Below, one piece after another: positions 1-64,000 of a stretch of DNA of 64,000 nucleotides (its first letter is position 1; each line of letters starts with the position of its first letter). The notes beneath the pieces were generated by a model. The model searched no databases. It worked only from the letters and a program-made list of their open reading frames with translations, and was not told the DNA's origin. The stretch lies in assembly GCA_965113315.1 (NCBI GenBank), contig OZ220370.1; one strand, 5' to 3'. This DNA is from Podarcis vaucheri (taxonomy: Eukaryota). The position numbers and the translations under genes are program-made.

Positions 1-3000
1 ATCATTTTTTGTTCATTTCTTTCAGTTTGTCCACAATCCCAAGGAAAAGGCCTACCATGGAACATGTAAACTGGGATGCTACCACACCATCCTGCCTATT
101 GCTGCAGGGTGAAGAGGAGAGAGGTCTGTTGCTCAAATACCATACTTTGCACTCATCCCCACAGATCAAAATCATGATGTGACATTTTGCAAGGTACGTG
201 CTCTTACTCTTCAGAGATCCATCAGTGGTTTCAATATGGAAGCCATTTTTATTAGCTGCATGGTCCCACACCTAAAAATCACATTTCTGTTACCCGTGCA
301 AGCCGTTAACTGCAGCCTCTGACATTTCATGCTCCTGAACAATCTGAATGTTCTAGGCTTGTAACTTTCAGATCATGCATAGCCACACACAGGCCAAAAG
401 TTGCAACCCCAGCAACCCTCTGCGGCACTACAAAAAGATCTCCTTAGATTATACACTTATTACGTGGCATCTCTAAAAATATTGCCACCACAAGCCACTG
501 GGAAGTTTGCTTCTGTAATCAAACCAGCCCAGCTACAATATCTCACACAAACGTAAGTCGCCTCCATGTGTGGCACAGAAAATTTGACCACCTTCTGTAA
601 TCTTAAAAACTGTCTCCCCTTATCTCCCTAACAGGGCCTGGCAGAGACATACCCAACTTTCACTGTCCCTCAACTTAAAATGTTGAGGGATGCAATGCTG
701 CCCTTGCTTAGCCAAGTCTACTTGGACTGAGGGAGGGGAAATCAGACTTAAGAGCTTTTAAGAGAGAGAGAGTCCATTATGACATACTGCCGAATGTTAT
801 GTCAAAGGAGCCCTGGTATTTCATTTTGCAGTATGTTATTATGGACACAAATTACCAAGAAAAGGAGTTTGCTAAGCCCAGTAAGTTATTAAAATTGGCT
901 TTCGTATGCGCTTATCTTAGAGCGGGGGGGGGAAGTCTGCATGTTACCATGTGCCACTGGCACTTCATCACCATAGTATTTTTAAATATTGTTTACACTG
1001 ATCCCAGAAGTACACAATATACACATTTCATTATACAGTAATCACTGTTTTCACTCTACTACCCAAAGAGGAATTATGCCTCTTGCTGTAGCTCTTCTAT
1101 ATATCTGTGGTCAGCCACAATTTTTTCTTCGAGTGCCACTCGGAAAATGGAATGGGGATCGGAGGTGCAAGCAAGGCTCTAACTCTGACAACTCAAAAAT
1201 GAGAGACTGCCGAGACCCGTTGACACCAGACACCACTCCCCTCTTTTTATTGGGGGCCAGGTGGTTTCCCTCAGGGCCTCCAGGTGCCGATCCCTAGTCT
1301 ACAGAATTGTTTTGCTTTTTTCGGTATATACACCATGTAACCTTACGTGGCAATTATTTATTCATTAAACTTAGATGCTTTTCTTATTGAGCAGCAAAGA
1401 GTTTGAACGGACCATTGTTTGAAAGACAAAGGAAACACGAGGCCCAAATCAGAGATTGTTGAAAGGCAGGGGTGGAGAAATATTCATAGAAGAACAATCC
1501 TTAACCTTCAAAACAACACATGCACAGCTTTAAAATGTTTAAATAAATCTACTACACAACTGCTGTGTTACAGTTTAACTGCCAAACTGAACAGTCATGA
1601 TGTTTTTTACAGCACAACCCTATACATTATCTACTTAAAAGTAAGTTCCACTGAGTTCAACTGGGGTTACTCCCAGGTAAGTGTAGACAGAATTGTCGTG
1701 TTAATACGTAAATTATATCTTAAAAGACTCATATACTACACTTGAGCACTGTTAGTATATTAAGCTATTAGCCTTAAAAGGACTACAATGCTATGCCGTT
1801 TGTTCTGCTGAAGATCTATTTTAAAATACTTGTAATTTACCAACACTAAAACTTTAGAGTCTGCTTAAAACATTTCTGTTTAAGCCTATCCAGAAATATA
1901 GTCTTAAATGTGTTTTATCTCTTTTTAGCTACTGTTTATTTTTTTTCCACCTTTTGAATGCTTTTAAATACCTGTTTTAACTTTTTCATTGAAACTTTTA
2001 ATGTTTTATTTTATATTTTTGCAAACTGTTAGAGGTTTGCTTGTTTTACAATCGAGCATTATATAGATTTTATTAAGTAACAATAAAATAAAAACAAGTG
2101 AATGATTTGGTAATCTACAATAAAGCTTTGTAAACCTGTTGACAGATAAAAGATGGAGCGGAACGGTTTGCACATCAGATAGCACGGGCAGATAGATGCA
2201 AAAGGAGAACCCTTCCACATTATTAATCTTTGTTTTTGAAATTACTAATACTTCAGATAGGAGGGGGGATTTCCATCTTAAAGGCACATGCTAAAATATG
2301 ACAAGGGTGAAAGGAGGACTCCAGCAAAACCCTCTAACACATAACTAATACGCATTTGGACACAAATGAAAAGAAGCACAGATTAACAAATTGTTACAAT
2401 AAAGTACGGAGTTGAAAAACATCACTCTGAAGTTGTCTCTCTAAAAAAAAAAAAAAGTACACAGCAAGAAAAAAGACAGCTGTGTAAAAATAAAATGTTT
2501 GTTATCTCAACAGCATTTAATGCAACAATTTGCAAAGCCAACAGACAGAAACTGTGGGCAATTCTGAACTCTTTACACAATGCTGAAAAGGTATTTCCCT
2601 CAGTATTCTGGTTGTATTCTAGTATTAAATGATCTGAAACAATTTCTGAATAAATAATTGTCAAGGACATTTTTACGCAACTTTTAAAACAAGATAATTC
2701 CACCCTATACCATAAAACTATCAAGAGTCTCTTTTATCAGCAAAACGAAGGAGAGACACTTCCTAACCATTGGAGGGGTGGGGGGAGAAAACAAATAATA
2801 AGCAAAGAACATACACGTACCCCACTTAGAATTTCCCCTCGAAATTTCACAGTGACGGGAGGTTCTAAGCCTTTCGGAATGGCCAGCGCAGCCCTGTGTT
2901 AAATGAAGTGGGTGTGCATTTTGACAGTCTTAAATGGAGCCAGACTTTTGCCTCTTAATAGTGTAATAGTGTAATAGTAACTAGCACTACTTATGAAGTC

Positions 3001-4630
3001 AAAGTATTTTAGCCTCTATTCCAAACAATGTGTTTGAATGGAACTTATTTCTAACAACCGGTGATGGACTAGAGAAAAAGAGTTTGTCCTGTCTATTATC
3101 TCTTCCCTGAATGGCAGTAAACTTGAGTACAGTTTTGAACAAGAAGTAGTAGTAGTACATAGTAGTTAAGCAATCGGCTAAACATCCCAAAATGCATCCA
3201 CAGTTACAAGCATAAAGGGTTTTATTTTAAAAATAATAATTATAGGATTGGAATCAAAGTAAGTAAAGCTGAATATTTGTTTTCTTATAACTAGCATGTG
3301 CAATTTTACAGGGGTGTACACAGAGTTTGGTCTACCTCATTTAATTAGGAGGCTACTCAGAGACACAAAATCTTCCTGACAGAAGAGATCATTACACTAA
3401 TGTAAAATCATTATATGATATATATCTCAATGTTCACTACGTCAACCTCTAGACACGAAACGAAAACCAAACAAAATCTGTGAAATATTAGGGAACAAGG
3501 GAGATGCATGGAAATTCTATAGCTTGCTAGGCTATCACGTTGGAACAAGAAACTTTCTCTGGATACAGAATGATTCGATTTTAACCAATGTAGGTACAAA
3601 AATATTACAAGAAGCTGACCGATCACAGACACCTCACATTTACCAGCAATTCAAACATTACCTGGAATTATAGCATCTAGGAGAACTCGTTCCTTTTTCT
3701 TTCGAATCTTAAACAGATCCTACCTGCTTTCAATCAAGCAAACACTATTTGGGACGACTCTTCTCTCTCCAATAACAAACTTCAAGAGGAAGATAAATGT
3801 TCATTTTAAGATATGAAAGTCTCCCCAGTCCTAGTCCCAACTGAAAGTCCTTTCGTATCAGGCTGCGAATGGTTTGAGTGTCGTTCTCGGTTATACGTAC
3901 AGCGTTTGAGCTACCCAGAGTGATTTGTTTTATGGCATTTCCACTGTGGTAAAGTTTGGTCTGAAATTCCTTTTCACATAAAAAAAAGAAAAGGAAAAGG
4001 GAAGTCACAGTCTGCAACCAGGAAGGAAGGAAAATAGAGATTTCTATACAGTCAGAATTGTTCAGATTATAAAGCATTTTGTTTGGTCCCAGCTTCCTTT
4101 CTCCTCAAACGTATATCGGATTCTTTTGAGGCAAGAAATTCCGAATGCTCTATGAAGCCAGTAGCTTCTTAAACCACAATTCTCCTTTCACCCAGTAAGG
4201 CAAATTCCACAGCTGCCCCCTTCCTTGCTTCTTTTTTTACTTTGGCGTTTGAAAAATTCCTCCTTCACATTGACAATGAAGGCTTCTGAAACAAAAGTTG
4301 TTGTGTGCATCTGTTTAATTGCTAGTGGTTCCAATTACAATTGTGTGCTACTCAGAAAAACATACTGCAAAGTAGTTTTATTGTGCTCATAAAACAACAG
4401 GTTGTTTGGACAAATGAAAGAGGAAGTGGGAAAGGTGAGGTATGCAACATTTTTGTACTGTCTTCAGAGCTAAGAAATGTCTGGAGTAGCAAGGAATTCT
4501 GAAGAAGTTGTTCCAAGCCATCCATTCTGACAGATTCTTAGCTATAGAAGCATTTCAGTGATTCTTCTGGAAGTTTGCACAGTGGTATCATAAACTCAAA
4601 ATGTATATAAAGCCATAGGATGCTCGAGAC

Positions 4631-4854
4631 AAGAAAGAAGATTCCACCTAAACATTAGGAAGAACTTCCTGACAGTAAGAGCTGTTCGACAGTGGAATTT
4701 GCTGCCAAGGAGTGTGGTGGAGTCTCCTTCTTTGGAGGTCTTTAAGCAGAGGCTTGACAACCATATGTCAGGAGTGCTCTGATGGTGTTTTCTGCTTGGC
4801 AGGGGGTTGGACTCGATGGCCCTTGTGGTCTCTTCCAACTCTATGATTCTATGA
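4631..4854 (+). mobile_element. CR1 LINE 3' fragment (young family)
   Basis: Encodes ...[42 protein letters not shown]; ends with the CR1 tail CTATGATTCTATGA; near-identical to 29219-29797. Confidence 0.95.
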
Positions 4855-4944
4855 GACATCTACTGTACAAATCATTTGTACAGGTTTTTAAATCATCAGA
4901 CTCCATATGCCAGACCTATGCCCAATGATTTGCTGCTATTTATA

Positions 4945-5806
4945 ATTCATCATGCGAAAGGCTGGGCTGGATGAATCCCAAGCCGGAATTAAGATTGCCG
5001 GAAGAAATATCAACAACCTCAGATATGCAGATGACACAACCTTGATGGCAGAAAGTGAAGAGGAATTAAAGAACCTTTTAATGAGGGTGAAAGAGGAGAG
5101 CGCAAAATATGGTCTGAAGCTCAACATCAAAAAAACGAAGATCATGGCCACTGGGCCCATCACCTCCTGGCAAATAGATGGGGAAGAAATGGAGGCAGTG
5201 AGAGATTTTACTTTCTTGGGCTCCATGATCAGTGCAGATGGTGACAGCAGTCACGAAATTAAAAGACGCCTGCTCCTTGGGAGAAAGGCGATGTCAAACC
5301 TAGACAACATCTTAAAAAGCAGAGACATCACCTTGCCAACAAAGGTCCGTATAGTAAAAGCCATGGTTTTCCCAGTAGTGATGTATGGAAGTGAGAGCTG
5401 GACCATAAAGAAGGCTGATCGCCGAAGAATTGATGCTTTTGAATTATGGTGCTGGAGGAGACTCTTGAGAGTCCCATGGACTGCAAGAAGATCAAACCTC
5501 TCCATTCTGAAGGAAATCAGCCCTGAGTGCTCACTGGAAGGACAGATCGTGAAGCTGAGGCTCCAATACTTTGGCCACCTCATGAGAAGAGAGGACTCCC
5601 TGGAAAAGACCCTGATGTTGGGAAAGATGGAGGGCACAAGGAGAAGGGGACGACAGAGAATGAGATGGTTGGATGGTGTTCTTGAAGCTACTAGCATGAG
5701 TTTGATCAAACTGCGGAAGGCAGCGGAGGACAGAAGTGCCTGGCGTGCTCTGGTCCATGGGGTCACGAAGAGTCGGACACGACTAAACGACTAAACAACA
5801 ACAACA
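4945..5806 (+). mobile_element. BovB (RTE-clade) LINE, 5'-truncated, uninterrupted 280-aa RT C-terminal ORF (4952-5794)
   Basis: RYADD RT motif and AFELWCWRRLLRVPWTARRSN...KSRTRL typical of BovB; (CAA)n tail; possible TATTT TSD. Confidence 0.97.
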
Positions 5807-6094
5807 TATTTCCCCCAGTATTTGTGAGTACCATTTTCCAAAAGCTTTCTGAAGTACCAATTTCTAAAAACTTATTTTTAAAGTAAGAGAATCCAAGCAC
5901 GGTGGGCATGTACCTTTCACCAGGGCTCCTTGAAAAGTTGTGTTTTAAAATATTCAGCTGCATCCACTAGCCCATTCACAACACATCTTTCATTACTGAA
6001 TTTATTTACAATCCTTCAAGATTAATTTCCAACTGATACCATTTATCTCTTCATTTGCCTGGGCCATTAAGAACAATGCAACTGGAAAGAAATA

Positions 6095-6335
6095 CAGTCA
6101 AACCTCGGTTCTTGAATGGCTCCGTTTTCGAACATTTCGGCTCCCAAACACCAAAAACCCGGAAGTAAATGCTCTAGTTTTCGAATGTTTTTTGGAACCC
6201 AAACGTCCGACACAGCTTCCTCTTGAGTGCAAGAAGTTCTTGAAACGAATCAGAAGCCGCGTCTCAGTTGTCTAATGTTTCTGGAGTCAAACGGACTCCC
6301 AGAACGGATTACGTTCGACAACTGAGGTTTGATCG
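6095..6335. mobile_element. Tc1/mariner-pogo (Tigger-like) MITE
   Basis: TIRs CAGTCAAACCTCGGTT / AACTGAGGTTTGATCG; TA at the left flank. Confidence 0.8.
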
Positions 6336-6848
6336 CAGCAGCAATAATACCTAGCATTTGTAACGTCCAAATTATGTTACAATGGATACGTCCACATGCA
6401 GCACTAAACCATGGGTAAACTATGATATTATGTGAAAGGGTCTTAACGGTCTAAAGCAAAGCATCAAGCTTACGTGCACCCCACTTTTCCTATCTTGTTC
6501 CCATGAGCCCAATATATTTAGTGTTGCATTTGAATCAAGGAACTTTATTAAAACAAACTCTTGCGTCATAGGAAGCCAACTTGAAATCGTAGATTATGAA
6601 GCTAATTATGAAGTTAATCTTTATTTTAAACCAGGATCCTTGGTTCAAATGGAATAGTAAGTGGAGATTCCTTAAAAGTGAAAATATACTCCAGCAATGT
6701 TCTCCTCCCATGGTGGCATGGAAGAAAAGTTTGGAAGACTTTGTGCATTGGGGCTCACCCACATAGCTCTAAACTGCTGTTTAGTGTTAAGCAACGCATC
6801 TGCAAGCTCTAACACTTAGTGCTGTGCTGAAAAATTCTCCCACATTTT

Positions 6849-7008
6849 AGATGCGGTTTAGTCATGCTGGCCACATGACCCCAAAAAAAGCTGTCTGCGG
6901 ACAAACACCAGGTCCCTCGGCCTGAAAGCAGAGATGAGCACCGCACCCCGTAGTCAAATTTGACTGGACTTAACCATCCAGGGGTCCTTTACCTTTTTTT
7001 ACCTTTAC
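6849..7008 (+). mobile_element. Sauria SINE 3' half
   Basis: AGTCATGCTGGCCACATGACC core and (ACCTTT)n tail. Confidence 0.9.
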
Positions 7009-7890
7009 CATTCAATCAAAGAGGAAATAAATTACACTTGAGATTTTTCAAATGGGAGAAAATGTTTCTGTGAAATCCTTATGGAGCGCATGGTTTTTGC
7101 CACATTTTCCTTAACTTTGGGGTGGCTGACTGGTGTTTGCAAATCACTTTTCTTTCATTCTACAAATCATCTCACCAGCACTCTCCAGCCTTCCCAAGTC
7201 CCAACACTTCAATTTAAAGTCCAGGGAGCCCAAGCTTTCCATGGGGCTTTTTTCAGATCAAGAAGGGTAGGCAGCAAAGGAGGCTGCTGAGTGCTGGAGA
7301 AATATATCCTGGAAAGGGGCACCTTGCAGTGATAAGGTAAGCTCAGAACCACATGCCAACCAAAATTCTAAAGAAATTCCAAATTACTTTTAAAGTGCTC
7401 TGAGAATGCGGCAGGAAAATGGAAGCCTGTTTCACACAAGGTAAAACTGGATGACAGTTTTGGGCAGTATTGGTAACCCTATAAAGAAGGCTGGAGCCAA
7501 AGCTGAGATATAATAGTTGGCCCAAGGCAACACAGCCTGTTCGCAGGCATGTTGATTCAAAAGTAAACCCTACTGATTCCAGGAAGACTTAGTCCCAAAT
7601 AATTAGATGCAGGGCGGCAGCCTGAGCAAGTTAATGATTGGTGTTAAGATTTGAACTGGGTATATTCAACGTTCTTAGCTTCTGAACTACACTACTGTGA
7701 ACTCCCAGCTCACAGAATGGCTTGAAAGAATGCTCCGTGCAACTAACTTGAGATTTAGGCACTACACTGAATAAGATGAAACCCATAATAAAGGAGAGAG
7801 AGAACAAGTCCACCAACAGCTATTAGTCAGATTACCCAAACTGAGCCACTGTGTTCATAGAGTTTGAAAGTAGATGATTCAGAAAACTCC

Positions 7891-7998
7891 CTGAAGCCAA
7901 GCCAGATCTAGGGCTGGGCAACACTTGGGATGAGACTGCCTAGGAACTCTCTGTATGTCACCTCGAGCTCTATTGAAGAAAGGTGGGAAATTAATCTA
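7891..7998 (+). mobile_element. Degenerate 5S rRNA-derived SINE fragment
   Basis: GAAGCCAAGCCAGATCTAGGGCTGGGCAACACTTGGGATGAGACTGCCTAGGAA aligns to the 3' half of 5S rRNA (box A/C region), followed by an AT-rich tail. Confidence 0.55.
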
Positions 7999-8480
7999 TT
8001 TAAAGAATCACCATTTGTAAGGAAACAAACCATGGGGGAAAGAGTGGTTGCTTTCATTTCCTACTTGTAAGCTACCCAAAATTGGTTCCGGATTACCACT
8101 TTTGGGAACTCTTGGTCTGATCCAGCAAAGCTCTTATTACAAGAAGACTGGAGTAAAAGTTGTTTTTGAAAGCCGGGTTAAGTTGCCAGGGCTTGATAAA
8201 AGTAAGTGGCAAGTATCTCCCTAGATTATCGTAGCAGTCAAGTTTAGAGGAAGATTCCCCTCTGCACCTTCACAGAAAGTGATAAAGAAGCTAAACAAGC
8301 TGTCAGTGATCCAAAGGAGTCGCTGAATCCCAACAGTAATATTGCTGGCAAGACGCAGTGGTGATATTTGGCAAGATATCAGGGCTCTATACTCTTCACC
8401 CCATTCTACCAAAGGATAGCACTGACCACTACTGCTCCCACTGCAGCTCACCAAACAAGACTGGATCGTGTCCCGCCTGA

Positions 8481-8617
8481 CAGTGGTTCTCAACCTGTGG
8501 GTCCCCAAATGTTGTTGGACTACAACTCCCATCATCCCTGAGCTCTGGCCTTGCTAGCTAGGGGTGATGAGAGTTGTAGTTCAACATCATCTGGGGAGCC
8601 ACAGGTTGAGAAAGGCA
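8481..8617. mobile_element. ~140-bp palindromic hAT-type MITE
   Basis: CAGTGGTTCTCAACCTGTGG ... CCACAGGTTGAGAAAGGC with internal inverted ACTACAACTCCCATCA/TGATGAGAGTTGTAGT. Related copies at ~30885-30985, 36930-37060, 46846-46985. Confidence 0.85.
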
Positions 8618-9127
8618 GCATTAGAAGATGGATGCCCAATAATATCCTATGAAAACTATTTTACCCAAACAACAGTTGTTTTGAAAACTCCTCCCACCCT
8701 TCAGCGTACATCAGTTGTTCGGTGAAGGGTGTAGCTCAATTGGAGAGCAGTAGCTTCCAGTGTTAAAAACTCCCATTGTTCTAGGCACATTCTAGGCACA
8801 AGGAATTTCATTAGCGCGAGCAGTTTCTGAGCTCTGGGCGCAATATTGCACCTAAGATTTCAGATTAAAACTGCAGAGTGGAAGAAAAGGAGGGCCTTTT
8901 TCTGCCTCCCCACTTCCAGCTACTCTCTGAAGACTGGAAACCCTCTTAAGAATAACAGGGGTGGGTGGGGAGGGGAAGGACTAGACCATGTGAAAAATGA
9001 ACAAAATATTTTAGTTGCAGTTCATTCATTTACAGCTTTGTATTCTTGTTATTAAAAAAGCATGCCTAGACATTCCGTTGTTGCGCCCATAACCTAGGTT
9101 TAAGGTGCCATTCAGCTCCTAGCTTTC

Positions 9128-9293
9128 ATATCTCAGTTTCTAACACTGGTAGCTTTGCTTGCAGGAGGTTCCAGGTAGGACAGAGAATATCCCCCGTCAG
9201 AAACCCTGGAGAGCTGTTGCCAACCTGTGCAGAAATTACTGAGCTATGGGGACCAGTAATCTGACTTGCTATAAGGCAGTTTCCTATGTTCCC
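9128..9293 (+). mobile_element. tRNA-derived SINE (Squam3-like), degenerate
   Basis: AAACCCTGGAGAGCTGTTGCC...ACTGAGCTATGGGGACCAGTAATCTGACT...ATAAGGCAGTTTCCTATGTTCC body and tail. Confidence 0.7.
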
Positions 9294-9645
9294 AAGACTC
9301 TTGGTTAGAAACCAGCTTCCTTGCCTATACCAACTTCTCCCAATGGGCACTAAAACTGTGAAGAGCATATTCTATTCATTCATCACACTTTACTTCAGCT
9401 GAGCAATCACACTCATTTCCATAAAACAAGAGCAAAGCAGCACTAGTTATTTGCTGTTAAGAAGGAAACTTGGCATTCTGTGGGTAATTCTGACATGCAC
9501 TGACCTGACGCTACATCTCTTTAACAGTTTTAACGTGCCACACTCCTTATGCCACAGTCACATATACACTTACCTAAGAGCAAACCCCACTGAAAGCAGC
9601 AAGACTTACTTCTGAATACACATGTATAGTATTGCACTACTAATA

Positions 9646-10511
9646 CAGTGATGCCTCGCAAGACGAAATTAATTTGTTCCGCAAGTTTTTTCGTCTAGCG
9701 AATTTTTCATCTTGCGAAGCACGAAATCCCATAGGAATGCATTGAAATTCAATTAATGCATTCCTATGGTCAAAAAAAGTCCAAACAAAGCCAAATTTGG
9801 TACAACAAGAGTTTATTAAGTGCTCTTTAAAGTCACACATACTGTAAAAAGCATTTCAAAAATTGAAGGAACAATAAATTAAGTTTCTAAACATGACAGA
9901 AAAACATTTAAAAATCAACAAAGTGTACAGTACATTTTCTAAGACTCTGGGGGACAACTCGAAGAAGGTTCCTCTTCCACTCTTTGCTTCTTGCTGAAGA
10001 ACCCCCTCCTCAACTGTCCCCCCAGCCACCCACCACACAGAAATTCAAATCCAGAATTTTTTTAAAAAAACAGCAGAGTGGCCCAATGGTCACAGAAAAT
10101 CATAAAAATGCAGGAAAAAAACACACAAGCTTCCAGATTCTTGCAAACCCCTCCCCAACACCAAGTCCTTGAATTCCAAACACCCCAACCCAAAATCCAA
10201 ACCCCCCCCCCAAAAAAATGTTTTAAAAGTTTAAAAGAAGTTTTGGAAAAGCTTCAAAAATCACCAAAGTCTTCAAAAACCTCAAAAAAGGCTACCACAC
10301 CACGTTCTATGGGTTGCTCCTCGAAGTCAAGTCGCAACTGTATTAACGGTGTTATGAAAAAGGAAACAAACTTGCAAGATGGTTTCGTTTTTCGTCATGC
10401 GAAGCAAGCCCATAGGGAAATTCGTCTTGCAAAGCAGCTCAAAAAACGGAAAACCCTTTCGTCTAGCAAGTTTTCCGTCTTGCGAGGCATTCGTCTTGCG
10501 GGGCACCACTG
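9646..10511 (-). mobile_element. Non-autonomous pogo/Tigger-like DNA transposon (~870 bp)
   Basis: 22-bp TIRs CAGTGATGCCTCGCAAGACGAA / TTCGTCTTGCGGGGCACCACTG; TA on both flanks; subterminal TTCGTCTTGCGA repeats. Confidence 0.9.
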
Positions 10512-10949
10512 TATCACATCCACACCCAGTCTGGCATGTTTGGAAATACGATACAGATTTACTGAAATGAATTTTATTTCACACCGAATATAGGTTTGCT
10601 GAGACAGCAGTCTTGATTAAGCCAACATATATTGAAATAGAGGGTTGATGTGTTGGAAGGCCTCAAAACTCATTTCCCATGGTTTTAGCAGTGAGTGTAG
10701 TACAAGGCACCACTAGGGCTAGACAGATCATCTGAGAGTCACCTAGAAAGTACTCTGACAGGATTCCTACCAGCCGAAGATCAGGACAGTTGGGTACACT
10801 TGCCCCGGATCTTGGAGGACTAAGCTGGCTGACCCCCCCCCCCAGGGACCAGCTGCTTTTCTTTGAGTTCATAACTTTATTCTAACTCCCACCGTGGGGC
10901 CCAGACAAACTCTCCAGGAGCCTGCTACAAGCAATAGTGAAAATGGGAA

Positions 10950-11297
10950 AGTTAAGGGACCCCTGACCATTAGGTCCAGTCGTGACCGACTCTGGGGTTG
11001 CGGTGCTCATCTCGCTTTATTGGCTGAGGGAGCCGGCGTACAGCTTCCGGGTCATGTGGCCAGCATGAGTAAGCCGCTTCTGGCAAACCAGAGCAGCGCA
11101 CGGAAACACTGTTTACCTTCCCGCCGGAGTGGTGCCTATTTATCTACTTGCACTTTGAGGGGCTTTCGAACTGCTAGGTTGGCAGGAGCAGGGACCGAAC
11201 AACGGGAGCTCACCCTGTCACGGGGATTCGAACCGCCGACCTTCTGATTGGCAAGTCCTAGGCTCTGTGGTTTAACCCACAGCGCCACCCACGTCCC
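10950..11297 (-). mobile_element. Sauria SINE, full length
   Basis: tRNA head with B-box GGTTCGAATCC, BovB-like tail; 13-bp TSD GTGAAAATGGGAA (10937-10949 / 11301-11313). Confidence 0.95.
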
Positions 11298-11510
11298 TAG
11301 GTGAAAATGGGAAGCAGCTAACAAAAACAGAATGGAAAACCCTTAAGGGAGTTCCAGAAAACAAGTTGAGCACTTTCAGCACAATTTAGTGGCACAAACT
11401 AGCGAGTGAAAATAGAAAAATATCCTTTTTCCACTTTAGCCGGTGGGCCAACCCAACATTTGGGTCTTCATTTAAACGCACACTGAACAACCCATAACAC
11501 TTGTAACACA

Positions 11511-11640
11511 GAGTCTCGCGGCACCATAAAGACCAACAAATTTATTACGGCATATGTTTTCACGGACCACAATCCACTTCGTCAGATACGTAATATATAA
11601 TCCTTCACGCATCTGATGAAATGCTTTAAGGTGCCACCAG
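11511..11640. mobile_element. Penelope-like element pLTR remnant (inverted arrangement)
   Basis: GGCACCATAAAGACCAACAAATTTATT...CCACTTCGTCAGATAC then an inverted GCATCTGATGAA...TTTAAGGTGCCAC; same family as 45905 and 62420. Confidence 0.75.
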
Positions 11641-13480
11641 TTGCTTAAGCTATAAAAGACTAATCCTAACCTTAGATTAAGACATTAAATCGTTTTTTTC
11701 TACCCTTAACCAAGCTATCTTTATCACACCCAAACATGCATAAAAGAATTCAGACAGCCAAATCAAACCCAAACACCAAATCCATTACCTTTTAACGTTT
11801 TTATCCCAATGGCACAAACAGCTCTAAAGTAAGTGAACTGAGTATCTGCTTAGATTTCTAAATTTTTCCAGAGCTGACAAACAACCTCGTCGCAATGACC
11901 TTACAAAACTAGTCATGAGTAAAAGTGGAACTTGAGGGTGTGTCTCCCCCCCCATCCCTTCCCTGCCCACTAGTATCTGTGTCAGAATTCTCGTTACATC
12001 ACAATAAACACTTTGAACATATTAAAGCCTCATAAACAGCAAAACAAACACTGGGGTTTTCTGTGTAAAAAAAAAAAAGGTGCAACACTTAAGGGAACTT
12101 AATTTGCATGTATTTTTAGAAGGGACATGCCCTGTGTTTATATACACACAGCATAAAAAGACATGAGAGAGAAGCAAGGATAAAAATGGAGGCATAACGA
12201 GCGAGTGAACACAAAATATATAGCATGCTCTGTGGATGAGAGAGTAGTACCTATATAAAATGAAAAATGCCACATCATTGATTCCTGATGGAAATAAACC
12301 GAACTACTGTGTTTCAACACTGCTGCAGCACTGCAAACAGACATCTTAAAAACAAAATAATTTTAGGGGGGGTGAAAGGAAAGAGAGGGATTATCGATTA
12401 ACGCTTTGGGGGCTGGGGGTTGAAAAGGAGTCATATCCAGCACTATTCATGCCATGTAACATTCTAACAAACAATAGGTTTTTTTTAAATAGTGCAATTT
12501 GACAGTTAAATATGGGGGGGGGGGGGATTAGGTGTGAGACTACAGATCAGATGAATGAGTTCATTCATCTCAGATTTAAATGTGGAACTTAACAGGACTG
12601 TCACCCAAACCAGCCCACACTGGACTCCAAAAAGTTTTTCGAAAACGGCTTCCTGGAACTAAACAATCCATAGCCCAATTCAAGCAAGGCACCGTAGGAT
12701 GAAAACAACAGGTTATTTTTCTGTTTTACTGAAGATCCTGCTTGCAGCTAAACAACTGCTGTCAAAATTGTGCCTGCAACAAAATACTATAATATTTATT
12801 AAAATGCTTTTAAAAAGAAACTAAGTAGCTCGTAGCACTTTTTTAAAAAAATATGTGCTTGATATAGTGTTATGTTTACACATGTAATATAGCATCTGAA
12901 CTGTTTACATAACAAGGAAAGAGGGTGTTTGGGGACATGCACAATGTGCAAACATTTCATTAAAGAGAATTTCATTTAAGTACCAGCAAATTAATCCAAA
13001 CCTGAACCACCAACTGGTCCAAACTGAGGGATGCAATACTGTGGTGGTTAGCACTTTTTCATTTTCATAATATTTACCATAAAAATATAGAAACATTCCT
13101 ACAAAATGTTCATTCAGCATCCATAGAATTAAATCCTATCACATGCACAAGAAGGTACACAATATTCAAGCCCCCAAATAATACTGATGCACTCTATAGT
13201 TCAAAGACCACTGACACATTAGGGCTAGGTCTTTTGATAAAGAGATCTTCGGCATATATGTATGTCCCCTACCATAACTAGAGACACTCGAAGATCTGAA
13301 CATCTGGAATTTGGGTGGCAGAACATGGCTAGAGACTGCTGTCCGTTCTTGTATTCACTCTTCCAATTTGTCCAGTGGAGCCAGAGCTATATGACCTTCA
13401 GGGCAAAGGGAAAAACTAATCACTTTTCACACATTTTTGCCTGTGAAGGTGTCAGAAAATGTTAATTTATTTGCCTAGTG

Positions 13481-13806
13481 CAGGGGTCAGCAAACTTTTT
13501 CAACAGGGGGCTGGTCCACTGTCCCTCAGACCTTGTGGTGGACCAGACTATATTTTTTTTTGGGGGGGGGATGAATGAATTCTGATGCCCCACAAATAAC
13601 CCAAAGATACATTTTAAATAAAAGCACACATTCTACTCATCTAAAAACACCAGGCAAGCCCCACAAATAACCCAGAGATGCATTTTAAATAAAAGGACAC
13701 ATTCTACTCGTGTAAAAACACGCTGATTCCCGGACCATCCGCGGGGCCGGATTTAGAAGGCGATTGGGCCGGATCCAGCCCCCAGGCTTTAGGTTGCCTA
13801 CCCATG
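13481..13806. mobile_element. hAT (Charlie-like) MITE
   Basis: CAGGGGTCAGCAAACT ... GGTTGCCTACCCATG; perfect 8-bp TSD GCCTAGTG (13473-13480 / 13807-13814); internal ~70-bp tandem duplication. Confidence 0.92.
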
Positions 13807-16800
13807 GCCTAGTGTAAGACATTTTGTGTCTATCGGGGCCAAAACAACAGCCCTAGATGTTAACCAGTCTGTTTTGCACATAAGCCAAACGACTCTTTTC
13901 AAAACAGACTTGTGAAACAAACTTATAGACATATTTCTAGAGAATTACTAATGTGGGCCATTTTCTGTAAAACGCCCCCTTTTTACAGATAACTGCCGAC
14001 AGCTCTGCCTCATTGCTTGTGCGGCATTTCTGTGATGTGGAAAAGGATGCACTTACAACAGTAGATGAGAGAAGCACAAGTTGCTGAAAAAACCACATCA
14101 TATATGAACATATAAAGGCCAGAATAGTGTGCAGGTACTTTGTGTACATATAAGAAAGGAACATATACACACACTTTGTGCTGTATCATGTATCATACCG
14201 GCAGTGATTTTAAAACATCTCCTGTTCTATAGGTCTCATATATTCAGATATTTACGCTCCCCGTTTTAGAGCAATGCTATTGCCAACTGCCAAGCGGGGG
14301 GGAAGTACACAAATCAAAATATGTTACCTTTGTTCAAACAATACTGCTGTTCATTATATAATAGAAACTGTCATACCTAATCTCTCAGGAACCTAGAAAT
14401 AGTAGATTGTTGGGCCAGAGGTGATTTAAAATGGTTTGAGGCAAAACTGAAACATAGCATTTAAGTAAATCTTGCACAGGAACATAAGCACAATTGATGA
14501 ACTTTTTGTATCATCTTCCACGTATATGAACTATCCAACACCGGGAAGACACAAGCGTTGTATATCCTACATGCCTTGAGGAAGGTGTGTTTTCCAATCC
14601 CTCCTGTTATCGAAGTGATGAATTTAAGTAACATTTAAAAAGAGAATTGGTGGAGAGTAACGACACTCAGTATTCAGCCTACTTGGAAGAACTCCCAGTT
14701 AAATTCTATTAAAATCTGTATGCAAAATGTTTCTACACTACACTATTTCAAGATTACAGCATAAATTTGTTTGATATTATCTACAATTGCGTGATAGGCA
14801 CCGATTTGGGAATTGGAGTGCTTCCCAGTTTTAATTGGTAAAAAGAGATGCAAAACCAGATCATAATAAACATAACTGCTGCAGATTTGTGTGTGGAAAA
14901 AAATTGATTTAAATACAGAGAAGTACTGGATACCGAGAAAATTTATATAAAGCCTGATCTACAAATCAGTTAACGTGAAATGCTAAAATTAAAGCAGTTT
15001 TGCCTCACTGCCTTCAATGAGAGTGTATCAACTTAAATCATATACTTCATTACAAGTGCCTTGCCGATCCTGCTGTTATTATATATAAAATATATTAACA
15101 AAGAGTTGAATGTCTGCACTTCCATCTCATAGGAGTGGGTGATCAAAGGTTAATAACCATCTAAATTTATTTTATAGCCTAAAAGTAGTTGTACCAGCTT
15201 CCCCCACAAAAAAACCCTACATGTCAATCCTAAAATCAATATGAAGCTCTACTCACATGAGAATGAGTTTTCCCCCAAATGAGAATTAACATAAGCAGCC
15301 CAACAAAAGCCTTCTACAAATGAGAATATTCTCGAATAGAAAGTCGCAGAAATTAAAGTTCAAGAGCAAAACTAGGGTTAGAACTCCAGGGAGAGCTGAC
15401 ATTTTAAAAAGCAGTGCCATGAATTATAGCTCTCTACTTCTGGGTGGGGTACCCATCAAATGGGTGGAGTGCCTCCCCTAAAGGAAGGAAAAACTGGCAC
15501 ACACTAACTTGGCCTTTTGAAAGATTTTCTAATTTGCCAACAAATGAAGTCTCGCACCAACTTCACCCATGAAGCCTCTTGCCTAATCCAGTTGCAGACA
15601 AGATAGCTCAGGCTGGTGTGAAAAGCCCAACTGGGAGAATGGAAAGAGGAAACGTGATTGTGGAAGATGATAAAGCAAATAGGTTTTTAAAACCCCAACT
15701 TTTTTTTAAAAAAAAAAGTTAAATTACTGTCTTATGCAGCGTATGTTAATGGTCGACTGTTTCCTGTCTCAGTAGTTGTTCGACTTTCAAAAGAAGTTTA
15801 AAATAAGTAGCAACTTGGGGGGTGGGGAGAAAATGAATCAATTTATTTTAAATTGTGCTTGGTTGTTTTGGAACAGGCTGGTCACCCCTTTTGCCCATGC
15901 AGTTGTTTTTTCCATTGTCCTCCTCACATGTTTCTTGCTGTAGAATAACAGGTGTAAATTATTCTTTGACGTTGCTTAAAAGAAGAAGTAGTAGTACTAA
16001 ACGGCCTGAGAGTAGCGATTATTAACTGAAATTAATACAGATTGATTAAAGAGGAGGGGCGAAAAGAGCCGTAACATTTTTAAAAAACTTTGTGGGGACA
16101 CTTTCCTTTTTCTCAGCCAGTCTGAAGTTAGCATAACCTAAATTGCACCAGCATTCACAAAACGCATTCGGAGAAACGCAGCAAAGCTCAGCAGGAATGA
16201 TTTTTTTTATTAAGAAAGAAAAAAAAACAAGAATAAAAATAGCTGCATCAACAGGGTCTTTCTTCTTCAGGCTTCAAGCCCGGTTTTACTTGAGTTCTTT
16301 TTTAAAAATGGCAGTTAGGCCACTAAAACCAATCCAGAACATTATTAAAAGTTAAAAGCTACCAATTACTTCTGTCTGTTCTTTTAAAGCAAAGTTTGGC
16401 ATTACGTCAGTCGGTTTAAAGAAAACAAGAAAAAGAGGGAGAGAGCGCGTGCAAGAAAAGAGGGAGAGAAAGTTTCCTTCTTGAATAAATAAAACCACCA
16501 GGGGAAGGTGTCTAGCTTCTTGTAAAGGGTTTATAGCACTTTTTAAAAGAGCTAGGTACATTTTGAAAAATTAAAATATTTTTATCAACTAAATTTTGGG
16601 AGGGAAAGTAAACGTTAATCTGGTTTTGGGAGGGGGCAAAAAGTAATGGGAGAGGAAATCTTATTGATTTGCCTACAGTTTTGGAACTGGAGTATGTCTG
16701 TGCAAACACACAAAAAAACACTGATTGAATAGAACACGCAAGGAAAACCTCAGCACAGTTCATTTCCCCCCAATGGAAAGCGGTTGTTAGAATTTTACTT

Positions 16801-16936
16801 AAAACGTATCTCAACCGCTTAATATTTCAAAATCCCTAAGTGGCATGCAAAGAAATCTAACACATAACAGTATGACAGTATCATAAAAACAGAGGTACAA
16901 GCATAAAAACGGTCAAACAGTAATGTGAAGTAGTTT

Positions 16937-16937
<1 letters not shown>

Positions 16938-17009
<72 letters not shown>

Positions 17010-17010
17010 C
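16938..17010. repeat. Compound microsatellite (TAA)n(CAA)n
   Basis: Directly visible; explains the poly-Leu ORF 16881..17069. Confidence 0.97.
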
Positions 17011-17054
17011 CCAACAGAAATCCAGTAATAAAAAGGTCCAGTCTTACGGGTCAA

Positions 17055-17265
17055 AGACAGCCTGGGCAAAAAGATATGCCTTCACAAGAAGTCTGAAGGA
17101 ACTGATGGATGACGCTTCACATACGGCAGAGGGAAGGGGCAATGGCAGAAATCACCCTTTTTGGGATTACCATCCTGTGATATTATGTCGGCTGCAGTGT
17201 CACAAGCAGACTTTCCCCAGATGATCTTAAATGATCAGTTTAGCAAGGAACACGCAGCCCTCCCA
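17055..17265 (-). mobile_element. Old L2 LINE 3' remnant
   Basis: GCCTGGGCAAAAAGATATGCCTTCAC...GAGGGAAGG...CCCCAGATGATCTTAA resembles the L2 ORF2 end seen at 51850-52100. Confidence 0.45.
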
Positions 17266-18259
17266 CGTTCCACATGCGTGCCTTGGAGTTTGTGCATGCA
17301 TGTGTCTCCTTTCGGTTATCAATACTAACAAATGACATTCTTCAGGCAGGCTATTTTATGGGATGATTCACATCCTAGAACATACCCAACTCCGATGGGG
17401 AAATTATGCGACACTACAAAGCGCATTTTTGTTGAGCCATACGGAAAACCATGCTGAATTTGGGGCACGTGGTGAGGAAAGTCTCTTTAACATGTTATTC
17501 TCCCTCGCACACACAACATTGCCCCCATGTAACTTTATAAGCTAGCCACCATTTTTATGGACATCTCAGTGATTCATTCACACACAGAGACTACGGAAGA
17601 AGCTGCAAACCAGGCAACTGAACTAGTGGGAATGCGCAAGTGATGTTCAGGTGAGTGAGGCTTTCCAAATGATTCCAGGAACAATTGCTAACGATTTACA
17701 GGGTTCCCCCCACTCACACACACATACACACCAAGAAAAGAAATTCATATTCAATATCCCCGTGGAATACTGCCCAGTCGCACACTTCCCTTTAATTTTT
17801 CCGGCTGAAAAGTGGGGCATCGGGCCACACAGTTGCAAGCTATAACTGTAGACTATAATTTTAAATAATAGTTGGGGGAAACTTTTAGGACAACCATTGC
17901 TGCAGGCCGCTGACACCAACTTCCACAAACCCTTCTAAATAGATAGCTCCAAAGACACTTATATAAAGTAATGTGGATGTAAATCTAAAATTAAAACCCA
18001 GTTACACCTTTGGTAAATATTTAGAATACAGTGATTTAACTGTTTTAATAAACTGTAATGTGCCCACTATAAACTGGATCCCTGACTCACTTATTTGAAC
18101 TAATAGAGTCCCATGTGCATTAATATACTCTACAATCATAAAGAATGGTATAAGATTATTCAGGTTTTTCAACAGAATTGGGATTAAACTGGTTTAAATT
18201 CAGCCATTTCAAATCTAGGTGAATTATGCAGATAATGAATCACTGCACTAGGATTTCTG

Positions 18260-18490
18260 GCACAATAAACCTAGCATAGGTTTACTCTAAAGGAAGCTCC
18301 ACTGCATTCAATGGGGGATAATGCAATGCACATTTAACTGGGAGTAACTCCCATTGAACTTTATAGGACTTACTTCTGAGGAGACATACCTAGGTCTATG
18401 CTGTCAGGCTGAAATCTTATGCAGTTACCAGGAAAAGTTCCATTAAACTAAACCTTGTATCTGAGTAAACATGCATAGCATTGTGCTCTT
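18260..18490. repeat. Array of ~3 short palindromic (~90 bp) MITE-like elements
   Basis: Units of the type CTGGGAGTAACTCCCATTGAAC...GGACTTACTTCTGAG...CATGCATAGCATTG. Other copies at ~1610-1695, 7550-7622, 9552-9637, 20408-20490, 30580-30670, 61998-62172. Confidence 0.7.
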
Positions 18491-21400
18491 AATCCTATTG
18501 AAGTTAATGGAACAGCTTTCCTTGCTTGTACGCACTTTTTTCAAAAGTTGTCAAAAGTCAATAAAACTAAACAACAATTGGGTTTCCTTCTCATCTTCCA
18601 TTAAATTGAAAGTAATCACAGAACTATCAAAATTTGGGTGGAGGTTTTAAACTGTCACAGCTAAGTCATAACTCTGTTGTAACAATATATAAGGAGGAAG
18701 TTCAGAAAGCATAATACAGATTTTAAAAATATCCCCCTTTTAAAAGTGTGTGTGCACGTACACTCACAGCTTAGAATAAAACGTATATTTAGGAACAGAC
18801 AAATATCAATACCTTATTCAGTGGTATTAATAAGAAAAACCGTAATTATTAGCTGTTAAGAGAGTCGAATCAGTGGATCAATCAAGTGAAGGTTAAGTTG
18901 ATTAACTGATATCGTGATGCATTAAATCTGTGGGGCTGAAAATTGTTTTTGTTTGTTTTAATCCTGCTTTCACTATGCTACTGAAATAAGAAATGAAAAG
19001 GAAAATATTAAAGATGATCCTTCTTTCTAACAAGTGGAAGCTGTCTTCCAACATATCAGAAAATTGCAAATATGCAGGTGTCTTGGAAATATGCAACTGT
19101 TAACCAAAGAGTTAACTAATCAGTTAAAAGGTAGATAATTAATCACATGAAATTATTTAGCTGACTGACAGCAATACTAATAGTTGATAATAGCTACCAA
19201 CACCTGAAAAAGGCAACCCCTAGACTTCCATTTAACCTGAGAACCTCAAAAGGTTGAAACTCACCAACAAAGACTTTCCTGTGTTTTTAGAGGGGCGGGG
19301 GCGGGAAATACAGTTGTATATTTGAATTACTCACGTTGTGAATTGCGAGGTGCAATACTTGGGACAGAAAACTCTGCATTTATGGTTACCCAATACTGCC
19401 AAAAATACAAATCTAAACTACCTTACTAGTTGTCTTGAGGAAACTAAATTAAGCAAAGGCAAACAGCAAATGGAAAGTTGTCAGTCTGCTGGAATGAATA
19501 GCTTCATTTTACACACAAACCAAAAATCTGAATATCAGAATATATCGCTGTCCAGAGCCAATGCTTTAACCAACAGCCTGATCCCAAAAACATTACGGCA
19601 AAAGTTACGTTTCACTGAATTCGGTGTGGAACTTAAATCCACCCATGACCATAGCCCACAGGTTTGTTACAAGAGAAAGCACATTGAAAACGTCACCAAT
19701 TCCCACTTGGTTTATCTGTAAACAGAGAATTACTTTTTTTCAGATTCCCAACCTGACATGTTAGAATACGTTTAACTATGAACTTCCATGAATATTTTGC
19801 CATAAACTTTTAAACAACGTTTAGTTTGGTGCATTCAGAAACGACAATTGAGATTGTCAACTGTAGCTACAGGTAAGATCTGTAGCTACGCAAATAAAGT
19901 CTATTGATTGATTATTACTTAAGAATTGTCAAATATCGATAGGTCAACAGTATATATATCCAAACACATACAAAACAAACTCTGAAGCTTTCACTGGTTA
20001 TTCCGTGCAAAAGTAATGGTGATACCCATGCTTTTCACTTTCATCAATATTTTTAAAGAAACTTTTGAAATTATTAACTTGTGCACACTTCTACCTTTCA
20101 TAAGGTGAAGGTCACTTTCAAATGGCCACACAAAGCATAGAATCATAGATAGCAAACTATCTTTGAACCACAAGAGCAAGAAGGAAGTAGTCATTGAGAC
20201 CTTAAGGACTGAAAAACTTAAGACACTCCTTAATGGTTTCAATCAACAAAATATTGTCTGAATGCTGAAATCTAATGAGCAGCCACTGTCAGAAGCTCTT
20301 CAACAATTTTGCTTTTACTGTCTTTAATGAGCAGAGCTGCAGCACGCAAGCGGTCTATATGTATACAGGCACATTCTTCAAGCACAGCAGATATGGTACA
20401 TTCATTAAGGCTGAAACACTGCACATTTACTTTGAAGTAAATCAGTAAACTCAGTGGAACTTACTTAGACTCTTAGAACTTCATAGGAATAAACAAAATA
20501 ATTAAGTACCTCGTGCTGATACACACACACGTTAAAATAACAGTGTTATTTACAGTTAGAAACTATACACAGTGCTATTCCACAAATACTTGGAAAAGCT
20601 ATTGTTTCCTTTATGAGATAAAGGCATTTTTAAAAGGCATTCTAAGGAAAGTAATGGCTAAACTGGCTCACTGAAGCCTTAGATCAGAGTTCTGCAAGTG
20701 CTTACTTTGAGCAAGGAATTTGAATGTCATCAAACTACTCTAGAGCAAATCCTTGCCATAACAGCTTATACTTCACAAATGAAAACATATATGTTGAGGC
20801 TCAAACACCTCAAAACTATACCTGCAAGGTTTTTAGTGGGGGCAATTACGATGCGATACCTTTATAAGAATAAGATCTACCATTTGATTATTGATTTAAA
20901 CCTCCAAAATGTATTTTGTGTAGTGAAGTTTTTAGCTCTGTCTTCAGTATATTTTATTGCTATCTGATCTACCTGAGATCACCTCCTAATCCAAGAAATG
21001 TAGTCTGAAAATTACCAGAAAACTATCACAAGCTGGCTTTAAGATATATCTTTAAAAAAAAACAGTCTCCCTAAAAGGTGATGTTATATTCTTATTACTA
21101 TTGTCCACAACACCCAGAAGTAGCATAGTAAGCTGAGGACTACATTTCCTCCTCTTGGAGACAGCTCTAAACTTAATCATCTCCCTTTTGATTACGAATA
21201 TGGCACTGATGGTTTTGAGGATTTCTATGAAGCTAATGGTTGGTGATGTGTCCTCTATAATACACAGCTTAACCAACTTTTACATCTTTTTAAAAAGAAG
21301 GAAACAGAAAGGCCTTTATGTCTTCTTTTAAAGCGGGGAAAGTGAAGTGCTCCATTTGTTTGGATTAGCTATATTTGTAACAAACTTTCACTACAGTTGT

Positions 21401-23119
21401 AAAAAAAAAACCAAAAAAAAAACCCCTTGCAAAATGTTGATATCATTTCCAGACGGCTTTGTCAGCTTCACGATTTACAGGAAATAGTTGGTGTTCTCAT
21501 GAAAGCCCTGCATTTACATCCATGAGCAATGGGACTTGTAAAAAAAAAAAGTTTGTTTTTTTAAAATTAAAAAACAAATCTTCCTTTAGAGTTTGCTTTT
21601 CCTAAGATTCTAATTTGTCACTCTGGTGAAAATGCTTGAAAAGCTTTCTCACCTAATGGACTATTGTGAAGATGAGGACAAGCTGCGCCTTCTCTTCAGA
21701 AAGGACAACTGTAAACTTAATTCCTTGTTTGTCCCATTCAGGAACTAACTTTTACCAATGAATTGCACTTTACCATTTGTAACACTTGCCTTTTGTGTGT
21801 GTGTGTAATATTTAAAACCACGAATGCCAAGAGAAGAGCAAATGAACTCTTCCAACAGCAACGTAGTGGAAGAGTCTGTTAAATATGTTTAAATAAAAAG
21901 GAAGAAGAAAACGCAAGTCCCACCCAAAAGTCTGGATTCCCATCCTATCATTATTATTTACTATGATCCTTAGCAAGCAGGAGCATTCACAAGGAGCTCA
22001 CGTATTCACACACAAAATAGCTGTCCACTAGAATGTTGATTCCCCAATTCCCACTTGCACTTTTTCCTCAACTGTATTTTTTCCAACTTTGTTACAGTAC
22101 TTCCTGCTCATTGGCAAAAGGATGAATGGAAAGAAGGTTCCTTATGAGTCCTCGTGTTTACTCCATCACTTGGCCTCTGACTTTCTTTTTCTTTTTCTTT
22201 CCTTCCTTCTCTTTCAGTCAATGAAATTTAGAAGGTTGACATTTGCGGATTGGGGAAAAAACATAGCAACTTACATTGATATGTACGTACTTTGGTTCTC
22301 TCAATCTTTTTTAAAAAAAGTTGCTAAAGGCACCGAAGCCTTAAATAACACATTGTTTACCGGAAAGTGGTTTAAAATAAAAATAAAAGGAATGCACTAA
22401 CTCAAACCTACCGAAACATCAGAGGAAAATTCTCCTGAACAACAGAGCACAAGTCGACCCTGGGAAGTGCTAGTGAAATCTAGCAAGCGTCCCTTTATGA
22501 TCAAAGGCAGAGATTAGAGAAAGGGAGGGGGAAAGACCTATGGGGTAGAAAGTGTCAAGTTTGCACAGTACCCCTTAACCCCCCCCCCAAAAAAAGGGGG
22601 GGCCGAGAGCTTCTTCCTGGAGCTTTTAATAACAAACCATCCCACTTGCCCTCCCCTCGGTATGTTTATCCCAAGTTACTATCAGCACAACTGCAATCTT
22701 TCCTTCTTAAAGTATTAGGAAGTTTCCACCTCTCCATTCATTCAGTCCTTGGGTGGGGGGAAAATCTGCCACATGGATCTCAAGTGTAAGCAAATTATTG
22801 CTGCGGGGGGGGGGTCTGAAAATTAAACGAAGTAACTTGTAGGAACTCAGAGAGCTGAACAGGGGTCCTGGCCTTTCAAGGGAAAAAGTTTTAAACTCAT
22901 TTAAAAGATGCCGTCCCTACCACCACCACCACATCACCTTTTCTTTTGCTGGGGGGTGTCGGTGGTAAGAGACCAGGAGAGAGTGCTCCCCTTCCCCATC
23001 TCCTAAACGCATAACGCAACACCCATCACACTTCTCTCCCCATCCACCAAGTTACACACACATAACGCAAAAAATAATAATAATAAAGTTTCCTCCCTCC
23101 CCCCCCACCCCGAACTTAC

Positions 23120-23129
23120 TACTTTTCAT
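23120..23129 (-). CDS. TRPS1: Coding end of alternative TRPS1 first exon: ATG AAA AGT A| (M-K-S-[N]), phase-1 donor
   Basis: Minus strand GAGACCATC ATG AAA AGT A|GTAAGT, with A at -3 and a consensus donor. The 10-nt phase-1 piece parallels the mammalian MQSN-MVRKK isoform as I recall it. The 5' boundary of the exon cannot be determined. Confidence 0.65.
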
Positions 23130-24144
23130 GATGGTCTCCCTCTTGAAAGTGGATTTTTGTCACAGTCCCCATTCTTCCCTTTTCTTCTATCCTTCTAAAA
23201 GAAAGCAATTTCCTCTGGGAACAAATCACAAAGGTGCCAAAACTCTGGAGGGTCTCTGCACTCTCTCTGGGTGCAAGATTGGCAAAACTTTTCTTTTTAA
23301 GAATATCTCTGGGCTTTCTTCTTCTCCTCCAGCCCTCCTTTCCTTTCCTACATTTGAGGGGGGGGGGTTGGAGGAATTAAATCAAAGCTATGCACGTAGG
23401 AAGGGAGGGGAGTCAGGAAAGACACCGGCAGCTTTAGAAGTTCTTTTCGGGTGGGGGGCGGGAGAGAGGGAGCGCAAGGGGGAAGGGCTTCCCTTTTTTC
23501 CCCCTTCTCTCCTCGGCTGCTGAACTTGACCCCCGCTGACTCCACCACCAACAGGGCTACTGCAAGTTTTCAAGTCGCCCATTTCCCAAGCATCAACACA
23601 TGGTTTTGACCCACAAAAGCCAGGCCAAGCAGAGAGGGAGGGAGGTTTTATTTTTTTAAAAAAATGCAAAAAATATTTTTATATTAAAAAAAAACCTCCA
23701 TGCACTTCTACTTCTTCTTTTGCACTATTTTACAACACCCCTTCTTTACAACACCACCAAACTCGCCCCCCTCTTTCCAACGCACCCTGGATTCGGAGCT
23801 CTGATTTCTCATTGCGCACGCAGACATAACGCACACGCGATATACCATTTGGAGAATATCCTTTTTTATATATATATAAATAAATAAATTAAGAAAAACC
23901 AGAGTCACATACGCAGTGATCGCCAGAAGCAGGAAAGGATTTGCGCGCAACCGGCCCCCCACTCCCCTCCCCTCGTCTTCCTCCTCCCCCCCACCTCCGA
24001 TCTCCACCTCTCCTGCCCTCCCCAACAAACCACACACACACACAAAACACAGCCCCTGATGTTGTTCTTTTCCAAACCAGCCCCCCACCTCCCCACAGGC
24101 CCGGTTCTTTAACATCTCCCACCGCCGCCGCCACCACCACTTAC

Positions 24145-24776
24145 CTGTTGATTAATCAGCAGTAATAATAATAATAATAACCGGAGCAGCTTGAAAGATG
24201 GTGGAACTGTCGCTTGAGCCATGAACCGTCTTTCTGTTGTTTGCAACAGAGTTGATCTTGGATTATTTTGGAAGAGGTGGAAAGCGGGGATGGGGGGGGT
24301 AAGAGAGAGAGAGAGAAAGAGAGAGAGAAGGAAGGAGGAGGGGGGAAGAGAAAGGAGGAGGAAGACAGAGAGAGAGAGGGAGAAGCGGGGGTTAAAAGCA
24401 GGAAGAAAAAGAAGGGGAGGGAGAAAGAGAGAGGGGAAAATAAAGATTTGCTTTTACAACCCCCCCCCTTCTCGCCCCCTCTGCTGATGGGGAGAGAGAG
24501 AGAGAAAGGGGGAAGCGCAAAGGAGGACCTGAATCTGTCTGGTTATGTTTATGAAAAAGGAAAGAGAGAGGGAGAGAGAGAGCCTGGCTTCTAGTGGCAC
24601 AAACAAGCCCCAAAAAAGGAGGAGGAGGAGGAGAGGCGAGGAGGCTTTTGGAGATTGCAAGGAGATCAGCTCTTTATCAGAAATGTTATCGCTTGTCAGG
24701 ACCTCAGTCTCCGAGCATTACGTCAGTTTCAAGACACCAACACTATTAATATCAAAGGGAGCCTTAGCGAGAGAAA
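24145..24776 (-). other. TRPS1: TRPS1 exon 1 (non-coding 5' leader exon)
   Basis: Minus strand reads ...GCTAAGGCTCCCTTTGATATTAATAGTGTTGGTGTCTTGAAACTGACGTAATGCTCGGAGACTGAGGTCCTGACAAGCGATAACATTTCTGATAAAG... then CT-rich tracts, then AATAATCCAAGATCAACTCTG...GACGGTTCATGGCT...CCACCATCTTTC...GATTAATCAACAG|GTAAGT. Both blocks match the human TRPS1 mRNA 5' UTR as I recall it. Canonical donor GT at 24144-24143. The TSS position is approximate. Confidence 0.85.
24290..24640. repeat. Polypurine (GA/GGA) low-complexity tract inside exon 1
   Basis: (GA)n, GGA and G runs on the + strand; pyrimidine-rich in the mRNA sense. Confidence 0.9.
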
Positions 24777-25050
24777 AGCGCCACCCCAGACGGAGAGCCC
24801 TTAAAGAGACAGTGCAGGCGTCCCCTCTCGCCGCTGCCGGCCTTAGCCCGGCCTCCTCCTCCTCCTCCGGCGGCTCCTCCTCCTCCGTCTCCTCTCGCTC
24901 GCGCAATTCGCAGCAGCGGCGGCGGCAGCGGCAGCCCCACGAGGCGAAGGCGGCCGGGGAAGAATCACATCATTCACACGTCTTTGCCCCTGACGGCCGG
25001 GGCGGGGAGAGGAGAGGGAAGCGGGGTGGGGGAGTGGGTTTCACTTTTGC
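24777..25050 (-). promoter_or_regulatory. TRPS1: TRPS1 core promoter / CpG island
   Basis: Highest CpG/GC density in the window, with GGC/GGA/GCT repeats. TATA-like CTTTAA (minus strand, 24806-24801) lies ~25-30 nt upstream of the inferred TSS. Confidence 0.7.
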
Positions 25051-28000
25051 AAAAGGAGGGAGACTTTATCCTCGTCCCCCCCCCCAAAAAAAAAACCCTC
25101 CTCATTTTTTAAAAGGAAAGAAAAAGAAATGCCCCGCACAGGAAGTTTTCAGAGAAGCTTTTGCACCCAGTCAGCCCACTGGCTGCCTCAATGCTGGCAG
25201 AGGCTCTACGGTTGTTTAAAATTGGGGGGGGGGTGTTGTTCCCTACCTGGAGATGCCAGGAATTGAACTTGCAGTGCGAAAGAGCTGCCCCTGGTTTTGC
25301 ATGGGGATGGGGTGGGGGCTTGTCTAGGGCTGGTGCAAGTTTGGGAGCTCACCTTTCCACAGGAGGGATCAGATCCTCAGCTGCCTGCCTTGGGAAAGAT
25401 GGATTTGGAAAAGTCACAGCATGAAAAAGAGCCTGCATGCAATTTTATGGTTGGAAGTCCCTTGCTCTGTGGGGGAAAGAGAGAGACTTAGGAAAACATC
25501 TAACAGCCCAAATCGAGAGTTGGTTAGTGGTGCAAGTAACTTTCATTTGCTTGTTTTTCATATTAGGTCATTTCTTTTTCATGCAACCCTAAGCAAGACG
25601 CCGCATGAACAGCAGTGCCGAGCCCCTGAAGGGTTTTATCATATAGGTGGTGTACAGTTATATACAGTATGCTCTCGTATGGAAACTTCTAATTAACAAA
25701 AGTCAGATTCCCTATACTGTAAATTACCAACCGTCTATGACATTTTTTTAAAAAAAATCCTCTAAGGAAAATTTCTTGGTGAAACAATTTTCAATGTAAA
25801 ACAAGGAGGTGCCTAAAGAAGGCAAACATTTGTGGGACACTTGTAGAACCCTTCCCCCCCCATAGATTACTTGCTGTGGTGTTCTTCCCCTTTGTAATAC
25901 ATTTTAAATTGGCTTCAGACTTCAAGCAGTCGCAATCTAGTTTATTCTCGCTCCTAGTAAGAGATTATCCAGCCAGGAAGCATGAAAAAGCTAATTATTA
26001 GCTAGACATAAAGTTATTTCGCACAAAATACGTTTCACTTCATATACAATGTTTCCCTGAAAAGTGTCCTTTTGGTGGTGGGGAGGGGGCGCACAATGCA
26101 ACTAAAATATTTCAATTTAGCAAACAAAGCAAAAATTAATTTGAAATAAACCAAGGCCTGTTTTGCTAGATTAATCGTTTGCTTATCTTTCGTATAATAT
26201 ACTGGAAGATGTGTAAACTAACTCATTAATTCATATTCCTCCACCACCCACCCCACAAGCTTACTTAGGTTCTTTTGTAGGTTTTGTCTGATAAGCACTT
26301 CATGAATACGAATGCAATAATTCACAGGCAAGAGGTGAACTTGTGAGGTAAGTAAAATGTAGTTGCTTTATCTGACATATACCATGTTACTTTAAAGAGG
26401 GAGAGGAGAATCATTACACGATGTGGAGGACTGATTATATACTCCATCACCAGAAATTCAGTTGGGAAAGCTAAGAAAGGTAATACTCATATCTGTGGTG
26501 GAATTTAAAGTTACCAAGGACTATTTGCATTTTTAATGGTGGAATAATTTACTGTAGTACATTGCTAATATCTACTATAAGCACTCTTTGGGGAAGCAAG
26601 GTCTGCACGTTTTATTTTATTAAGCTCTAAATCCGATTGCTGAAGAAATTTTAGACAGAGACAATGTCTGGAATAATTTACGCAAACAAGGACTGGCGTT
26701 CATTTTTCCATCAATAAGGTTTTAGACGACTCTAGAATACTTAGTTTAAACTAAACAAAGTCTTGTCTCTAGGTAACTTGCGACCCAACATGCAAGTAAG
26801 TTAATCTGGTAGCATCATGTTAGGTTCAGGAATATGAATCAGGTGAAGCAGTAGGTCCCTTGGGTTAACTGGGTCATGGGTTCGACTGCGAGGGAGCAAA
26901 CTGAATATGCCTGAACAAGCTTGTCAGCTGGCACTGTGAATGGAAAGTATAAAACAAAAAATAGAGGTGATTGCTTCTTACATGCCCCTGGCACTGATAG
27001 AATCAGGCTTTACAAAAATGAATTCTGTTCCCTTTCATGTGGACTTCAGTATCATCACAAGGTGATTTTGAAAAAGAAATTCTAACAAAGGTTCAAACAG
27101 CTCAGTCTGTAACTTTGTCCCCAATTTCCCCAGATGTGAATTCACTTAAAACTATTGTGTAAAATTACTGATAACTAACGCATCTTACCATAAGCACAAA
27201 CTTTTTGAAATGATGCACGTATCCTTTCCAACATATCACTCGGACAATAACTCCTAAGGATTTACATGGCCAGGTTAAAAAATGAAATGCTAGAATGATC
27301 CCCACCCAACACACACATCTCTACTTCATAAATAGTAAGGCCAAGCTGTATTATTTTCCAATAGGAAAATCCTGGAAAAACTGTATTAGCAAAGCACCTC
27401 TAAAATAGTCTGTCTGACATCTACAGCATTTTCCCTTAAAATAAACCAAATATCAAAAACAGGCTAATTAATAAGCAGCTAAAGTTAACTGGGAAAAGAG
27501 CCACAAAGAACTTGATAAAAGCAAAAACAAAACAAAGATGCAGCAAAGTGTTTTGGGTTATCTTTTTCCACAAGCAAAGTTATTTATTTATGAAAAAATT
27601 TACGGAGAAAATTTCTACCTCATGCTCAAGGCTTTAGCACATGCTTCTGATTGGCACAATATGTGGATACACAAAGGGCCTCATGAGGTCCATTTAGTTA
27701 GCCTAAAATAAATATTTCCAACTCATTCTTGAGCTCAAATAATTGCTTGATTGTAACTTCTAATATGCATGGGTCAGTTATTCTATTGTTTCTTTCAAGT
27801 ACTTGTCCATCTGTTTTTGAGACCCTAAACATCTAAATTATATAAATTACATAAAGCGAGATACTGAAGGGTCTTTTTTATTCTGCTGTCCAGTACTGTC
27901 AAGCACATCTATTTTGTTTGTTTGCTTTAATTAACAGACTATTTGTTTTCTTTGAAACCAGGTTACCCACAAAGTGAGACACTTTTTGCGGCAGGAATTG

Positions 28001-29218
28001 CAAAAGGTGTGGGTGACTTATAATGAATATAAACATTGATCAGTTCATCCAGCCAGATTTATAAAGTCCCCCCCCCCTTCTACGGGAAGGGGGTGGGGGT
28101 GGAAACCACAAAAAGATTTAAACTGAGGTACAGCCCAGCCAAATTTAAGCATTTCCCCAGTTCCACTGCTTTCAACGAGAGTTATGCATCAGTTTAATTT
28201 TAGCCACATTGAAATCAACGAAACTAGTTTCTTAACTCTTATTCCGCACTGAGACAAAATAGAAAGACCAGTGACGGTTACATCTTGAAAGAAAACAGCA
28301 TAGCTGCCTTTGTTTATCAAGATGAAACAGCGTGCCATCTATGCCTTTATTGTTTAATGCTGAGGAGGAGGGGTGGTTTTTTTTCTCTCTCATCTTCTTG
28401 TAGTTTATTCAACATAGATACAGGGAAGGATTAGCAGTTAAGCACAAGCAAACGTGTTTTACAATTTCAACCTTTTAGTGCATAACTTCCTTACTTAAAC
28501 TACTAGAGCCTATAATCACAACGATTTTACCTGATGGAACACGTTTTTCAGAAATATAATCCAACTGTTTATCCTAACATGTCATAAATTGCAATTCTCC
28601 CCAAAAGCCTGTAAGACTGACATCCATCGCTCTTAAAACGCCTATTGCCTTTGCAGACACATCATCAACAAAGGATTTCTCCATTATTATTCCCCAACTT
28701 AGTTAAATACGAGTTCTGAGGTTGCCTTTGCTCAACACACGATTGTCCCGAAGGCCATTTTGAGGTCATCCGTGTTCACATCAGGCACATGACAACCACA
28801 CAGTGAGTTGACTGTTGGGTGGCAGATGAGGAAAAAAAATCCTGGAACCTGTCCAGGCCCAATTTTATGTGTGAAAGTTCTGTAAAATTTTGCTTTATTG
28901 TCTCCCTTAATTAGGATTTATGAGGAGCATTTCCTGAAGTGTCACAGTGTTGTGTTGCAACGTTCTTGGGAATTTAAACACCATCACTGGCAAAGTGGCA
29001 GGCAGTTGGGCCACCTGATTGCAGTGTGCATCCAGGGTGACATGAATCTCTCAACAGCATTTTGGTAGAGAGCTTGAGAGTTGCTCCTGTTCAACAGGCA
29101 GGGCCCCTGAATTCGATGCTGAGGATCCCCTTGAGGAGATTGATACCTGACAAAGAGCCCAGGCTTTCCATGATGCTGTAAACATCACCAAAAAAAAAAC
29201 CCACCTTCCTTCTGTCCT

Positions 29219-29797
29219 CATAGAATCATAGAGTTGGAAGAGACCACAAGGGCCATCGAGTCCAACCCCCTGCCAAGCAGGAAACACCATCAGAGAACTC
29301 CTAACATATGGTTGTCAAGCCTCTGCTTAAAGACCTCCAAAGAAGGAGACTCCACCACACTCCTTGGCAGCAAATTCCACTGTCGAACAGCTCTTACTGT
29401 CAGGAAGTTCTTCCTAATGTTTAGGTGGAATCTTCTTTCTTGTAGTTTGGATCCATTGCTCCGTGTCCGCTTCTCTGGAGCAGCAGAAAACAACCTTTCT
29501 CCCTCCTCTATATGACATCCTTTTATATATTTGAACATGGCTATCATATCACCCCTTAACCTCCTCTTCTCCAGGCTAAACATGCCCAGCTCCCTCAGCC
29601 GTTCCTCATAAGGCATCGTTTCCAGGCCTTTGACCATTTTGGTTGCCCTCCTCTGGACACGTTCCAGTTTGTCAGTGTCCTTCTTGAACTGTGGTGCCCA
29701 GAACTGGACACAGTACTCCAGGTGAGGTCTGACCAGAGCAGAATATAGTGGCACTATTACTTCCCTTGATCTAGATGCTATACTCCTATTGATGCAG
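29219..29797 (-). mobile_element. CR1 LINE 3' fragment with intact ORF2 C-terminus (29290-29754)
   Basis: [19 protein letters not shown]...[12 protein letters not shown] is the canonical CR1 ORF2; (TCATAGAA) tail. Confidence 0.97.
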
Positions 29798-31374
29798 CTT
29801 TAATCTTCCAACATTCAGAGTTTCTGATGACTCTAGTTTCTAGTATTACGACCAAGGTAGAAAAAGTTCCCTATCTACTTTGTTGTTCTTGTGAGCTCGC
29901 CAGAGGCATCCGACTCTCCTCTGTTAGAAATGGGTTGCAGGGCAAGATGAATCTTTGGTCTGATCTGTTCTTCCATTCTGATAAGACGATGGCAACAACA
30001 CAGAGGGATGCATTTCATATGTGAATTAGCCAACAGGCAGAACTTTCTGATCTGCCAGGCATCAAGTGCTTAGTAATCAAATAATAAACAAAGGTATGGG
30101 TGCATATATATTTTTAGTCAGGCCGAAGGAAAATTACATTAAATATTAGGATGAACTGTTCTGATAATGTAAGCGGCAGCAGAAACGGCTGACTGGCTAT
30201 GGAATAAATTTGTCAGTTTAAATTCTAAGCCAGAACACTTTTAGTAGAGAATATTTTTATTACTAATAATAACTATTGTTATTATTTGGACATTAATTTA
30301 GTAGCTGAGGATACTGTGCAGTTGTTTGAGCAGTTATTAAACAAAGTGACATATAGGATTAATACTGTGAATTGTCAAGATCCTGAGGATTCTGCATCTT
30401 AAATTGCATAGGCAGAGGCAGACTGTATTTCAACTCTGGACTGGGCCATGAAACTCACTGGATGGCCTTGGGCCAGTCACTGTCTCTCAGCCTAACCAAC
30501 CTCCTGAAGGCAAAATTAGTTCACTCTTTGCAGATATGCCACCTTCGACTCTTTTGCAGCTATGTAATAAATGTGTATGCAGTGCAATCTTGTGCATGTC
30601 TATTCAGAACAAGTCCTCCCTAAACTCCATGTGGATTTCTCCCAGATGCCTGTGTGTAGAAAAGCAATCTTAATTAATTAAAGGAATAAATTGCACTTTT
30701 CTTTCCTCCGGAACCATCAGTAGACTTTTGGCTTCTGTTCTGCACATTAGGTGGCAAACCTCTCTCAATTATTGATTCATTTATATGGATCTATAGCACA
30801 CAGACCATGCAATTCCAGGTCAGGTTATATGCAGTTTAATATAGCAAATATTGTTTGTCTAATGCAAACAAACCAGGACTTCTCAACATCTGGTTTTGAA
30901 CTACAACTCCTGTTCACCCTAACCAGTGTAGTCGTTGGTCAGGGATGATGGGAGCTATATCTTCTCAGCTTAGAGAAGACTGCACTAAAACACAAAACAA
31001 AATGTGTAAAACAGCAAAAGCAAATCGGCAATGATACTGCAGAATTAGTGCTGGTGGATAATTCTGATCTTGTCCCAACTCCCTAAAAGAAGGCCTGCGC
31101 AAAAAAAGGATTGTCTTGAATCACCACCAATACATGCACAATTATGGGGCCAGGCACACCTTGAAGGGGAGGGCTTTCCACTGCAAAGGAGGTCCTCTCA
31201 TGAACCATCACCCCATGAACTTCACAGCATGGCAGATCTAACAGCAGTGCCTCTCCTGCAGGCAAGTCTATATGGGAAAGTCAATTGCTATATTGTACTA
31301 TTCACTGAGCCAGTACAAAGGCAAAATGTACTGGTAAATAACTAATTTTATTGAAGGATCACTTTGTGAGGGGG

Positions 31375-31675
31375 GGTCAAGAACTTTTTCCCATCTGAGA
31401 GCCACACTGCCTCCTGGGCAACCTTCAGAGGGCCACATGTCAATGGTAGGTGTGGCTAGAGGCAAAAACAAGCTGAGCATTGAATGTGAATGTTACCTTT
31501 GTACAGTAGCCTATTTCTACACACACACATCCCTCTGCATCCTCCACACAGACAAGCAAGAAGCATTGTTAGAGTTCAAGGACAAATTCCAGCCAGACAA
31601 AGAAGATTGTGACTTGGAGAGGGTGTGTGGCTTAGATAAATCCACTACGCTAAGGCTGAGGTTCTCACTCTTAGG
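31375..31675. mobile_element. hAT-type MITE (degenerate)
   Basis: GGGTCAAGAACTTTTTCCCATCTGAGAGCCACA...GAGGGCCACATG...GCTGAGGTTCTCAC. Relatives at ~41320-41420 and 50275-50975. Confidence 0.55.
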
Positions 31676-33195
31676 ATAGGAGGTAACACACTAGGGTCAT
31701 CACATTATTACTGTTTCCGTTCTATTGTGTTGGCAGAAGGCAGCCAGCTGGCACTCAGTTTGCCTTGGAGTGTTCCACTGCTGATCCCTATTCCAAAATA
31801 TTTGACCTGACCAAAATGTTTCTAAAACTATGAAACCAGAAGATGCAAGGCTCTGATAAGAATACACTTTGAGACGCAAGAGGTTTAGGAAATGGTGCTA
31901 TTCCAGTTTCAACATATATATTGTAGGGCATCCAACAGGAAATAGTCTCCCCCAGTCCCAGACCACATTCGTATTTTTATTTTATTTTATTTTTATACCA
32001 CACTTTTCCCCATGGGAGCCCATGTGCTGAGCTGCATAAAAAGCCAATCTATGCAATAAAAACTTACTTAAAATACATCCTTTAAAACTTAATACAAATA
32101 ATACCAGCAACTGAGATTATGATAGACCAGAATTCTCCAGCCTGTTTTCTGGATGTTTGCTGCTGCAAAACTCCCAACAGATCCAGCCAGACCCAACCCA
32201 ACGACTTCCCAATGTTTTGGTTTACAGCTTCCATCAGCCTCAGTCATTGCAGCTGAACCCTAGGTTGGCGAATGCTGCAATACAGAAGAGATAGAAATTT
32301 GGGTAAACAAAATATGACCTCCATCTGGCTGAGCACCAACAATACATGAGACGGATACACTATCCTGGGGCGGGATTCCACAAATGGGGTGTTGCCATGG
32401 AGAAGATCATGTCTTGAGTCACCACCCGAAATGCCACCCTCATCCGTGGCACCAACACAACTACTGAGCAACTCACAAAGTATTTGAAATTTATAACATA
32501 GGTTAGATAGTTTGCCCTATTCCACCATTTTCTTGTAGGTATTTCCAATGCATAATAAAGGATTAAAACACCAAAGGATCTTCCCATGTTATGATCATGT
32601 CTTTGAATAAACAGAGGTCCTTCGTAGCTGATCCTGCTAACTGGTAACTTTTTTCCACAAGTGAAAACCCTACTCCAAAATTACAAGGAATGTCAATTCA
32701 ATGCTGTACCATTTTTCCTTAGGGCTCACTTATTTAAAACATTTTTATCTCCCACAAGGCAAATAAAGGGTCCCAGAGTGACTTGCAAATGTCAGTGATA
32801 AGAGACTCAATTCCCAGAGGCTTCCAGTCTAAACAACATGACAGAAAAGATACGGGACTGGGGGAACCAGAGAACTATTTCTTAGTTACAGAGTTCTCAT
32901 GATGACCTTCTGGGATGGAAATAATTTAAGGAGAGGAGCAGCCAAAAGTTCCTGGTCTTTCAGCAGAGCTAACCTGAAATCCCATCTCTCTCCCTCTCCT
33001 TTAGCCTGAAGAAATGGCTACTGATGATAGCTGGGGGAGGAACCTGAGAGACAGGTTCAACAATGCATCCGGTCTAATTTTTGCTCAGTGAGGGTCATGT
33101 CCTTGTAAAGATGCACAGAATAGGATCTCTGGCTGGCAATTATGTCATGCAGGCCATCATTGGACAACATAGGAAATTTCTCCTCTTGGAGATTA

Positions 33196-33262
33196 TCATA
33201 GAATCATAGAGTTGGCAGAGACCACAAGGGCCATCGAGTCCAACCCCATGCCAAGCAGGAAA
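33196..33262 (-). mobile_element. Extreme 3' tip of the young CR1 family
   Basis: TCATAGAATCATAGAGTTGGCAGAGACCACAAGGGCCATCGAGTCCAACCCC, near-identical to the 29219 end. Confidence 0.9.
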
Positions 33263-33789
33263 AATTAGATTAGATTAGGCAGGAACTGAGTTTTTGGTGC
33301 TTCCAGGGTGCTATAAAAACTTAGCTATTTGGCTCAGGCATTTCCAGACTGTATGGCCAGTTTTCAGCACCCTGACTGCTGTAATTGATAATATTTTACT
33401 GATATGGTTTTTACAGATAGGTTTAAGATTTGATATTATGTGTCTGGCTTGGGGAGGGTTTTTTTGTTTTTGTTTTTCGCTTGTAAACCACTTTGGTACT
33501 CTCTAGAGTAAAAGATGGTATATAAATAGTAAATACAGGGGGGAAAAGTTATTCTGGCAATATCTATCTGCTATCATAAGCAAATTTTCGAAGTCCATCT
33601 AGACCTTTTTTAAAAAAAGTTTACTATTAAAATGCACAATTGTTTCCAGATCATAATTTTTAACTGGATTTTTAAAATGTTTGCATCGTTTTTAGAAATG
33701 AAGCTGATTTCATGGTTTATACACTTTTTTATTTATGGTTTTCACTGTTTATAATTGTGTATTTTTAAGTTTTATAAACAAACTTCATT

Positions 33790-34310
33790 AAATCTCATGT
33801 ACACGCATTCAATAACTACAAAAGATAAACTCCATATAATAAATACATTATAAATGTTATAATTAATGTTATATCACATAGAAAAAACTGCCGTTCAAAA
33901 TTTATGTTATATTTATTTTTCATAAATTCAATAAGGTTTCATTTATCTCTCATATTTTCTCTTTCTTGTGTGCCTTCTTTTACTCTAATCAATTTCATAA
34001 GCTCAAACATTGTTACCCCCACAAATTTTTGGTCAACCACTCTTTCACTGTTGGTGGTAACCTATTTTTCCTTTTTTGTGTGCAGCTAGCATGCAAGGAA
34101 GTACTATTAAATTCCATATTAAATCCTTATGGTTTATTTGTGTCTCTAAATGCCTTAATAAAATTATCAGGGGTCCAATGGTAAAATGTAATATGTTATT
34201 AATGATATTATCTTTACTACCTCTCCCCAAATGATTTAAACTATTGCACAGGTCCACCAAATATGTCCCATATCCTTTTTTAAATATCCACTTCGCCAAC
34301 CCTTTCCATC
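33790..34310 (-). mobile_element. L1-clade LINE ORF2 C-terminal remnant
   Basis: Minus-strand frames give GHIWWTC...IIWGEVVKII...LPLDP and PPTVKEWLTK, typical of the non-mammalian L1 ORF2 C-terminus; stops and frameshifts present. Confidence 0.7.
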
Positions 34311-34688
34311 ACACATTTTAATGCTTATATTGTTTTGATATTTGGAACTGTTTTTAATTGTTTTTACGCCGTTGTTTTATGGTTGTAAACGTTTCATAAA
34401 TGTATATTTGATTGTAACCCATACTGGGACCTTATGGTAAAAGGTGGAGAAGAGATGTTAAATGTTTTAAATTATTTGAAATTTGCAATTATTTAACATA
34501 ATTTTATTCTTTTTCTTGGCAAGGCTCCCGTGTCTTTTAACAGCAACTTGACAGAGAGACAAGAGAAACGTTTCCTGGAGTGATGGAGAAAAGCAGAAAC
34601 AGTAAAATAAAATAAAAATATGTTAACAACCCTAGGCATGTACACACCCCTTAGAAACCTAGGAAGCTGACTTATATTGAGTTGGACC

Positions 34689-34864
34689 CAGTGCTTTTTT
34701 CTGGGGGGTGGAACGCAGGGGGGCGCATACCCCTTAACATTTTGTGATCTAACGGGAGAAGAAACTAAAATTCTTTAAAAAAATTAGTTTATTCTCTAGC
34801 ACGGTGAATCGTCACGGTGAATGAGAGTACCCCTAAACTTTTTCTTTTAGGAAAAAAAGGACTG
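34689..34864. mobile_element. hAT-type MITE
   Basis: TIRs CAGTGCTTTTTT / AAAAAAAGGACTG; 8-bp imperfect TSD GTTGGACC/GTTGGGTC. Confidence 0.8.
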
Positions 34865-35137
34865 GTTGGGTCAATAGTCAATTTAGCTCAGTATTGTCTA
34901 CAATGACTGTCAGCAAGCAGCTCAGGGCTTCAGGCAATGGAGTGGCATTAGTAGACAGTGGGGTGGGGCAGTGGTGACTTCCAGCGGCCAGTCTTGTCCA
35001 CCCCCCAACCCTCCCAGTAGGTAGGAACATCATGATCAACCACAGGTCAAGGGAATGCCACACAACACGGCCCACTACAGTCTCCTTGCCTTGCCAAGAG
35101 ATGCTGTGGATTGAACCTAGGACCATCTGCTCTACTA

Positions 35138-35330
35138 CAGTGGTACCTCGGGTTACAGACGCTTCAGGTTACAGACTCCGCTAACCCAGAAATAGTACCT
35201 TGGGTTAAGAATTTGCCTCAGAATAAGAACAGAAATCGTGTGGCAGCGGGAAGCCCCATTAGCTAAAGTGGTGCTTCAGGTTAAGAACAGTTTCAGGTTA
35301 AGAACGGACCTCCAGAACGAGGTACAACTG
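35138..35330. mobile_element. pogo/Tigger-like MITE
   Basis: CAGTGGTACCTCG ... CGAGGTACAACTG flanked by TA/TA. Confidence 0.9.
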
Positions 35331-36390
35331 TACTGAGCTATGGCCCTTCACAAAATGCTTGCTTCCACACACACAGTCATACACAGAATATGGCACTCTC
35401 TGTTCATTTGTAAGGAATAATAAATGCCAACTCTTGTTTCTCTACTTCTAGTTACTGCTGCAAATTAATATTTCTGCCTCTGTTATAAACCAACATGAAA
35501 ATATATTTCCTTTCTACCTGAAAGAACACTCTCTGCTACTTCTTTTACTAGAGCTGTTTTTGAATAGATGGTTTCGACACTGTGGTCTTTCAGTGATATC
35601 CACAAAACCATTAAGGCTAATTTGTAGCATTCAGGCTTAAGCTAGCTGTGACCCCACTGGTTTAATTACAAGTACACCCACTAAATAGGTTGTGAGTCAC
35701 AGGCTGAAATGTAAGAGTTCAGAGGTATGCATCTGTTAAAGAAGAAAAAAAACCACCCTTGTTTGCCAGCCAAGACTCAGGCTGATCTATGAAGTCAGCC
35801 ATTCAAATGTGCTAACTAGCCTTTCCAACATGGCAATGATAGTAACCCCAATATTCTTGAAGGCATCAAAATAGATAACTGCTGCACAGGTAATTTAGCA
35901 ATAATCATGGTATAGTCACTATCGTGCATCTTAAGTATACCACATGGATTATATCTCAGGGATTTTTATGACATCCCTGGAAGATAGGACAGTGTTATTG
36001 TTGTTGTTATTATTATTATTATTAAGCATCACTGCTACTTCTGAGGTGGAGTGTAGTTTTAATAAACTTTTATGAAACCTTTTAGAAACTTCAGTTTCTG
36101 TTGTCTACCTGATGTGGCATATAGCTTTATATTGCACTTTACCTTTTGGTATTATTTGCCACCTAGGAACTTTTAGAGATGAAAGTGTGGGATATAAATT
36201 TAGCACATAAATAATACATTGGCCTCAGATTATACTCTGAGGTGTGCTAGGCTCACTCCGGTTCATCCTCAACCACCATGACCCTATATTGGCTTCCCCA
36301 AGTCCCACAGGATGCTCATGATAGCCCAGGCTGGATTCCCCAGGCCATATTTGCAATCCTGGGTGATTTCTTTCTGTCTTTCATAATCTA

Positions 36391-36742
36391 AAAAGGTAAA
36401 GGGACCCCTGACCATTAGGTCCAGTCGTGACCGACTCTGGGGTTGCAGTGCTCATCTTGCTTTATTGGCCAAGGGAGCCGGCATACAGCTTCCAGGTCAT
36501 GTGGCCAGCATGACTAAGCCACTTCTGGCGAACCAGAGCAGCACACAGAAACACCGTTTACCTTCCCGCCGGAGCGGTATCTATTTATCTACTTGCACTG
36601 TGACGAGCTTTCGAACTGCTAGGTTGGCAGGAGCAGGGACCGAGCAACGGGAGATCACCCCGTTGCGGGGATTCGAACCGCCGGCCTTCTGATCAGCAAG
36701 TCCTAGGCTCTGCGGTTTAACCCACAGCGCCACCCGTGTCCC
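36391..36742 (-). mobile_element. Sauria SINE, full length
   Basis: Same family as 10950; 12-bp TSD TTTCATAATCTA (36379-36390 / 36744-36755). Confidence 0.95.
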
Positions 36743-37085
36743 TTTTCATAATCTACCTTTCATCAAAAGAGCTCAGGGCAGTGTACATTAGGGTACATTA
36801 CTCTTCCCACCACCATCATTTTATCCTCAGAACAACCCTGTAACATGAGACATGATGACAGGCCCAAGGTTCCTGGATGACTGGGCATTTGAAACTGGAT
36901 CTCCTCCGCTCCTAGTCCAATGCTCTAGCCCAGGAGTGGAGAACCTAGTGATCTCCAGATGTTGTTAGACTCCAACTCATCCCTGATTGGCCAGGCTGGC
37001 TGGGGCTGATGGGAGCTGGGATGAAGCAACACCTGGAGGATCACAGATTCCCCACCCCACCTCTAACCACTACTCAAGAATGCCT

Positions 37086-37438
37086 TTGTTGTTTAGTTGT
37101 TTAGTCGTGTCCGACTCTTCGTGACCCCATGGACCAGAGCATGCCAGGCACTCCTGTCTTCCACTGCCTCCCGCAGTTTGGTCAAACTCATGCTGGTAGC
37201 TTCGAGAACACTCTGCAACCATCTCGTCCTCGGTCGTCCCCTTCTCCTTGCGCCCTCCATCTTTCCCAACATCAGGGTCTTTTCCAGGGAGTCTTCTCTT
37301 CTCATGAGGTGGCCAAAGTATTGCAGCCTCAGCTTCAGGATCTGTCCTTCCAGTGAGCACTCAGGGCTGATTTCCTTAAGAATAGATACATTTGATCTTC
37401 TTGCAGTACATGGAACTCTCAAGAGTCTCCTCCAGCAC
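37086..37438 (-). mobile_element. BovB LINE 3' fragment
   Basis: ORF 37093..37422 matches the C-terminus of 4952..5794. Confidence 0.95.
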
Positions 37439-38594
37439 CTTTATACCTTTCCAAATGCACAAGTAGTGGCATTTAATATTGTGGTGAGAGAGTTTGTAAT
37501 ACCTCCTTGTAGCTACTTCCCACACTTCCAGCTGTCCACCTAATGTCAAGACACACCAACATGAGCAAGTATTCATCCATTCCCTTGACTTCATGTTACC
37601 TTTAACCCCTTCTCAGCCAGCAGGGATGGAGAAATAAATGCAGGAGGTCTCCCACTGCGAGGCAACCATCTAACAGTATTGGGATTGCACCATAGTGGTG
37701 CTGTTTGCAAAGAATCCAGCTATCCAAATACCACACAGTCATCAGCCAAGAGAGAATGGGGTGAGGAGTATTTGCACCAGACTGTCACTTAATTTCATTT
37801 CTTGCAAATACATTTTTTGGTGAAAGGCCGCTTGCCGTCCTGAGCTCTCTTCCTGCACTCTGCAAGTGCAACGAAGCAAAGTGGCAGCCTCCAAGCTGTC
37901 TGCTTTCACTGTAGCCAAGATTTATTTACATAGCTTGTGGTGTGAGGTCTGAGTTTAAGTTCAGGGGGAAAAGGAAACATCTTTCAAATACATGTGTTTC
38001 ACCTTGCTTTAAAAATGCACCCTCCATTGTAACAATAATGTCTTCTGTCAACATGCATTATCTGACATACAATACATAGTCACTACCGTTAAAAGCTAGA
38101 TGTGTACGCCATGCCTTACTTAAATTCACCGCGATCGTTCCACTCTTGCCAATTTGGAGAACAAGGAATAATGAAAGTAGAAACATCACAAAGCAAACAC
38201 ATCTGCAATAAAGGCCCATTCAAAAAGAAAATGTCAACAGTAAGTGCAGCCCCTAGAGGTTTTCTTTTCATAAACGTTCCCTACACTATGCAAGTGTTTT
38301 AAACCATAGAAGACCTGCAGCAGGTAGATCATACAAATGCATTTCCATAAAAGTAGACTTAGGACTAGCACTTGTCAAATTACAGCTGGGTTTCAAGCCC
38401 CTACGGTAACATAGGCAAGGGAGTTTGAACCACTCCCAGGACGTGTGGTGGTTGGGACACAAATTATAGGTGTTACACGATCGTCACCATGAGATGAAGC
38501 TCCTGTCAGGCAATGCTGATTCACACTGTGAGTCATCACAGTTAATATAAAGCTTTGTACAGCTCAGGGCCCTGATATCTATCAGAGATCCTCT

Positions 38595-38810
38595 CTTGAT
38601 GTAGGCCTATCTGAACCCTTTGGTCTTCCACTGAGGACTTCCACTGGGTGCCCCCTCTGAGGGTCGTCAAGGGTGACCAGGGAGAGAGCCTTTTCTGTGG
38701 TGGCTTCCTACTTGTGGAAGGCTTTCCCTACTGAGGTCCACCTGGGAGCATCATTAGCATCCTGTCAGCAGCATGTAGAAATGTAACGCTTCTCCCAGGC
38801 ATTTGACAGA
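38595..38810 (+). mobile_element. Old L2 LINE fragment
   Basis: GAGAGAGCCTTTTCTGTGGTGGCTTCCTACTTGTGGAAGGCTTTCCC (RAFSVVA..LW..LP)...CCCAGGCATTTG. Confidence 0.65.
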
Positions 38811-39704
38811 TAAGGAATTTGCTATGTTTTTTGCCACTAAAGTTTTTGCTGATGCTTCATTGGGTCTGTTTTATATCTCATGTGGCTACCAAACAGTGCA
38901 TCAGCCAATGACATACATCTCCCCGGGATCTGCAGGATGAGCAAACGTAGCACAGTTTTACATGGTATGTTCATCTGCACAACCCATGCTGCTTTACGTT
39001 TAACCAAGTCAAGGAATGTTCAGCCTAGAGTGTCCTACCATATACCAGAACACTGAAGTGTTAAATGGTTTACTTCACAAAGACGCAAGATGATCCTAGC
39101 ACCCTGGGAGAAGAATTGGATTATTCTGACCATCTGCCTCCCACATTATCAGACTGAGACTTTAAACAGACAATGCCTGAAGAAGAAGAAAAGTTGCTTA
39201 GCTAACACCAATATTATTTGTCACTGCTGTCAACACTGAATTGAGTATCTTAAGCTAGTTTGAATTAAAAGATATTGCAGGCACTAAAATTAAAGTGCTA
39301 GACCTTACACAATAGGTCCACGTGGGACTTAAAATATATTAACAATACTGTGAGATTGCATATTAAGAGTAAGCTCTCACTGCTTACCCACCTGGACAAT
39401 ACATTTACAATTACTATTTCTTTTAAGCATTTACATATCACCCTCCATAAATATTTTTTCCCAGAAGTATGTTACAATGCAGATTAGAAAGAAAGCAATT
39501 TAATTTTAAAAAACCAGTAACATATAAAACAAGTAAATAATTGTCAGAGCAGCTGAGTGAAAAACACAGTTTATGTCCATTTCCTCCAACAACTTATTCA
39601 AATGCCTGTGAATGTCATAACCTCTTACTACAAATGTATTCAGGTACATACCATAAGAACATAAGATTCTGCTGTATCAAGCAACAGGCCCATCTCCCGT
39701 TCTC

Positions 39705-40565
39705 ACAGTGTCCAACTCTATGGCGCAACCCCATTTAGAATACTGCACACAGTTCTTGTTGCTTCACCTCATAAAGACTATTGTACAGCTGGAAAAGGTT
39801 CAGAAAAGAGCAATCAAAATGATCAAAGGGATGGAGCAACTCCCCTGTGAGGAAATGTTGCAGCATTTGGAGCTTTTCAGTTTAGTGAAAAGGCAAATAA
39901 GAGGAGACATGATAGAAGATTATAAAACTATATGTGGTGTGGGGAAAGCGGTTAGGAGAATCTTTTCTCCCTCTCTCTCCTAACACTAGAACTCGTAAGC
40001 ATCCAATGAAACTATATGTTGAAGGAATCAGGACAGACAAAAGGTGGCACTTCCTCACGCAGTGCGCAGCTAAACTATGAAACTTGGATAGCTTTAAAAG
40101 AGGACTGGGCAAATTCATGGATGATACGGCTATTGATGGCTACTAGCCATCCATGATTGGAGGCAGTACACTTCTGAATTACCAGCTGCTGCAAATTGCA
40201 GGAGAGGCAAGTGCACTTGGGTAGAGTGTTCTTGGGTAGAGTTTGGATTTGATATCCCGCTTTATCACTACCCGAGGGAGTCTCAAAGTGGCTAACATTC
40301 TCCTTTCCCTTCCTGCCCCACAACAAACACTCTGTGAGGTGAGTGGGGCTGAGAGACTTCAGAGAAGTGTGACTGGCCCAAGGTCACCCAGCAGCTGCAT
40401 GTGGAGGAGCGGAGTCGCAAACCCGGTTCACCAGATTACGAGTCTATTGCTCTTAACCACTACACCACACTGGCTCTTGTACTGCTTGTGGGCTCCCCAA
40501 AGACATCTGGCTGGCCACTGTGAGAACAGAATGCTGGACTAGTTGGGCTACTAGCATGGCTCTTC
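39705..40565 (+). mobile_element. Older CR1 LINE 3' region, interrupted by a SINE
   Basis: ORF 39708..39983 PHLEYCTQF...LEKVQKRAIKMIKGMEQL...RGDMIE; the CR1 3' UTR continues after 40474. Confidence 0.85.
40238..40476 (-). mobile_element. tRNA-head SINE with L2-type tail (Squam2-like)
   Basis: Minus strand AGAGCCAGTGTGGTGTAGTGGTTAAGAGC...GTGACCTTGGGCCAGTCAC...AAAGCGGGATATCAAATCCAAAC. Older relatives at ~30425-30570, 36760-36928, 44770-44990. Confidence 0.85.
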
Positions 40566-42317
40566 GTATGCAAACAGTGTATATCTCTCAAAGCAGGTGA
40601 AATATATTCCTTGCGAGCCATTCCCCTTAAAGTTCTGGCTGCACGGTGTTAAACCTTAGTGGAAGCAACCCAGTACTGTTCCCTGCGCTAAGCGGGCTCA
40701 ACAAATTATTTGGTTGTTGTATTTTGGACTAATCCTAGCTTCTGGACCACCTTCGAGGGTCAGAACATACTGCAGTAGTCAGACACGCAACACATTTACC
40801 CCTCATCCCTGTAACACATAGATACTAAACAAAAAACACCATATCGAAAGAAGGCAGCATAATATCCTACACAACCACAGGCCAATTCTTTGTGTTGCAG
40901 AGGCAGATGATAAAGGGGTCCCTAGCATAATAGCAGCATGATTGAATTACTCGTAAAAATGAGAGTGTGAAAAGTGAGATGGGTGCTGGTAACAGGCTTG
41001 GGCAGAATAAAATGAGCGTTAAGGAAAAGTAGGGGAAGACCTCAACATCAATGAGGGAGGGAGGTACATTGATTTTACAGAAACCTACAAGCCCCACACC
41101 TTAATCCCAAATTTCTGTTATGAGATCTCAAGTATAAGGTGGTATACAAATTAATAAAATTTTGCCAAATCATGCCCTTCCAAAAGCTTTTTTTAAGAAC
41201 AATAGCTAAGTATCAGTCACAAAAAGTTAGGAGGGCAAGCCTCTTTTAGTCCCCACCCCTAATCATAATCTATGCACTGGCAGAGAAGTATAAAACAGTA
41301 AATGAATGGAAAAGAAGGGAGGGGTGTGGCTAGGGAGGGGGTGTGGCCTTAAGGGCCAGATGAAGAGGCCTGAAGGGCCATATTTGCCCCTCATCCAGCC
41401 TGATGTTCCCCACCCCTGCTCAAGGGAGACACAGTCCATTGCCTTCATGAGTTGGTCACAATAAGCAATAAAATCAGGCTCAACTAGCTATAAGAACGAC
41501 CATGTTTACAGAGTAAACATGCTAGGATAATGCATACAAACTCACAAGGAAATGTCATTTTAAAGAATGTAATACAACTTTTTAAAACAATGTCACTTCA
41601 CGGGAAACCACCTTTTAATCAACACTTGACTAATTTGAAAGCTCTACCAGATCTCTCTCAGGCCAGATCCAATCTCCAGACTTGAACCTGGTCACCCTTG
41701 CTTTGAAGTAAAGGGAGCATCCAAGGATGAGAAAGCCAAGCAACAAAGGCAACCTTAGAGTCGGAAGAGTTACTTTCCTTTCCTTATATGCAGTGTGTCT
41801 AATTTATTTGTCCTCTGTTAGTCTTGGCTGCTTGCCATGCTTCCTGCGTCAGTTGCCAGCACTAGCATTGCCTTTGCCTAACAGAAGATTGCATGCCCTG
41901 TGATATAAGAGTTTAAGACAAGAGAATCTAAAGAGATCCACCTGGCACACCCATCAGCTCTTGTCCACCTACGTAGTGCATGCTGTCAAAGCCACATGAT
42001 ACAGATGGGCATGGAAGTTCACCCACGACTATTAAAGAAAACACACAGGAAGACTACTGGCCTCTCCAGTTTCTGCTACAGCAGCAAACCTCAGTTGACT
42101 CCTAGGCCTAATATTGAGGTCACGTTCCCCACACTGTACTTCTATGCTATACAGGAGCCTCTGAGTGTCTGGTTCACATACATCATCAGCTTATAGGTTT
42201 TCATAGGTTTATGTTTGCTCACCATGTGTAGAATCTTGGGTGGGACCAGGGACTATGTGCATTGTGAGTAGACTCCACTTGTCATGAAGAAAGACAGATA
42301 GACTGTGAGGGGGGGGG

Positions 42318-42486
42318 AGGGACTAGCTCAGTGGTAGAGTATCTGGCTTTCATGCAGAAGGTCCCTGGTTCAGTTCCTGGTATCTTCAGTTAGGGCTGGG
42401 AAAAACTGCCTGAAACCCTGAAGCGCCAGGGTAGACATCATTGAACTAGATGGACCAATAATCTGACATGGTGTTTCTAAGTTCTA
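42318..42486 (+). mobile_element. Squam3-like tRNA SINE
   Basis: TAGCTCAGTGGTAGAG (A box), GGTTCAGTTCC (B box), GAACTAGATGGACCAAT body. Confidence 0.8.
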
Positions 42487-42740
42487 TCTATATGTGTACA
42501 CAGAAGAAGCAGAAGATCATTTACAAGCCGATGACCCAGGTCTACTGTTACTGGGAGCCAATTTTGATACTGGCTTCTCCTGAATCCCATCACTAACAGA
42601 AAAGCCACCACATGTACAGAGCTTCCCAGGCCCTTAATGTTTGAAAAAAAGGCCTTCCAATATGGTCAAAATCCTGCAGCATGTTTCATTTCTGTTTATT
42701 GTAATTGTAACAGAAAATATGAGCAGACAGCACTTGACAG

Positions 42741-42918
42741 GAAGATAGGAAGATAGGAAGCTGCCTTACACCGAGTGAGAACACTGGTCCCTTTAGATCA
42801 GTATTATTACCTATTCTGACCAGCAGCATCTTTCAAAGGCTTCAGGCAGCAGATGTCCTCTTATCTGGAGATGAGAAGGACTGCATGCAAGGCACATGCA
42901 AGGCCACTGAGCTGTGGA
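42741..42918 (-). mobile_element. Squam3-like tRNA SINE (degenerate)
   Basis: ATAGGAAGCTGCCTTACAC tail and CCACTGAGCTG head. Confidence 0.7.
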
Positions 42919-45084
42919 CTTTCCTTCAATAGGTTTACACTAGGCGGTACAAATCTGAAATGAATCCTTCATGGGGATTATTCAGGGCAAGTCAGAAGTT
43001 ACATTCTTAATGGGAGACTCCATGGGAAATTTTGATGATGACAATGAAGAAGCCAGCTCTTGCTTCCTAAAGCAGGCAGATTGCAGTAATGACTAGTGAC
43101 TGCCAGCAACCAAGTGTTTCTATATTCCTCATTTAGAGGGTAACGTGAACAGGCACTGAAATTTCCTGAGCTTCTGATACATGTACCGATTTCTGCCCCA
43201 AATGAGGTTTGATGAGGACTTATCATAAGAGCACAAAGCAAATCCTACTGGATCAAACCAAAGGCTCCAGGATTCTCTGCCCACAGTAGCCACTTCCCAG
43301 ATGTTCCTGGGAAGTCCACAAGTAGGAAATGAACATGCTAGCACTCTCTGGCTTGTGTTCAGCACCAGTAACAGTAAGAGGCATACTGCAAGTAAATGCC
43401 ATAGTATGGTAAAATGCCCATCATAACCAGTCAACTCTGTGTGGCAGACGAGGTTGCTTACTGCAAGGGCATCTGGAGAAGTGCAGTATATATGCCTGCA
43501 AAGTATTCAGAGACATACCGCACCCCTCTGCGAGATCTCTGTCAGCAAGGGCCAAACCACCCAGAGGCAGGAATAAAGGGCAGGTTTTGACCACATTGCT
43601 ACACTGTTCCCATGTGTAGCCCACATGGCAAGCTGGTGGTGGTTATTCTAGTACCAGAGAATAAAAGTACCACCCTTTTTGCATAGCTCCACCCCCTCAT
43701 CTGCATAGTTTCTCCTCCATTCTGATTACGCAGTATGTTGGGAACGTTACATAAAATATATTGCTCATCTAATAAGTGTGTCCAAAGCTAGTATTGCATA
43801 TGGATTTGAACCCATAGTTGCCAAGCCTAATACTCTTTTCCACAAATCATGTTCAACCTCATGAGTTATGTGGGCAGCTTTTCCTCCCCCTTTTCCTTAA
43901 AGTAGGTAAATGTGTAAATCAGCAGCACAGGAAAGACTCATTCAGAAATCAATGTATACATCACAGCACATTCATTTCCTTGCTTCTCTGTCGTTTTGTT
44001 TTAATTAAACCAGTTTGTGAATGACATACTCCATTGTTGCAATGCAACAATGGTCTCGTACAAACAGCTCACGTCCCTTCTTAACCAACTCCTACCCATT
44101 AAGAAAGGCAAAGGGCATATTTGGTTTCACAACCTACTAAAATATATTTAAGAAGAAAGAAAAGCCATGATTGCAACTCCTTGCAAACAATGCAAGCAAT
44201 AAATGCAGTAAATTACTGTTGTGTGTAAGACAATATACTAATATTAACTGAAGCAATAGAATTAGAATACACACTCCCTCTGGGAACATTTCTCTCACAC
44301 TCCCCCCCCCTTTTAAGAAGGAAGTTGAGCACAGTCATAAATAAATCAGTGTGTTTGCTCTTGCTAGACTGGAATGACAGGTCCTCTAGGTACTGCTGCT
44401 TGCTTCGCTTTGACAATTGCTCACCGCATAGCAACACTCACTCTGAACCAAGAGGAGCTGTCAATATGAAATACAATGGTTCATCAGGACTCCCCTAAAT
44501 CAATATGGGACATCACGTAGTTGAGCAAATGGAACTTTCATGTTCAGAGCCAATACACCAATGAACACCATATGTTGAATGGTCATTACTTGCATGGTGG
44601 AACTCCAGAAGTTGGCCTCTGTTGGAAAGACAATGCTGAACTAGGCAATATCCAATAAGGCAATATCCAATAAGGCAATGGATAAAACGTTCTTTTCAGC
44701 TCAATTATTGGAGCTGTTGCCACTACTAGGCAATGGCTAGCAGTTTCTGGTGTGTAAACTAGATCTCAAGAGAGTCAGTGTGGTGTAGTGGTTAGTGTCG
44801 TCAGACTAGGACATGCAGACCAGGGTTCAAACCCACTCAGCCATGAAGACTACTAGGTGACCTCGGACCAGCCATTCACTCTCAGCCTAAGCTACCCCAC
44901 AAGGTTGTTCCGAGAAAACAATGAGGGGGAGGAGAACTATAAATGCCATATTGGGTGTGTTGGGGGGGGAAAGGGGGATATAAATCAAACAAACAGCTCC
45001 TGCTTTCCCAATAACTAGCACTTTGTGGCACCAACATTCCTTCTCTGTGTAGGGCACCCATGCCAAACAGGAACTTTTTGAGTA

Positions 45085-45310
45085 CAGTAGTACCTCGGGT
45101 TACATACACTTCAGGTTACAGACTCCGCTAACCCAGAAATAGTGCTTCAGGTTAAGAACTATGATTCAGGATGAGAACAGAAATCATGCTCCGGTGGTGC
45201 GGTGGCAGCAGGAGGCCCCATTAGCTAAAGTGGTGCTTCAGGTTAAGAACAGTTTCAGGTTAAGTACGGACCTCTGGAACGAATTAAGTACTTAACCCGA
45301 GGTACCACTG
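45085..45310. mobile_element. pogo/Tigger-like MITE
   Basis: CAGTAGTACCTCGGGTTA ... TAACCCGAGGTACCACTG; TA TSD. Confidence 0.92.
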
Positions 45311-45393
45311 TATTGGGCAGGGAGGGGAGTTGGTGAAAGTTTGGGAGAAGCTAACAACAGCTTTGGGAGAAGCTAACAGTTGTTGTTACCTAG

Positions 45394-45782
45394 TGTCATT
45401 GTCCTGTGCTACCAGCCACAGCAGAGCCCAGTGGAGGGAGAAGCCAGCCCACCAGCCAAGTATTGGGGGTACTTGCCTGGAGGCAGAGTCCATACACAAG
45501 GTTCAGTCTAGTCCTAAGGTCAGGAGTATCTCAATTCACATAGACGATCCGGGGGTCAAGAAAGTCAAGGGTCCAAGGTCACAAGAAGCAGCAAGGTCTG
45601 GCCAGGAACAATGAATGTTGTTTCCAGCAACTGGCTGAGGCTGGAAACCCTGCTTAAGAAAGCCAGAGCCAACTGGTTCTCATGAGGAGCAAGAAGGCTG
45701 GTCAGCAGCAGGTAGAGTCACTTTGCCTTCTGCTCCTTCAGGCTGCTTTTCAGCAGGTGAAGCCAATTCCTGGCCCATGACA
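45394..45782. mobile_element. Possible solo LTR (Gypsy-like)
   Basis: Bounded by TGTCAT...ATGACA (TG..CA inverted ends), ~390 bp, repeated AAGGTC/GGGTC motifs; TSD unclear. Confidence 0.4.
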
Positions 45783-45904
45783 ACTATTACTGAAGAGCTT
45801 TAGAAGAGTAGGGTGCCTGTTTCTCAACAGGCCTCACTTAACATACGGATTTAGCTTCTGTGTTGCAAATTCACCTTTGTATAATGTATTACTTTTTAAA
45901 GCAA

Positions 45905-46351
45905 TTACAGATAGGTAGCCGTGTTGGTCTGCCATAGTCAAAATAAAAAAATTCCTTCCAGTAGCACCTTAAAGACCAACTAAGTTAGTTCTTGGTATGA
46001 GCTTTCGTGTGCATGCACACTTCTTCAGATACACTGAAACAGAAGTTGCCAGGTCCTTCTATATAGTGAGAAGGTGGGGAGGGGTATTGCTCAGAAGGGT
46101 GGTGGGAATGGGAGGTTGGCAGATAGCTGAGATGAGCCTGTTGACGACTCTTAACGACTGTAATAGGTCTTACAGGAAAAGGCATGGGGTGAGAAGGTGA
46201 GAAATGGCTTAGTCATGTATAATGGGATAAGAATCCAATGTCTTTGTTCAAACCAGGTCTCTCCATGGTTTTAAGTTTGGTAATGAGTTGCAATTCAGCA
46301 GCTTCTCTTTCCAGTCTACTGGAAAGAGGTGCTACTGGAAGGAATTTTTTT
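45905..46351 (-). mobile_element. Penelope-like retroelement: GIY-YIG C-terminus plus pLTR plus short inverted pLTR piece
   Basis: Minus strand 46317-46213 translates RLEREAAELQLITKLKTMERPGLNKDIGFLSHYT* (PLE endonuclease end, PGLN motif). The pLTR carries a hammerhead motif. 46327-46351 is the reverse complement of ~45945-45969. Confidence 0.9.
45995..46032 (-). ncRNA. Minimal type-I hammerhead ribozyme motif in Penelope pLTR
   Basis: GUAU CUGAAGA A GUGUGC AU GCACAC GAAA GC UC AUAC: stem I GUAU/AUAC, core CUGANGA, stem II GUGUGC/GCACAC, GAAA, loopless palindromic stem III AGCU, CUC cleavage triplet. Confidence 0.75.
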
Positions 46352-47345
46352 AAGCAGAATTGTCATTGGTGTTACAATCCTCAAACATCACAGACAGATG
46401 TCTATATTATTTTGGATTTGGGGACGTGAATCCTGACACTGATGGGCTAAACTGCTGTGATAGTTTGGCTGCTCAGAAAACAAACGAGTTTGCAGTCCAG
46501 CTTCAACTGTCCTGTCCCTGGTCTCAAGCTCAGAGTTGGAGGAGGACGAGATAACTGGGACTGGGGCGTTTATATTACTTACTGAAGAACTGGACCAGTT
46601 TCCTTTTATGTTGGTCAGGAGCCCACAGACCCCAAACCAGGATTCTTGTGAATGCCTTTCTTTGAGGCCAGTTCACCTGAGGATCCAGGTACTGCCAGCT
46701 GTACCCTGCCCACCCAAAAACACAGGGAACATGCCAAGAAGACCACAAAGTGAAGTTCTTGTCATCAGGGGCTGGATCTTAAGGGTGGAATGAAGTGGAG
46801 CATAGTAAAGCTAGACTGGATAGAGGGACTTATTAAGGCCTTAGGTCAGAGATAGGGAACCTGTGGCCCTCTGAGTCCTGCTACACTACAGCTCCAATTA
46901 ACATTGACTGTTGGCCATGCTGGCTGGAGTTTATGGATGTTGGAGTCCAGAAACATTCCCGGAGGACCACAGGTTCCACTCCTGCCTTAGTTGGAGCAAG
47001 TTGTTCAGCTGGAGCTTTCCATGGTGCTGCAACCACCTTGCTTCATGGGCATCTACTTGCTAATGATGGTGAAAGAACATCAGTGAAAGAAGGACAAAAC
47101 TGTCAGTTTGGTTACGATTAAAACGTCACATGGAGTAGACTGACAACTGAGGAAGGGGTCCCAGATATAGAGAAGTTACAGGGCAGGAATCCTAGACACA
47201 AAGAATCTGGTGGGGAAATAGGCAGAGAAAGCAATGGATTGAGGAAATGGAACCTTTTTCGTTTGTAATCATTGGAATCATCTGATTCCAATGGGCAATT
47301 CCAAGTGGGGAAAGAAAAAATGCAAAGGAGACCATGAATATAGTA

Positions 47346-47582
47346 CAGTGGTACCTCGGGTTACATACACTTCAGGTTACGTACGCTTCACGTTACAGAC
47401 TCCGCTAACCCAGAAATATTACCTCGGGTTAAGAACTTTGCTTAAGGATGAGAACATAAATCGTGCTCCGGCGGCACAGCAGCAGCAGGAGGCCCCATTA
47501 ACTAAAGTGGTGCTTCAGGTTAAGAATCAGGTTAAGAACGGACCTCTGGAACGAATTAAGTACTTAACCTGAGGTACCACTG
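47346..47582. mobile_element. pogo/Tigger-like MITE
   Basis: Third copy of the CAGTGGTACCTCGGGTTA family. Confidence 0.9.
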
Positions 47583-49375
47583 GACTGGTTACAGAGGGCT
47601 TGGGAGAAACGTCAGGACATTTAAGGATAGGAAGCTGTATGTTGTGGAGAAGCAAAATAAATGCCAGAAAGGTTGGCCATGAGAAGAGATGTCTGAAGAA
47701 AGTGGGACAAAGAAGGCAGTGGCTTGTACAGCACGGATCCATTTTGAGGAAACAAGTGTTGGAGTCATGGAGCTGAAAAAATGAAAAACCAAGGGAAAAG
47801 TCAGCTTGCAAGGGAACTTTGCATAGGTCCCAGAGACAAGTGGGTAAGCAAGGGAAGCTTGGTGGGCTGGGGATTGAGGGTCAGAGTTGGCAATGACCAG
47901 GAGATGCCAGTGGATAGGGACATCTGCTCAGACCTGTCCCCTTCCAGCAGCACAATTCAGATGTTCGGATTGCAGCCTCCTCTTGTTTTGCTAACAAGAA
48001 AGAAGAAGCAGTTCTATGTGCTTTGTGGCCCAATTGTTCTTCTCAGACTGCAGTGTGGTAATCTCTGCTGCATACAAATACAAAGAAGCTGCAGGAGCTA
48101 CTGTAATAGATTGCCAGTTTTCAAAAGGCAGTAGTATTACACTACTGTGATGGCATTGAGGTCCTGTTTCCAAGACAGAAGACTAAAAACAAATGAACCT
48201 TAGCTTCCTTAAATAGCTGCATATTCTGGTGATGGATTCAATGTTCATAAAGAAACTTACTATCTAAGAATAACCCTTAAAAATTGTTGTTTTGCTGTGA
48301 ATAATGACTGTGGTTTACATTGACAACAGAAATGTCATTTACAAGAAAAGCTGTGAAATCCCTGGGGTAGTAGAGGATTTTCATTTTAAATAAAATTGTA
48401 TTTCAGTACTAATTATTACCACAGTATTAGCATAAATTCAAATCTCCATGGAAGGAAATTGTAATATCTCTCTCATATTCCTAATACCACAGATAATTTG
48501 TGGTTTTTCTGCTTCTGGATGAGGTTGCATACAAGTGTCCCAAACTAGAAGAGGGTTGAGAGTATCAGACTTGCAAAAAAATAAGACAGGCAAATTGATT
48601 AAGCTAAATGTAATAATATGCCTGTGGTAAATAGAAATTATTCAGATCCGCGTTGCAAACTCCTGAATCACTTTTGCAGATAAGTATTACAAACATGAAA
48701 TGATAACTGTGTGGCTAAGTAGAAATATCTGCAGAAATAAAGGATCAAGTTTTGCACAAAACAAGTCCACAGGGATTGCCTGTCCCTAATCAGAGAAACC
48801 TAGTAAAAGAAGGGATTTGGGATTGAAAATAATGAATGTGTTCTCAGATCTCACCAAGCATTACAAATTCTTCTCTCAAAATGCCAGGTCTAAGCTGATT
48901 GCAGTTTCCCATGTGTTTTATTTAGAATCTCCTTTCAGGGCCAAACTACAAGTGATGTTAACGATATATGTAGTTCTGTCCTTAAGTGCAGATGTGTGGT
49001 TGTTCTTGGGGTTTTTAAAAAACAGATTCTTGAACTGGATCAGAACGTTAGCATGTCAGGGATGAGGCTTGAACCCTTTGCCCCTGCAGCGGGACTGATT
49101 TAAATAAGCGTGCCGGTCCTGAAATTCACACTGCCCAAATGCAATTTGTTTGAACAGAAAGCAAAAGCTTTGGCAAACAGGACTGGAAGTTGCATCAGAA
49201 AGTGCTCTGTCTCCATGATTCCACAATGAAGGACTGTCACAAGATATGCACAGCAGCAGGAAACCTCTGGGAAATGTGAAGACATCCCTAGCATGTAACC
49301 TAGTCAGGTAATCCAAAGCATATCCTGATTTGGCTTGCTTAGAGCCAAATGGAGAAAGCTTCATTCACTTAGAGC

Positions 49376-49483
49376 CAGTGGCGTAGCGTGGGTTGTCAGC
49401 ACCCGGGGCAAGGCAAGTAATTTGCGCCCCCTAACCCATGGATTTGCGCCCCCTAACCCTAACCCCCAGATGTTGCGCCACTG
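49376..49483. mobile_element. 108-bp hAT MITE
   Basis: TIRs CAGTGGCGTAGC / GTTGCGCCACTG; perfect 8-bp TSD CTTAGAGC. Confidence 0.88.
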
Positions 49484-50459
49484 CTTAGAGCCAAATGGAG
49501 AAAGCTCCATTCACAAGGCACTGCCTCTACTGGGCTCCTTCAAGAGAAAAGATGGATACAGGTTCAATAAATACATAAAATCTTATCATCTGAGAGCTGG
49601 GGTATCTGATCCTCAATAATTTATAAGGAACCTCTGAAGCAATTCCTGCTGTTTAATGCGAAGGATTTTCTCTTGATTCACCACAACTTCTGAAGAACAG
49701 CTTCTCTTCACTTCTTCTCCTTTGGAATATTTAATATCTGTACTGTCCTTCTTGCTTTCTCCCCTCTTTGTAGGAACTCATGCTGGATTGAAGCAATCTT
49801 TATCTTTCTGCAAGCTTCCCTTGATAGCTATGTGTGGAACTAAAGAGCGCTCTCTGTTTTTATTATGTATTCTGTGTTCCAATTTTGTGTTTTTATGTTG
49901 AGAAGCACCCTGTGATCTTCGGGTGAAGGGTACTATACAAATTTAATAAATGATAATATTATTAATAATATATGGCAGCTATCACACATTCTTCCCATTT
50001 TTGGCACGAAGTTTCTCTCATCTCTGCTTCCCTTCTGATTTAACCAGAGTTGTGCCACTTTATTTTGTGCTATGTCAACGTTCTACTTAGGTAACCACCG
50101 TATTATTCCTTTGTATCCTTTTTGACTCCAAGTTCCACAGTCATTTGCCCCATGGTGCACCGTGACTCTCAGCTCAGGACCCAGACATGTGTTCCTCCTG
50201 AAATCCACAACGTGGGTAAATGAGGGTGTGTGGTGACAATAACAGACCACCCCAAGTGAATGGCTCTTCCAAGTTAGGGGTGGCCAACTTCAGACCTAGG
50301 TAGGGGTCCATGGGTCTCTTCCCAAGCCATGTCCCTCCCCAACCCTGCTCCATACCTCCCTCAACTGTTTTGTCTGGCTAGAATGTGTTCTTGGGTTGTT
50401 ATAAAAACCTCTTGCTTACCTGGATTGAGATGTAACTCCGACTTTTGCATGGCTGGAGT

Positions 50460-50836
50460 AAAAAGGTAAAGGACCCCTGGATGGTTACGTCTAGTCAAAG
50501 GCGACTAATGGGGTTGTGGTGCTCATCTTGCTTTCAAGCTGAGGAAGCCGGCATTTGTCCACAGACAGCTTTCCAGGTCATGTGGCCAACAGGACTAAAT
50601 GCTTCTGGTGCAACGGAACACCGAGATGGAAACCAAAGTGCACGAAAATGGCGTTTACCTTCCTGCTGCAGTGGTACCTATTTATCTGTTTGCACTGGTG
50701 TGCTTTCAAACTGCTAGGTTGGCAGGAGCTGGGACAGAGCAACAGGAGGAGCTCACCCCATCACGGGGATTCAAACCGCCGACCTTCTGATCGACAAGCC
50801 CAAGAGGCTCAGTGGTTTAGACCACAGCGCTACCCT
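50460..50836 (-). mobile_element. Sauria SINE (second subfamily) nested in a hAT MITE (~50275-50975)
   Basis: AAAGGTAAAGGACCCCTGG...TTTGTCCACAGACAGCTTTCC subfamily insert; CTGGAGT flanking repeat. Confidence 0.9.
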
Positions 50837-51727
50837 ACTGGAGTGTAGCCCCATCACTGTTGCCTCTGTCCCCTGTCACTTTTCCTTCTGGCCCTACCCA
50901 GCACTGGCAAGCAGGACCGAGAAGATTCCCCGTGAGGAAATGCAGTCCTTAGGCTGAAAAAAACGTTTTCAGTCCACATTGCTAGTGAAAAAGCTCTGAT
51001 TTCCCATATATCCTTTGAGCGTGAGTGAAGAGACGGAGAAGTATCTGATTTAAAGATATAAAGTAACTTCTCCCCTCCCTTTCTCTCTTTCTCTCTTTCC
51101 TCCCGAAGCAGCGCAAATGCTTTGAAAGATTCTATTCTCGGAAAGGAACTGAAATAATTTTAAACGGACCAATTTACATATTTCTGAAATAACATGCTTC
51201 CCTTCATAACAGATCCTTAGCTGTCAGGGTTGTTTCAAATTGAGGCAAAAATTATACTGTAGATTAAATTCTCACAGCTGATACATTTGTAACAATAATA
51301 CTTAACCGTCTTTAACTCTCAAATAAAAAATTGCAGCAGATTGAGGCAAGGCAGAAAGAATGCATAATACTGGGATCACATTAACAACACCTTCCGAAGG
51401 AAACATTAGAACTCGCACAGACAAAACACTAATTAGTATGAAACGGTGCAAAGGTATAAAGAGACAGCGTTGAGCATTAGAAGGTCTTTTCTCTGCCTAA
51501 CCTTGCTTCATTGTTAACTCTTTGATCCTACATTCCTAATCTGTGTAACTAATTAATCTGAATAGGTAGCCAAGTATGTATGTGGGTACTTTTGAGCAAT
51601 ATTGATAAATACAGACGGAACATCTTTCCAACTGTAATGACTTGTTCGCCACATCTTCCAGAAGTAATAATATATCTTCCCTCTAAATCCGTTTCACCTG
51701 GCGTCAGCAGAACATAAAAACATAGTA

Positions 51728-52337
51728 ATCATCATCATCATCATCATCATTTATTATTTGTACCTCGCCTATCTGGCTGGGCTTCCCCAGCCACTCTGGG
51801 CGGCTTCCACAGAGACCAAAAATACACTAAAATGTCACACATTAAAAACTTACCTGAACAGGGCTGCCTTCAGATGTCTTCTGAATGTCAGGTAGTTGTT
51901 TATCGCTTTGACATCTGATGGGAGGGCGTTCCACAGGGCGGGTGCCACTACCAAGAAGGCCCTCTGCCTGGTCCCCTGTAGCTTTGCTTCTTGCAGTGAG
52001 AGAACCACCAGAAGGCCCTCAGCGCTGGACCTCAGCGTCCGGGCAGAACGATGGGGGTGGAGACGCTCCTTCTGGTATACAGGGCTGAGGCCGTTTAGGG
52101 CTTTAAAGGTCAGCAGCAACACTTTGAATTGTGCTCGGAAACGTACTGGGAGCCAATGTAGGTCTTTCAAGACCGGTGTTATGTGGTCTCGGTGGCGGCC
52201 CCCAGTCACCAGTCTAGCTGCCGCATTCTGGATTAGTTGTAGTTTCCGGGTCACCTTCAAAGGTAGCCCCACGTAGAGCGCATTGCAGTAGTCCAAGCGG
52301 GAGATAACTAGAGCATGCACCACTCTGGCGAGACAGT
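51728..52337 (-). mobile_element. L2 LINE 3' fragment (young)
   Basis: ORF 51850..52371 VHALVISRLDYCNALYVGLP...LHWLPVRFRAQFK...RAFLVVAPALWNALP; (ATG)n tail. Confidence 0.95.
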
Positions 52338-52975
52338 AAGAGGAGCCTGCTGGATCAGGCGAATGGCCCATCTAGTCCAGCGTCCTGTTCACACAGTGGC
52401 CAACTTGATGCCCGTGGTAAACCCTCAAGTGAGCACAAGAGCAACTCTTCCCTCCTGTGGTTTCCAACAACTGGTATTCAGAAGCACTGCTGCTTCTGAT
52501 TATGGGAGCAGAACACAGCCAGCCTTATTGTCTATACATCTGTTCAGTCCTCTTTTAAAGCTGTCCAAGTTGGTGGCCATCACTGACTCCTGCAGGAGCA
52601 GTTTCCATAGTTTCAATATGCACTGGTTGAAGAAGGAATTTATTTTATCTGTCCTGAATCTTCCAACATTCAGATTCATTGGATGTTCATGAGTTCCAGT
52701 GTTGTGAGAGAGGGAGGAAACCTTTCCTCTATCCACTTCCTTCATGCCGTGCATAATTTTATTAACTTCTTCATGTCACCTGTAGCTTGCCATTTTTCTA
52801 AAGAGAAAAAAAAGTCCCCAATGCTGCATTTTTTCCTCACAGGGAATGGCTCCACCACCTTAATTTTTCCAGTTGCCCTTTTCAATGGCCTTTCTGAAGT
52901 GAGGCAACCAGAACGGTACAGAGTATTCCAAATGCAATTATACCATACATCTGTATAATGGCATTATGATACCGG
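52338..52975 (-). mobile_element. Older CR1 LINE 3' region
   Basis: ORF 52500..52754 HPMNLNVGRFRTDK...FKRGLNR; 3' UTR GAGCCTGCTGGATCAGG. Confidence 0.85.
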
Positions 52976-53785
52976 CAATTTTATTTTCAGTTCCTTTCCT
53001 TTATATATATATTTGCAGCTGCTATATGCAGAGGGCTCATCCAAACTTCCTTTTGCGCCATGTTTCTAGGCCCAGGTCTGTGCTTTAAAGCTCTGTGTCC
53101 CAAGTGGTCCCCCCCTCCTTTTCTTTTTGCCTCAGTGCTTTCCCTGCAAAACCCACTCTTTACTGCTGAAAACAATTTTGTGGAAAACCCAATTGCCATT
53201 TGTTCCGATTCAGCATTAAAGAGTGGTTTTGCCTGAAGATAGCAGTGGGGCAAAAAAAAAGGGTTGATGAGCCCTGAGTTGAGAGAGGGAGAGTTTAGAC
53301 AGCAAACATCCCTCTATCAGCTCAAATAGAAGCAACTGCCAACTGATGTCTTCTTTCCTGGAATTGTCTCCTGGAATGACCATTCCAGCTGTGTGCAGCA
53401 AAAGAAGAGATGTGATAACAAACCCTCCTTCAGCTGTAACCAGCCGTCTTTTGTATCTTCAGCTTCCAATACTGTCTCCAACAGCAACCATTCCACCTGG
53501 GTGTAGCAGAGGAAGAGTTGAGAGAACAAGACCTCCTCCATCAGTTCAGCTAGGACCAATTGCCGTTTGGCTTCCCGTTTCCTGGAATCATCTCCTTCAG
53601 TGACTATTCCAAATGGTCATTATATAACAGCAGGGTGAAACTGGCCCTGAATATGCTTCTCTTCCTCTCCACCCCCTGTTCGTATTCCTTTCCAGTTGAT
53701 GTTTTAGTCCAAAACATCTGGAGGGCACCGGGTTAGTGAACACTGTTGCAATTCTTACTATTTAATTATTATTAAATATATAAAT

Positions 53786-54413
53786 AAGGGGAAGAAATGG
53801 AGGCAGTGAGAGATTTTGCTTTCTTGGGCTCCATGATCACTGCAGATGGTGACAGCAGCCACGAAATTAAAAGACGCCTGCTTCTTGGGAGAAAAGCAAT
53901 GACAAACCTAGACAGCATCTTAAAAAGCAGAGACATCACCTTGCCGTCAAAGGTTCGTATAGTTAAAGCTACGGTTTTCCCAGAAGTTATGTATGGAAGT
54001 GAGAGCTGGACCATAAAGAAGGCTGATCACTGAAGAACTGATGCTTTTGAATTATGGTGCTGGAGGAGACTCTTGAGAGTCCCATGGACTGCAAGAAGAT
54101 CAAACCTATCCATTCTGAAGGAAATCAGCCCTGAGTGCTCACTGGAAGGACAGATCATGAAGCTGAGGCTCCAATACTTCGGCCACCTCATGAGAAGAGA
54201 AGACTCCCTGGAAAAGACCCTGATGTTGGGAAAGATGGAGGGCACAAGGAGAAGGGGACGGCAGAGGATGAGATGGTTGGATAGTGTTCTCGAAGCTACC
54301 AGCATGAGTTTGACCAAACTGCGGGAGGCAGTGGAAGACAGGAGTGCCTGGCGTGCTCTGGTCCAGGGGGTCACGAAGAGTCGGACATGACTAAACGACT
54401 AAACAACAGCAAC
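53786..54413 (+). mobile_element. BovB LINE 3' fragment
   Basis: ORFs 53797..54033 and 54073..54390, split by a CGA->TGA stop; 12-bp TSD AAATATATAAAT (53774-53785 / 54414-54425). Confidence 0.97.
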
Positions 54414-54517
54414 AAATATATAAATTGCCTCAAGTTCTTCGGCAGAAAGGTTGTATATATTTATGCATCCAATAAATAAATAGTATTGTTACTAGATTTA
54501 TATACTGCCTTTCATAT

Positions 54518-54662
54518 GTCCGGATAGCTCAGTTGGTTAGAGCATGGTGCTGATAATGCCAAGGTTGTAGGTTCAATCCCCGTATGGTACAGCTATGTAT
54601 TCCTGCATTTCAGGGGGTTGGACTAGATGATCCTCAGGATCCCTTCCAATTCAACAATTCTT
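54518..54662 (+). mobile_element. tRNA-Ile-headed SINE with CR1-derived tail
   Basis: CCGGATAGCTCAGTTGGTTAGAGCATGGTGCTGATAATGCCAAGGTTGTAGGTTCAATCCCCGTA (tRNA-Ile-like) plus CAGGGGGTTGGACTAGATG...CTTCCAA CR1 tail. Confidence 0.85.
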
Positions 54663-55716
54663 TGATCATGCTGGAAGTGATTTAAATATTAAATAGCCAG
54701 AAACTGTGATAAGATGACAAGAAAAAGAAAAAAAGGTACCTGCCAATTAACTGACTACTTTCTCTTCTATCACCACCTTCCATCTTGGTGGATGTCACAT
54801 GCCAATTAAGTACAATTAAAGAAGCTTATGAAAGCCTCCACGGGTTAAAGAGTCCACAGATGCACATCTATGCAAACATTTCATGCCACATCTATTCATC
54901 ATGTAAGTATAAAAAAGTATACTTGAGTAATATAACCCACAATAAATACTGTTCCATGTTTTCACAAGCTTTCTAAGACCCTCTCTCCTCTACAACGTCA
55001 GCTAATCTTGTGATGGAAGGCCTTGAAATTTGAAATGTTGTTTTGACATATTTGACATATCCTTTTCATCAATGTCAAAACAAAATGTCAACATTTTTGC
55101 AATTGCAACCCTCTGTGAGGAAGGATTATGACGTCCACTCAGTGCCTGAACAACAGATTATTGGGGAGACTTCAGCAGGATAATTATTGATAATTATTTA
55201 TTTGACAGTTTTACACATGCTTTGCTTGGCTTTAAACAAATCTGTGAAATATCTATTGACTTTTCTAAACCCAGAATGAGACTTTCCCACCTACCAGTTC
55301 TACATCTACAGTGGCTATTTTGCTAAGCAAAGTGTTGAACTGAGGCCTACACTGGTCAAATGGCCAGCTTCTGTGAGGACAAATATACAGGCCCACAGCC
55401 AGAAATTTTGTGGCAGGGTTCCTAAGGGTATATTATTAATTGACTACACAAAGTGAGGCCCTTGGTTTAACTAAAGCATTCTGGCAGTTTGGTCATGTGT
55501 AATGTGAGCTGGTACAGACCAGTGGCTAAGACTGAATTATATGTAAAAAAAAAAACACCAATTTGAATCCTGCCACTGCTGTAAACTTACTAGGTGGCCC
55601 TTACGCAAGCCACCCACCTCTATCTGCAATGTAGATAATAATAAACAGGTTGAAGTAGGGATTGCAGTTAGGTAAGCCATGTGAAATGCCATACAGATGT
55701 TAAGTATTGTTAACAA

Positions 55717-56085
55717 GGATGCGGGTGGCGCTGTGGTCTAAACCACTTAGTCTCTTGGGCTTGCCGATTGGAAGGTCAGCGGTTCGAATCCACATGATGG
55801 GGTGAGCTCCCACTGCTGTCCCAGCTTCTGCCAACCTAGCAGTATGAAAGCACACCAGCGGAAATAGATAAATAGGTACCACTGCTGCGGGAAGGTAAAC
55901 GGCGTTCTGGGCACTCTGGTTTCCAGGTGTTCTGTTGTGCCAGAAGCGGTTTAGTCATGCTGGCCACATGACCTGGAAAGCTGTCTGTGGACAAACGCCG
56001 GCTCCCTCGGCCTGAAAGTGAGATGAGAGCTGCACCCCATAGTCGCCTTTGACTGGACTTATCCGTCCAGGGGTCCTTTACTTTT
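55717..56085 (+). mobile_element. Sauria SINE, full length (second subfamily)
   Basis: GGATGCGGGTGGCGCTGTGG...GGTTCGAATCC...GTCCAGGGGTCCTTTAC. Confidence 0.93.
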
Positions 56086-56207
56086 AATTGTTGTGTATTT
56101 ATCTGCTCTTCTATCTTTTATTATTTACTACTCTCAGTGTATGGTATTGTATAATATTAACTTAAAATGTGCCCTGCAATTATTTATATCGAAGATTGGC
56201 ATATACA

Positions 56208-56208
<1 letters not shown>

Positions 56209-56240
<32 letters not shown>
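56209..56240. repeat. (GTAA)n microsatellite
   Basis: Directly visible. Confidence 0.95.
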
Positions 56241-56241
<1 letters not shown>

Positions 56242-57379
56242 TGCTCTCCCTCTCACAGCTTGGTTCGTTCCAAGTCACCATTTCTCAGACCCAGTTACCT
56301 ATTTGTAAAATGTAAGAAATAGTAACTTCAAATATGGTGGCTGTAAGGTGTGTGTGTGTGCATGCGTGCGCGTATGTGCAAACTTTAGAGGGGCCCTATA
56401 TACTGTATAATAAAAAAGTTCTAGTCTGAACTGTTGTTGCATCCAAACCAGCCACAGCAGGTAAGGCTGAATGGAAACTGCCATTTATTGCAATTCTTGT
56501 GAAGATTCTCTTACCGAATGAGAATTTTAGGATGTAGCCCAACAATAACAACACTATTTAACCTTGAGGGGGGAAATGTTGACACGGTATTTATGCGTTA
56601 TTTATTGCAGCAACAAATAAATCATAGAACATAAGGTGTCAGTCTCCAGAGATCCTTCATTCAGGTGTTACAAGTCTTTCCTTTTATTTAAAGGAAACAG
56701 GAAAAGAAAACATGTTGGGCAGGATATGTAGAACAGATATGAATGAAGTTTTGGAAGACAGTTGAGCATCCATCAGAAAGGGAGAATGATTTATGTATTC
56801 AAAAAAGCAAGGGGAGGGAAAGACAAGGAAGAATGAAAATAGAAGCCAAGCCAGCTGTTGTTGTTGTTATTTTATTGTTATTGTTAGCCTTGTGGTTCAC
56901 AGCAGTACCTTGAACCTGGCCCAGCAGTAAATTATCAACTAGGAGCAGAGTTGCATACTGTGTATAATCTGCTCCTTTGAGTCATCTGGCTGCTGGATTC
57001 TACACTAGTTGAAGCTTCTGGGGTTATCAGTGCATGGACCACTGTAGCCTGGCTCCTGTGGTCCAGGAATGGTCACAGTAACTCAAAACAGCCTCTTTCC
57101 AATGTCCATACCTATTTTTTTGTGCAGAAGTCTGTATTTGCCTCAAGTTTACTTAATCCTGACTATGTGAATACTGACACACACACCCCGTATATAATCT
57201 TCGAATCTGAAGTGCAAAATTAAATATAACACTGAGCAGAGAAAGAAGTTTCATAGATATGTCTCGGTAAACATTTCATCAAGACAGAAAACTCATTCTA
57301 AATGTCTGAGCAGAAGAGTTTATCATCTAGAAGGTAAGGGGGGAAATACCAATGTATGTGCACAGATTTCCTCCTCTTA

Positions 57380-57810
57380 TATAATAATAATAAAAAAATA
57401 TTATTTATACCCCGCCCATCTGGCTGAGTTTCCCCAGCCACTCTGGGCGGCTCCCAATCGAGTGTTAAAAACAATACAGTATTAAATATTAAAAATTTCC
57501 CTAAAGAGGGCTGCCTTCAGATGTCTATAAAAATTAGATAGCTGCTTATTTCCTTGATATCTGATGGGAAGGCGTTCCACAGGGTGGGCTCCACTACCGA
57601 GAAGGCCCTCTGCCTGGTTCCCTGTAACCTCACTTCTCGCAATGAGGGAACCGCCAGAAGGCCCTCGGCGCTGGACCTCAGTGTCCGGGCAGAACGATGG
57701 GGGTGGAGACGCTCCTTCAGGTATACAGGGATGAGGCTGTTTAGGGCTTTAAAGGTCAGCACCAACACTTTGAATTGTGCTCAGAAATGTACTGGGAGCC
57801 AATGCAGATC
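57380..57810 (-). mobile_element. L2 LINE 3' fragment (same family as 51728)
   Basis: ORF 57517..57768 LTFKALN...RTLRSS...RAFSVVEPTLWNA. Confidence 0.93.
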
Positions 57811-59966
57811 TCTCTTCAGTAGACCCCAAGAAAAAGCTCAGAAGGAGGAATACCAAAGCATTATTTTGTCACTTGTCTGCTGTCACCAAAGTTCTCCCAA
57901 AGTCACTTACCTATTTTTTTAAAAAAAAAATATGCCCAACTTCAAAGCATCGTGCAGTCAAGTTAGCTGCTTTTAAAGAAAAACAGAGGATGTTTTGCAT
58001 GTTATTTCATTAATATATATAACATGTATACACTGACAAAATTAAAGGGTATAATAAATCTCTTTTGTAAAGACATCTTTAGAATGTAGATACACAATAC
58101 TATTAACCTCATAGGAAAACAACAGAATTTAAATAATTTCTTCCAAAATTGAAAACAGTTCCCATCTAAAGAATTCTCTAAGAGGGGAAAGTTGGAAATT
58201 GAATATTTGATATTCCTAGCCCATCGTAAACTTTCCCATGCATAGATCCTACAGATGCTACCTTCTTAGCCTCCCAAGGGAGAACCATCCCCTCCGCTTG
58301 AAAATATTTTGAGGTTTGTATAAAGCAGGGGAAAGGAAGAGAGAAACATTATCTGCCGCTCTGGATCTGAACCTCAAAGGTTTCTTTGACGCAAGTGTGA
58401 GCTTGACCACGTGAACGTGGTTTCAATTCTTCCTCCCCAAAGCTCACTTGAAACAGGCATGAACATACTAGCCATTGGAAGCAAATGGCTTTGTTACTTT
58501 GATGGTTTGCAGATTTCATAGCTGTCCTTCTCCCCGTTCCATCTAAAAGTGAAATGATACATTGTAATTTGGATTATAATTTTGTTTTGATGATTTTAAT
58601 TGATAACAGACAAAGGGGGAGAAATCTGCAAAGATTTTTCTTCTCTCTGCAGAACATATGATATGTCTATGTCCCCCACCCTTTGGTAAACATCTGCGTA
58701 TAATAAAAAGATGCTGTACTAAAACTACATTTCCTTTACTTTCCCTCAGAATTTCTTTGGGGATGATATTCCTGATGCAAGAAAAATGAAGCTTTTTCCC
58801 ATCGCTCAGGAAGTCCTTTCACCTTCAGTACTCTAGGTGACAATTATAAAAAAAAATTCCCACTTTAGTTTTTAATGACATCAGAGGAAGTTTTTCCACA
58901 CCCTTTATTGTTATCAGCTCAACCTCATCAATACAGATATTGGACACCACAATTTATTATTTTTTGTTTTTAAAGGAGGGGAAATCTCAAAAAGGTGTTT
59001 ATGCAACATTATTATGAAATTTTTACCCCATTGCATCAAATAATATGCTTACTTGTTCAGTTTTAGTTTTATTTTAAAGAACATTTTGTTCTAACTTAAT
59101 TGCCTGGTTCCACACAAGTACTTTGTTAAAAAGCCTCACATATTTGTATAGGCATGCAAATCAAAAGAGACCAAGAACTGTTCAGACCTGCTCCATCTCT
59201 GTTGTGCTAAGGGACTTATTCATTCAGTTTATCAGCTATATAAAAAATAAGTGTGCTGTACTGTATACACCTACCTCTTAAAAGAATTGCTAATACTATC
59301 AAAGCTCTTACGAAAAACCAAAGCAAACCAAAAGAGACTCACAATACCATGCTATAATAGGAATTTCAACTCCTGTGAAATCGCTACTGTAAACGTTAAT
59401 AAAAAGCATACTTTTTCTTTTAAGGCTATACACCAACTTTTGTTCTCTCTTTTAATAACCCTTACGCGTTTTCTTCTTTGGAGGGTGTAACAGTTTAAAC
59501 ATGAGGTGTGAATTAGAATCAGTGCTGGGAGAGCTAAAACCAAAATGATCAGAGGGCTGCAATGACTTCCTTGCAAGAAAAGGCTACAACATTTTTTTTT
59601 TGGGGGGGGGGGTTTCGTTTTAAAAAGGGCAAGTAAAAAAGGGCATGACAGGGGTTTAAAAATTACACGTGGTGTGGGGGAAAGTGATTAGAGAGTTTTT
59701 GTCTCTCTCTTCTTTTTCACACAGTGTATAGTTCAACTATGGAATTCAATTCCAGAAGATGAAGTGATAGATACTAATTTGAGTGGCTTTGAAAGAGGGT
59801 TAGACAAAACCAAAGACGATAAAACTACTAGATAGTGGCTACTAGACACAGTGGTTCAATGGGGGCTCCAATACCATCTCCAGGAAAAAAGCACCATGGA
59901 AGGCTATGGCATTATAGCTTTGCTGGTGGGCTTCCCAGAGTTTGACCTCTGTGGAATACAGGATGC

Positions 59967-60096
59967 TAGAATCATAGAATTGCAGAGCATCATCTAGTCC
60001 AACCACCTGCAATGCAGGAATCTTTTGCCCAACGTGGGGCTTGGACTAACAACCCAGAGATTAAGAGCCTCATGTTCTACTAACTGAGCTATCGCA
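59967..60096 (-). mobile_element. tRNA-Lys-headed SINE with CR1 tail, inserted in an old CR1 remnant (~59630-60140)
   Basis: Minus strand GATAGCTCAGTTAGTAGAACATGAGGCTCTTAATCTCTGGGTTG...GCCCCACGTTGGGC (tRNA-Lys-like) plus GGTTGGACTAGATG...ATTCTATGATTCTA. Confidence 0.85.
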
Positions 60097-62419
60097 GCTA
60101 GACTAGATAGGCTGTTGGTCTGATCCAGCAGGGGTCTCGTATACTTGGAAGGATTTCTCTGCAATATCAAGACACCTAAAAAGATTGCCAAATACTTAGG
60201 CCCTGCCTTAGGGAATGCCAAATGTTTGATAGCCAAAGCATAGATTTTTCTGCACGAAACTTGGAAGCACACTTTGCTCTTACACCCACAAGTATTTACT
60301 TTTAGAATGTACGACTGTCCCCATTTACCAGGAACAGTCCAGTTTTTTGGGAAACTTGTGACTGGCAAATCACGGCTTCTATTTTGTCCCAATTCGCCTT
60401 TTTAGGAATGCCTTAATCTGGGTTTCTAGAGTTGTCGTTCTTCAACTCCCTCTTTGGGGTAGCTGGAAGCTCTTGGTGAAAGGTGAATACAACATCATAA
60501 GTTTCTTCAGGAGACCAGAAAAATGAAGAGAACTGATTTGATTGATTACAACTTTAGCATCGAACAAGTAATTAGAAGAAAGCCTACTCTTCATAAATGC
60601 ATTGTGAATCCTAGCTTGTGTAGAGTGACAGATTGAGACTGACCACAAACTGAGCCGCTTCATATTCAAATGTGCTAGAACTGCTAGGAAAACATGCATT
60701 GAAACATATTTCATGCTGAACATTGAGGGGCCATGAAGTGCACAATCTGCCATCTGATATGTTGGCAAGGCTCATTCAAACTGATTGATAATAGATTGCC
60801 CCGTTAACTATAGTCATCTTTAGGTGTTATAACCCCCCACGTGAGTAGCATTTATGTGGGGATAAGAAACCCCCAGATGGCTGTTTTAGTGGGGGGCAGG
60901 CAGCATTACTCCTTTTGAACAGGAGCAGAGTTTAGCCGTCATACATGGTGCCCACAACTTCATTTAAATTTACCCCCCAAAAATGTATTGCCCCTTCCCA
61001 CTGATCTATGAATGTTTGGCACATAGAGGAAAGATCCTTGGGTCATCAGAGGTCTGCAGTCTAACCTTAGCTTCCAATTTAACAGGTCCTATTGAGATTA
61101 AGGACACAAATAGAGGGAAAGAAGAAGAAAACAGCACTACAACTTTATTCTTTAAATAACCAAGGGCAGCCAAACTATGCACTTATTTCCCATTGATTTG
61201 GATGTGAGTAAAACTTGACTGCCATGCTCTGGATTGTGCCCATTTGACAGCAATCTGAAAAGGCATCGTGACCATATCTACATCCTCAATTGGACTGTAT
61301 GAATTTGTTTTGGCACAAGAACCAGTACTACCCTTTCCCCCAATTACCCATATTCTTTCAGGAGCTGGGATGGAGGGAAAGGCAAATCTTGAAAAACAGC
61401 TTGGTGTACAGCATGGTATAAGAGTCTACTAATTCCTAAAGCAGACACAAAAATAAATAGGTGCAAGGCCTTTCATACAGGTGAACAAGCTTACTGAATT
61501 GCAACCAACGTCAAGGAACAACGTTGTTTGCAATACTGTGATCTGTTCTTTCCAGTTCTTTCCCCAGTGATCTGATAGAAGCTTCTCCTCTGCAAGCACA
61601 GCTGAAACGAATGGGAGTTTTGCAGAAACATATCCAGCCACAAACCGGCTTGGACAAGAAAGATTTCTTCTGGTACACACTCATAATGACAGCTGTAATA
61701 TTCAGTCATTAATTTGTTTGATTAATTGATTAAAAAGAACTTGATAAAACTTGGTTAAACGAGTATCTCACAATTAGGCAGACATCTGATTTTTTCAAAA
61801 AGTAATTTTGACTTTTATTAGGGTGCTTATTTTTTAAAAAACCCAAACCCTGCATTTCCTCCTGTGTGCAAGAGAAGGGGAAATCCCTCTTCTATGGCAG
61901 TATCTGCAGCAGCATGGGCTTAATTTTTTTTTTAAAGTATGTTCCTCTCTTTAGAACGGATCTGTTATTTAATGTGCAAATGTGAATAGATTAAGATTGC
62001 ACTCCTAAGCATACTTAATAGCGTGCAAGTCCCATTGAGCTCTGTGGGACTGAATTCTGAGCGAACATGTTTAGGACTGCATGCAACTGATAAGAACTCC
62101 AGTTCTGTACACACTGATTTGTGAGCAACATAAGTCAGTGGGACTTGCTTCTGAATAAACATAGGATTGTACTAAAGGATTTAAAAACCGACTGACAACC
62201 CTACTCATAACACACTGAGATTTCAGTGTGAATCCTTCCCGCAAAACAGTGACAGCCTCAAGGCATACAACACATGACCTGCACCTGAGCTATATACAGT
62301 GTTCCCAATCCAAGAAGTACTTCACCTCTGGAAGCAATCAGATCATATTTTAGAAATAAATACAAGAAAGGATCCAGGTACTGGAAATGTAACTGTTATT
62401 AACATTTGCTGAAGCATAT

Positions 62420-62515
62420 TCATCTGATGCAACCGATGAAGTGGACTCTCCGCTGAAAGCTTATGCCGTAATAAATCTGTTTAGCGCCACAAGACTCTCT
62501 TGTTGTTTTTGCTGA
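62420..62515 (+). mobile_element. Penelope-like pLTR remnant
   Basis: GATGAAGTGGACTCTCCGCTGAAAGCTTATGCCGTAATAAATCTGTT...GCCACAAGACTCT. Confidence 0.75.
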
Positions 62516-63445
62516 CTTTAAACCATTCGAAAACCCTTGCCTTTTAAAATATTTCCCTCTTTCCGGGTAATGTAGCCTTCACCAAGAAGCATAAGACTGA
62601 CCACACAATGGTAAGCAAAACTTCTCCTGTAATAAATAAGCCCTGCAGCCGGAAAAAGGCACGGTCCCCACTATGCGTAGCAAGTGGTTTTTCAGTACGC
62701 TTGTTTCTCTTGGCAGGGTTTAGACACATCTTTCTAGTTAACAAATGTATTCTGCTGTCAGCTCTTTTCAAGAATTATGCTCCCTGCCTGATGCCAAAAA
62801 CCTCTTTAAATATTAATAAATAACTCAAAGGTATCTTAGATAGTCTGCACTTGAGGAATTATGCTAATGTTTTTTTGTGATGAAAATATGAGAAACTCCC
62901 CCCCCTCACCCCACACTTCCTCCTGGCTTTCTACAGTTTGCATGTAGACCTCCCAGATCCACTGCAGTTCACCACTGAAAGAATTTGCTTGAAATGCAGT
63001 GGGCAATCCATTTTAAAAAGAAAAAGGAAAAAGGCAGTGGCAAAAATTCCCATTGACTTCAAAAGCAAATCCATGTTGGGGAATCAATTATGGAACAATA
63101 CTGTAGTCAAGCACACAGACTAGACGACTTACCATGTTTACCTAATCATTTGCTATGAGGGACACCTTCCATGGATGTAGGTGGAGATGAGACAAGCCCA
63201 TCAGGGTTGTATTGGGGAAAGTGAAAGACAGCTCAGGAAGAATATTTTGATCAAAGGTTATTAGCCAAACAAGAACAATGGAATGCTGATGTTCAGAAAT
63301 TGTATGCTACTGAATAGCATCTAAATACTGGCAACTGTGGGAGAGAGATTGTGTCTTCATGCTTTCATGTGGGATTGCCAGAGGCAATCTCATGATCTAG
63401 ATGGACTTTTGGATTGATTCGGCAAGGCTGTTCATGTGTTATCCT

Positions 63446-63484
63446 TGAATGAATGAATGAATGAATGAATAAATGAATGAATGA
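63446..63484. repeat. (TGAA)n microsatellite after an old CR1 3' remnant (~63160-63445)
   Basis: Directly visible; the upstream sequence resembles a CR1 3' UTR. Confidence 0.8.
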
Positions 63485-64000
63485 CAGATGCAGAAAAGAA
63501 GTGGCAACACAACATCCATTAAAATCAATAAACAGCAAAGGAACAACAGTACAACAATCTGGACATCACACATTGTAATGAATGGTCAGGAAAAGCCTGT
63601 TCCACCTGGAGCTTTGCCTCTTCTGTATTCCCCCCCCCTATAAATTTATAGAAATTTAAAGTGGCATATATATTCTTTTAATTAATAAATAAGCATGAAT
63701 AGAGAGATGCAGCAAGTCACCTGATCTGCTACCCAAAAGGGATTATTGTGTAGAAACCTGTTTACAAGTCTATGTGAAGCTGTCTGCATGTGTTTTCAGC
63801 AGCACATTTGTTAAACCTCAAGTTTATTTGTCTTGGCTGTACCAATTTCATCCAATGGTTAAACAACATCCCCAGGAATCAGAGAAAGTAGATTGATGAG
63901 AAGGTTTCTAAGATACCTCCAGCTCCAGCCCTAATTAAAAATTCATTAAAAAATAAAATTCCTATATCCCCCCCATAGCATTGCTTTATATTATATTCTA

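Follow-up and report, generated by a model that had tools for sequence, protein, structure and literature searches.

A 64 kb window of Podarcis vaucheri DNA (the whole stretch analysed, 64,000 nucleotides) carries on its minus strand the exon 1 half of an upstream open reading frame (uORF) of TRPS1. The human counterpart is already catalogued, and comparison with it supports a start, frame and phase-0 donor that human and reptile have in common. The sequence comparisons suggest that the TRPS1 uORF most likely acts in cis and is a conserved element of an ordinary kind in a gene sensitive to dosage, and that a run of leucines in the reptile copy is probably a neutral repeat expansion, a lineage-specific microsatellite.

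The upstream reading frame and its splice donor

The uORF starts at an ATG at 24222 on the minus strand and runs for 26 codons without a stop to a donor that it enters in phase 0. These coordinates and the translation, as given in the initial annotation, were exact when re-checked in the 64 kb window. The features are as follows.

24145 to 24222, minus strand: exon 1 part of the uORF, 26 codons (78 nt), open across the donor (by translation; aligned to codons 1-22 of human c8riboseqorf92)
24220 to 24222, minus strand: upstream ATG (uATG) in a moderate context, U at -3 and G at +4 (by sequence context)
24139 to 24144, minus strand: predicted intron 1 donor, GTAAGT, which the uORF meets in phase 0 (by motif; position relative to the peptide as at the human exon end)
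24109 to 24111, minus strand: stop codon used only if intron 1 is retained, giving a product of 37 residues (by translation)

The sequence around the uATG is GGTTC-ATG-G. The G at +4 had been pointed out before, and to this we add that the base at -3 is a pyrimidine, which makes the context moderate and leak-prone. The donor, CAG/GTAAGT at 24145/24144, is one of six perfect AG/GTAAGT sites in the 64 kb window. There are four minus-strand ATGs between 24145 and 25100 and only the one at 24222 is open as far as the donor; the remaining two frames of the 78 nt both meet stops 5' of the donor. A structural stall element at the uORF was considered and rejected, because the RNA between 24145 and 24260 folds no better than shuffled sequence (z = -0.03; 95 of 200 shuffles fold equally well).

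Three other elements lie close to or within the uORF. Another frame within the uORF (24152-24199, minus strand) is opened by an AUC codon whose context is CCACC (A at -3); it runs for 15 codons and is closed just 5' of the donor, and since it shares nucleotides with the PPSF codons, PPSF could be retained for nucleotide reasons. A CTG with A at -3 (24249, minus strand) lies in frame nine codons 5' of the uATG and might extend the uORF as a near-cognate start. An imperfect GGT/GGC repeat adjoins the donor at 24119-24140, and read-through into the intron would give a glycine run.

Relationship to the human uORF

The GENCODE Ribo-seq ORF c8riboseqorf92 is a spliced uORF of 43 residues in human TRPS1 (ENSG00000104447; Sandmann et al., 2023, PMC10032668, supplementary file 2, row 6524). 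It lies on the minus strand of chromosome 8 at 115668545-115668610 and 115623693-115623758 (hg38), with 66 nt in each exon, and its biotype is uORF, the stop being reached in the next exon after 43 residues (PMC10032668). The same row lists it as 'conserved' in non-primate mammals, at the level of amino-acid similarity, with 0 MS studies (as of 2023) and PhyloCSF scores of -30.42 in primates and -259.49 in mammals (PMC10032668). Termination in exon 2, which had been proposed for this uORF, is therefore borne out for human by the published row. An N-terminal extension of TRPS1 from the uATG is ruled out for human by the uORF biotype. The ribosome-profiling evidence for the uORF is this catalogue listing and consists of human data.

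Within the exon 1 part, 14 of the 22 human residues are identical in the window when aligned by eye (Met, Ala2, Ala4, PPSF, Leu12, Arg14, one Leu and INQQ). The other eight are changed, among them L to Q, G to K and P to L. A rough binomial estimate for 13 of 21 identities at p=0.08 is 6e-10. The window is longer by four codons (78 nt against 66 nt in human), a net insertion of 12 nt, although the repeat that it contains measures 18 nt. Both species thus have the start close to where exon 1 ends, cross the first donor in phase 0 and carry PPSF and INQQ. The difference is that human has VFLT where the window has (TTA)6 and eight leucines, and that translation and the exon 2 half are known from human alone. 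The human peptide given in the initial annotation matches residues 1-22 of the published row, and the common start, PPSF, INQQ and length difference of a multiple of three that it had described are all present. The alignment is fixed at both ends, by start and donor, and the predicted orthology with the exon 1 half of c8riboseqorf92 is consequently secure. Homology to the human row likewise supports the assignment of the gene in the window as TRPS1. The match with human supports gene identity and a retained start, frame and donor, and not selection on the peptide.

The leader and the rest of the window

Two CpG-rich stretches surround the uORF.

24501 to 25250, no strand: CpG- and GC-rich sequence, probably the promoter with the beginning of exon 1 (CpG observed/expected 0.69-0.76)
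23501 to 24250, no strand: CpG-rich stretch spanning the end of exon 1 and the start of intron 1 (CpG observed/expected 0.78-0.83)

CpG richness around the uORF is as expected for what appears to be a first exon. The 438 nt immediately 5' of the uATG (24223-24660) are pyrimidine-rich on the minus strand, contain 12 short runs with units of one to three nucleotides and have no ATG where composition predicts 2.59, which is a weak depletion. Further 5', the ATGs at 24718, 24970 and 24973 (minus strand) open frames of 4, 1 and 2 codons and would be within the transcript only if its start is far enough upstream. A 103-codon open frame 5' of the uATG is low-complexity CT-rich sequence.

Six-frame motif scans of the window, with some of the motifs taken from the human row, found no TRPS1 coding exon and no exon 2 half of the uORF. 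This fits the length of the human intron (44,786 nt), as the window has 24,144 nt downstream of the donor.

The rest of the window contains repeats. Related LINE fragments, presumably of BovB/RTE type, are found at 4946-5794, 37093-37440 and 54034-54390; in the first of these an open frame of 282 codons matches the Pfam reverse-transcriptase domain RVT_1 at 4946-5791. The frames at 29290-29799, 39657-39983 and 51850-52371 we take to resemble the ends of CR1- and L2-type LINEs, and a Pfam search of two of these three gave no match. One dispersed repeat has copies at 10867-11247, 36387-36692 and 50543-50848 that are alike in translation, and presumably resembles the Sauria SINE. Predicted intron 1 contains a compound (TAA)11(AAC)14 microsatellite at 16938-17010 and a 71-bp tandem duplication at 13587-13721.

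Proposed action of the uORF on TRPS1

We think it probable that the uORF is an ordinary cis-acting brake that diverts scanning ribosomes from the TRPS1 start, and that the leucine run is likely neutral. If the reptile transcript is spliced as in human, the uORF would have approximately 47 residues and would end 5' of the main start. A fraction of the 40S subunits would initiate at the uATG with its moderate context and the rest would leak past; reinitiation would be poor after a uORF so long, and TRPS1 output would be lowered. Start, frame and underlying leader sequence would be retained rather than the peptide, so that an in-frame expansion of TTA would be tolerated. If exon 2 were skipped, the uORF would presumably overlap the main TRPS1 start, as the initial annotation assumed. 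The released hydrophobic peptide would mostly be degraded, and the hydrophobic tails of non-canonical products have been associated with proteasomal removal (PMC12863090).

Leaky scanning and poor reinitiation are established behaviour of uORFs (PMC11057154). In a CRISPR screen of 978 uORFs most effects were ascribed to action in cis, TRPS1 being absent from the main text of that report (bioRxiv 10.1101/2025.07.07.663426). In TRPS1, a haploinsufficient gene, exons 2-7 hold the coding region (PMC5415804), and uORF carriage is given as 46.2% for loss-intolerant genes against 27.8% (PMC11057154). Control of TRPS1 dosage by the uORF is plausible on these grounds. However, translation of uORF and CDS often rise together in Ribo-seq studies (cited in PMC11057154); this conflicts with simple repression and counts against a brake. 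Literature searches, mostly of papers outside subscription, found no main-text functional study or reporter test of the TRPS1 uORF (in PMC11998461 TRPS1 is named only in the reference list) and no published mention of a reptile copy with a TTA insert.

Conservation of the frame

The initial annotation held that the uORF is under frame constraint. The part of this that stands is that start, frame and phase are kept between human and lizard; as an argument for constraint it is weak, as it comes from two species and a single indel in a triplet repeat. A single net indel is divisible by three by chance in one case out of three, and one in a triplet repeat always is. Of the 13 short repeat runs in 24145-24660, just one is inside the uORF and it is a triplet (1/1), compared with 3 of 12 upstream, which is a weak hint. 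Published figures suggest that a kept frame with a negative PhyloCSF score, as at the TRPS1 uORF, is a common uORF pattern: 1,335 of 2,915 uORFs have an ORBLq above 0.9, and 74 of 2,915 have a PhyloCSF above 10 (PMC13275300). One of the frame-constrained, peptide-unconstrained uORFs in that catalogue, c8riboseqorf102, resembles the present one in its conserved start and frame and negative PhyloCSF; for c8riboseqorf102 there is HLA-peptide evidence (PMC13275300).

These data also bear on the possibility that the uORF is a passenger, the end of exon 1 being conserved for splicing, transcription or RNA binding and its leaky translation having little effect on TRPS1. The strongly negative PhyloCSF scores and the 0 MS studies of the human row (PMC10032668) are consistent with this, as are the moderate context of the uATG and the ease with which a length difference divisible by three arises, and the conserved INQQ sits on the exonic bases of the donor. 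It does not account so readily for a start, frame and phase that human and a squamate have in common, nor for the closure of both alternative frames of the 78 nt; the depletion of ATGs in the 438 nt upstream is a weak point in the same direction, and the uAUG is reported to be the most conserved triplet of leaders (PMC11057154). We regard a passenger uORF as unlikely beside the cis-acting brake.

The leucine run

The leucines of the reptile uORF are encoded mainly by a microsatellite.

24163 to 24180, minus strand: (TTA)6 microsatellite encoding six leucines, lacking from the human peptide (perfect 6 copies by TRF)
24154 to 24180, minus strand: hydrophobic run of nine residues (eight Leu and one Ile), codons 15-23, mean Kyte-Doolittle 3.88 (by translation)

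Codons 15-20 are TTA and are followed by two CTG codons and ATT; the initial annotation was therefore right in reading the run as a (TTA)6 microsatellite. In hydrophobicity the run ranks second among the 646 ATG-led frames of 26 codons in the window, 14 of which score at least 3.0. The other three top-scoring frames (56833, 35944 and 35968) are likewise on microsatellites, and on the plus strand the microsatellites at 35944-36024 and 56833-56886 have ATG-led poly-Leu/Val frames that are by chance as hydrophobic as that of the uORF. The TTA repeat on the minus strand is read as Leu, Tyr or Ile depending on the frame, with no stop in any of the three, and its hydrophobicity therefore comes with the repeat itself. 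Perfect AAT-class tracts of at least four units occur five times in the 64 kb window, and squamate genomes are rich in microsatellites (PMC11581779, PMC6050309).

It had been proposed that the basic-then-hydrophobic N-terminus could recruit SRP. K11 and R14 do form a basic n-region ahead of hydrophobic residues 15-23, as in the n- and h-regions of a signal peptide. In the human uORF peptide, however, R14 and NQQ are separated by no more than five residues, all uncharged, and the hydrophobic core is thus not conserved. The chain, at 37 residues unspliced and a predicted 47 or so spliced (judged from the human exon 2 half), is shorter than those on which SRP is efficient. The ribosome exit tunnel holds 30-40 residues, so that at termination a 47-mer would expose only residues 1-7 to 1-17, the core being residues 15-23. 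Preproteins of up to 100 residues depend on post-translational transport by Sec62 (PMC3395660), a route that acts after release and so gives no feedback on the mRNA. SRP can nevertheless engage while the signal has yet to emerge, and its binding is raised by a hydrophobic segment in the tunnel (PMC8998515). Cleavable SRP-type ER signal peptides and short Sec62-dependent preproteins (PMC3395660, PMC8998515) have, like the uORF peptide, basic residues followed by a nine-residue hydrophobic run. They differ from the uORF peptide, which has a predicted length of some 47 residues and lacks a known cargo domain and, in its exon 1 part, which ends INQQ, a small-residue cleavage motif. Since human has no core, the hydrophobicity is borne by the repeat and the chain is too short, recruitment of SRP is not supported. 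The reading as a poly-Leu signal peptide is unlikely from these comparisons, and the leucine run is probably without a targeting role. The further suggestion that microsatellite length tunes SRP recruitment finds no support either, because the repeat is hydrophobic in all three frames and the chain is below the size at which SRP is efficient.

A broader form of this idea is that the TTA run alters repression, either through SRP recruited from the exit tunnel or because six slow UUA codons queue ribosomes. UUA is a rare, slow leucine codon in vertebrates, and this counts in its favour together with the rank of the run, the basic residues that precede it and, weakly, the triplet unit of the sole repeat within the uORF. 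SRP binding with the segment still in the tunnel is also possible (PMC8998515). Set against this are the human peptide with no hydrophobic core, a stop-free repeat that would be read as Leu, Tyr or Ile in whichever frame it fell, the equally hydrophobic microsatellites elsewhere in the window, the position of the core in the tunnel at termination and the Sec62 route of short preproteins, which has no action on the mRNA (PMC3395660). A brake tuned by its repeat is accordingly improbable. We attach very little probability to the stronger proposal that the slippage-prone reptile (TTA)n, placed in a TRPS1 uORF as old as the amniotes, is a tuning knob in which repeat number sets ribosome dwell time and hence TRPS1 dose. 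If it were true, a UTR microsatellite would be a source of heritable skeletal variation by way of TRPS1, which is haploinsufficient and regulates cartilage and skin appendages.

The uORF peptide

Conservation at the peptide level is not supported, given the published PhyloCSF scores and the lack of MS studies for the human uORF. When a 43-residue stretch in frame with the uORF was searched against proteins, no relative appeared among 676 longer candidates, 10 of near length or 1.84 billion representatives, and a Pfam search with the same stretch gave no family, each being a weak negative for a short eukaryotic peptide. A gapped DNA pattern built from both ends of the uORF had 12 matches in metagenomes, all 12 of them unrelated chance matches, and 0 in viral contigs. 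It is highly doubtful that the spliced peptide has a conserved function of its own: the listing as 'conserved' by amino-acid similarity in mammals other than primates (PMC10032668) and the retention of PPSF and INQQ in the reptile speak for it, but against it are a PhyloCSF of -259.49 over 43 codons with 0 MS studies (PMC10032668), a hydrophobic insert together with the eight changed residues, and the negative searches, in databases that cover short eukaryotic uORF products poorly.

Significance

The reptile facts will not surprise a specialist, as constraint at the level of the frame is found in nearly half of catalogued uORFs (PMC13275300). The reptile copy places the start, frame and donor phase of the TRPS1 uORF further back than the mammals, and its tolerated poly-Leu insertion is a natural argument against the importance of the uORF peptide sequence. 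If the cis-acting brake is real, variants that destroy or extend the uORF would be candidate causes of tricho-rhino-phalangeal cases that are so far unexplained, and the uATG would be a possible handle by which TRPS1 may be raised in haploinsufficiency.
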